NCBI RefSeq assembly: GCF_963921235.1
Contig: NC_086097.1
Coordinates: 170,130,001-170,194,000 of the forward strand
DNA length: 64,000 nt
Source: Mobula hypostoma
Lineage: Eukaryota
Direction of reading: 5' to 3'
Shown here: positions 1 through 64,000 of the stretch, piece after piece
Layout of the letters: the number at the start of each line of letters is the position of its first letter
Position numbering within the stretch: position 1 is the first letter of the stretch
Program-made: the position numbers and the translations under genes
Notes under the pieces: model-generated
The model's database searches: none
Seen by the model: the letters and a program-made list of their open reading frames with translations, nothing else
What the model was told of the DNA's origin: nothing

Positions 1-69
1 AGTCATGGAGATTTGTTTCAAAGCTAACATGAAGAGCAGGGTTTAGTGAGTGAATATTGTTTAAATAAG

Positions 70-925
70 TTCAAAATACATTTATGTATACTACTGTACA
101 TACCAAGTTGAAATTCATCTCCTTACAGGCAGCCACAAAACAAAGAAACCCAATAGAACCCATTAAGAAAAAAGACTGACATACAGCCAATGTGCAGAAA
201 AGGCAACGAATTGTGCAAGCAATAAGGGTAAGCAAATAACTTTCAGAACTGAAATTCACAGCCATGAAGCCAGTCACAGCTGATCCAGGAACCCATTAGT
301 TGCAGGTCACAGTGTCAGTTCAGCGCAAGACGAGCAATCCTTGCGAGTAGCGAGCTGAACACTGGTCTGTCCCTGTCCTCTCTCCGTGACACCTTGACCT
401 TTTTAATCTGGCCTGGAATTTAAACCGGCCAAACCTTGCTCTCTGACCTGGGCCCTGCTGCTTCAATACGTTCTTGACCCAGGATCCGCCACCTCGATTC
501 AGCCTATACCTGACTCTTCCAATCTGGCCTGGTGCTTAAATTGGTCAAACATTAGCTTGTTCCTTACTCTCGAGCCCAGGACCTGCCACTTCGCCTCTGC
601 CTCAGCCGGTTCTTCCACTTCGAGTCACTCCAAGTCCGCTCCAGCAATGTCCAAACGTTGGCTAGTTCCTCGCTCTCAGGCCCAGCCCCGCCACCTTAAT
701 TTGGTCCATACGTGCCTCGCCACAACTATCGTGCACCTTCTAGACTTCAGCAAAAGTGCCAGGTTGTACAGAGAGTTGTAAAGCTCAGCTCCAAAAGGGA
801 AGTTACAGTCTATTGATTGCCATGATCATTTTGGAGAAAAGGTGTGAGTAATAAAGGAGTTAGTAGTTTTGTTTGCTGCCAGCAAGTCGTGGCTGTGTTT
901 CACCAGCACCATCTTCAACTGGAAG
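70..925 (-). mobile_element. Non-autonomous SINE-like element with Rex1-type 3' tail (approximate bounds)
   Basis: 70-260 resembles the Rex1-like 3' tails elsewhere in the window (e.g. 19680-19830). The minus strand begins CTTCCAGTTGAAGATGGTGC, and AATCTGGCCTGG recurs internally. Confidence 0.4.
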
Positions 926-1024
926 GCAATGGCCAGTGGATTTTATTTTGCTGTTGATGTATTTGTATGCTTTATTGGCATGTATTTAACCAGCAAAATG
1001 CACGTCTATCACTTCTATATAAAT

Positions 1025-2042
1025 CACAGAAGTCGGTGACCAGTGGTGTTCCGCAGGGATCTGTTTTGGAACACCCTGCTCTTTGTGATTTTTATAAATG
1101 ACTTGGTTGAGGAAATGGAAGGGTGGGTTAGTAAGATTGCAGTTGACATGAAGGTTGGTGGTGTTATGAATAGTATAGAAGATTGTCATAGGTTACAATA
1201 GGACATTGATAGGATGCAGGGCTGGGTTGAGAAGTGGCAGATGGAGTTCAATCCAAAATAAAATGTGACGAGATTTATTTGGAAGCTTGAACTTGAAGGT
1301 GGAATACAGGATTAATTGTAGACTTTTTAATAATATGAATGAACATAGGGATCTTGAGGTTCATGTTCATTGATCTCTCAAAGTTGCAGTGCACATTGAT
1401 AGAGTGGTTAAGAAGGCATATGGCATTTTGGCTTCATTAGTCAAGGGTATAGAGTACAAGAGCCATGAGGTAATGTTGCAGCTCTATAAAACTGGTTACA
1501 CCACACTTGGGATATTGTGTATCATTCTGGTTGTTTCATTATAGGAAGGATATGGAAGCTTTAGAGAGGGTGTGGAGGAGATTTATCAGGATGATACATG
1601 GTTTAGAAAGTATGTCTCATGGGGATAGATAAGGTGAGCTAGGGCTTTTCTCTTTGGAACAAAGGAAGATGAGAGTTGACTTGATAGTGCAAGATGATAC
1701 AAGGCATTAACAGAGTGGATAGCCAGAGGCTTTTTCCCATAGCTGAAGCGGCTAATGCAAGAGGGCATAACTTTAAGGTGACGGAGGAAAGTATAGAGGG
1801 GATGTCAGGGGCAGAGAGGCAGACTTTTGCATAGGGAGTGGAAGGTGCTTGGAGCACACTGCCAGGGGTGTTGATAGAGGTTTGCATTTAAGAGGTTCTT
1901 ATGCAGAAACATGGATGAAAGGAAAGTGGATGGCAATGAGGGAGGGAAGGGTTAGAGTGATGTTGGAATAGGTTAAAGGGTCTGCACAACATCATGGGCT
2001 GAATGGCCTGTAATAAGCTGTATTGTCCTATGTTCTATGTTC
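1025..2042 (+). mobile_element. CR1 LINE, degenerate RT C-terminal half plus 3' end
   Basis: Encodes SGVPQGSV, then YCVxFW-like and RGHNFK motifs, and ends in a TGTTCTA-type tail. Confidence 0.85.
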
Positions 2043-2619
2043 AAAGGAGACAAGTACACTTTTCTTGTGCCTCATATTTTCCTATAACATGGGAAAAGTT
2101 GATTTAGCCCCATTGAGCTTTCCCATGAATTGTACTGCCCCAGTTATTTCCCTGTAAACTATGTTTTCATACATGTCTGTCACCTCTCTCTTATTCTCAT
2201 ACAGCCGTGGTGGGTGGTAATCAGTAGTCACCAATTAACCTGCTAACCCATGTGTCTTTAGAATTGGGAGATGCTGGACCACCAGAAGGAAATCCACGTG
2301 GTCACAGGAAGAAGTTGAAATTCCATATAGATAGCACTGGAGGTTATGATTGAGATGGCATTCCTGAATCTATGAGGCAGCAGCTCTACCAGCTGTGTTA
2401 CTCTGCTCTAAATTATTACAAGTTTAGCACAAACTTTTCTCTGGCTTTTTCCAGCTCAGTTCATGTAATGCAGGAGGCTTTGTAGTATGGAGAACCACTG
2501 ACTGCAATGACAACCTCTTTGTAGAGACTCTTTAACAAAGAGAAACAAACTAAGATGCTTCACAGAATCATTTTAGAAAGGAAATTGACAACAAGCATTT
2601 TCAGTACAGGTGAGCAAAG

Positions 2620-3195
2620 GTAGAATATTGAAAGGTACAGCCCAGGAACCAGGTCTTCAGCCCAAAATGTCTTTGCTGAACGAGTTACCAAATTAAACTG
2701 ATCCTTTCTGCCTGCACATGTTCCATATTCCTCCATTCCCTTCATGATCATCTGTCTATCTAAAAGGTTCTTAAACACCATTAGTGTATCTTCTTCAAGC
2801 ATCTCCCCGGCACCTGCCACTTCCTGTGTAAAATCCTTACCCTAAACCTCCCCCCATCTCATCTTTAATGCATGTCCTCTACCATTTGCATTTATACTCT
2901 GAGAAAAAAGCCCCTGATTGTCTACCTCATCTACACCTCTCATAATTTTATAAACTTCTATTAGGTCTCCTCTCAGACTCTAATACTCCAGAGGAAATAG
3001 CTCGTTTATTCAACTTCTCTTTATAGACTGTACATTATAATCCAGGATAGCATCATAGCAAACCTTTTCTGCATCAACTCCCGAGCCTCCACATCCTTCC
3101 CATGTGGCTGAACAAAGGTTTTATTCAGCGGCTACATGACCTCCTGACTCGATGAAGACAAGCAGGCCATGCAACCTTTTCACTACTCAATCTCC
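2620..3195 (-). mobile_element. CR1 LINE 3' fragment
   Basis: Minus-strand FKNLLDRQM / GMEEYG motif typical of the CR1 ORF2 end. Confidence 0.7.
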
Positions 3196-3499
3196 TTGTA
3201 TTAACCCTGTCTGTATTGAAGTACTCCTTCATGAGGCAGAAGGGCTTAGCAGGGGAAATCCAGCGTCTTAAGGCACTTCCAGCAGTATTCGACAGGAGCA
3301 ATTGTTGGTAACTGGAGATTAGTATAGATGGGTAAAGCTGAAGGGTTGTTTGACCTTAAGACAACTTACAAAGTAGATAATCAGCTATGATGGTGTTGAA
3401 TTGTGGAGCAGGCATGAGAAGCTGAATAGACTACTCTTATTTTCTATTTCTATGTCTTGGAAGGAAGTTGCTCCTTGGGTAGTCAATGATCCAACAGCA

Positions 3500-3936
3500 T
3501 GAGTACTGAAATCTCCAACTTTTGGTAACCTGCTGCCCGTCTGTCCTTTTCCTCTCTACTCTTAATCTACCCATTTCGTCCTACTCCTATCCCAGAGCGC
3601 ATTACCTTGCTTCTTTCTCCTCCTCCATACACTCCAACTGCCCATTACCCACACACTCTTCCCACTGGGTTCAACTCCCCATCTCTATTCACATTTGCCC
3701 ACTTTCCTTATTTGGCTCCAGATTCCACCTTCTCTTCCTATCAGATCCCATTATCTGTAACCATTTGTTGCCTCCACCTATCACTTTCAAACTTCTGTCT
3801 CTATCTCTACCTGATTCCTTCACCTTTTTGTACTGGCTATCCCTCTCTATCTTTCAGCCCAGATTAACACTGACTGTCCGTTTTACTCCATAGATCCAGT
3901 CAACATGCTGTGTTCCTCCAGCAACTTTTGCCTTGT
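3500..3936 (+). mobile_element. Old Penelope-like 3' terminal fragment (continues 4344-4400)
   Basis: Pyrimidine-rich tract followed by CTGTGTTCCTCCAGCA...AGATTTCCAGCA, matching the termini of the GIY-YIG elements at 23226 and 56460. Confidence 0.55.
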
Positions 3937-4343
3937 AACACACATCAAAGTTGCTGGTGAACGCAGCAGGCCAAGCAGCATCTATAGGAAGAGGCGCAGT
4001 CGACGTTTCAGGCCGAGACCCTTTGTCAGGACTAACTGAAGGAAGAGTGAGTAAGGGATTTGAAAGCTGGAGGGGGAGGGGGAGATGCAAATTGCCTATC
4101 ACCTGTCCAGCTCTCGGCTCTATCCCTCCCCCTCCTGTCTTCTCCTATCATTTTGCATCTCCCCCTCCCCCTCCAGCTTTCAAATCCCTTACTCACTCTT
4201 CCTTCAGTTAGTCCTGACGAAGGGTCTCGGCCTGAAATGTCGACTGTGCCTCTTCCTATAGATGCTGCTTGGCCTGCTGCGTTCATCAGCAACTTTGATG
4301 TATGTTGCTTGAATTTCCAGCATCTGCAGAATTCCTGTTGTTT
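3937..4343. mobile_element. Young Penelope-like terminal-repeat insertion forming an inverted repeat
   Basis: Arms at 3937-4091 and 4152-4306 (155 bp, about 5 mismatches) with a 60-bp spacer. TSD AACTTTTGCCTTGT at 3923-3936 and 4344-4357. Confidence 0.85.
4210..4245 (+). ncRNA. Minimal hammerhead ribozyme-like motif (Penelope pLTR type)
   Basis: AGTC-CTGACGA-AGGGTCTCGGCCT-GAAA-TG-TC-GACT: CUGANGA and GAAA cores, a UH site, and stem I AGUC/GACU. Confidence 0.65.
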
Positions 4344-5324
4344 AACTTTTGCCTTGTTTCAGATTTCCAGCAACTGCAGTTATTTGTGTCTCCTTTGATT
4401 TCCTGGCTGTCTGCACTGTAACACTGATTCTGGGCTGCACCAGTATCAAAGCTTGAACACATCAATAAGCTTTAAGAATTGTTGATTCAATATAGTTTCA
4501 ATATAGTTCCTGTAGCATGTTCATCTGACTACTATATTTTGACAATATCCATCCACCCACGGACACTGTTGAGTTATTGGAGAGAAGACTAGCACTCATT
4601 CACCTCGCTCTGTTTATATATCTCAAATTTTAATTTCTGCACTATGAGTGAGTATGCCTTCAGCCTTACACTATGGATTCCTCTCCCTAATCCAATCCAC
4701 CTGTCTGCTTCTCTTCCCTTTCTTAAGATACTCCTTCAAGATGATAACTTTTGTCATCTGTCTTATCGTTTGCTGAAACAGTCGGGGAGTAAGGGCGGTG
4801 GGGTGAGATGGTGGGTGGGCAGAAATTGTCCCATATTGCTTCTGCAAAGTATGATTTGGTGCTAAAGATGCCATAGAAATGGGAGGATCAAGACACTTGC
4901 ACTCAGAGTTCTGGATTCATAGCATTCTGCAGCAGGAAAACAGGCCCATCCGCCCATCAAGTCTGTGCTGATCATCTACTGATCATTAAGCTACTCACTG
5001 CTGTTGGACCCCTGAACCAATCTCTGTCCCAGTGGTGCTGCCACATTCTCGAACCCTTACTTGTGCATCTTCCGTTACTGTCACTTCAGCCCTTCTTTTT
5101 GCACTAACTCGGTTTGAAACACTGCTACAGTACTCTGCACCATTCCATGTTTATTTCTGCTCAGTGCCGTGTTTACCATTATTCTGTACAGTGTTTGCTC
5201 TGTGAACTTCATGCAAACAAGGAAATTCGTTGTACATGACAACAAACAACTCTGAAACTGAATCTGAAGCTCTATTTAGACTAATCACATTTTATTTTTT
5301 TTTCCCACATTCCTAACAGTTCCA

Positions 5325-6110
5325 TTGGACCATAAGACATAGGAGTAGAATTAGTCTATTCAGCCCATCAAGTCTGCTCCACCATTCGATCATGACTAAT
5401 TTATTTTCTTTATCAACCCCATTCTTCCACCTTCTTCCTGTAAGCTTTGCTCATATTAGTCAAGAACCTATCAACCTCCATTTTAAATACACCCAAAAAC
5501 TTGGCCTCCACAGCTATCTGTGGCAATGAATTCAACAGATTTACCAACCTCTGGCTAAAGAAATTCCTCTTCATCTTTTTTTTAAAGGGACACCCTTCTA
5601 TTCTGAGGCTGTACCCTCCAGTCCTAGACACTCCCACCTCTGGAAGCATCCTCTCCATGTCTACTCTATCCAGGCCTTTCAATATTACTTCTTGAAATTA
5701 ATTAATTTCAATATGAATTGATGTGATTACTCCTCATTATTCTAAACTCCAGTGAGTATAGGACCTGAGCCAACAAATGCTTTTCATACATTAACTGTTT
5801 CATTCCTGGGAGCATTCTTGTAATCTTCCTCAACCCTCCAATACCAGAACACCCTTCCTTGGATATGGGGCCCAAAACTGCTCTCAATACCCCAAATGTG
5901 GTCTGAAAAATGCCTCAGCATTACATCCTTGCTTTTATATTCTAGTGCTCTTGAAATGAATGCTAACATTGCATTTGCCTTCCTTACTACTGACTTAACC
6001 TTCATGGACAAGGAATCCTGCACGAGGACTCACAAGTCCCTTTGCCTCTCCGAGTTCTCAAATTATTCCCCAGTTCAATAGTCTACATTTTTATTCCTTT
6101 GACCATTCAC
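5325..6110 (-). mobile_element. CR1 LINE 3' fragment
   Basis: ORFs MKGLDRVDMERM...NFFSQRLVNLLNSLP and VVRKANAMLAFISRALEYKSK. Confidence 0.88.
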
Positions 6111-6324
6111 TTCCCTACATATTCTACCACTTACACAAATGGGCAATTTATGGTAATTAATTTCCATACTAAACAGATTATTTGATTAAAGCTTGATGCA
6201 TGTAAGAAATAGAAGCTGGAGAAAGCCATTCAGACCCTTGTGACAGCGCTGCCATTTAGTAAGATCATGGCTGGTCTTTCGCCTCAGCGGTGCTTCCCTG
6301 CTCTATCCTCATACCTCTTGATTT

Positions 6325-6499
6325 CCCTGAGTTATAAGGAGACACTAGATAGGCTGGGACTACTGTCTTTCAGTCAAAGGAGGCTGAGGGGGGACCTTAT
6401 AGAGGTTTATAAAATCACGAGGGGCAGAGATTTGTGTTTTTTTTCCAGGGTAGGGAGGTCTGCAAATAGAGGACATTGGTTTAAAGTGAGAGGAGAAAG
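6325..6499 (+). mobile_element. CR1 3' fragment split by the L1 insertion (resumes about 9103-9355)
   Basis: LSYKETLDRLGLLSFSQRRLRGDLIEVYKI; the CR1 sequence resumes after the second TSD copy. Confidence 0.85.
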
Positions 6500-9093
6500 G
6501 TTTTTTTTTCAATATTTTTATTAGTTTCTACATAAAAGAATACAGAGTACAAGAAAGTATATATAAAGGTCGAAAAAAAACAACTACAAATTACATTATA
6601 TCTGTTCATAATAACAATCTTATTACCCCGTTTTCATGTAGGTTAGACAAAGTTATATTGAAATATACTAAATTATTACAAAAAAATCTAACCCCTACCA
6701 AGACCGAAGCTGTTTATTAAGAAGAAAAAAAGGTAAAATACCTTCTCGTACAATAAAAATTAATAATAGCCAACATCTAAATTTAAACGACAAATTGAGG
6801 GTTTTGGAAGTTTTGAAAATAATTCAGAAAGGGTCCCCACACCATTTGAAAGTCTTGATGAGACTGAGAAATTGAACAACGAATCTTCTCTAAATCTAAG
6901 CATGTCATAACGTCGCATAACCATTGAGCATGAGTAGGAGGAGAAACATCTTTCCATTCAACCAAAAGTGCCCTCCTAGCTATAAGAGAGCTAAAGGCCA
7001 AAATATGTAAATCTGATGTCTTCAACTTGATATCTTGTCCAGCAACAACACCAAATAGGGCCGTCAGAGGATTAGGCTTAAAATTGATTTTGAAAAGTCA
7101 AGAAAAAGTTTGAAAAACTTCCTTCCAATATTTTCAAGACATGGACAAGTCCAAAACATATAAATTAATAAAGCTTCTCCATTATTGCATCTGTCACAGT
7201 AAGGAGATATATCCAAATAAAAAGGAGATAGCTTATCTTTAGTCATATGGACTCTATGTACCACCTTAAATTGTATGAAGGAATGGCGAACACATAGCGA
7301 TGACGTATTAACCAGTTTAAAAATTTCATTCCAAGTTTCCTCAGATATTGATGTCTGTAAGTCTTGTTCCCAGAGATTCTTAATTTTGTCTAAAGGAACA
7401 TTCCTCGTCTCCAGTAACATACCATAAATATTAGATATTGAACCATTATAAGAAAGTGTCAAATTAAAAATTACATCTTGTAAGTTCTTATCTGAGCTTA
7501 TAGGAAATGTACATAATTGAGATCTTAAAAAGTCTCTAATTTGTAGATATCTAAAAAAGTGAATTTTGGGTAGGCTATATTTAGCTGACAATTGCTCAAA
7601 TGAAAAAAGATTTTCTCCAGCAAACAAATCCCAAAAACATTTAATACTCAACCTGTCCCATTCTTTTAAAACTAAATCAGTCATGGAGGGTTTAAAAAAA
7701 TTAGAATAAATGGGACTAGAAAGGGAAAATCTCAATAAACCAAAATGTTTTCTAAATTGAATTCAGATCCTCAGACTATGTTTAACTATTAAATTATCAT
7801 TTAGTTTACTTACAAATAAAGGAAGTGAGGATCCAAGAAGAGAAATAATAGAAAATTCATTAACAGAATTAGCTTCTAAAGAAACCCATACCGAACAGTC
7901 TACACGATTAATATAATATATCCGAAACGTAAGATATCGTATATTAACTGTCCAGTAATAAAACCTAAAGTTTATTTAAATGAGGATGTTTATTTTTCCA
8001 TATATAGGAGGATAAAATAGATTCAAAAGAGTCAAAAAAAGATTTAGAAATAAAAACAGGTAAAGCCTGAAAAAGATATATACATTTAGGTAGAATATTC
8101 ATTTTAATAGAATTAATTTGTCCGATCAACAATATTGAAGGAGGTGACCAATTAAATAATATCTTTTTTAAATGGTTCAATAAAGTAAGAAAGTTTTCTT
8201 TAAACAGGTATTTGTAATTCTTAGTGATTGTTATGCCTAAATAAGTAAATTGATTCCTTACAATTTTAAAAGGAAGATTAATATTAATTGATACCAGATT
8301 ATTTAAAGGAAATAATTCACTCTTATGTAGATTCAGTTTATATCCTGAAAACTGGCTAAAATAGGAGAGTAAAGAAAGTACACAAGGTAACGAAATCTCA
8401 ACATTAGAGATAAAGAGCAATATATCATCAGCGTAAAGCGAGATTTTGTGGGTGATACCTCTCCTTGAAATACCACAGAGATCATTAGATTCTTGAAAAG
8501 CAATAGCAAGGGGTTCTAAAGCTAGATCAAAAAGCAAAGGACTCAATGGACAGCCTTGTCTAGTACCACGGTGAAGTTTAAATGGTTTGGAATTTTGAAA
8601 ATTAGTAAGAACTCAAGCAGAAGGAGATAAATAAAGTAATTTAATCCATTGAATAAAATCTGGTCCAAAATTTAATTTTTCTAAGGTTTTAAATAAATAA
8701 TTCCATTCAACCCAATCAAGTGCCTTCTCAGCATCTAAGGATATCACACATTCCGATATCTTCTGAGAAGGAGATTAAATAACATTTAATACACTGAGTA
8801 TATTAAAATGGGAATGTCAGTTTTTAATAAATCCAGTCTGATCATCAGAAATAATAGAAGGTAAAATATTTTCAATCCTACTAGCCAGAACTTTAGAAAG
8901 AATTTTAGTATCTACGTTAAGTAATGAAATTGGCCTGTATTAAGAGCATTCAGTTGGATCCTTGTTTTTTTTTTCAGGATAAGCGAAATAGAAGCTTCAT
9001 AAAAATATTGAGGCAAACTACCCAGTTTGAAAGAATCCAAAAAGACTAAGTGTAACTGCAGTATAATTAATGAAGAAAAAGCCTTATAAAATT
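6500..9093 (-). mobile_element. 5'-truncated LINE-1 (L1) ORF2 pseudogene
   Basis: RT motifs QGCPLSPLLF and LYADDILLF, a C-terminal CDRC...FWTCP knuckle, AATAAA plus poly(A) at about 6501-6522, and TSD AGGAGAAAG at 6491-6499 and 9094-9102. Confidence 0.92.
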
Positions 9094-10483
9094 AGGAGAA
9101 AGACTTAAAGAGGATCTGAGGAACAGGCTTTTCCACAGAGGGTGGTGAATATATGGAACAAGCTACCAGAGGAAATGGTAAAGGTGGGTACAATTACAAC
9201 ATTTTAAAGGCACTTGTTAAGGTACAAGGACAGGAAAGGTTCAGAGGGATACAGACCAAATGCAGGCAAAGGAGACCAGCAGGTAGGCGCATTGGTCAGT
9301 ATGGCTGAGTTGGGCCAATGGGTTTACTTCCATGTTGTATAACTCTATGATTCTGCATCTAAATAGGCATTAGTCTTTGTCTTAAATATGCTGAGTCCAC
9401 TCAGGGGTACGAAATTTTTTCTCATCTCTGTTGTGAATGACAGAGCCCATATTCTGAGACTGTGACCTCTGCTTCTGGACACTGGAGCCAGGGGAAGAAT
9501 CATTCCTACCCTGTAAAGCCCAGTAAGATTTTGTTACATTTCCCTGAGATCGCCTTGCTTTCTTCTAGACACAAGGCTCTTTTGCTGTTGCATGTACTTT
9601 CACTGAAGGTGAAATAAAAGCAGGAGTTGATGGAAGCACGCAGCAGGTTCATTGACAACTGAAGAACAATGTGATGGATTGGTGCCCTAACTCAATATTG
9701 CATTCCTTCCAGGTGGAGACCTTTGAGTTTTGCAAACGTCATTCTTGAAATGTCAACCAACTCTGTAACACATTCCTGTGGTGAGTTGTCAATATTTCAA
9801 TAATTATTTCAGCTTTGTTCCCCATTTTTCCCACTTCCACAATTTACAAACTTTTGCATTTGATCTTGAGGTGACAGATCAATCTGTTCTGACAAATGAT
9901 GCCTTCTCTTACTTTCCTTGACTCTGATCTTGCAAATATGTGGAGGAGTCAAGTTTTCAAACTCTGGGGACGTGATTGCCTCAAAAACAATTAAGTAGCT
10001 GCCTTGCTTATGCATTTTAACACAATGTGTAACTATTATTTCGTTGTTTTTGAGTCCTCCAGGGACTTGAGAACTGGGAATGATGTTTTCTGAGGGATTT
10101 GTAAAGCAAACTACTGCAAATACTGGGCACCTGATAAAAAAGGAATTCTAAGAATGCTCAGCAGATCAGGCAGTGTCTGTGGAGAGAGAAACAGAGTTAA
10201 ATGTTTCAGGTTGAAGAGCTTTCATCAAAACTGGGAAGGGAATTTCTTTAGTACTTTTATAGATTTGACGATATAACGCTGATGAAGTTTGAATGTGAGT
10301 GCAGAGTACACGATTAATGGAAGAATTCTTAGCAGTGTGGAATAACAGCAAGATGTTGGGGTCCACGTCCATAAAATCAATGCCCCTTTCCTGCAACAGT
10401 CAAGAGGATATGGAGGATGCAGCCCAAGTTTCCAGAGTTTTTGCTGCTTCTATACTTTAAATACTCCAATCTTGTTCTCTTTA

Positions 10484-12770
10484 AGAACATAGGACATAGA
10501 ATAGTACAGCACAGTACAGGCCCTTCAGCCCACAATGTTGTGCTTCAACAATCCTCTGCACTATCTACAACACCATCAACTTTGTGTCATCTGCAAACTT
10601 GCCAACCCACCCTTCTACCCCCACATCCAGGTCGTTAATAAAAATCATGAAAAGTAGAGGTCCCAGAACCGATCCTTGTGGGACACCACTAGTCACAACC
10701 CTCCAATCTGAATGTACTCCCTCCACCACGACCCTCTGCCTTCTGCAGGCAAGCCAATTCTGAATCCACCTGGCCAAACCTCCCTGGATTCCATGCCTTC
10801 TGACTTTCTGAATAAGCCTACTGTGTGGAACCTTGTCAAATGCCTTACTAAAAACCATATAGATCACATCCACTGCACTACCCTCATTTATATGCCTGGT
10901 CACCTCCTCAAAGTAGTCTATCAGGCTTGTTAGACATGATCTGCCCTTCACAAAGCCATGCGGACTGTCCTTGATCAGACCATGATTCTCTAAATGTCCA
11001 TAGATCCTATCTGTAAGAATCTTTTCCAACAGCTTTCCCACCACAGACGTAAGGCTCACTGGTCTATAATTACCCGTACTATCCCTTCTACCTTTTTTGA
11101 ACAAGGGGACAAAATTCACCTCCCTCCAATCCTCCAGTATCATTCCTGTGGACAACGAGGACATAAAGATCCTAGCCAGAGGCTCAGCAATCTCTTCCCT
11201 TGCCTCGTGGAGCAGCCTGGGGAATATTCCGTCAGGCCCCGGGGACTTATCCGTCCTAGTGTACTTTAACAACTCCAACACCTCCTCTCCCTTAATATCA
11301 ACATGCTCCAGAACATAAACCTCACTCATATTGTCCTCACCGTCATCAAGTTCCCTCTCATTGGTAAATACCGAAAAGAAGTATTCATTGAGGACCTCGC
11401 TCACTTCCACAGCCTCCAGGCACATCTTTCCACCTTTATCTCTAATCGGTCCTACCTTCACTCCTGTCATCCTTTTGTTCTTCACATAATTGAAGAATAC
11501 CTTAGGGTTTTCCTTTACCCTACTTGCCAAGGCCTTCTTATGCCCTCTTCTTGCTCTTCTCAGCCCCTTCTTAAGCTCCTTTCTTGCTTCCCTATATTCC
11601 TCAATAGACCCATCTGATCCTTGCTTCCTAAATCTCATGTATGCTGCCTTCTTCCACCTGACTAGATTTTCCACCTCACTTGTCACCCATGGTTCCTTCA
11701 CCCTACCATTCTTTATCTTCCGCACCAGGACAAATTTATCACTAACATCCCGCAAGAGATCCCTAAACATCGACCACATGTCCATAGTACATTTCCCTGC
11801 AAAAATATCATCCCAATTCACACCCGCAAGTTCTAGCCTTATAGCCTCATAATTTGCCCTGACCCAATTAAAAATTTTCCTGTCCTCTCTGATTCTATCC
11901 TTTTCCATGATAATGCTAAAGGCCAGGGAGTGGTGGTCACTGTACCCTAGATGCTCACCCACTGAGAGATCTGTGACCTGACCCGGTTTATTACCTAATA
12001 CTAGATCTGGTCCCTGGTTGGAAAAGATTCTTAGAGATAGGATCTATGGGCATTTAGAGAATCATGGTCTGATCAGGGACAGTCAGCATTGCTTTGTGAA
12101 GGGCAGATCATGTCTAACAAGCCTGATAGACTACTTTGAGGAGGTGACCAGGCATATAGATGAGGGTAGTGCATTGGATGTGATCTACATGGATTCACCC
12201 TAGTCGGCCTGTCAACATACTGTGACAGGAATCTGTCCTGGACACACTTAACAAACTCTGCCCCGTCCAGACCCTTGGAACTAATCAGGTGCCAATCAAT
12301 ATTAGGGAAGTTAAAGTCACCCATGATAACAACCCTGTTATTTTTGCATCTTTCCAAAATCTGCTCCTCTGTATCTCTGCTGCTACCAGGGGGCCTACAG
12401 AATACTCCCAATAAAGTAACTGCTCCCTTCCTGTTCCTGACTTCCACCCATACTGACTCAAAAGAGGATCCTGCTACATTACCCACCCTTCCTGTAGCTG
12501 TAATAGTATCCCTGACCAGTGATACCACCCCTCCTCCCCTTTTTCTGCCCTCTCTATCCCTCTTAAAGCACTGAAATCCAGGAATATTGAGAATCCATTC
12601 CTGCCCTGGTGCCAGCCAAGTCTCTGTAATGGCCACTACATCATAATTCTATGTATGTATCCAAGCTCTCATTTCATCACCTTTGTTCCTGATGCTTCTT
12701 GCATTGAGGTAGACACACTTTAGCCCTTCTACCTTACTACCTTTACACCGTTTATTCTGCTTCCCTTTCC
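10484..12770 (-). mobile_element. Relatively young CR1 LINE ORF2 (APE endonuclease plus RT) with an internal inverted duplication and a 3' internal deletion
   Basis: AITETWL, GGGV and MGDFNFP (endonuclease); a 465-aa ORF with [28 protein letters not shown] and FADDTK joined directly to the CR1 3' tip. Confidence 0.93.
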
Positions 12771-13759
12771 TGGTCATTCTCAGCCGTTGTGTTTCAATTT
12801 TGCTGATTCTGTCTTATCCAGCTAGCCCATGTCCCTGCTGCACTGGATCTTGCCCAAGGTTAGAGACAGCATTACCTCACTGTCTTTCTCCCAGATAAGG
12901 TCTTGTGCCTCCTGTCTCCTCTGTTGTTTGTCCCAAAGTCAGGTTGATTCAGACCAGTTCCAACCATCTAATATCAATTGCTGGGTTGAGATGACCTCCA
13001 TCCACAGAAGTGATGTTTTCATAGACTTGTAGGTTTTTCTGGCCAACAGGGATCTGACTTTTTCTTTAAAACTTTGCTGGGGATAATCTAATGAAACTTG
13101 AAAATGGATAACTTGGCCAATACTTGTAAAACTTCTGAGGAATTTCTGCAGCAGAATATTCACCTTAGAGGTATGTTACACATATTGTTCTTACAATTAA
13201 CATCTCAGATTCCTTGATGTTTGACAGGGTAGGTCAAGGATGTTTGACAAGGATGTTATATGTTTTCTCAACAGTAGGGAAATTAGAGCTATGGAGCATT
13301 GTATCGGGATAAATGGGTTGTTGCATCACAGAGATGAGGAAATATTTCTTCCTTCTGAGGAGTGTGAAACTTCGTAAGCCTCTAAATTGGAGAGATGTTG
13401 TGAACTGATTCATTCAAAAAATTGAAGGCAAATGTTGATCTTGGACAATAGGAGAATCCAGGAACAGGAAGGAAAATACAATTGCCTCAATACTTGCCAA
13501 GTGCTGTTTGAATCCTTCACCAATACAGATTGTGGCACTTGAAGCCAACAGCGCACCATCACTCTGACAAGCTTAGTTAGAAATAAGCAAAATGAATTTT
13601 AAAAGATCCTCAATTTTACATATAGAAATTAAGATATTTAATTTTTCTCTAATAACATGTATTAATAATTCAAAAAAAATAAACCTCCTTCAATTTCAGA
13701 TTTGCTAAAAGAACAAATGAGTCTATAAGGTTGTCATTAAACTGGAAGTGCTGGAAAAG

Positions 13760-13845
13760 AGATTTCTGGAGCTGTTACTGAAACTGAGGGGCTTAAGATT
13801 CAAGGAGAGAGTGGTTAGGCTGGGCTGTTTTCCTGGGGTGTAGGA
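13760..13845 (+). mobile_element. CR1 3' fragment split by the hAT element (resumes 14610-14735)
   Basis: CRRLRDQLIEIYKIMRGIDKVN continues after the TSD. Confidence 0.7.
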
Positions 13846-14609
13846 CAGCGGTCCCCAACCATTGCGCCACGGACCGGTACTGGGCCTCAAAGCACGTGCT
13901 ACCGGGCTGTGAGGAAACGATATGAGTCAGCTGCACCTCTCCTCATTCCCTGTCACGCTGTGTTGAACTTGCACATAGGGTTGCCAACTGTCCCATATTT
14001 GCCGGGACATCCAGTATATTGGGCTAAATTAGTTTGTCCCGTATTTTCCCCGCTAAGGTAGAGCGTTCCTATGAAACCTTTCGTGCCGAAATGGCATAAA
14101 GAGAAGAAGCAATTACCATTAATTTATATGGGAAAAATTTTTGAGCGTTCCCAGACCTAAAAAATAACCGAACAAATCATACCAAATAACACATGAAACC
14201 GAAAATAAATAACACTAACATATAGTAAAAGCAGGAATGGTATGATAAATACACAGCCTATATAAATTAGAAATAATGTATGTACAGTATAGTCGGGAAC
14301 ATGAAGGCAAAACCGAGTTGTGGGGGAAAAAAAAATCTGCGTGTGTGCGCATGCGCACAGGTGCCCGCGCAAGGCTTCATTGTAATGCTAGTCTTTTCTG
14401 GGGTGAAGTGTACTGAGATTTGACTGCTACTTTTGTCCCTTATTTGGGAGCGAGAAAGTTGACAACCTTAACTGTAAAAGACATGTTGAGGTGAGTTTAA
14501 CCCTATTTGAACATCCTTCCCCCGCAACCCCCCCCCCGGGTCGGCCGGTCCGCGAGGATATTGTCAATATTAAACAGGTCCGCGTTGCAAAAAAGGTTGG
14601 GGACCACTG
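13846..14609. mobile_element. Non-autonomous hAT (Charlie-like) DNA transposon
   Basis: TIRs CAGCGGTCCCCAACC / GGTTGGGGACCACTG and an 8-bp TSD GTGTAGGA at 13838-13845 and 14610-14617. Confidence 0.9.
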
Positions 14610-15984
14610 GTGTAGGAGGCTGAGGGATCAGCTTATAGAGATTTATAAAATTATGAGGGGCATAGATAAGGTGAATGGCCAAAGTCTTTTTCCTCAGAGT
14701 ACGTTTAAAGTGAAAGAGGAAGGATTTAGAAGATTTGTGTGTCATTTTTAAATTGATTTGATTGTATTTCTTCGTTCAACTGTGAATGCCTGCAGTAAAG
14801 AATAACATGATAATACATGTTGATAATACATTTAATTTGAACTTTATGTAGACAAAGGAATGGTTATCATAGAATTGTATTTCTATGTTATATTGATTGT
14901 CTTGTTGTATATACTGTTTATTACAAATTACTATAAATTGCACATTGCACATTGAGATGGAGAAGTAACATAAAGGTTTTTACACCTCATTTATGTGAAG
15001 CATGCAAGTAATAAAGTCAATTTAATGCAATTCATTTAGGTCTTGATGGAAAGTCCAGACCTAAAACTTTGACCATCCCTTTGCCTCCACGGATGTTGCC
15101 CAATCCATTGAGTACCTCCAGTAGTCTGACCATTGCTCATGAATCAGGCAGAGATCATCAGGCCCCAGAGGCTTGTGGCTTTCAATTAGATCAATGCAAG
15201 GCTGCCCATCCGCTCTCCAGGTCTCATGCTGCTTAATACACTTACCTTTCCAACAGAAGACGGAGCTATATTCTTCAGTATAATCTCCAACACAAAAATT
15301 TTCTTGGCATTACTTTTAGGCTATCAATTTGATCATCTACCTACCTGACAGTAATTTGCATCACTGTGGAGGTTGGCAATAAAAAAAATACCATCAGAAG
15401 TTAATGTGTAATAAATACCCAAGTAAATTAGATAAATATGTTTGCTGGAAGTGGTTGATGCAATGTAAAACAAATGTAAAATCACTTTAATGTAACTGAT
15501 GTAATTACATGTTAATGACAGTAATTTGTTGTAGGTGTACAATAGGAATAATTTAATTTGTTTAATTGAATGTATTTTGCTTTATAACAGTGCAGGAAGC
15601 TGTGAGCTGCATTTAATATTTTCCCTTATGATTATTTTGTTCTACTCTTATGTGCTGATGTGGCAATTATTTACCAATTTAAATTGGTAAAGGCATCGAC
15701 TGTCCTGTTAACTAGAACCACTCATGTTTCGAAAGGGTCATGAAGGGATGGTCATTGGGATGTTTTTTAATATATTTCTCTACTAGTTTCATCCTCTGCT
15801 TTGCTGAAGGGTTGACTTCTTGGTCCATTAGGGTCCTTGCACATCAGCACAGCAACCATTATTCATGTGTAACACACTGAAGACTGGAGGTTCTCAGCAA
15901 GGCAGGCCACATCTATGAAGGGAAATAGACAGGTGAAATTTGGGCCGAGACATTTCATCTGACTAAAAGCTTGATGGGAGTACA

Positions 15985-16250
15985 GTAAGACCATACGACC
16001 ATAAGACATAGTAGCAGAATTAGGCCATACAGCCCATCAAGTCTGCTCCACCATTCCATCATGGTTGATCCCGAATCCCACTCAACCCCATACACCTGCC
16101 TTCTTGCCATATCCTTTGATGCCCTGACTGATCCGGAAACAATCAACTTCCTCCTTAAATATATGCATGGACTAGGCCTCCACTGCAGTCTGTGGCAGAT
16201 CATTCCACAGATTCGCCATTCTCTGGCTAAAAAAATTCCTCCTTGCCTCT
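15985..16250 (-). mobile_element. CR1 3' end fragment
   Basis: ACCATA(A/C)G-repeat tail and similarity to 5325-5580. Confidence 0.75.
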
Positions 16251-16254
16251 GTTT

Positions 16255-16615
16255 TTGGCTGTGGAATGTTGGAGCCAGATGGGGTGGTTTAAGTATCTCA
16301 GAAGCTGCTGATCTCCTGGGATTTTCACAGACAACAGTCTTTAGGATTTATAGAGAATAGTGCAAAAATTGAAAAAAAAACATCCAGTGAGTGGCAGTTC
16401 TTGGGTAAAAGTACCCTGATAATGAGAGAGGTCAGAGGAGAGTGGCTAGACTGGTTTAAGCTGACAGGAAGGTGACAGTAACTTAGATAACCACATGTTG
16501 CAACAGTGGTGTGCAGGAAAGTATCTCTGAATGCACATCACATTGGACCTTGAAGTGGATGGACTACAGCAGCAGAAGACCATGAACGTACACTCAGTGG
16601 CCACTTTATTAGGTC
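16255..16615 (+). mobile_element. Tc1/mariner relic (N-terminal HTH of transposase plus TIR-like sequence)
   Basis: GLSISEAADLLGFSQTTVFRIYRE, and TACACTCAGTGGCCACTTTATTAGG at about 16589-16613. Confidence 0.75.
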
Positions 16616-16624
16616 AGCAGGTAC

Positions 16625-16875
16625 TTCATATAATGGCTGCCATATGTGTAGTTTGGAAGAGGATTACTCAGGTAGTGATCATGGGTTCATGGACTGTTCA
16701 GAAATCTGATGATGGAGGGGAAGAAGCTGTTCCTAAAACATTGAGTGTGGGTTTTCAGACTTCTGTACATCCTCCCTGATGGTAGTAATGAGAGAAGGGC
16801 ATATCCCAGATGGTGAGGTTCCTTTATGGTGGATTATGCCATCTTGAAGCACCGCTTTTTAAAGATATCTTCAAT
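16625..16875 (-). mobile_element. Old Rex1-like fragment interrupted by a young Rex1 copy (resumes 18943-19000)
   Basis: Similar to 19900-20200, and the sequence is continuous across the TCAAT duplication. Confidence 0.6.
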
Positions 16876-18942
16876 CATAGTCATAGTCATTGTCATACTT
16901 TATTGATCCCAGGGGAAATTGGTTTTCGTTACACTTGCACCATAAATAATAAATAGTAATAGTAATACTACTATTAGTAAATAGTAATAGTCATGGAAAT
17001 AATAACTAGTAATAGAATAGTAATAGAAAAATAGTAATAAATAGTTAAATAGTAATATGTAAATTATCCCAGTAAATTATGAACTAAGTCCAGGACCAGC
17101 CTATTGGCTCAGGGTGTCTGACCCTCCAAGGGAGGAGTTGTAAAGTTTGATGGCCACAGGCAGGAATGTCTTCCTATGATGCTCTGTGCTGCATCTCGGA
17201 GGAATGAGTCTCTGGCTGAATGTACTCCTGTGCCCATCCAGTACATCATGTAGTGGATGGGAGACATTGACCAAGATGGCACGCAACTTAGACAGCATCC
17301 TCTTTTCAGACACCACCGTGAGAGAGTCCAGTTCCATCCCCACAACATCACTGGCCTTACGAATGAGTTTGTTGATTCTGTTGGTGTCTGCTACCCTCAG
17401 CCTGCTGCCCCTGCACACAAGAGCAAACATGATAGCACTGGCCACCACAGACTCGTAGAACATCCTCAGCATCGTCCAGCAGATGTTAAAGGACCTCAGT
17501 CTCCTCAGGAAATAGAGACGGCTCTGACCTTTCTTGTAGACAGCCTCAGTGTTTTTAGACCAGTCCAGTTTATTGTCAATTTGTATCCCCAGGGATTTGT
17601 AATCCTCCACCATGTCCACACTGGCCCCCTGGATGGAAACAGGGGTCACCGGTCCCTTAGCTCTCCTCAGGTCTACCACCAGCTCCTTAGTCTTTTTCAC
17701 ATTAAGCTGCAGATAATTCTGCTCACATCATGTGACAAAGTTTTCTACCGTAGCCCTGTACTCAACCTCATCTCCCTTGCTGATGCATCCAACTATGGCA
17801 GAGTCATCTGAAAACTTCTGAAGATGACAAGACTCTGTGCAGTAGTTGAAGTCCGAGGTGTAAATGGTGAAGAGAAAGGGAGACAAGACAGTCCCCTGTG
17901 GAAGCCCCAGTGCTGCTGATCACTCTGTCGGACACACAGTGTTTCAAGCACACGTACTGTGGTCTGCCAGTCAGGTAATCAAGAATCCATGATACCAGGG
18001 AAGCATCCACCTGCATCGCTGTCAGCTTCTCCCCCAGCAGAGCAGGGCAGATGGTGTTGAACGCACTGGAGAAGTCAAAAAACATGACCCTCACAGTACT
18101 CGCTGGCTTGTCCAGGTGGACGTGGACACGGTTCAGCAGGTAGATGATGGCATCCTTAACTCCTAGTTGTGGCTGGTAGGTGAACTGGAGGGGATCTAAG
18201 CGTGGCCTGACCATAGGCCGGAGCAGCTCCAGAACAAGTCTCTCCAAGGTCTTCATGATGTGGGAGGTCAATGCCACCGGTCTGTAGTCATTGAGGCCGC
18301 TGGGGCGCGGCGTCTTCGGCACGGGGACGAGGCAGGATGTCTTCCACAGTACAGGAACCCTCCGGAGCCTCAGGCTCATGTTGACTACATGGCGAAGTAC
18401 TCCACATAGCTGAGGGGCACAGGCTTTGAGCACCCTGGTACTGACACCATCCGGTCCTGCAGCCTTGCTTGGGTTGAGACGTTTCAGCTGTCTTCTCACC
18501 TGTTCAGCCGTGAAGCCCACTGTGGTGGTTTCGTGTGGGGAAGGGGTATAGTCATGAGAGCAGGGTGGGGGACTGTGAGGAGGGGTAGGAAGGGAGAGTG
18601 GAATATGTGTTGGTTGGGGGCCGAGAACAGATGGTTCATGTAGGGAATGGGTAGTGGTCACAATGTCAAATCTGTTAATGAACAGGTTAAGTTCGTTGGC
18701 CCTGTCCACACTGCCTTCAGCTCCTCTGTTGCTAGTTTGCCGAAACCCAGTGATGGTCCTCATCTCCCTCCAGACCTCTCTCATGTTGTTCTGCTGGAGT
18801 TTCTACTCAAGCTTCCTCCTGTACCTGTCTTTAGCCTCCCTGATCCTGGCTTTCAGGCCCCCCTGTATTGTCCTCAGCTCCTCCCTATTTCCATCTCTAA
18901 ATGCCCTCTTTTTAGCGTTCAGGATGTCCTTAATGTCCTTTG
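16876..18942 (-). mobile_element. Rex1/Babar LINE, 5'-truncated and young
   Basis: KAAGPDGV, NDYRPVALTS, FFDFSSAFNTI, KTKELVVD and RLYFLRRLRSF motifs; AATAAA plus (ATGACT)n tail; TSD-like TCAAT at 16871-16875 and 18943-18947. Confidence 0.92.
16945..17060. repeat. (AATAGT)n-like low-complexity expansion in the Rex1 3' UTR
   Basis: Repeated AATAGT/TAGTAA units; the equivalent region in the sister copy (about 51535-51580) is much shorter. Confidence 0.7.
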
Positions 18943-19071
18943 TCAATGGTGGAGAGGGTTGTGTCCATGGTAGAACTGGCTGAGTCGACAATCCTCTGCC
19001 ACCTTACTTGGTTCACAATTTCAAAACTCAAACTAAATTTACTTTCAGAGTATGTATATATCACCTTAAGG

Positions 19072-19635
19072 TTGTTATAGATGGTAATGGGGACAAGCTC
19101 CCACTGTCTATTAGATACCCCCAATGGTGTGCACCTCAAATAGCCTCTGACAACCAAGTCCAGCTCCTGGCCTTCATGAGTGGCTTAGTTACTAAGCCCT
19201 GCAGAACCATTTCTCCTGACAGGAGAAGGGGAAAAAGTAGGTTACTGGCACCTTAACACCAGCCACTTCAGTCAGATGGGGCTTGTCAGCCATGGCTAGC
19301 AGTTCATCTAGGAGAAGGAAAACTCTAATTTCAAGCCTCCGCTGCCTTGCGGCTATACCCACTCATGGGGAAGGCTTCAGGAGTAAACACCGAGGGAAAA
19401 ACTGGAGGTGGAGTCCCTAAGGCACCTACATTGAGTTCAATGCTGACTGGCAACTCCTGCGACGCTTCTGGTACCAACTGTATCGGTCTCAGTTCCTTTG
19501 GGTTCATCAGATGCATGGAGGAAGGGAGCTTGCTATGTGGACAATAGCTTGCTCTCACATTGGACTGCCCAGCCTTGCGTATCTAGACAGCTAAGGTGCA
19601 ACATTCACAGTCAACTCTGACCGATGGAAGCTTCA
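19072..19635 (+). mobile_element. Probable RTE-derived non-autonomous element (5' UTR joined to 3' end)
   Basis: RTE 5'-UTR-like text (CATCTAGGAGAAGGAAAACTCT...GGAGTCCCTAAG), inserted into a Rex1-like tail. Family assigned from memory only. Confidence 0.45.
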
Positions 19636-19649
19636 GACTCAGGCTCAGG

Positions 19650-20788
19650 TATACTAGCTTGATATTCATTTTCTTGCAGGCATTCACAGTAGAACAAGGA
19701 AATACAACAGAATCAATGAAAAAGTAAACTTAAAGACAGACAAACAACCAACGTGCAACGAACGCAAACTGCAAATACAAAAATAAATAATAATAAATAA
19801 ATAATAAATGAATAATTCTGAGAACATTAGTTGTAGGGTCCTTGAAGGTGAGTACATACGTTGTGGAGTTAGTTCAGAGTTAAAGTGAGTGAAGTTATCC
19901 AAGCTGGTTCAAGAACCTGGTGATTTGAAGGGTAATAATTATTCCTGAAACTTGTGATGTTGTACCTAAGGCTCCTGTACATCCTTCCTGATGGCAGCAG
20001 CAAGAAGAGAGCATGGTCTGGATGGTTGGGGTCCTTGAGGATAAATGCTGTTTTCTTGTTATAGTGCTTCTTGTAGATGTACTCAATGGTGGTGAGGGCT
20101 TTTCCTGTGATGGATTGGAATGTATCAACCATCTTTTGTAGACTTTTCCATTCTTGAACATTGGTATTTCTATACCAGACAGTGATGCAACCAGTCACTG
20201 TTCACATAGAGGTTTTTCAAAGTTTTAGATAACATATCGAGTCTGCAGCAACTTCTCAGAAAGTGGAGGCACTGTCTTTGTAAGGGCACTTAAGTGCTGC
20301 TCCCAGGACAGATCCTCAGATATGATAATGCCAAAGAATTTAAATAGACTGAATATCTCCACCTTGATCCCTTAATGAGAACTGGCTCATGGACCTCTGA
20401 TTTCTTCCTTCTGTAGTTAATATTCAGTTCTTTGGTTTTGCTGACGTTGAGTGAGAGGTTGTTGTTGTGGCACTGTTCAACCAGGTTTTTAATCTCCCAC
20501 CTATATTCCGATTTCTCACTACCTTTGATTTGGCCAACAACAGAAAACTTAAGAATGGCATTGGACCTGCACTTAGCTTCACAGTTACAAGTATAAAATA
20601 AGTAGAGGAGGGGGTTAAGCACAAGTCCTTGTAGTGCACCTGTGCTGATGGTGATTGTGGATGAGACACTTTTGCCAATTCATGCTGACTGGGGTCTGTA
20701 AGTGAGCAAATCAAGGATACAGCTGCACAAGGAGGTATTGAGACTTTGGTCTTGAAGCTAATTGATTAGTCTTGAGGAGACGATAGGA
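19650..20788 (-). mobile_element. Degenerate Rex1-like LINE, 3' part
   Basis: LTGCITVWY, PDHALFLLLPSGRMYRSL and NNLSLNVSKTKEL motifs. Confidence 0.85.
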
Positions 20789-22480
20789 CATAGAACATGG
20801 GTTGTGCCAACCATGTAACCTACTCTAGAAACTGCCTAGAATTAGCCTACTGCGTAGCCCTCTATGTTTCTAAGGTCAATATACCTATATGAGAGTCTCT
20901 TCAAAGACCCTATTGTATCTGCCTCCACCACCATCGTCGGCAGAACATTCCATGCACCCATCACTCTCTGTGTGAGAAACTTACCCCTGACATCCCTTCT
21001 GTACCTACTTCCAAGCACCTTAAAATTATGCCCCCTTGTGTTCGCAATTTCAGCCCTGGAATAAAACCTCAGGCTATCCACATGATCAATGCCTCTCATC
21101 ATTTTATACACCTCTATCAAGTCACCTCTCATCCTCTGTTCACTCAACCTATTCTCATAAGGCACATTCTCCAATCCAGGCAACATCCTTGTAAACCTCG
21201 TCCGTACTTTTTCTATAGTATCCACATCCTTCCTGTAGTGAGGTGACCAGAACTGAACACAATACTCCAAGTGAGATCTGACCAAGGTCTTATATAGCTG
21301 TAACATTAACTCCTGGCTCTTGAACTAAATCCCATGGTTGATGAAGGCCAACACACCATACACCTTCTTTACAACATTGTCAATCTGCGCAGCAGCTTTG
21401 AGTGTCCTACGGATACGGACCCCAAGATCTCTCTGATCTTCTACACCACCAAGAGTCTTAACATTAATACTATATTCTGTCTTCAAATTTGACCTACCAA
21501 AGTGAACCACTTCACACTTATCTGGATTGAACTCCATCTGCCACTTCTCAGCCCAGTTCTGCATCCTATCGATGTTCTGCTGTAACTTCTGACAGCCCTC
21601 CAGACTATCCACAACACCCCCAACCTTTGTGTCATCAACAAAGTTACTAACCCACCCCTCTACTTCTTCATCTAGGTCATTTATAAAAATCACAAAGAGT
21701 TTGGATCCCAGAACAGATCCCTGCGGAACACCACTGGTCACCATCCTCCACACAGAATATGAACCATCTACAACCACCCTTTGCCTTCTGTGGGCAAGTC
21801 AGTTCTGGATCCACAAAGCAAGATCTCCTTGGATCCCATGCCTCACTACTTTCTGAATAAGCTTTGCATGTGGACCCTTATCAAATACCTTACTGAAATC
21901 CATATACACTCCCTCCACTGCTTTACATTAATCAATGTATTTGTTACATGCTCAAAGAATTCAATCAGGTTTGTAAGGCATGACCTGCCCTTGATAAAGT
22001 CATGCTGACTATCCCTAATCAGATTATATCTCTCCAATTGCTCATAAATCTGGTCTATCAGGATCTTCTCCGACAACTTGCTCACCACTGAAGTCAGACT
22101 CACTGGTCTATAATTTCCTGGGTTATCTCTACTCCCTTTTCTGAACAAGAGAACAACGTTTGCAACCTTCCAGTCCTCCGGTACTTCTCTCTTCCTTATT
22201 GATGATGAACAGATCATTGCCAGAGGCTCAGCAATCTCCTCCCTCACTTCCCATAGTAGCCTGGGGTACATCGCATCTAGTCCCAGCAACTTATTTAACT
22301 TAGTATCTTTCAAAAGCTTCAGCACATCTTCTTCCTTAATGTCGATATGCTCAAGTGTTTCAGATCACTGTAAGTCATCCCCACAATTGCCAAGGTCTTT
22401 TTCCCTGGTGAGTACTGAAGCAAAGTATTCATTAATTACCTCCGCTTCCTTCTCCAACTCCATGCACACTCTTCCACTAT
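20789..22480 (-). mobile_element. CR1 LINE (RT to 3' end) nested in the Rex1-like element
   Basis: [25 protein letters not shown] and HLEYCVQFWSP motifs. Confidence 0.92.
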
Positions 22481-23090
22481 CACCCTTGATAGTATTGAAT
22501 GCTGAACTGTAGTCAATAACGAGCATCCTGATGTTTGCATCTTCACTGTTCAGCTGTTCCAGAACTGAATGAAGAGCCAATGAAATGGCATCTACTGTTT
22601 ATCTGTTGTGACGTTACGCAAATTGGAACAGGTCCTGTGCAATGGAGGCTCCATATTAGACAGTGATGCAACCAGTCAGAATGCTCTCGACAGTGTATCA
22701 GTTGAAATTTATTAGAGTCTTTGGTGATATACCAAATCTTCTCAACACCTAATGAAGTAGAGCTGCTGACATGCTTTCTTCATGATTGCATTGCTTTGTT
22801 AGGCCCAGGATAGATCCTCAGAGATGTTGGTGCCCAGGAAATTGGAACTGCTCAACCTCAAAGAGGACTGGTGTGTGTTCTCCTGACTTCCCCTTCCTGA
22901 AATCTCCAATCAATTCCTTGGTTTTGCTGATGGTGAGTTTGAGGTTGACTCCATTCAACCAGCCAATATAGTTCACATCTGTATGCCTCCTCGTCACCAT
23001 CTAAGATTCTGCCCACAGTGGCATCATTGCCAAATTCATAGATGACATTTGGGCTGTGCCTAGCCATATAGTCATGAGTGTAGAGACTTT
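22481..23090 (-). mobile_element. Rex1-like RT fragments
   Basis: RMLVIDYSSAFNTI and LTISKTKELIGDFRK. Confidence 0.75.
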
Positions 23091-23225
23091 CCAAGACTCT
23101 CAGTTGATTCTTGACGCTATGTGAATGTATTGAATTGAGTGATGATTGGAGTCCGTGATGGCGTGGAACTCAAGAGTATTCTGGAAGTGCATGGGATGGA
23201 TAATGGGCAGATGGAAGGAGATGGG

Positions 23226-23685
23226 GCAGCTCCTACCCATTCCTATTCAGTCATGTCAGTCCTCTACTGCCACAATGAGGCTACTCTTAGGTTGGAGGAG
23301 CAATACCTCATATTCCATTTGGGTAGCCTCCAACCTGAGGTCATAAGCATTGATATCTCTAACTTTCAGAACATTCTTCCCTCTTCCCTTTCTCTTTGCT
23401 TTCCATTCCCCTTTCTGACTCCACTTATCAGCTGACATTAATCTTCCTCTAGTGCTCCTCCTCCTTCCCCTTCTCCCATGGTCCACTCTCCTCTCCTATC
23501 AGATTGTTTCTTCTCAGCTCTTTTCCTCTTCCACTTGTTACCTTCCAGCTTATAACTCCCTCCCCCAACCACCCACTTTTCCCCTCACTTGGTTTCGCCT
23601 ATCATCTGTCAGTTTGTATTCTTTCCCCACCCGTTCTTCTTATCCTGGCTTCTTCCCCATTTCTTTCCAGTCCTAATGAAGTCTC
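23226..23685 (+). mobile_element. Penelope-like element, C-terminus plus 3' repeat
   Basis: EATLRLEEQYLIFHLGSLQP (distal to GIY-YIG), ending in a truncated AGTCCTAATGA motif. Confidence 0.8.
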
Positions 23686-23904
23686 TGTCTCTACCCTGCT
23701 CCTCCCTTGCCCACACTTGGTTCTCTTTCACTTCTATGTACTGGCTCTTTGTATCAGTTTCTAACTCTTTATAACAGCTTTAGTTAACACATCCATCCAA
23801 AATGTAGATGGAGATGCCTGCCTGCAGGAAACATGTACTGTAAAAGGGTGAACTGAATGAGCTTGATCTATTTCTTGCATTATATCAGAGAACTAGAGGT
23901 CCTC

Positions 23905-25095
23905 ATCTTCTGGGATATGCACCCTTCTCATGACTACATCAGTGAGAAGATATAGGAGCCTGAAGACCCACACTCAGTATTTTAGGAACAGTTTCTCTGT
24001 TATCAGATTTCAGAATGGTCCATGAACTCATGAAAACTATCTTGTTATAACTTTCATTTGCTCTATTTATTTACTTTTGTGTATTACAGCTTTATGTCTT
24101 TGTATTGTTCTGCTGCCACAAAACAGCAAATTTTATATCAGTCTGTGAGTTTGCTGATGATGCCACTGTCATTGGCCAAAGCAAAGGTGGTGATGAATTA
24201 GCATATAGGAGGGAGATGGAAAATCTGGCTGAGTCGTGCCACACCAACAACCTCACACTGAACGTCAGCAAGACCAAGGAGCTGATTATTGACTTCAGGA
24301 TGAGGAAACTGGAGGTCCATGAGCCAGTCTTCATTAGGGGATCAGAGGTGGGGACGGTCAGCAACTTTAAATTCCTTGGTGTTATCATTTCAGAGGACTT
24401 GTCCTGGGCTCAGGGATTACAATGAAAGAACAGCAGCACCCCTACTTCCTTAGAATTGTCATGACATCTAAAACATTGACAAACCTCTATAGATGTGTGG
24501 TGGAGAGTATATTAACACTAATGCCCTTGAACAGAAAATCCTACAAAAAGTAATGGATATGGTTCTGTCCATCAGGACTAAAGCCCTTCTCATCATTGAG
24601 TATATTCACATGGAGTGTTATCGCAGGAAGGCAGCATCCATCATCAGGGATTCCCATGTCATGCTTTCTTCTCGTGCTGCCATCAGGAAGAAGGTACAGA
24701 AACCTCAGGACTCTTGCCACCAGGTTCAGGAATAGTTATTACCCTTCAAGCAACAGGCTCTTGAACAAGTGGGGATAACTTACCTCAACTTTACTAGCCC
24801 ATTCAATGAACTGTACCCACAGCCTATGGATTCACTTTCAAGGATTCTTCATCTTATGTTCTAAGTATTTATTGCTTATTTATTCATTATTATTACTTTT
24901 TTCTTCTGTGTTTGCACAGTTTGTTGCTTGTTTATCCAACCTGTTGGGTATGGTCTTTCATTGATTTGATTATGGCTCTTGGATTTATTGAGTGTGCCCA
25001 CAAGGAAACACTAGGTTGTGTATGGTGACATATATGTGACTTTGATAATAAATTTACTTTGAACTTGGATAATGATTCTGGTTCTGATTCTGACT
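23905..25095 (+). mobile_element. Rex1-like LINE fragments
   Basis: FADDATVIG, NNLTLNVSKTKELIIDFR and LPSGRRYRNL motifs, with a (TTCTGA)n-like tail. Confidence 0.85.
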
Positions 25096-25469
25096 GAGGG
25101 TAAATCCATATGGAGATCTTCATCTTCTGGGGGAGTAGTCTCCTTGCCCATCTCAATGCAAAGGTCACTTGCTCTATGTTGCTCATTTTACAGTATTTGT
25201 GAAATGTAGCTCCATTTCCAATAGAACCACATTTCAGAAAGCAGGATTATTGTGGTTGTGTGGTGTATTTAACATTGACTGGTCAGGATAAGTTTCCAGC
25301 CAAACATGTTCATTTGTTTGTATTGGTAATAGATGAAGTCAAGATCATTAACAAATGGCCTTTCTTCACTGAACAGAACAGAGATGATTTCCTTACTGCT
25401 GTTCTCTTCTTTTGTGATCAAAGCCACCCACAGAGCAGGAAGGGGGTGGCACGGCAGCATTACAAGTAG

Positions 25470-25660
25470 CATAATATTATCACAGTGAATTGAACCCAGA
25501 ATTCAATTCTATAGCTGTTGGGAAGGAGTTTGTATGTTGTCTTTGTGTTTCCTCCAAGTGTTCTGGTTTCCTCACACATTCCAATGATGAATGGGCTGCA
25601 CAGACTTATTGGGCTGGAAGAGCCTGTTAATGTGCTGCATCTTTAAATAAAAATAAAAAA
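25470..25660 (+). mobile_element. V-SINE/HE1-like fragment
   Basis: GTTTCCTCCAAGTGTTCTGGTTTCCTCACACATTCCAA V-domain-like core. Confidence 0.55.
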
Positions 25661-26608
25661 AATACCACCCAAGCAGTGAGACAGAGGTCTATAAGAGTTG
25701 CTATCTTTTAATTACACCTTCCTGCTCTGTGGATGTCTCTGATCACAAAGAATCAACAGTGGCAAAGAAAAAATCTGTGTTCTGTTAAGAGAAATCAAAT
25801 CCTTGACTGATTGAACAAATCAGTAATCGCTCAAGGATGCATTTCTTCTACTTCACAGGTTCTGAGACTGGCCTTCTGCACTCAGTTCCTTCCTGTTCTC
25901 CAACCAGCTAATTAGAGTTTCTTTCACTTGTCCCACAACTAACCAGCTCTCTCACTGAGATTGTCTCCAAGTCAGAGAACTGCAGTATGCAGAGGTTACT
26001 CTTCAGGCTTTAATGTTATCTGTTCTCTCCCAGAGATTTGATTTTAAATTGTCTGTTAACAGTTTTATTATTTGCGTTGGAAAATGATTGAAGACAGTAA
26101 TCTTTTGTAAAACTTTCAAATTTAAAATATTTATGAGATGGAAGAGATTATTTTGACAACATCAGGTGAAAGTTCCAACCAGATGCGATTCCAGAGAGCA
26201 TAATTTTGCATTAATTGCCAATCTCACTCAGGCACATCCCAAGGAAGAATGCTTGGGGAAATAAAATGAAATTTAACAGAGGTGTTCAAAATTATGAATG
26301 TCTTTGATAAAGTAGATGTGGAGAAACTGCTTCCACTACTAGAGGGGTCAGTAATCAGGGGAAAGAGATAATTGGAAAGTGAACCATAGCTGGGGATAGA
26401 AGTAGGAACATATGCTGAATGTTTATATTCTTTGAGTTGTTGCAAGTTGAATGCAATACCTGTTACAACAGTGGAAGCAGATTTTAGAGCATTTTCAGCT
26501 TTTGATTTTAAATTTCAGCAGTCATTTGTTCAGATTGGTTGGTTACTCCGCAGATACGATACTGTTATTTAAGTGGCTGTTAGGTAGGCTCATGAATGTA
26601 CAGAGAAC

Positions 26609-26831
26609 GGATGCTTTTTTTTGCCGGTGGGACGAGGGGGGATTGTTGCTCACTGCTGCTTCTGCGCGGGGGGGGTGGAGCTGGGGGGCGACTTTGGGGT
26701 TCTTACGTTTATCTGTCATTCATTCTTTGGGGCACTTCTCTGTTTTTAATGGCTGTTTGTGAAGAAAAAGCATTTCAGGATGTATATTATATACATTTCT
26801 CTGACATTAAATTGGACCTTTAAACCTTTGA
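26609..26831 (+). mobile_element. 3' piece of the non-autonomous family seen at 38613-43341
   Basis: Reverse-complement match to 38613-38727 plus 42664-42742. Confidence 0.7.
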
Positions 26832-27311
26832 AGGTTTGACATGGATCATGGATAGCAGAAGAAATTCAGTTTAATTTAGCAGGGTGTTTGGTATGGACAT
26901 GATGGACCCAAGGGCTTGTCCCTGTGCTGTACTATTCTCTCTGTACCTGCATAAAATGGAGGAAGGAAGGGGACAATAGGCAGGAGCGAAAGAACAAGCA
27001 AAAATGAAGAATTCTGAAAGCACAGTTAAAGGGGAAGATCCTTGTCTTGTTTGCAATAAGGGTTGGTCAATGATCCACAGACCATCAATTTCAATGTGTG
27101 CCATTGATAGCTCTGTTTTTAATTAGCAGGCAGTAGCTCATCGACAGTAACAGCAACAAGCTAGCTGCTGACTGTTGAGGTGCTGACACACTGATTAATT
27201 ATGAGGCTAGAAAAGCCAGAAGCTTTAACTCACAAGCTGGAATCCAGAGTTTTGGACAACGTTATATGATTTCATTTATGTTTTCCCTGTGAATGTTATT
27301 TCTCTAATGTT

Positions 27312-27609
27312 GTGTGGCCAAGTGGTTAAGGCGTTCGTCTAGTGATTTGAAGGTCGCTAGTTCGAGCCTTGGCTGAGGCAGCATATTGTGTCCTTGTGCA
27401 AGGCACTTAACCACACACTGCTCTGCGACAACACCGGTGCCAAGCTGTATGGATCCTAATGCCCTTCTCTTGGATAACATCGGTGGCGTGGAGAGGGGAG
27501 ACTTGCAGCATGGGCAACTGCTGGTCTTCCATACAACCTTGCCCAGGCCTACGCCCTGGAAACCTTCCAAGGCACAAATCCATGGTCTCATGAGACTAAT
27601 GGATACCTA
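27312..27609 (+). mobile_element. tRNA-derived SINE with RTE-like tail
   Basis: Pol III A box TGGCCAAGTGG and B box GTTCGAGCC, flanking duplication TAATGTT(GTGTG), and a second copy at 34944-35250. Confidence 0.85.
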
Positions 27610-29009
27610 TAATGTTGTGTGCCCAGACGATGCCACTTCTTGCAGCTGCCACCTGGCAGGAGGTATAGAGGTCTGAAGTTCCACACATTCAGGTTGAAGA
27701 ACAGCCACTTTCATTCAGATGGGATACATGCTGGAAACCTGCATCAACACACACAACATGCTGGATGAACACAGTAGGTCAGGCAGCATCTCAGTATCAC
27801 AACACTATGACTATTTTGACCACTCCAATGGACCTTCTTTGTTTCTCTAATTGTGTTTTTTTCTTACATAATTTAAATTGTTAATTTATGTTTTTCTTGT
27901 AAGTGTTTTGTATCTGGTCTAAGTGCCTGTGATGCTGTTGCAAATAAGGTTTTCATTGCACCTGTGCACATGACAGTAAATTCCATTTCAATTTTGAAAA
28001 TTTCTATAATGCTAGTTGTGGAACTTAAATTCAGTTACTATTAGAATTTTATGAAATTGTTATTATGAAACTTTATAAAAATAAAGCTAGTTTTGTCAGA
28101 TAACCACTGAACATTTCATTTTCTGTAACTTCTGTCCACCCCATTGTCCGCTTTTCATAGGGATCACTGACTGTGCAAGGGAAGTTTGTGAGACAGGTGG
28201 TGGAGAACTGTAAAAACAGAAACCAATGAGAAGTGTGCAAGTTTAATATAGCAATAACTTCCCTGATGCAGGGCTTTGACCTGGAGCTCCATAGATTCTG
28301 CTTGACTGCTGAGTTCCTCCACCAGCTTGTTTGTTGCTCCAGATTCCAACATCTACAATCTCATGTGGCTCCACTGCAGTGATTCTGTTTTTCTGTCCAT
28401 AGGTGCTGCCTGGCCTGCTGAGTATGTCCAATGTCCCGTTTTCATTCCAGATTTCCCGTGTTTGCTTTTGAGGGTGTGGTTTGATAAGGCAATCAGTGCT
28501 GATTGATCAAGAAGTTAGATAAAGATCAGCTTTGTTTGTTGCATGTACATCAAAACATGCAGTGAAATATGTCATTTGGTTCAAATCAACAAGGAGCAAC
28601 ACACATGTGCCAACATGCTTCGGGGGCGCTAACATAGCATTGCCACAACTTATTAACCCTAACCCTAACTGTATGTCTTTGGAATGTGGGAGGAAACCCT
28701 GCATCATAGGAAGAATATACAAAGTCTTTATAGACATCAAACCACAATGAGTGATTGCTGGTGCTGTAGAACAGTTGTGCTCACCACTACATTACCAAGC
28801 TGCCCTCCAGAAACCACCAGTTTGCAGGTCACGCATTCATACATTCCCAATCTCCACCCTTGCACTTTGCAGCACGGACAGTATAATGTGCTGGAGGTCA
28901 GATGACAACATCTTTGATATTCCACCAGTGTACAAGAGAGGCGAGAGTGGATATTAGAGCATTGGAAGATGATGCTTGAAAGGTAGTTATAGGGGACGAA
29001 CTGAATAAG

Positions 29010-30690
29010 CACTTTGCATCAGTCTTCACTGTAGAAGACACAAGCAGTATGGTGGAAGTTCCAGGAATCGGGGTGATGAAGTGTGTGAAGTTACAATTAT
29101 TAGGGAGGAGGTTCTTGGGAAACTGAAAGGTCTAACGGTAGATAAATCACCTGGACCAGATGGTGTGCACCCCAGGGTTCTTACAGAGGTGGCTGAAAAG
29201 ATTGTGAATGTATTAGTAATGATCTTTCAAGAATCACTGGATTCTGGAATGGTTCCGGAAGACTGGAAAATTTCAAATGTCACTCCACTCTTCAAGAAGG
29301 GAGAGAGGCAGAAGAAAAGAGTTACTAACCACTGAGGCCAGTTAGTCTGACCTCAGTGGTCAGGAAGATGTTGGAGTCAATTGTTAAGGATGTGGTTTCG
29401 GGGTACTTGGAGGCACATGATAAAATAGGCGGTAGTTGGCATGGTTTCCTCAAGGGAAAATCTTGCTTGGCAAATCCTTGAAATTATTTGAAGAAGTAAC
29501 AAACAAGATAGACAAAGGAGAATTAGTTGATATTGTGTACTTTGATTTTCAGAAGGCCCTAGACAAGGTACCACGCATGAGGCTGCTTAACAAACTATGC
29601 GCCCTTAGTATTACAGGAAAGATTCTAGCATGGATAAAGCAGTGGCTGATTGGCAGGAGGCAAAGAGTGGGAATAAAGGGAGCCTTTACTGGCTGGCTGC
29701 TGGTGACTAGTGGTGTTCCACAGGGTTCTGTGTTGGGACAGATTCTTTTTATGTTATATATCAATGATTTAGATGATGAAACTGTTGGCTTTGTTGCAAA
29801 GTTTGCAGATGATATTAAGATAAGTGGAAGGACAGATAGTTTTGAGGAAGTAGAGGGGCTACAGAAGGACTTCAACAGATTAGGAAAACGGGCAAATAAG
29901 TGGCAGATGGAATACAATGTCAGTATGTTCATGTACTTTGGTAAAAGAAATGAAAGGATTGACTATTTTCTAAATGGAGAGAAAATACAAAAAACTGAAT
30001 ACAAAGGGACTTGGGAGTCCTTGTGCAGGATTCCCTAAAGGTTACTTTGTAGGTTGATTCTGTGGTGAGGAAGGCTTAGAATGCGATGACTAGAATATAA
30101 AAGCAGGGTTGTAATGTTGAGACTTTATAAAGCACCGGTGAGACCTCACTTGAAGTATTGTGAGCAGTTTTGGACCCTTTATCTTAGAAAGGATGTGCTG
30201 AAACTGGAGAAGTTTCAAAGGAGGTTCACAAAAATGATTCTAGGATTAAACAGCTTGTCATATAAAGAGTGTTTGATTGCTCTGGGCCTGTATACACTGG
30301 AATTCAGAAGAATGAGGGGTAGGTAAACCTCATTGAAATCTATTGAATGGTGAAAGGCCTTGATGGAGTGGATGTGAGGAGAATGTTTCCTTTGGTGGGA
30401 GTGTCTAAGACCAGAGGACACAGCCTCAAAATAGAGGGGTGTTCTTTTCGAATGGAGATGAGGAGGAATTTCTTTACATGAATCTGTGGAATTCATTGTC
30501 ACAGGCAGCTGTGGATGCCGTCTTAATGTATATTTAAGGCAGACATTGACAGATCCCTTCAGGGCATGAAGGGATATGGTGAGAAGGTGGGAGATTGGAG
30601 CTGAGAGGAAAAATGGATCAGCCATGATGAAATGTGGAGCAGACTTGATGGGCCAAATAGCCCAGTTTTGCTCCTATATCTTATGGTCCT
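29010..30690 (+). mobile_element. CR1 LINE, degenerate RT plus 3' end
   Basis: [37 protein letters not shown] and HLKYCEQFW motifs. Confidence 0.92.
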
Positions 30691-31129
30691 TTGGCCTCAT
30701 GGAATTGAGTTGAGAGCGAAAATAAATTAGCCATGCTTTTCACAAATGGCCTAATTCTCTCCATTGTCTTCTGGTTTTAACGTGACTTCCTGACACTAAT
30801 ACTTAATGCTCCGACCAATGTTCCTTTTTTACCATTGTATTTACATCTGTGACTACTTACAGAGAGTTACAAAGCAGCAGAGGGCACCATATCTTTGGAA
30901 ATGTTTCATATTTTTGAAGAAATTCACACAAGCTGATAGATTTGTAACCTTTAATATGCTGCTGTTTAAGTGAAACCAGTTCTGTTATCCAGTTGCCAGT
31001 GTTGTCATCCTTTAGTCTAAACCCTAGGAAGTCTCTACCCATCAGCTCTCAGAGGGGGTCTCCACCATACATCTGGCAGTGGGAAATAGAAAAGGCATGT
31101 CAAAACGCCAATGTTATGATAGTCATGAT

Positions 31130-33580
31130 CGTCATGTGAGATTTTAACATGCACTAGATTGGGAAAATCAGGTTTGTTAATGGACCTCAAGAGAATGAAT
31201 TTGTTGAATGCCTATGAGATTGCTTTTTAGAACGAGTTGTCATTAAGCCTACTAGGGGGTCAGCTATTCTGAATTGGGTGTTATGTGATGAACTGGAGGC
31301 GATGCCTGAGCTTAAGATAAAGGAACCCTTAGGAGCAGTGATCACAGTATCATTGAGTTCAACTTGAAATTTGATAGGGAGAATGTAAAGTCTGACATAG
31401 CAGTATTTCGATGGAGTAAAGGGAATTACAGTGGTATGAGAGAGGAGTTGGCCAAAGTAAATTAGAAGGAGATGCTGGCAGGGATAACAGCAGAGCAGCA
31501 ATGGCATGAGTTTCTGTGAAAAATAAGGAAGGTGCAGGATAGATGTATTCCATGAACAAAGAAATATCCAAATGGTAAAATAGTACAACCGTGGCTGACA
31601 CGGGAAGTCAAAGCTAATGCAAAAGCAGAAGAGAGGGCATACAACAAAGCAACCATTAGTGAGAAGATAGAGGATTGAGAGGCTTTCAGATATCTACAGA
31701 AAGCAACTAAAAGAGTCATCAGGAGGGAAAAGATGAAATATGAAAGCAAGCTGGCAAACAATATCAAGGTGGATAGGAAAAGCTTTTTCAAGTATAAAAA
31801 AATGAAAGAGATGAGAGTGGATATAGGACCACTAGAAAATGAGGCCAGAGAAATAATAACAGGGGAAAAGGAGATGGCAAATGAATTAAATGAGTATTTT
31901 ACATCAGTCTTCACTGTGGAAGACACTAGCAGTGTGCAAGGTGTTGAAGGGTGTGAGGAAAGAGAAGTGAGTGCAGTTACTATTACAAGGGAGAAGGCGC
32001 TCAAAATGCTGAAAGACAATAAGTACATAAGTCTCCCAGACCAGATGAACTGCACCTTAGGGTTCTTAAAGAGATAGTGGTAGAGGCTGTGGAGGTATTA
32101 GTAATGATCTTTCAAGAATTATAGGACTCTGGCATGGTCCCAGAGGACTGGAAAATGTCACTCTACTTTTTAGGAAAGGAGGGAGGCAGCAGAAAGGAAA
32201 TTATAGGCCAGTTAGCCTGACCCCAGTGATTGGGAAGATGTTGGAGGCAATTGTTAAGGATGAGGTTATGGAGTACTTGGTGTCACAGGACAAGATAAGA
32301 CAAAGTCAGCATGGTTTCCTTAGGGGAAAATCTTGCCTGTTGGAATTCTTTGAGGCGATTACAAGTAGATTAGGTAAAGGAGATACAGTCGGTGTTGTAT
32401 ATTTGGATTTTCAAAAGGCTTTTGATGAGGTGCCAGACATGAGGCTGCTTACCAAGTTAAGAGCCCATGGAATTACAGGTAAATTACTAACATAGAGCAT
32501 CGGCTGATTGGTGGGAGGCAGCGAATGGAAATAAGAGAATCCTTTTCTGGTTGGCTGCCAATGACCAGTGGTTTTCCGCAGGAATTGGTGCAGGGACCGC
32601 TTCTTTTTATGCTGTTTATCAGTGACTTAGGTGATGGAATAGAGAGCTTTGTTGCTAAGTTTGTAGATGATATGAAGATTGGTGGAGGGGCGGGTAGTGT
32701 TGAGGAAACAGGAAGGCTGCAGAAGGACATAGACAAATTAAGAGAATGGGCAAGAGAGTGGCAAATGACATACAATGTTTGAAAATTGCTGGTCACACAC
32801 TTTGGTAGAAGAATATGTGCAGTATATTTTCTAAACGGAGAAAATCCAAATATCTGAGATGCAAAGGAACTTGGGAGTCCTTGTGCAGAATACCTGAAAG
32901 CTTAACTTGCAGGTTGAGTCGGTGGTGAGGAATACAATGTTAGCATTCATTTTGAGAGGTCTAGAATATAAAATTGGGGATGTGATGCTGAGGCTTTATA
33001 AGGCACTGTGAGGCCTCACCTAGAGCATTGTGAACAGTTTTAGGCTCCTTATCTAAGAAAAGATGCGCTGGCATTGGAGAGGGTTCACAAGGATGACTCC
33101 GGGAATGAAAGTGTTATCATATGAGGAACATTTGATGGCTCTGGGTGGGCCTGTACTTGCTGGAATTTCAAAAGATGAGACAGGATCCCATTGAAACCTT
33201 TTGAATGTTAAAAGGCCCAGACAGAGTAGATGTGGAAAGGATGTTTCCCATGGTGAGAGAGTCTAGAACAAGAGGGCACATCCTCAGGGTAGAGGGGCAT
33301 CCATTAAAAACAGAGATGTGGAGAGATTTCTTTGGCCAGACGGTGGTGAATTTGTGGAATTCATTACCACAGGCAACGTGTGGAGGCCAGATCATTGGGT
33401 GTATGTAAGGCAGAGATTGATAGGTTCTTGATTGGCCATGGCATCAAAAGTTGCGGGGAGAAGACTGTGGACTGGGGCTGAGGAGAAGGAAAAAAGGATC
33501 AGCCATGGTCGAATGGTGGAGCTGACTCAATGGGCCAAATGGCCTAATTCTGCTCCTATGTCTTATTGTCTTATGGTCAC
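31130..33580 (+). mobile_element. CR1 LINE, degenerate (end of endonuclease through 3' end)
   Basis: LNEYFTSVFT, QHGFLRGKSCL, DFQKAFD, FVDDMK and VVNLWNSLP motifs. Confidence 0.92.
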
Positions 33581-33629
33581 TTCAACAGGGCAGCTGACTA
33601 CCACCTATTTGTGGGCATTTAGGATAGAA

Positions 33630-33985
33630 AGAACATAGAAAACCTACAGCATAATACAGGCCCTTCGGCCCACAAAGCTGTGCCAAACATGTCCTTACAT
33701 TAAACTACCTAGGGTTAGCCATAGCCCTCTGTTTTTCTAAGCTCCATGTATCTATCCAGGAGTCTCTTAAAAGACCCTATTGTTTCTGCCTCCACCACCA
33801 CCATCGGCAGCCCATTCCACACACTCACCACTCTCTGCATAAAAAGCTTACCCCTGACATCTCCTTTGTACCTACTTCCAAGCACCTTAAAACTATGCCC
33901 CCTCATGCTAGCCATTCCAGCCCTTGGGAAAAGCCTCTGACTATCCACATGATCAATGCCTCTCATCATCTTGTACACCTCTATG
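33630..33985 (-). mobile_element. CR1 3' end fragment
   Basis: IEVYKMMRGIDHVDSQRLFP...FKRLLDRYM; closely similar to 20790-21120. Confidence 0.88.
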
Positions 33986-34397
33986 TGTAATAAATGCTGG
34001 CTTTGCTTGTGGCATCTGCAAATAGAAGGGAAATGCACAGCTTCTACATTTAAAGATTGATAATTAATTTATTATTGCCACATATATTGTGAAAAGTTTT
34101 GTTAGCATGCCATCCCGGTAGATAATGCTGTATAAAAAGCTAAATATTAACGGAATATAGAACATAAATGTTATATTTACAGAGAAAGTGCAGTGCAGGC
34201 AGACAAATAAAGCACAAAGGCATTGGTGAGGTAGATTGAGAGATCAGGAGTTTATCTTTATCATTGAAGAAGTCTATTCTGGAGTGTTATATCGGTGGAC
34301 TAGAAGCAGTCCTTTACCTGCTGGTACATGTTCTTCAGCTTTTGTATCTTATACCTGGGAGCGAGGAGAAGCAAAAAGAAACTGTCCTGGAAGGATA

Positions 34398-35781
34398 CTT
34401 GATTATGTTAGAACCAGAAGTAGACCTAGTCCTCCTTTTTCAGCTTAAAGGAAGCAGTGCAGCGTTGATCACAAATGAATATTTAAATAATAAATGGGGA
34501 TCTTATCTGAAGATTTTTACTGATGGCTCAGTGGACCCAGAGAGCAGTAGGGCAGGATTTGGGATGTATGTGTCTCAACTTGGAGTTAAGATTGGTCTCC
34601 GGGTTTCAGATGGTGTTTCTGTCTTTGCAACAGAATTATTAGCAATCCTCTGGGCCCTATGGTGGATAGAAGACTCTCGACCACGTAGGGTTATCATCTG
34701 TTCAGATTCTGCTGCTGCATTAGAGTCCATAAAAGGGAGTAAATCAAAAGCTCGTCCTGACATAGTTATTGAGATCTCTTAGTGTTGTTTAGAGTAGGGA
34801 AGATGGGTTGTGCAGTTAGGTTTTCATGGATACCTGGGCATGCTGGGGTGGAGGGAAATGAAATTGTGGATGGCATTGCAAAGTCTTCCTTACAGAGCAG
34901 GCAAGTAGAGATTAGAGTTCCCCTAGGCAGAGCAAAATTGAGAGCATTTAAGGCATCCGTTAGTCTTGCGAGACCATGGATCTGTGCCTGGAAAGTCTTC
35001 ACTCCCCAGGGTGCAGGCCTGGGCAAGGTTGTATGGAAGACCAACAGTTGCCCATACTGCAAGTCTCCCCTCTCCACGACACCAATGTTGTCCAAGGGAA
35101 GGGCATTAGGACCCATGCAGCTTGGCACCAGTGTTGTCGCAGAGCAATGTATGATTAAGTGCCTTGCTCAAGGACACAACATGTTGCCTCGGCTGGGGCT
35201 CAAACTCATGACCTTCAGGTCGCTAGTCCAATGCCTTAACCACGTGCCCACAGAATTGAGAAGTAGGATTAAAAAAGGTATAGAGAAGAAGTGGCAGGAG
35301 GGTTGGAAAAATGAATTAAGGGGCAGGCATTATCTTTCTAGTCACCCACTAGTTAAAGAGGTCTCAGACTGTTACCTTTTAAGTCATAGAGATATGGTGA
35401 AATTTACAAGACTTAGGTTGGGGCATTGTGGGCTAAACTATTATTTAAAGATAATGGGAAAACATCCTGCTCGATTATGTGACTGTGGTAGTCCAGAGAC
35501 AGTCCAGCATGTTTTGCTGAGCTGTAATCGATACAAAATTGAAAGAAGCATGTTGTTCAAGAGGCTATCTGGCTTAAATTTATTTTGGTTTTCTATTAAA
35601 TCTTTGTTTGGCCATCAAGAGAATCAACATCTGATTGAGGAGTCTATTATTCAGTTTATACGTGAGACTAGGTTGTATTCGAGAATTTGAGTTCCTTGAA
35701 GTTCTGTAATTAATTATATATCCTGCGGAGAGCTGTAATACGCCCAGATGTGTCTAAACAGCTGGAAATAGAAGAAGAAGA
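34398..35781 (+). mobile_element. Nimb/I-group LINE 3' part (RNase H plus CCHC), interrupted by a SINE
   Basis: IFTDGS, ATELLAI, CSDS and WIPGHAGVEGNEIVD (RNase H); RLRLGH...CDCGSPETVQHVLLSC; (GAA)n tail; one frameshift near 34780. Confidence 0.88.
34944..35250 (-). mobile_element. tRNA-derived SINE (same family as 27312-27609)
   Basis: Reverse complement of the 27312 copy; TSD CAAAATTGAGA / CAGAATTGAGA at 34933-34943 and 35251-35261. Confidence 0.85.
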
Positions 35782-35784
35782 GTC

Positions 35785-36205
35785 AGTAAAGAGGAGGCAG
35801 GTTTGCATGATAGACTGGTCTGTGTTCAAAACTCTCCCCAGTTTCTTGCAGCCACAGAGAGAGCTGTTGCCATATCAAGCTGTGATACATCTAGATGGGA
35901 TGCTTTCAATGGTGCATATGAAAAATTTGGTGAGGGTTATCAGGAGTATGTTATATTTCCTTAGCCTTCTGAGGAGGTGGAGGCACTTGTATGCTTCCTT
36001 GGCTATATGGATGGACCAGGAAAAGTTGTTGATAACATGTTCACTTGGGAATTTAAATCTCTGCAATAGCTCTACCTCAGCACCATTGGTACATACAGGT
36101 GCACGTGCTTCACCCCACTCCATAAAGTCAATGACCAGCTCTTTTGTTTTGCTGACGTTGAGGGAGGTTGTTGATTAGATACCATGCCACTCAGTTCTCT
36201 ATCTT
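35785..36205 (-). mobile_element. Old Rex1-like fragment
   Basis: LHLLRRLRK...CTIESIPSRCITA, plus an LNVSKTKEL-like segment. Confidence 0.7.
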
Positions 36206-37429
36206 GTAAATACAGGATATTACAAAAAGGATTAGTCAGCCTGTTGTGCCTATGCTGGCTTCTTGAAAACACTATTTAGTTTGATCACTGTTCCTGCTCT
36301 TTACCCATTGCATTGCAACTTTTTAAACATATTACAATTTCATTTTCAGTATTGCTATTGCATCTGTTCATATCTTCTTTTAAAATGAGTGCATTCCAGG
36401 GAGAAACTACTTGTGGCAAGAAATAAATGTCTCCTCAACTCCCCCATTGCTTCTTTTGCCAATTAACTGAAATCTTGTCCTCTTGTTGACAAGCCTCCTG
36501 GCAATGAAATATTTCCTCCCTGTGTCCTTTATCAAAACCTTTCAGAGTTTTGAATGTTCCATAAATTCAAGCATGTGTCTGCTGCCTCATGTTGTGTGTT
36601 TCTCTAGAATCACAACTCCTTTGGCACTTTGGAAGCCTGGACATTGTAAATCTCATGTCAGTCACTTCAGAATCCGCCTCATGGATTCTCTCCCTCAAGG
36701 AATGAAGCTCTTGTTGAATTATGAAAGGAAACTGTGGTGCAAAATAGTTCTTTTGTTCCTTGACTTGCATGAAAGATTAAAACTTGATTCTGATTCTGAT
36801 CCTTTCTCAACCTTGTCAGATTACCTAGTCAGACTACCTGGTTAAGTTGCAGTTGGGTGTTGACGAAATCATACAGCTGCATTGTAAAGAATGGCACCCT
36901 TGACTATGAGTCAGTAATCTTCTTTAGTTGCAGTGTTTGCCCTCCTTCTTCTCTTCAGACTGGACCTTTCTTTACAACTCTTTTTGTCCACTACTCCAAC
37001 ACCACTGCACCCAAGCCCCAAGCAGATAAGGTTCCCAATGTGCTCACTGGGATCGGTTCCACACTTAGGCTAGAGGAGCAATCTGATAAGGTGATTCAGC
37101 CAAATGGTAGAGCAATGAGGAAGAAGCCATCAAAAAAGAATCAAAAGGGTGGACAACATGTGAGAAGGGGTGAAAATTCAGTTATTGTCACAAAATGACT
37201 GTGCTAGCTTACAGATAGATACCTGGGACAGGGCCAATGCCAAATTGAAACCAATTCAAATGTTGCAGATTAGCAGTGTAAATATATAAATCTTAACACT
37301 CCTGCCTAACAGGGCTGTGAAAGCACCATCATGAATGTAACATTTCACTATCATACTCATAAGGGCAATTAGGGATAGGCATTTAAATGGTGGCTTTGCC
37401 ATCAACATCCATATTCTGGCTACAAGACC

Positions 37430-37885
37430 ATAGAGTCAGAGAACAATGCAGTATAGAAACTATACCAATCAAGAGGCTCACATAAGCGCGTTCCATTTGC
37501 CCACATTTGGCCTGTATCTCTCTAAGCCTTTCTTAACCATGATAAATGTTGATATTGTACCTGCCTCACCATCTTCATCTGGCAGCTCATTCCATATATG
37601 CATCACCTTCTGCAGGAAGGTGTTGTAGCTCATGTCCTTTTTAAATCCTTCCTCTCTCACCTTAAACCTCTACCTTCTCATTTTTGATTCTCTTTCCTTA
37701 CCTACGTCTCTCATGATTTTATACACTTCTGTAAGGTCATCTCTTAATTCCCTATGCTCCAATGAATAAAGTTGTCGCTACCCCATGTTTCCCTATAGCT
37801 TAGCCCCTCAAGTCCTGGCAACGTTCTTATAAATCTCCTTTGTTTTCTTTCCTGCTTAATTACATCTTTCCTATAGCATAGTAAA
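37430..37885 (-). mobile_element. CR1 3' fragment
   Basis: QKVMHIWNELP...EAGTISTF motif. Confidence 0.75.
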
Positions 37886-38044
37886 TGTAATATTCCTCAC
37901 CAATACCTGAATGGAAAAAAAAGGTATTCTTTTTAAATTTTCCCAGCTCTGAAGACTATATATTGTCCTGAAACATTAACTCTGTTTCTGTCACTGCAGT
38001 CGCTTTGTGCATCTGGGTCCATTGAAGAGGACAGAGTCCAGTAT

Positions 38045-38330
38045 GTATTATTTATTTATTTAGTGTTACATCACGGAGTAGGCCCTTCTGGCCCTTCAAG
38101 CCTTGCTGTCCCATTGACCCCCGAGAAATCTGATTAACCCTAACCTATTCATGGGACAATTTTTACAATGATTAATCGATCTACCTGGTACGTCTTTGGA
38201 CTGTGGGAGGAAACCGGAGCACCCAGGGAGAACCCACACATTCCACTGAGAAGACATAGAAATGCCTGGAATTGAACTCTGAACTCTGGAATGCCATGAG
38301 TTGTAGTGTTGCACTAACCGTCACCCTCCC
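38045..38330 (-). mobile_element. V-SINE/HE1-like element
   Basis: Minus strand GGGTGCTCCGGTTTCCTCCCACAGTCCAAAGAC with an (AAAT)n tail. Related fragments lie at about 2250, 28680 and 46380. Confidence 0.7.
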
Positions 38331-38727
38331 ACGTGTATGGGAGGGCAATCAATGGCCAAAGGTCAGGCATGTGTTAATGTGTGCGAACTAAGACCTGTCT
38401 CTTGCAATATTCAGATGTCATTTCTGTACAAGTGTTTGGAATCGGAAGCAGTAATATGAGAGGTATAAATAAAAATCCTTCTGCTGAATCATTTTAATAC
38501 TTGGAATGGTTTCACGGAGGAGTAAGGCAGCAAATGAAGAACTAAGCTGAGCAACTATATTAGACAGCACAGTACGAGCCCTTTTTTCCATCTAACCCTT
38601 CCATCCTACACAAAGGTTTCAAAGGTACATTTTATGTCATTTAATGCATACATCCTGAAATTCTTTTTCTTTGCAACCATCCACAAAAACAGAGGAGTGC
38701 CCTCAAAGAATGAAGGGCAGTTAAATG

Positions 38728-39421
38728 TGTAGCCCCCTGGCCACCCTCAGGGTCGCTCGGCTCACTGTCGTCTAGGGAAACAGCCTTCGGCCCCACCAAA
38801 CTGGGTAATTAGTTTGTGTGGATGCTGTGTGATGTACCCCACCCCGCCCAAATAACAGACAATACACCAGATACAATTAAATAATTTACCATTTATAGAT
38901 ATTACTGGAACTATATAATTAACAGAGAATAAAATATACAAGGAAAATAATAGGTGCCACACTTATCAAAGTTCAATCTCTTCGTGCACAAACAGTTGGA
39001 ACTCAGGACCCTTCTTCTTCACCCTGCGATCCCTCGGACCACTTCGACTGGCCGCCTGGGACCAACAACGGTGGTCGACCAAACGCTCCACACGAGTCCA
39101 TCTCCGTCTCCTCGCCTCGCCGAACGCCCTCCTCGGGGTCCGACCCCGTTAGTGGACTCATTGCACCTGGTCCATCCTCTCTCTCTCCCGCCTTTTCCCC
39201 CAAAACCCCACGCATACAATATCTTACAGATACACCAAAATCATAACAACTATCCCAATTGGTTCATAACATCTTCTTATCAGTAACGTGATTCAACAAA
39301 CTGCTAGCGGGAGGACTTTTTCAGCATTTAACATAACAAAGAAGCATTCCCAAGTATAACATAACAAAGAAGCCATTTTAATTAGCCTACGCAGTAACAT
39401 AAGAGACGAAACCCCCTTACA
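38728..39421 (-). repeat. 3' LTR
   Basis: Direct repeat of 41965-42659, roughly 90-95% identical by eye. Confidence 0.95.
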
Positions 39422-39437
39422 CTCTCCCCCCACCAAA
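39422..39437 (-). promoter_or_regulatory. Polypurine tract
   Basis: Minus strand TGGTGGGGGGAGAG abuts the 3' LTR. Confidence 0.8.
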
Positions 39438-39691
39438 TAAAGTCACGTCCTCATGACTTCTAAATAACTCGCCAACTAGTCCTGCAGACACATAACATAC
39501 ACATACACAGAAACACACAGTGACAGTGCTTCCTAAACAGTGGACCTTACGCCCGTCCCACGGGCGCTACATAGGCCAACCTATCTGGGAGCTTCTTAAC
39601 CCTCCGAGACCTCCTTACCCCCTCACCTAAACCCAAAAGGCTCAGACACTCCTAGGGATACCTCGGGCCTGCTTGCCAACTCCTCTCTCAC

Positions 39692-40678
39692 TCAGGCCAC
39701 CAGTACAGCTCGGAGCCCCCTGTTCCGTGTCCGGAGCCTCGCCTCTCCTCCTTCCTGATTCTGCCATAACTCAGACTGCCCACAGCTGGCCCTCCCCACT
39801 ACACCTGACTCAGTGGGAGAAGGGCCAAAGGTCTCGTCATCAATCATGGGGAAGTTAGCAAAAGGCAGCATGTACCACATGTGCAGCACATCATCCTTCG
39901 AATCCATATTCTTCCTCATTCCCTCGATCGGTAGTTGCTGTATAAGTTTCTCCAAACTGAAACATTTAGCTGGGGCTACCCCTTCAGCCTCCTGTAGTCG
40001 AGACGTCAGCTTCTTCGGGGACTCCTTCAACTCTTGCCACAGCCTCAGCAGTTCTGACTCAGGGTTCTTGGCCATCTCAATCTGGGACGCAGTTACCCCA
40101 CCAGCTTCTTCCAATCTTTTCTGAATCGACGTCTTGAGTTTCTGCTGATTCCTTCGAAGGTGGGTCATTGTTTCTTCTCGCTGAATTAAATCATCAGTAC
40201 ATGACTGCAGTGTCAGCTCGGAATTCCGTTGCTCCTTCTCCACGTTGACGAGCGTGAATTCCAAGTCCGCAATGGTCATCCCACCAGCGCGGCACTCAGT
40301 CTCCAGCTGGCATTTCTGAGCACTCAGTTCAGCGGTGCAAATCCCCTCTCTCCCCTGTGTCTCATTCATATTGACGACCTGGGTTTCCATCCCCAGGTCC
40401 ACCACCGTCTGTTCCACCACCAGGAAGTTCAACTGGTATGTCGGGTCATTTTTCTCACATTGCACCAAACTCCTCCGGCCAAAAACTCCTCCACATTTGA
40501 CACTTCGCTTCTGTCGCCTGGGCTCAGTCACTCGCCTCGCCTCATAGTCCCCCCAGGTGAATCCAACCTCTAGGCGGTCATCCACATATGCCAAAACTCC
40601 ACACACCTTCACTTCCCCCATGGTCCTCCTCATGCCCCGTGAGAAGGATGCAGGGACTCCGGATATGCCCTTGGGCAT
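39692..40678 (-). pseudogene. Chimeric ORF: RT remnant (YVDD), myosin heavy-chain coiled-coil segments, Gypsy pol tail
   Basis: MPKGISGVPASF...LAYVDD, then LVQCEKND, AELSAQKCQLETEC, DLEFTLVNVEKE, RLEEAGGVTASQIEM, KKLTSRLQEAE and AKCFSLEK. Confidence 0.8.
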
Positions 40679-40687
40679 CTTTTCGGA

Positions 40688-41350
40688 TCAGAAGAATCCT
40701 AGGGAACTAATAACCGCCATCTTCGGCTCAACAGCTGCACTCCTTGGGATCTGGCAACATCCTCTCCTCAGATCCAGCACATTAAACCACGTTGCATAAT
40801 CCACACACACGCTGCCTCCATCTTCCACGGCGCCAGGGTCCAGTTGCCACGACCTCTCTCTCATTGAAGTGTCTTCAGTGGTCAACTCCTCTCCCTTGTG
40901 GTAGATTGGAGCATCTACTAAGAGGGTCTCACCCTCAGCTACTTTCCCCAAGCCGTACCACCGCTGGGTCTTGCTTAAATTTGGTACCGGCTCAAGGCGG
41001 CTATACACGTCCTCAGAAGCAACTCGACATGCTGGGTGCCCAGACAATGCCCCCATGAACTCCAGGGTCATTAACCAATCATCGTCTTCTGGATAACTAC
41101 TGGCACTGGTACCCAAAATCTCCGGTGCCCTTGCGGTTGTCAAGGGTAAATGCTTCAGACACCGGTTGTAAAAAGAACTGTACAACAACTTGACCTGTGC
41201 CCCGGGGTCGAGGATGGCTTTAACATCACTTCCCTCTATCCATAACAACATCCTGGGGCGCGGTCCCTCTAAGCCTTCAGGAATAGGGTCTTTTCCTTGC
41301 GGAAGTTTATTGGTACATTGCTGGGAACGTGCTTCCCCAGAGATCCCCAC
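40688..41350 (-). pseudogene. Gypsy aspartic protease plus N-terminal RT remnant
   Basis: [10 protein letters not shown] (a DTG-like site), VCVDY and [10 protein letters not shown]; same frame as 39692-40678, separated by one TGA. Confidence 0.8.
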
Positions 41351-41360
41351 TGGGCCTCCA

Positions 41361-41804
41361 CTAAGTTTCCCACACTTCTCTGATCAGCTGAACAACTGAA
41401 GGAGGGGCTGACCCCCTGAAATGATCCCCCTGGCCTTGCAAGCAATTTAGCCGCCCTCCTAGCCAGCGAAGACACACTGAAAACTTTCCCCCCTCTTTCA
41501 AATAACTGACAGCTGTCACTATGGTGTAAGTGAACCTGACAGCTCTCACTCCGTCACCAGCCCGCCTACTTAAACTTTCAACCAGTCCCTGTCGCTCTCC
41601 CTCAACCGAGCACTGCCACTCATCTAACAACTGAGAGATCAGCTCCGCCTGCATCTCGCATGGCTCTGCCCCTCTTGGGGTGGACACTATCCCAAACGCC
41701 AGGCGGAGCCTGCCAGAGCTAGAACATTTAGTCGCAGACACTACCTCCAAATCAGACCACTCTTTCCTCTCTCTCTCAACAGCATGGACAGCCCCGAGTG
41801 CCAC
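41361..41804 (-). pseudogene. PNMA-like Gypsy gag remnant
   Basis: [16 protein letters not shown]...QLLDEWQCS...RQGLVESL. Confidence 0.75.
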
Positions 41805-41943
41805 CCCTCCAACTCGTCAATGCCAGCCTGAACTCGAACAAAGACCGCACCCACCACGCATACAGCAATAACCAGCAAATAACCCACAGAGACACACATT
41901 ACAGATTTAAACAGGGCACCCACACAGCATACCAGTAGACCCA

Positions 41944-41961
41944 ATCCCGGACGAGCCCCCA
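41944..41961 (-). promoter_or_regulatory. Primer binding site, tRNA-Pro
   Basis: TGGGGGCTCGTCCGGGAT lies 3 nt inside the 5' LTR and matches the canonical tRNA-Pro PBS. Confidence 0.92.
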
Positions 41962-41964
41962 CAG

Positions 41965-42659
41965 TGTAGCCCCCCGGCCACCCTCAGGGTCGCTCGGCTC
42001 GCTGTCGTCTAGAGAAATAGCCCTCGGCCCCGCCAAACTGGGTAATTAGTTTGTGTGGATGCTGTGTGATGTATCCCACCCCGCCCAAATAACAGACAAT
42101 ACACCAGATACGATTAAATGATTTACAGTTTATAGATATTACTGGAACTATATAATTAACAGAGAATAAAATATAAAAGGAAAATAAAAGGCATCACACT
42201 TATCAAAGTTCAATCTCTTCGTGCACAAATAATTGGAGCTCAGGACCCTTCTTCTTCACCCTGTAATCCCTCGGACCACCTTGACCGGCTGCCTGGGACC
42301 AACAATGGTGGTTGACCAAACGCTCCACGAGTCCGTCTCTGTCTCTTCCCCTCGCCGAACGCTCTCCTCTGGGTCTGACCCCATTAGTGGACTCACAGCA
42401 CCTGGTCCATCCTCTGTCTCTCTCTCCCGCCTTCTCCCCCAAAACCCCACGCATACAATATCTTACAGATACACCAAAATCATAACAACTATCCCAATTG
42501 GTTCATAACATCTTCTTATCAGTAATGTGATTCAACAAACTGCTAGCGGGAGGACTTTCTCAGCATTTAACATAACAAAGAAGCATTCCCAAGTATAACA
42601 TAACAAAGAAACCATTTTAATTAGCCACTCAGTAACATAACAGACAAAACCCCCTTACA
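41965..42659 (-). repeat. 5' LTR
   Basis: TGTAAGGGG...GGCTACA on the minus strand, followed by the PBS. Confidence 0.95.
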
Positions 42660-43594
42660 AATGTTAGAACCCCAAGACCCTCACAGCGTAAGCAGCAGCA
42701 AAGCAACAATCCCCCCTCCCCACCAGCAAAAAAAAGCATCAGCACCCCCCCCAAATGAGCACTCAACCATGCAGCAAAGCATCAATAAAGACACAGACTT
42801 GCAGTATCCCAAACACTACTCATTCACCTGGTATTCGACATACCACAGGCTCTCTCTCTCCCTATAAGGGAAAAAGAGATGTCCCCATTTCACAGTGAGA
42901 GGGGAGACATAACAAACAACTCGCTGATTTACCATGTTAACAGTCGCTTTTTCTGAGCTCTGTGCCCAAAGAACTCTGGTCTCTGGGCACACAGCCAGTA
43001 TCTAGCTAGCTGCTTTTGATCTTCCCTCTTCCACGATACACTGATTTCCTGCAGAGGCACTGACCTCAAGTCCGCCTGTCTCCAGAGCCATGAAATCCTG
43101 AAACTCCGAAGGCGCACTAATCTTCTAGGCTGCGTCCTTGATATATCGAATAATGGCAAACCGTGAGACCCTGAGAGTGTGTCCTGTTCCCGCAAAAAAA
43201 CTGAAGTCAGCGTGTAACTCCAGGTCAGGGTCTTCAAAAGAACCCTGGAAGGGAAAAATAGAGATATTGAAGATAGAAATAGAGCTGTTTCCGAAGAAGC
43301 AAGCAAAGGAGTCGCTGTTAGGCGCCATTGTCTCCTCAGCCCCTACACAGCCCAACCCTCCCATTTTTCCTACATCCGTGTGTCTGTCTATAAATCTCTT
43401 AAATGCCCCTATAGTTTCAGGGTCTACCACCACCACCAACAGTGTACTCCAGGATGCCACCACTCCCTGTGTAAAAATCCTTTCTCTGACTTCTCCCCTA
43501 AACTATCCCGCACTCACCTTAATCGGATGTCCTTAGTCCATTGCAGCCCTGGGACAAGGTGCTGGCAGTATGCAATAAAGCACAAACTGCTGCC

Positions 43595-44350
43595 AATGAT
43601 TACAATTGTACAGGAGCTGGTGAGGCCGCACCTGCAGTAGAGTGCACAGTTTTGGCTCCCTTAGGTGAGAAAGGATATAGCTATATTGAAGGTAGTCCAA
43701 AAGAGGTCACCAAGCTAACTCCTTTGGTGAAAGGGTTGTAAAGGTGGATCTATATTCTTTGGAATTGAGAAGAATGGGGTGTGATCTTATTGACATATGT
43801 AAGATTCTAAAGAGGGTTGGCAGGGGAAATGTTGAGATGATTTCACTACTCAGAAAGTCACAAACTTGGGGACATTATTTCCAGATAAGGGGCTGGTCAG
43901 TTAAATCTGAAATGTGTAGAAATTTCCTTCTCTCAGAGAGTTGTGAAATAATCTTCCCTCCCTCATCTCCCCGTTCTGCCTATCCACCTCACTCCCCTCA
44001 CCCGGATCCAGCTATCACTACCAGATCTAACTCCACCTCTTCCCTCCATCTCTTTATATCAGTTATCTCCCCTCTACCTTTCAGTCTAGATGAAGGGTCC
44101 CAGCCCGAAATGTTGAGTGTCCATTTCCAGCATCTGCAATCTCTTGTGTCTCCCTGGAATTCTCTGTCCCAGAGGGAAGAGTCTTTAAAGTGGAGGTGGA
44201 TGCAGTTTTGAACAATTGGACGATTGTGAGTTGTGGAGAACTGGCACAGGAGAGAAGTTGACTTCTGGTATAGATCAACATTGATCGTATTCAGCGGTGG
44301 GGCAGGATTGAGAGGCTAAGTGACCTACCTGTGGTTGCTTTCTTGTGTTC
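43595..44350 (+). mobile_element. Old CR1 3' fragment with an embedded Penelope-type terminus (about 43950-44155)
   Basis: LYSLELRRMGCDLIDICKIL, and a degenerate hammerhead-like motif at 44083-44118. Confidence 0.65.
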
Positions 44351-46697
44351 TCGTATCAGGTGAGGCAGTAACTGCGGAGAGAGAAACAGAGTTGATATTT
44401 TATTTGGATGATATTTCATTAGAACTGAGGAGCAGGGGTGGACAGAGCTAAAGAACGATGAGTAGGGCAGGAGTGTCTGAATGGAATATATGGTGTTGGT
44501 CCAGTGTGAATGTGGGTGATAAGTGGTTTAGTATCATGTTCTTCACTTGCATTACAATTAGTTCTTTAATGAGTTCATCTTATGTGTTATTATGTTTGAA
44601 CAATTACTTAATAGCTGTTAACCTAAGTAACCTCTATAAGCATTAGCAATTGCTCATTCCAATTTATGCCCAGGCTGACCAGCACTGAACTTCCATCCAC
44701 AACAGATTAAACATTGCAATTTACAATGGCACCATTTTAGTTCTTGACACTGTCAGCATGGTTTAAAAGTGTACAGACATTGCACTGTTCACTTTAAAGG
44801 TGAATTGTAACTGTTGCTTGTAGTCATACAGCAATGATAGGATTGAATGACAAAGAATTTTTTCAGCTTTGAAGTGAACAGAATTCTTGAATATCCCCAG
44901 CATCTTGATGCACTTAACTAAGAGGAGTTCACAGTTGAATTGGCTTAAAATAGGACTTCTTCTGAAACCATGGAAAATATTCCTTGACAAAGTGGCTCAA
45001 TAGTACAAGAGAAAGAAAATTGAAGCTTGTTCCACAGTGGGGAGGTGATCTACTCGTTCTTTAGCTTCTCTTTCTCCCTATTTTAACCCTCTGTAACTGT
45101 AACACTTTGTGTTGCAGTCTGTTATGGATTTTCCCTTGTGCCACCTCAATGCAATGAGCTGATTCCAGGATCTGTTTGGATGGCATGCAAAATGAAGTTT
45201 TCCACTGTACCCCAGTACATGTGATAATGATAAGCCTATTTACGAATTTACCAAGTTACCAATTTTGCTTACCAATTTGAAATAAAGCAGGGAATGTCAA
45301 AAGCACTCAGCAGGTCAGACAGCATCTATGGAGGGAGAAGCAGAATTATGGAAAGGGAGCATTTCAGGTCCAAGAACAATCACCAGAGCTGAGAACAAAT
45401 GTTTGAATGGCAATAATTCCATGTGGGAAGCCCCTTGTGAGCACTTGTAGCTTTCAAACTACTAGTGATTGCGACTGAGTGCATCAATCAATCAGTGTTA
45501 TTTGTTGAGGAAGTAGTGTGAATTACGTTAATGTTTACACAATGGAAACAGGGCAGAAAGTTAAAAGGATTCTCAAGTACTATTTGGAAAAGCTGAAATT
45601 ATCTGTTACTTTAAAATGTAATGGTATTTGGACAGAGCTAATTCCTATTGATGGTAAAACACATTTATCAGTTCTCTCAATATCACACATTTCACTATTG
45701 AAAGAGAGTTGAAAAGCTCAAACTGGTAAGGGTTGTGGCTGTCAGGTTAAATAACAGAGAGTAAATTATGCTTCCTCTAAATAGACTTTAATTTAGCAGT
45801 CCAACTTTCCATTGATGTCACTTCTATTTATTTAAGAGACAATACAAGGCATTGGACAATTGAACACAAAGCAGGAACAGAGAAATTAGGTTTTGACAGG
45901 ACGTTGAGCAGGCTCTTGCAAAGAAGTCTTCTCAGAAGACCCTTAGATTTCATAATGAAGGGTGGATGTAGTATAGCAGGTAACTTATGTCAAACATTTA
46001 TAAAATAGTGACTGTATTGTACATATGACCAGGAAAATTATGTTAGAATAGTACATGATAGTTGTTAGGCTATTTGCTTACTTACTATGTACAATTCTGG
46101 TCACCACATTACAGGAAATAAGTGATTGCACTAGAGCGGTAATGGAGGAGATGCAAAAGGATTTAAGAAGATGTATTTCATATATTTTTATATAAGTAGA
46201 AGGACATTTGGTCCATCAATTCTATGCTAGCAATCTGAGCAATTCCTTTGACCTATTCCTCCTGATCTCCCTCTTCTCTCTCAGATGCCTATTGCTCTCT
46301 CCAATTCTCCTTCGCACTCATTTACACCAGTAACATCTTTTTTTTGATGTAGTTGCCAACGAATCCACAGGTATATCCTTGGGATGTGGGAGGAAACCAG
46401 AGCAGCTGGGAGAAATCCATACAGTCAAAAGCAGAACGTGCAGACTCCACACAGTCAGTGTCGGATCAAACACATGTTACTGAAGCACTGAGACACAGAA
46501 TGAAACATTAAAGCAGGGATGTTATATAGAACAGTGGTCAAACCAATATGGGCAGGTCTTGGCGCCGCACTGAGGAAGGATGTGATAATGCTAGAAGTGA
46601 GAGGAGTTTCACCAGGATATAGTCTGGGATGGAGGAATTCAGTCAAGAGGAGAGACTTGAGAAACTCGGTCTGTTCTCCACAGGGTGGAGGAGGTTC

Positions 46698-47100
46698 ATA
46701 GAACAGCACAGTACAAGCCCTTCGGCCAACAATTTTGTGCCAACCCTTTAATCTAAGATGAATCTATCCATTCTCTCCTCCATAGCCCTCCATTTTTATA
46801 TCACCCATGTGCCTATCCAAGAGTTTCTTAAATATTCCTAGTGTATCTGCCTCTCCCACCATTCCTGGCAGGGCGTTCCATGCAACCTCCACTCTCTGTG
46901 TAAAAAAGCTTACCCCTGACATCCTACGTTCCTCCAATCACTTTAAAATTATGGTATTAGCCATTTCTGCCGTAGGAAAAAATCTCAGGCTATCCACTCA
47001 TTCTTTGCCTCTTGTCATCTTGTACACTTCTATCAAGTCACCTCAAATCCTTCTTTGCTAAAGAGAAAAATCTTAGTTAGCTCAATCTACCTTCATAAGA
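46698..47100 (-). mobile_element. CR1 3' end (continues at 49118-49677)
   Basis: CR1 tail; the sequence is colinear across the TAAGA duplication. Confidence 0.8.
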
Positions 47101-47109
47101 TAAGATTTT

Positions 47110-48727
47110 GCACTTGGATGTCTCAGGAACAGGATTGGCTGCTGAGTGCGCCAGGCTTTAGGTGTTTCAAAAAGAACAGAGAGGGAGGCAAAAGAGGTGG
47201 GGGTGTGGCATTGCTAACTAGGGATGGTGCCATGGCTGCAGAAAAGGAGGAAGTCATGGAGGGATGGTCTACTGAGTCAGTGTGGGTGGAAATCAGACAC
47301 AGGAAAGGGGCAACAACTCTATTGGCTGTTTTTTTTATAGACCCTCCAATAGTAATAGGGACATCGAGGAGCAGATAGGGAGGCAGATTCTGGAACGATG
47401 CAATAATAATTGGGTTGTTGTGATGGGAGATTTTAACTTTCTTAATATTGATTGGCATCTCCTTAGTGCAAGGGGTTTAGATGGGGTGGAGTTTGTTACA
47501 TGTGTTCAGGAAGGTTTCCTGACACAATATGTAGATAAGCCAACTGAAGGAGAGGCTGTACTTGATCTGGTATTGGGAAATGAATCTGGTTAGGTGTCAG
47601 ATATCGGTGGGAGAGCATTTTGGAGATAGTGACCACAACTCTATCTCCTTCACCATAGCGCTGGAGAGGGATAGGAGCAGATAATTTGGGAAAACATTTA
47701 ATTGGGGTAGGGGGAAATATGATACTATTAGACAGGAACTTGGGAGCAGATGTTCTCAGGGAAATACATGGCAGAAATGTGGCAAATGTTCAGGGAACAT
47801 CTGCATGGAGTTCTGCATAAGTTTTGGGGCAGGGAAAGGATTGTAGGGTTAAAGAACGATGGTATACAAAGGATGTAGAAAATCTAGTTAAGAAGAAAAA
47901 AAAGTTTATGAAAGGTTCAAGAAACTAGGTACTGTTAGAGCTCTAGAAAATTACAAGGTTGCTTGGAAAGAGCTTGCGAATGAAATTAGGAGAGCTAGAA
48001 GGGGCCGTGAGAAGGGCTTGGTGAGCAGGATTAAGGAAAACCCCAAGGCATTCTACAAGTATGCAAAGAGCAAGAGGATGAGCCATGTGAGAATAAGACC
48101 AATCAGGTGCGATGGTGGAAACGTGTGCATGAAGTCCAAGGAAGTAGCAGAGGTACTTAGTGAATACTTTGCTTCAGTATTCACCAGGACAAAAGACCTT
48201 GGCAATTGTGGGGATGACTTGCAGCAGACTGAAACACTTGAGCATATAGACATTAAGTAAGAGGATGTGCTAGAGCTTTTGAAAAGCATTAAGTTAGATA
48301 AGTCATCAGGACCAGATGAGATATACCCTGGACTACTGTGGGAATTGAGGGAGGAAATTTATGAGCCTCTTTCAATGATCTTTGTGATATCAATAGGGAT
48401 GGAAGAAGTACTAGAGTACTGGAGGGTTGCAAATGTTGTTCGCTTGTTCAAGAAAGGGAGTAGAGATAACCCAGGAAATTATAGACCAGTGAGTCTGACT
48501 TCAGTGGTGGGCAAGTTGTTGGAGAAGATCTTGAGAGGCAGGATTTATGAACATTTGGAGAGGCATAATATGATTAGGAATAGTCAGCTTGGCTTTGTGA
48601 AAGGCAGGTTATGCCTTATGAGCCTGATTGAGTTCTTTGAGGATGTAACAAAACACATTGATGAAGGTAGAGCAATGGATGTAGTGTCTGTGGATTTCAG
48701 TAAAGCATTTGATAAAGTTCCCCATGC
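47110..48727 (+). mobile_element. CR1 ORF2 fragment (endonuclease to mid-RT)
   Basis: [31 protein letters not shown] and SKAFDKVPH. Confidence 0.92.
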
Positions 48728-48729
48728 AT

Positions 48730-49100
48730 CACCAGAGAATTCAGTTGCACCCCCAAAACAGAACCAGCCTTCCTGATGAGCTTATCAATCTTCTGGGTGA
48801 GCTGTTCTCACCCTGCTGCCCCAGCAGACTACAGCATAGAATAGAATGCTGGCCGCCACTGATTTGTAGAACATCTGCAGCATAGTACTATAGATGTTGA
48901 ATGACCTGAATGACCGGAGCCTCCTCAAGAAGTGCAGTCAGCTCTGTTCCTTCTTGTACAGAACCTCTGTATTTTTAGTCCAGTCCAGTTTATTGTCCAG
49001 GTGAGTTCCCAGGTATTAGTAGTCTTGGACAACTTCCACATCTGTTTCCTTGATGGAGATGGGAATACAGGGTGTTTTCACCTTCCTGAAGTTCACCACC
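48730..49100 (-). mobile_element. Rex1-like fragment
   Basis: Similar to 17340-17680. Confidence 0.7.
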
Positions 49101-49117
49101 TACACCAACACCAACAT

Positions 49118-49677
49118 TAAGACATGCTTTCTAATCCAGGCAACATCCTGGTAAATCTCCTCTGCACCCCCTCTAAAGCTTCCACATCCTTCCTATAATG
49201 AGATGACCAAAGCTGGACACAATATTCCAACTGTGGTCAAACCTGAGTTTTATAAAGCTGCAATATTACCTCATGGTTCTTACACTCAATCACTGACCAA
49301 TGAAGACCAATGAGCCTTCTTAACCACCCAATCAACTTGTGCGGCAACTTTGAGGGATATATCGATGTGGACCCCAAGATACCTCTGAGAATCCTGTCAT
49401 GAACCCATTCAACCTCCCAAACAGAATCACTTCCCACTTTGTCAGGCTGAATTCCACCTGCTACTTGTCAACCCAGCTCTGCATCCTGCCAATGTCCCAT
49501 TGCAACCTACACTATCCTTAACGCCAGCCACCTTCATGTCATCTGCAAGCTTACTAATCCACACTTCCACTTCATATCCTAGTCAATTATGAAAATGGTA
49601 AAGAACAGGAGTCACAGAAAAGATCCTTGTGGAACATTACTGGTCATTGACCTCCAGGCAGAATATGTTCCATCCTA
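49118..49677 (-). mobile_element. CR1 RT fragment
   Basis: VPQGS-like and ADDMK-like motifs; EVILQLYKT. Confidence 0.8.
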
Positions 49678-49679
49678 CC

Positions 49680-50165
49680 TACGTACAGGAAAGATATAAA
49701 TACGGTTGAAAGACTACTGAGAAAATTTACGAGGATGTTGCTGGCACTGGAGGACCTGAGTTATAAGGGGAATAGGTTAGGACTTTATTCCTTGGAAAAT
49801 AGAAGATTGAGGGGAGATTTGATAGATGTATACAAAATTATGAGGGGTACAGATAGAGTAAATGCAAGTAGGCTTTTCCCACTGAGGTTGGGTGAGATTA
49901 CAACTAGAGTTTATGGGCTAAGGGTGAAAGGTGAAAAATTTAAAGAGAACATGAGGGGAAGCTTCTTTACTCGGAGGCCATGAGAGTGCAGAATGAGCTT
50001 CCAGTGCAAGTGGTGCATTTGAGCTCGATTTCAACATTTAAGAGAAGTTTGGATAGGTAGATGGATGGTAGGGGTATGGAGAGCTATGGTCCCGTTGCAG
50101 ATTGATGGAAGTAGGCAGTTTAAATGGTTCAGATGTTTCTGTGCTGTATTTTTCTATGACTCTGT
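49680..50165 (+). mobile_element. CR1 3' fragment
   Basis: RLGLYSLENRRLRGDLIDVYKIMRG. Confidence 0.85.
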
Positions 50166-50907
50166 ATCTGGAGGGCCACAGATAGGGTAAACCGCAGGAA
50201 CTCTTTCCCCGTATCAGAGGTAGACAAAAAAAGGGGACATCGATTTAGGATCTCCCCCCAAATCATTCCTAGCTATGTACCCGTCCTAAAATTTTTTTGT
50301 GTGTTATTAATGACCCTGCTTAACCACCTCCCATGGCAGTTTGTTGCATATAGTACTGCTCTCTGTGTGAAGGAGTTACTCCGTACATTCCCTTTAAGTC
50401 TTTCCTCTTCTTATCTTGAGTACATGTCCTTTAGCTTTTTATTCTGCTACCATGGGAAAAGTACTGAGATCATCCAACTTATCTGTGCCTCTCATGACTT
50501 CATAAACCTCTGTCAGATCAGTCCTCAGTCCTTCTTTCCTCCTGGGAAAACAATACCAGTCTATCCAGTCTCTCTTTCTAACTCAAGCCTCCAGTCTTGA
50601 CATCAGGGAAGCAATTATTTTTCTCTCTCCCTTGGAGGGTTGTTTGATTTTGGATTTCTCTTGCTAAGAGAGAGCTGGAGGCAGGAATTGGACATTTTTA
50701 GAGGTAGAAATAGTTGAATTGGGTGATAGGTAAGAATGCAAAGTCTTAATCACAAATGTTGAATATGGATCAGGTAGAGGGGGCAAGTGATATACAGCTT
50801 GAAGATACAAGAGACAGCAGATGCTGGAATTTGGAGCAACAAACAATCTGCTGGAGGCACTCCACCACTGATGTTGCTGGACCTGCCAAGTTCCTCCTGC
50901 AGACTGC

Positions 50908-51651
50908 AGACTAAGGAGCTGGTCGTAGACTTGAGGAGAGCTAAGGTACCGGTGACCCCTGTTTCCATCCAGGGGGTCAGTGTGGACATGGTGGAGGATT
51001 ACAAATACTTGGGGATACGAATTGATGATAAACTGGACTGGTCAAAGAACACTGAGGCTGTCTACAAGAAGGGTCAGAGCCGTCTCTATTTCCTGAGGAG
51101 GCTGAGGTCCTTTAACATCTGCCAGATGATACTGAGGATGTTCTACGAGTCTGTGGAGGCCAGTGGGATCATGTTTGCTGTTGTGTGCTGGGGCAGCAGG
51201 CTGAGGGTAGCAGACACCAACAGAATCAACAAACTCATTCATAAGGCCAGTGATGTTGTGGGGATGGAACTGGACTCTCTCACGGTGGTGTCTGAAAAGA
51301 GGATGCTGTCCAAGTTGCATGCCATCTTGGACAATGTCTCCCATCCACTACATAATGTACTGGGTGGGCACAGGAGTACATTCAGCCAGAGACTCATTCC
51401 ACTGAGATGTAACACAGAGCGTCATAGGAAGTCATTCCTGCCTGTGGCCATCAAACTTTACAACTCCTCCCTTGGAGGGTCAGACAACCTGAGCCAATAG
51501 GCTGGTCCTGGACTTATTTCCTGGCATAATTTACATATTACTATTTAACTATTTATGGTTTTATTACTATTTAATTATTTATGGTGCAACTGTAACGAAA
51601 ACCAATTTCCCCCGGGATCAATAAAGTATGACTATGACCATGACTATGACT
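50908..51651 (+). mobile_element. Rex1/Babar LINE, short 5'-truncated young copy
   Basis: Protein nearly identical to 17101-17700; AATAAA plus (ATGACT)n tail; TSD AGACTGC / AGATTGC at 50901-50907 and 51652-51658. Confidence 0.93.
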
Positions 51652-53519
51652 AGATTGCTTGTTACCTTGGGGCCTGACTAGTTTCAGACCACAGAAAATA
51701 TGAACCCCAGAATTACCCCCAATTGTCCTCCTCTGAGCAGGACACTGTCCTTTCTAACTCCCCAGGTTACATAAGGGTTTCAAGAACTCTCCGAGACATG
51801 AAATTTCCGTAAGTCAGATAAGTTATTGGATGAGACTGCAAAATTGCATTGGTTGGTTAATCAGCTACAGGTTAGTTAACAGATCTTAATTAACTTTAAA
51901 TTTCAGTTTGATCTTAATTAGAGTTAGTTAATTAGTACAGGTCAATACAGATCCACACTACCGTTTCAAAATAGTCCAGACCGCTGGATTTGCTGGGCCA
52001 CAGAGTGCTGAGAGATTCAACTTTTATTTCCCTTCCTGATCACATGCATCATCATACACAGTGTTAGAAAATGCCTGGAAAAACATTTAGTGATGGACAA
52101 TAAATGCTGGCTTTGGATATTGCTAAAGTAAATGTAAAATAATCCACTTTAAATGAAGCTAATCAGACACTAGCTGTTCAATGCCTTTGGGCTGTTACTA
52201 CAATGGGTTGTTCTAACTTAGCTAACAGAGAAAACTATGGTATTTTCTATCACAGTAACCTGCTGAAGCCAGATCTTTAAGCATTATTCAAGAAGGAGTT
52301 GGATATTTTTCTGAGGCTACAGGGAACATGGAATTTGGAAAGGAAGCTGGAGACGTGTTGGATTTGAGTAGTCAGACATAGTTATATTCAGTGAAATTGA
52401 TTTAATATTGTTGCAGTTCCTGAGGTACAGTGATAGACTGTTTTGCATGCCATTCGTATGCAAAATATTACATTGCAGCAGTGCATCGAGGTACTAACAA
52501 TGCAGAATAAAGTGTTACAGTTATGGAAAAAGAGCAGTGCAGGCACATAATAAATTGCAAGGCCATGATGTGGCAGATTGTGAGGTCACAATCTTATTGT
52601 ACTAGTCTTATAACAGCAGGATAAAAGCTGTCCTTAAGCCCGGTGATACTTGCTTTCAGGCTCTTGTAACCTTTGCCTGATGGGAAGTGAAAGTTTGAAA
52701 GACGGTGCAGGCTTGAAGGGTTGAATAACCTTCTCCTTAATTTTCTGCAATGCAATGCCAATTCCAAAACTACAACATTGACTATAGAGCTGTTCGGGAT
52801 GTTATCAAATGGAACTATGATCATTATATAAATACAATCTTTCTTATGTGGATACTTTGGCAAACCATATTTTGTTATGTGGAGTTTGAAGCCATTCAAC
52901 AAGACACTGTGATGTGGAGGAATATAGAGAAAGGGAAGTAAGGTGATTTTAGAACCTGGAACTTGAAGCTACCAAGGTTGGCTTCAAAGACCAAACATGA
53001 TTGTCTTGGAGGAAGCAAGATTAAGAAGGGTCATGGCACATTTCTGTCAAAGTGTTAAAGGGGATGGAAAATGTAGAGGCAAGCAGGCTATTTAACTTGG
53101 TTTGTGAACACAAAACTAAAAGGCATAAGTATAAAATTAACAAGAATTGTATGTGTTGGAAGAATCCCAGGTGCAATATTTAATGGGATGTCAATGATTC
53201 TTTACACAGAACTGGATGAATATTTCATTAACATTGGGATTGAGGGTTTGAAGGATAAGTAGAGCTAGATAATTGACTGCAGCATGGAACATGATAAAGT
53301 TGGGCTTCTGGGAGCATTCCAGTGCTGTGCCAGGAATGTTAATTGGCCCAGAATGTGTATGGCAGGATATAAAATTTGGTTATTAAGCTGTAGTTTTGAT
53401 TTTTGTTTTCCTTTGAAGAGTACTTTTGAGGTGTATTCACTATTGTAATGTAGAAAACACAGTAGCCACTTTTTGCACAGCAAGTTTCCATAAAGAGCAA
53501 TCAAGTGAGTGGTGTGGTA

Positions 53520-54062
53520 CAAGACGTTAGTGACACTACACTTGGAATACTGTGTTCAGTATTGGTCACCCTGCTAGAGGAAAGGTACCATTGTGCAGAG
53601 GAGATTTACAAGGATGTTGCCACAACTTGAGAGGTAGAGTTTTGGAGAGAGGTTGAACAGGCTGGGATTTTTATCATTGGAGCCTAGGAGAATGAGAATC
53701 ATGGGTGGTTTTATAGAATTGTATAAAATCACGAGAAGCATAGATAGTGTCAATGCATGGGGTCCTTTCCCTAGTATCAAGAATGAGAGGGCATAGGTTT
53801 AAGGTGAAAAGGGAAAGATTTACTTGGAACCTGATGGGTCACTTTTTAATCTCGAGAGTGGTTAATATATGGAACGAGCTATCAGAAGAAATGGTTGAGG
53901 CAGGTATATTAACTGCATTTAAGAAGTATTTATGCAGGTACATGGTTAGAAATGGATGGATATGGTTCATATCTGGGCAAATGAAGCTAGCTTAGATCCA
54001 TGGTTGCATAGACCAGTTGGGTTGAAGGGCCTATTTCAATGCTGTTTAACTCTATGACTCTA
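53520..54062 (+). mobile_element. CR1 3' fragment
   Basis: HLEYCVQ and RGHRFKV...VVNIWNEL. Confidence 0.8.
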
Positions 54063-54137
54063 AATTCAATATCTAAGGTTTAAGTTTGTTCATTGTCAAT
54101 TTTCAGTACACGAGTGTAAAGGAGAACAAAATGATTG

Positions 54138-56136
54138 TGCAACTCTCACTTCGGCTCGCAACTTAGTATAGAGGATGATAGCCCCCTGGCCCGGCCAAAG
54201 TTAAGAAATCTTGTTTGAGTGGACATTGCGCGATGCGTCACCTGCTACAAATCAGTACCATGAAATAACAAACAGTATATAATATGCGATCAAATGATTG
54301 AACTTTAAAATTCTTAAATGAACTATACGGTTAGTAAAGAAAACAAAAGAAGAAAAAGAGCCCATTCTCATGAAACGGTTCCCAGACACACAAGAAAGAA
54401 CAACATCCCCCTCATTGGCTAGCATGCCCATTATCTCTAGTCATCACCTGAACACTGCTGCTAAAGAAAACCCATCACCTCAGCCGTGGAACATTACAGA
54501 GAAGTCACTAATTAGCAGTGAAACCTTACAGCGTGTAACACTTACCCCCTACCTAATTCAGTCATGTCCTCATGATGTTGAGGTAATTTGCCAACCCTTC
54601 CTGCAAACACAAAGTCCCAACCAGGTGCACAAGGCAGTGATATAGCTCCCCAAAACAGTTAGTGTCACACTCTGCTCCCTGGTGCTACACAGTCCCTCGT
54701 CTAAATTTGGTATCTAGCCTAATGCAGCCATGCACTTCCTCAAAAGCAGCTCGAAACCCCGGGTGCACGGACAATGTTCCCAGAAAACTCTCCCCAGCCT
54801 TCTCCTTGCAGGCCCCCATGAGCCTCTTCACAAGAGGGGTATTGGTCCCCACCAGAATTGAAATGCCGCCCTTCTCAACGGGGTCCGGACAAACCAGTAC
54901 TAATGTATCAAGGACCTCAGACAGTCCCACATCGGCCTCCAAGAATTCCAACTTCACTGACATATAACCGTTGTATGGATAATCACTAGCACTAAACCCC
55001 AGATCTCCAGTGCCCTGAATGGGGTCAAGGGTAAATGCTTCAGATACCGGTTGTAAAACGAATGGTACAACAACATGACCTGTGACCCAGTGCTGAGTAT
55101 GGCTTTAGCATACATACCCTCTATCCATAGTGTCACACGGGAGCGTGGTCCCACCAAGCCTTCAGGAATTGGGCCTTTTGCTTTCGGGGATTCCTTGGTA
55201 CATTGCTGGGAACGTGTTCCCCAGAGACACCAGGCCATTCCCTCACTGGGTCTCCTCTAGGGTTTCCCAACGACTCTCTCTGCTTAGGTACCGGGGGGCT
55301 CACTCTCCTTCTGGTGTGACACCTGCTGCCAGCAGCCCTCCGCATTGTTCGTCCCCTTGCGGAATCCGCCCCCCCCATCAGCTTCATCGTATGGGGGAGT
55401 CACACCTGCTGATAACAGCCGACATATCTCCATTCTCAACTCTACCACAATCTCCTCTACCGCTCCATGGGGCAGGCTACCTGTGGTCACTTCACCGCAG
55501 GGAACTACTACCGAGGACTGTACCCTGCTGACTGAGTCCTTCCACGCCGCCGCTGCGTTCTCCTCTTCCTGTACCTCTCTGATCAGCTCAACAAAAGAAA
55601 GAGGGGGGCGCGTCTTACGAGACTGTCGGAGACCCTAAGCAATCAGGTCATGGGACTGGGTGCCCCGGCTATCTGGTCCATTCTTAATTGATCCACCTCA
55701 GCCGCCTGAATGACCCCTCTGCGCTGCAAGCAATTTAGCTGCCTCTCTAGCCGAAAAATAAAAGCAGAAATCTTCTCCTCCTTCTCCTGACGCATGTTCT
55801 GAAACCCCACCATGAGCTCCATTGGGCTTCCAGTTGGACCAGAAGCATTGTCCAGTGCTTGCATGTAATTGACAGCTGTCACAACAGGACACTTTAACCT
55901 GACAGCTCTCACAATGTCAGCGGCCTGCCCATTCAAACTCTCAACCAATCTCTGTCACTTTTCATCATCAGAGCACTGCCACTCATCTAACAACTGAGAG
56001 GTCCTCTCCGCCCAAGTCTCATACTCCTCCTCCCCTTTCGGGCCAAACATTGTTGCTACAGAGAAACCATTACCTCAGTAGTGGAACATTACAGAGAAGC
56101 CATCACATCAGCAGTGAAACCTTACAGTGTGTTACA
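54138..56136 (-). mobile_element. Deleted Gypsy LTR element with PNMA-like gag and protease
   Basis: LTR 54138-54540, partial LTR about 56042-56136, TSD ATTG at 54134-54137 and 56137-56140; gag LVESLNGQAADIVRAVR; protease [11 protein letters not shown]. Confidence 0.88.
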
Positions 56137-56459
56137 ATTGCTACTCCGGATCTGATGTGTGCATTGGTGATCATCTGATTGAAGAGAGTACAATGACTAG
56201 CAGACGCTCCATGACTCTTCTTTATATAACCGCATGGTATGACTCATGGTCATTTGAAAGGATGAGTAAAACTTTGATTATCCAAAGTGCAGCCCCTCCA
56301 GCAATTTAACATTGTCTTGCTGTTGCACTGAAATGGCAGCTAAGATCTTTTACAGTACACAAGTCAGGAGTGGAATATGAACTCCCCACCTTTTGACACA
56401 AAGGTGAAGAATGCCCAATTTAGAATAACATTGGAATCCAACAGAGTTTTGCCCATTAA

Positions 56460-58190
56460 TGCAAGAGATCCTGCAGATGCTGGAAATCCGAAACACCACC
56501 TAAAAAATTCTGGTAGAACTCAATAGGTTAGGCAGCATCTATGGGAAGGAATAAACTGTCGCCATTTTGGGCCATGACCCCTTATCTGGACTGTTAAGGA
56601 AGAGGGAAGAAGCCAGATTAAGAAGATAGGGGAAGGGGAGAAGGTGATAGGTGAAGCCTGGCGGGTGGGGGGGCGATGAAGTAAGAAGCTGGGTTGAAAA
56701 AAAGTGAAGGACTGGAGATGAAGGAATCTGATAAGAGAGGTGAGGAGAGGATCATGGGAGAAAGAGAAGGAGGGGGGCACCAGGGGGAGTTGAGATGAAG
56801 GTGAGGAGAAGAGGTAAGAGGCCAGAGTGAAGTAATGAGGAAGAGGGAAGGGGAGGAGCAAAAAAATTTCCCAGAATTTGAAGAAGTCAATGTCCAATGC
56901 CTTCAGGTTGGAAGCTACCTAGATGGAATATGAAGTGTTGCTCCTCCATTCTGAGAGTGGCCTCACGGAGGCAGTAGAGTAGTTGACATGTTGGAACAGG
57001 AATGGGGATAGGAACTGAAATGATTGGCCACAGGGAAATTCTGCTGTTTGCTAATGGAGCTGAAGTGATTGACAAAGCGGTCCCCCAGTTTATATTGGGT
57101 CTTGCTAATATAGAGGAGGCCGCACTGGGAGCACTGGATACAGTAGACCATCCCAACAGATTTGCCTCACCTGGAAGGACTATTTGGGGCCCTGAATGGA
57201 GGTGAGGGAGGAGGTGAATGGGCAGATGTTTGCAAGGGTAAGTGCCAGTAATGAGATTAGTGGGGAGAGATGAATGGACAAGGGAATCATGGAGGGAGTG
57301 ATCCCTGTGGAAAGCGGAGAGTTGGTGGGAGGGGAAAGATATATTTGGTGGTAGGGTCTTGTTGAAGATGGTGGAAGTAGTGGTGAAGGATGTGTTCGAA
57401 GCGGAGGCTTATGGGGTCTAGGTGAGTTCAGGAGGAACCCTATTCCTGTTACATCGGTGCGAATGTGAGGTAAGCACAGATGGCCAGAAAATGAAGGAGA
57501 TGCAGGTCAGTACAGCATTAATGGTAGAAGAAGAGATCATCTCTGATGTCCAGGAAAAGGAAACCTCATTCGGGGAACATGTGGCAGAGATGAAGGAACT
57601 GAGAAAAGGGAATGGCATTTTTACTGGAGACAGGGTGGGAATGGGTATAGCCAAGATACCATAGGAATCGGTGGGTTTATAAAACATATCAAGAGACAGA
57701 AAGGAGAGGGCAGTGTCAGACATGGACCAAATTAATTTAAGGGGAAGGTGGAAGTTGGAGGAAAAGTTGATGATATTGATGAGCTCAGCATGGGTGCGTG
57801 AAGCAGCACCAATTCTGTTGTCATTGTAGCATTGAAAAAGTCGGGGAGCACCACCAGGGAAGGCTTGGAACATGGACAGTTCCATGTAGCCAACCAAAAA
57901 AACAGACATAGCTGAGGCCTACGTGGGTATCCACGGCTACACCTCGAGAAAGTCGGAGGAACTGAAAGAGAAATCATTGAGGGTGGGGACCAGTTCTGCC
58001 AGATGGAGGAGGGTTGTGCTGGAGGGGAACTGCTTGGGTCTGTTGTCAAGAAAGAAGCAGAGCGCTTTAAAGCCTTTTTGATGGTGGATAGAAGTATATA
58101 GGGACTGGACATCCATAGTGAAAATCGTGGCCAGGGAATTAAAAGTTGTTGAGGAGATTAAGAACTTATGAAGTGTTGTGGATATAGATT
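56460..58190 (-). mobile_element. Penelope-like element (RT plus GIY-YIG endonuclease), degenerate
   Basis: VYCIQCSQCGLLYISKT...LGDRF..H...PVANHF; FYKPTDS; a degenerate YIDD region. Confidence 0.88.
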
Positions 58191-58339
58191 TTTAACCATT
58201 CCCATTTTCTGTGAGCTTTGACACTACTCTAGCTGCCAATGTGGAGACAATTGGTTAACCTGCCTGCCAGTCAAACCTGGAAATCACACTGTTGCAAGGG
58301 ATTGAAATGGAATTCATGTGGATGATATGTCTGCCATTG

Positions 58340-58925
58340 TCCTCCATAGCACATAGAATAGGAAGTGGACCTGTGGATTACCATGATTATGACAACCACG
58401 ATGGCAATCTAACTCATCCCATCTGCTTGCACATGGAATATCTCTCTCCATTCCCTGCTTGTTCATGTGTCTGTTTAGATACCTCTTAAACATTGTTGTT
58501 GCATTTACTTCTCCCACCTCCACTGGCAGTACATTTTAGGCACCAACCTCTCTCTGAGTAAAATAACTTGCCTTGCAAATCTCCTTCTGGCTTCCCCCTC
58601 TCACCTCAAACCTATGCCCTCTGGTATTTAATTAAACCCTCTGGTATTTGACGTTTTCATCCTGGGTAAAAGATTCTGACTGTCTACCCTATCTAAGCCT
58701 CTCATAATTTTATCAACTTTTATCAGGTCTCCACTCAGCCTCTGACGCTCTGGAGGAAACAACCCAAGTTTTTCCAACCTCTGCTTAGAGCCAATACTCT
58801 CTAACCTACACAACATCCTGGTGAACCTCTTCTGCATCCTTCCATATCCTCCCTGTAATGGGGTAACCGGAACAGCACACATTACTCAAAATGAGGCATA
58901 AATAAAGATTTATACAGCTGCAACA
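58340..58925 (-). mobile_element. CR1 3' fragment
   Basis: QKRFTRML...DLIKVDKIMRGLDRVD. Confidence 0.82.
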
Positions 58926-60123
58926 CACCACATTTTTTTCCCTGAAGAAATTACTTGCTTTGTTTAGATGAGTTCGCTGTAGTTTGTTTTCCTGTCTCTC
59001 TCGGTGGAGTGTTTACTAAGAAAGAACATCTTTATTTGCTTTGGAATTGATCATAACTGGAGAGTAACACAATACTCCCACTACCCCCAGCCCCTGCTAA
59101 AATAACATGGTGTCGGTAATTGATGCTATCCACGTACCATTCATGGTCTTGACATTTCAAGGAAGTTCTCTTGAGAATCTGTGCACAAGTTAATCTTTGT
59201 TGATTGTCAGAAGTACTGCTTCTGAGAAAGACCCTCCGGCCACACCTTCCATTTTTAACTAACTAAAAGAGTTATTGTTTTCAAAGCTCAGCAGCACGAC
59301 ATGAGTAAATATTCACACCAGACATCTCCGTTGTGGAACAGTGAGATTTAACACCATATGAGCACCATAGAAGGTTAACAATGGAGAGATGGTCACGTGA
59401 GTCACGTACTTGGGAATTGCAATAAACAGGCAGAATCTAATGAGATTTTATCACTGTTTAAAAATTCATTTTGATTGTTGCTTTCTGTTTTATTGGTAGA
59501 AATCTGCAAGGTACAAAGAAGAAATAAATCATAGGAGTCCCAGACATAAAAAAGAGAAGACCGCCAAATAAAAACAAAATTCTCATAATTGATTCTACAA
59601 TATCGCATTACAGGAGATGCTAAATGAAATGGATCCCATCGTGTCAAATGTCATAACAGGTTGCTAAGTGTGGAGCCGTGCCAAGGAACCGGAGCATGGA
59701 ATCTGTTTTCAATTTGTAACAAAAACAATGGCTGGGTAGACAGGAACTGCAGATCTGTGAACTCCTTATTAGCTCTGCTTAAAATAACGAAGTATCTTAA
59801 ATGAATCATTGAATGTCACTGTGCTAAAAACTTTTCAGCCCATTCTGATTCTTGAATTAAATCTATATTCTCCAATCTAATTCTGCCAAATTCTTGCTTC
59901 ATTTTTTACTTTGTACAGAGGACAGTCACTCCTGTGACAGAGAAATCTAAAATTCATTTTCACATCCTTAATTTCCCTTGAGAATGGTGGTGAGAAGGGC
60001 CAATTTCTTGAGCAACTCTAGTCCTTCTTGTGAAGATTCCACCCCACACCCCAATCCCTCCTCCAGCTTGTTGCCATATACATAAGGGTGTACAAAAATT
60101 TCTTGTTCTCATGAAGCACACAG

Positions 60124-60151
60124 AACCCTAACCCTAACCCTAACCCTAACC
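60124..60151. repeat. Short interstitial telomeric repeat, about 4.5 CCCTAA units
   Basis: AACCCTAACCCTAACCCTAACCCTAACC. Confidence 0.85.
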
Positions 60152-60469
60152 ACTGTATGTGGGAATAATAAATATAACAATCTGACTTCTATTTATTTTT
60201 CTGTCCAGGTGAAGACTCTAAACATGAAACATTGACAGTTCACTTCCTTCCTCATATGCTAGTCGACCAGCTGAGTTCCAACAGCAATTTTTTGTTGCTC
60301 CTGATCCCAGCGTCTGCTGTCCCATGTTGAACGTAGGGTGGTAAGCTAGAGGGAGTCTCTTGTCGTTGGTGTGAGTGGGATAGTAAATTAAATTACCAGG
60401 TAACTGGACCCTCAGGACTGCCATGTCAGAGTATACGGAGGAGATATGCAAAGTGACCATCTGATCTGC

Positions 60470-60895
60470 AACATGATATTATGTAGATGCTGGAAATTTT
60501 GAGCAACACATACAAGATACTGGTAGAACTCAGCAGGTCAGGGAGCATCTCTGGAGGGGAATAAACAGTCAAAGTTTTGGACCAAGACTCTTCATAAGGA
60601 CTGGAATCCTTCATCGTCCTTCACATTACTTCTACTTCAGCCCTTTATCTCTTCCATGTATCACTTTCCAGCATATTACATCATTTCACCCCTTCCCCAA
60701 CCCACCCACCTCTCCCTCATCTGATCCATCACCTGCCAGCTTGTACTCTTTCTCTCCTCCACACCTTATTCTGAGTTCTGCCCCTTCCTTTCTAGTCCTG
60801 ATGAAGGGTCTCAGCTTGAAGTGTCAACTGTTGATTCCCTTCCTTAGATGCTGCCTGACTTGGCGAGTTCTTCCAACATTTTGTATGTGTTCATC
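60470..60895. mobile_element. Older inverted pair of Penelope-type termini
   Basis: About 60500-60605 is an imperfect reverse complement of about 60790-60892; hammerhead-like motif at 60794-60829. Confidence 0.7.
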
Positions 60896-62344
60896 ACCCA
60901 ATCAGCAATTGATTTCTCCAAATGCAGAACACTAATTGCTTTGCATTAGATTGGAAGAGTTGCAAGTGAATCATTATAAAGGAACACCATAATAATGCGA
61001 GTGAATCATCATATGGGTGGATAAGTTCAGGGATTGATTGATTATGCACTATTTGGGTCAACCTGGCGCCCAGAGCGATCCAGCCTTGCTTCCAGGCCAG
61101 TTGAATGAGCATTGGAACTTCTTTGCCCAGGCTCTGACTTCTCCTTTCGGTGCCCAGAGCGGTCCAATCTCACTGGTGGGCCGGCTGTACGGGCATTAGA
61201 ACTCCATCTGTAACGATTTTACAATACACCATCTCGGTTCATCCCCTGAACTTGCCTCGCCCCTTCATCGATTGTGGCGATAATTTAACACAATTTACCT
61301 CAGGAAAGTTATTTTTAGCCAGGGATTTCTTGGCTTTTTCTCTACCAGGGAGCAGTCGCACACGTTCGGTAGTGCCATGTTAATGGGAATTCTCCCGTGT
61401 GAAGAAGTTCCCCCGTATGTTCTCCTTAAACATTTCACCTTTCACCCATAACTCATGATCTGTTGTTCTACTCTCACCCAACCTTAGTGCAAAAGGCCTG
61501 CTTGCATTTACCCTATCTATACCCCTCATATGTATTGATGAGCTAAATGGCTTAATTATGCTCCTATACATGATGAAGTAAATGCTGGCCTTGCTCACTT
61601 TCCTAAAATGAATAAATATAAACTAAGTATTGCCTTCCCATTGCACAGAGTTGCCCCTTGATCCTGATGTGATTGGTGGCCACACCTTCCTTGAGGAATT
61701 GTGATGAATCCTTGGACATCTCCATATGGGATTCAGACTCTGGCACGTCCCAGACACTGATCGGCATTGCTTGTGTCTCTGCTGCTTATGTAGACTTCCA
61801 ATCTCAGCAGATCTATTGACAAATGAATCATGGCAGGATAACTCCTCCCATATGATGTTATATTTTAATTCAAGTCGAGCATGCCTGCTCTAAATAAAAC
61901 ATGCCTAGAGAGAAGGGGTGAAACTTAATTTGATTTCTGGCCCGAAGGTATTGAAGACCTCATTTCAGTTACTGAGCTGTTTCATAAACCAAATGTTGTT
62001 ATCAACACAGTGTAATCTTTAACAACGAGCTGATTGGAGGACCAACGGCCTTACTAACTTCAAAGAAATACAATGATGTTTATAAATTCACTAACCTGCT
62101 TATTTTTTAACCCATTAGGTAAGCTGAAGATGTGGTCACTGAATAGTTAATTTAATGAAGTGGCAAATGATGAGACATGATTTCAAATTACACCCTCCTG
62201 CTTGGGAATTTAAATTCAAGTAATTAAGTATATTTGGAATGAAAAACTAATTCAGTAGTGTTAGCTGTTTTCTCTTTCCACAGATGCTGCTTGACTGGCT
62301 GAGATCATCCAGCATTTCTGTTTCAGTCTTAGTAACAGTGACCA

Positions 62345-62700
62345 TGAAAACCATAAGGCCATAAAACCATAAAACATAGGAGCAGAATCAGGCCATTCAG
62401 CCCATCGAGTCTGGTCTGTCATTTGATCATGGCTAATTTATTTTTCCTCTCAACACCATTCTCCTGCCTTTTGTCAGTAACCTTCGACACTCTTGTTAAT
62501 CAAGAACATATCAACTTCTGCTTTAAATATACCCAATGACTTGACCTCCACAGCCATCTGTGGCAATGAATTCCACAGATTCACCACCATCTGGCTAAAG
62601 TAACTTCTGTTCATTTCTGTTCTAAGGAGACATCCTTCTATCCTGAGGGTGTGTCCTCTGGTCCGAAACTCTCTGTCTATTGGAAACATCCTTTCTATGG
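62345..62700 (-). mobile_element. CR1 3' fragment
   Basis: RTRGHTLRIEG...VVNLWNSLPQ. Confidence 0.85.
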
Positions 62701-62734
62701 ATGAGGACAGACTCTTTGTAATATTTACACCTCA

Positions 62735-63025
62735 GAACTTGAAGCTGTCAACACTCTTGACCTCAGCACCATTGGTGTAAACAGGAGCATGTGTAGCAAC
62801 CCCCTTTCTGAGATCAATAACCAGCACTTTGACTTTGTTGAGATTGAGGAAAAGGTTGTTACCGTGATAACATGTCACTGAGCTCTCTATCTCCTTCCTG
62901 TACCCCAACTCATCGTTATTTGAGATGCAGCCCACTGCAGTGGTATCATCTGCGAATTTGAAGATGGAGTTAGAGCAGTCATTAGTGTACAGGAAGTAGA
63001 GCACAGGGCTGAGATTAAGGATAGG
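62735..63025 (-). mobile_element. Rex1-like RT fragment
   Basis: LYTNDC...FKFADDTTAVG...NNLFLN. Confidence 0.8.
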
Positions 63026-63639
63026 ATGATGTGGGCTCAGGGCAAATGGGTTGCTAATGGCCAGCATGCCCGAGACTCTATAATGATTAGGGACGGACTA
63101 CAAAGTAACTCTCAAAAAGCAAATTGCTGCAGCAACTCAGCAGTACAGGCAATATCTATGGAAGGAAATGGATAGTTGGTGAATTGGTTTGAGACCTTTC
63201 ATCCGCATGCCATGAATGAAAAGCAAAACGAATCCAACCTCTCAGAATAAACCGATATCAATGCAAGCCGACATGGTAATTAAGATAGGAAAAATCTAAA
63301 ACACACAACATAGGATCCTTAGCTCCTAGGACAGAATGTAAAGGAGTAACTTGAGATGGATCAAGAGGGTTTGCATAAAATTAGTGGGTAAAAGATTAAA
63401 ATGCATAACAAATGTTAGACATCAGGTCTTTACAGCTCTCATTATTAAATCATGCATTTCTTTGCACTGTAGCCACTTCTTGAAGATAATGTGAATGCCA
63501 GTCCCTATCCTGTCCCCTAGTGATACCCTCTAAGTGGTTGTGGTCTACAGGGCAAGTCCAAATCCTACAGTGGTTAGTGTGCTGTATTGAGTGAAGGAAA
63601 GGACTGAAAAAAACTATTGCCGAATTATTGACATGCATA

Positions 63640-64000
63640 TAAAACACAACACAATGCAGGAATAGGCTCTTGGGCCCACCATGATGTTTCTGCCAACCGT
63701 GATGCCAGTCTGAACTAATTCCATCTTCCCATGCATGGTCTGTGTCCCTGCACTACCTGCCTCTTCATGTGACTGTCCAACTGCCTCTTAAATGTTGCTA
63801 TTGGATCTGCTTTCACCAGCACTTCTGCAGCTGTTCCCACTCCTGCCATTCTCTGTGTAGCAAGCTTGCCTCATATGTCTCCTTTAGACTTCTCTCTCTC
63901 ACCTCTCCCTCTCTTCCCTCTCACCTTAAAGCTATTTCCACTAGTATATGACTATGTACTCTATTTTTGGCTCTACCTCCAGAGAAAATAATCCAGGATT
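63640..64000 (-). mobile_element. Old CR1 3' fragment
   Basis: Similar to the other CR1 tails in the window (FKRQLD-like). Confidence 0.6.

Follow-up and report, generated by a model that had tools for sequence, protein, structure and literature searches.

We found that a non-autonomous Ty3/Gypsy element of the ray Mobula hypostoma carries spliced mRNA of one host sarcomeric myosin gene, and by structure it is an LTR-mediated retrocopy as well as a Gypsy element. Its copies decay neutrally after insertion, and we could show statistically that the transposing lineages fixed amino-acid changes but no stop codons. We consider it probable that the myosin sequence, captured and amplified with the element, is kept in an open reading frame by selection without constraint on the protein.

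The window, that is the whole stretch of 64,000 nucleotides analysed here, holds a copy of this element (Table 1). A preliminary description of this DNA had proposed a Gypsy element with myosin rod sequence in frame with pol, and we could confirm this with a 331-codon stop-to-stop ORF (39692-40687, minus strand) in which RT, myosin and pol tail follow in that order. In the window copy, a CGA-to-TGA stop at 40688-40690 splits the RT frame (this CpG codon is a stop in 9 of 29 copies) and the loop of the stem after GGGAAAC is shortened. The gag match to PNMA (E 2e-5) was obtained on copy P0013, and at the family level gag has no majority-shared stop across ~240 codons. The protease, measured on copy P0011, is 57% identical over 112 aa to the pol of L060, a full-length relative in the same genome. 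Elsewhere in the window lie a second, truncated Gypsy relative (54641-56042, minus strand), whose gag and protease pieces resemble the element at 75-79% and whose ORFs showed no myosin, and a pair of 613-nt inverted repeats (17081-17693 and 50908-51520; 94% complementary, 33 kb apart).

Table 1. Features of the myosin-carrying element in the window.
Feature	Position	Strand	Remarks
Whole element	38728-42659	-	~3.9 kb, non-autonomous Ty3/Gypsy, dead copy
5' LTR, TG...CA, 695 bp	41965..42659	-	LTR pair 93.6% identical (648/692 aligned)
3' LTR	38728..39421	-	partner of the 5' LTR
Target-site duplication AATG	38724..38727	+	partner at 42660-42663
Primer-binding site (PBS), 18 nt	41944..41961	-	putative tRNA-Pro type
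Polypurine tract (PPT)	39422..39434	-	motif also in full-length relative L060
Deleted gag remnant, PNMA-like	41361..41899	-	broken in window copy
Slippery heptamer GGGAAAC and downstream stem	41365..41371	-	putative -1 gag-pol frameshift signal
Protease remnant	41057..41371	-	DPG in place of the relative's DTG
RT remnants including YVDD	40493..40873	-	YVDD at 40577-40588
RNase H remnant (SLVQCEKNDPTYQLNFL...)	40404..40483	-	alignment to L060
Captured spliced myosin rod	39920..40403	-	~160 aa; match to host exons
Host exon A, part	40226-40403	-	terminates at the exon's splice donor
Stretch from host exon(s) without location	40118-40225	-	within captured rod
Host exon G	40082-40117	-	exact junction with exon H
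Host exon H	40025-40081	-	abuts exon G
Host exons I/J	to 39920	-	I and J joined
Gypsy pol C-terminal tail and family stop codon	39692..39919	-	tail also in L060

In L060, the gag/pol overlap, the tail and the tract are as in the element, and integrase occupies the place held there by myosin. Integrase, reported absent in the preliminary description, was indeed not found: when natural long ORFs are aligned by blastp with this full-length relative, the C-terminal tail follows directly on RNase H. RNase H had been called absent too, but residues 69-97 of the window ORF align with the RNase H of L060 (48% identity, pairwise E 2e-4). SLVQCEKND, formerly read as myosin SLLQEKND, thus belongs to a remnant of RNase H, and the myosin, first placed at 39920-40471 (~185 aa), starts at 40403 and not at 40471. 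Neither the element nor L060 showed an env gene; in L060, pol reaches the 3' LTR and leaves no room for one. The element thus has TG..CA LTRs, a PBS, a PPT, a 4-bp target-site duplication (TSD), dispersed copies and defective enzymes, as a non-autonomous Ty3/Gypsy element should, and departs from the intact PR-RT-RH-IN of an autonomous one by its missing integrase, fragmentary RT/RH and altered protease motif. The suggestion that it was mobilised in trans is supported by the loss of integrase, the change of DTG to DPG and the existence of full-length relatives. Another pol match in this genome (G000:C76:3021618-3025796) falls within a frame of unusual length, which spans 2780 codons and contains a single stop.

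The identity of the cargo was established at both the protein and the DNA level. First, the best PDB matches of the window ORF were all myosins (Myosin-7, E 4e-4), and P0010, a less decayed relative, matched myosin with an E of 2e-10; the matched blocks are colinear and far apart in the native rod, as had been described. Second, the window DNA is 73-91% identical to host myosin exons, far above coiled-coil background, and older element copies are 84-100% identical to the same exons. The Pfam Myosin_tail_1 search proposed as a check gave no score on the window ORF (nor did Pfam on the window ORFs give an RT match), so it would have failed although the myosin claim was right.

We could also confirm that a spliced host mRNA had been captured. 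On alignment to the host MYH gene, similarity breaks off at the GT/AG exon borders, and element copies carry adjacent exons without a gap, spanning the exon-exon junctions G|H and I|J in the window and D|E and E|F in older copies, which indicates an RNA origin through intron loss. For 40118-40225 the corresponding host exon(s) were not found, none of the 40 matches scored lying in a host gene. The host sequence lies between both LTRs, from the end of RNase H to the pol tail, where it replaces part of the internal ORF; it is in frame with pol at both ends, runs from ~residue 904 to ~1433 (P0025 numbering) and is about as long as the pol stretch that it replaced. The interior of exon H matched the host gene only (1/1 match) and was thus lost at or soon after capture. 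The window copy lacks ~270 bp of myosin kept in 25 of 30 sampled copies, as do four others. Microsimilarity was assessed for the 5' switch point, at which 12 of 14 nt are alike between L060 and the host, L060 being only 60-77% identical to the element. Given that this point coincides with a host exon start as well, the junction may have arisen by template switching or by splicing.

The donor is one host gene (G000:C68:14.52-14.72 Mb), which is very large (>190 kb for part of the rod). It is a divergent sarcomeric myosin, likely MYH16-like though unproven, so the MYH16-type label given earlier is plausible without being established. Two Hypanus element-derived proteins are named "putative MYH16" at NCBI. 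Among the sequences compared, none of them a named MYH16, the donor shows a weak grouping (87/76) with another divergent gene, at C36:112.7 Mb, and these two MYH16-like genes (the second at C36:112.72 Mb) have extra intron position(s) in common. Its Narcine orthologue, 90% identical in exons D-E, is named myosin-6-like. Other candidate donors were rejected: four multi-exon myosin-tail genes (C68, C36, C45 and C80) had no DNA match and read as non-muscle types by sequence, and the C68:15.3-15.9 cluster together with genes on C2, C40 and C36 reached no more than 67-73% where the donor reached 85%. Donor exon A gave no match when used to search for homologues, and the Atlas search returned myosin-tail clusters only, with recognition below the reliability line. 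The donor lies ~0.6 Mb from an eight-gene sarcomeric myosin cluster. Possible retrocopies of other myosins were also noticed, as long, apparently intronless myosin-tail matches with stops (G000:C18:48745523, C50:30689110, C184:304888, C157:172388, C21:138691427 and C12:196941089).

The family counts at least ~148 scored loci and 570-850 candidates, a first look with the insert having returned 851. The protein search gave 152 matches, and 148 of the 150 listed lie, as far as checked, outside host myosin genes. That the family would be multi-copy with different TSDs was borne out, since the 4-bp duplications were exact and mutually different in four of eight copies (a one-mismatch pair was found in one, and none was resolved in three). 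In total 46 copies were fetched: the first 30 loci form the backbone alignment, and the 16 further copies comprise nine of subfamily B, five of the old subfamily O, which rests on these five, and two unplaced. B and O each have their own deletions, which removed different parts of the myosin. Copies L012, L019 and L004 carry internal inversions or duplicated LTR pieces. Related annotated proteins occur in Mobula birostris, M. hypostoma, Hypanus sabinus and Hemitrygon akajei, and the myosin-to-tail (3') junction is identical in Mobula and Hypanus proteins, which argues for one capture before their split, unless the element moved horizontally.

These observations show that an ancestral ray Ty3/Gypsy element lost its integrase (~520 codons) and received the spliced myosin mRNA in its place, probably by RT template switching inside a particle. 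Having retained LTRs, PBS and PPT, the chimera then spread to hundreds of sites, with enzymes presumably supplied in trans by autonomous relatives, and split into subfamilies that lost further pol and myosin sequence.

We then considered the reading frame. Between -1077 and +1062 (714 codons) of the backbone built from 30 copies, no stop in the pol-myosin frame is shared by a majority, while the other two frames have dozens, and natural copies retain frames of 603, 677 and 716 codons. Variants confined to one or two copies evolve neutrally, with an omega-like value of 0.98 and 110 stops vs 127 expected. For changes fixed between subfamilies, expected counts were derived from the measured mutation spectrum, and a codon was counted only if every subfamily had a clear majority there. 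The comparison of all three subfamilies covered 394 codons with 195 fixed changes (139 missense and 56 synonymous), and there were no new stops in the pol-myosin frame where 10.5 were expected (P 3e-5), nor in the myosin part alone (4.5 expected, P 0.011). With the same method the two non-coding control frames gave 7 vs 9.0 and 8 vs 7.6 expected stops, so the method is calibrated, and the deficit differs significantly between the pol-myosin and control frames (Fisher P 7e-4). Pairwise comparisons over 543 and 548 codons gave 0 vs 11.1 and 1 vs 14.4 expected stops, the sole stop lying near the 3' end. Two other tests were not significant: the gag frame (0 vs 2.4 expected, P 0.09) and a first host-versus-family test over 174 codons (0 vs 1.2, P 0.29).

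Protein-level constraint was not detected. A raw NG86 dN/dS of ~0.6 was set aside for the spectrum-based expectation because it ignores transition bias. On that expectation the fixed changes gave an omega-like value of 0.86 in the pol-myosin frame, no lower than the 0.72-0.80 of the control frames; by part it was 0.80 in protease-RT, 0.75 in myosin and 2.5 in the tail. Thus, the dN/dS comparison among copies proposed in the preliminary description did not reveal constraint on the cargo. We give almost no credence to a selected protein or regulatory function of the myosin fragment, be it as a dominant-negative rod, a small-RNA source or a domesticated master gene: the insert is retained in several ray genera and rare variants of the myosin part lean slightly towards synonymous changes (omega-like 0.78), but the lineage value of this part is the same as in the control frames, deletions have eroded the insert step by step, and the 46 copies fetched did not include a conserved single-locus one. 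Contigs from four runs guessed to be RNA lay over all 30 bins of the element and are not evidence of expression.

Indels were less informative. In each comparison five of eight subfamily-level indels are in frame, and the others comprise shifts of 1-2 nt close to the 3' end, one of 1 nt apparently compensated by a nearby undetected indel, and one complex event. The frame-preserving deletions postulated at the outset are supported for the most part. Two of three apparent frame changes in the B and O backbones were explained by a G-run and by a 2-versus-2 alignment column, and the third is a real shared deletion. Microhomology alone would leave 41-59% of deletions in frame, and eight of the 12 single-copy deletions of at least 20 nt are in frame, which makes indels weak evidence for frame selection. 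A 14-nt frameshifting RNase H deletion is common to two of four O copies and a variably expanded, unstable G-run to four of six B copies, so two small frameshifted sub-lineages may have moved. These sub-lineages, the in-frame deletions favoured by microhomology and the neutral evolution of the protein are what one would expect of a pure passenger whose frame stayed open by such deletions and chance. We nevertheless regard this as very improbable, since it leaves the 0 vs 10.5 stops unexplained while the control frames match expectation.

The slippery heptamer was kept in 27 of the 39 copies scored, L060 included, in all subfamilies and mostly with a downstream stem. Taken together with the absence of stops despite free amino-acid change, this suggests that the transposing lineages are selected to keep a meaningless frame open. 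Ribosomes would enter pol by the retained -1 frameshift and read to near the 3' end, with the myosin as a filler whose protein sequence is immaterial and whose readability is selected. As to mechanism, the foremost candidate, at somewhat under even odds, is that the open frame shields the RNA from UPF1-dependent long-3'UTR decay. In the available text of PMC7566565 and PMC5360307, NMD is inhibited by read-through and by frameshifting, for which low rates suffice. Such protection is consistent with frame shifts being tolerated close to the 3' end. Against this candidate, longer downstream ORFs are reported to require more read-through for protection (PMC5360307).

Co-assembly of a Gag fusion in cis comes next among the mechanisms, as a less probable candidate. 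As a full alternative to selection for readability, it holds that Gag-Pol-myosin co-assembles with helper Gag and pulls its own RNA into particles; what matters would then be length or a C-terminal patch, and the coiled coil is perhaps a spacer or oligomeriser. It would account for the open frame and the kept frameshift signal; the tail motif directly after the myosin is recognisable in all subfamilies, and the 1-delta-1 GAG-POL fusion is described in the available part of PMC7411935 as aiding retrotransposition in cis. We find this alternative unlikely, given that protease-RT, myosin and tail all lack amino-acid constraint, that the tail differs in frame between subfamilies after position +924, and that the subfamilies have different myosin deletions. 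We lean slightly towards a vertebrate non-autonomous lineage under long-term selection for translatability alone, with captured coding sequence serving as stop-free filler behind a frameshift.

Acutely transforming retroviruses carry in-frame fusions with spliced host sequence and depend on helpers. The ray element resembles them in both respects but has no env or infectious phase seen and a cargo whose protein is unselected, so the oncoretrovirus analogy drawn earlier holds for the capture step, and not for env or for amino-acid constraint on the cargo. Closer are the LTR-mediated retrocopies of animals, in which, according to the available text of Tan et al. 2016 (PMC5131818), a piece of host mRNA lies between two LTRs in place of part of the internal ORF, with short similarity at switch points, and some were retroposed again as non-autonomous elements. 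As described there, those retrocopies are young with one or few insertions, whereas the ray family has hundreds of copies, subfamilies, a presence in several ray genera and a selected open frame. Maize Bs1, as far as covered by the accessible part of PMC13317346, is likewise an LTR element whose chimeric ORF includes transduced pieces of host genes. It belongs to a plant, made three captures and is described as possibly a functional new gene, whereas the ray element made a single capture, has hundreds of copies and shows no constraint on its protein. The mouse IAP 1-delta-1 (PMC7411935, available part) is also non-autonomous and helped in trans, with a deletion that leaves a fused frame said to aid its own mobility in cis. 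It is an endogenous retrovirus without host cargo, while the ray frame is reached by a -1 shift and its case is an evolutionary footprint (the stop deficit) and not experimental. Within the literature searched, which included few subscription papers, no account of a ray myosin-Gypsy family was found.

The family is an old, much-amplified vertebrate example of host-gene capture by an LTR element. What is new is a frame kept stop-free without protein constraint, which separates selection on the reading frame from selection on the protein. In practical terms, annotation treats element copies of Mobula and Hypanus as genes for myosin heavy chain or MYH16 (NCBI proteins P0005, P0007, P0009, P0010, P0019 and P0026), and gene-family counts in ray genomes are thereby polluted. 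If the stop deficit holds, ray genomes would offer a natural experiment on RNA surveillance versus cis-packaging in the survival of defective retroelements, and would bear on which step keeps captured genes intact until domestication. If selection for translatability alone is true, in-frame sense captures are predicted to be those that amplify.
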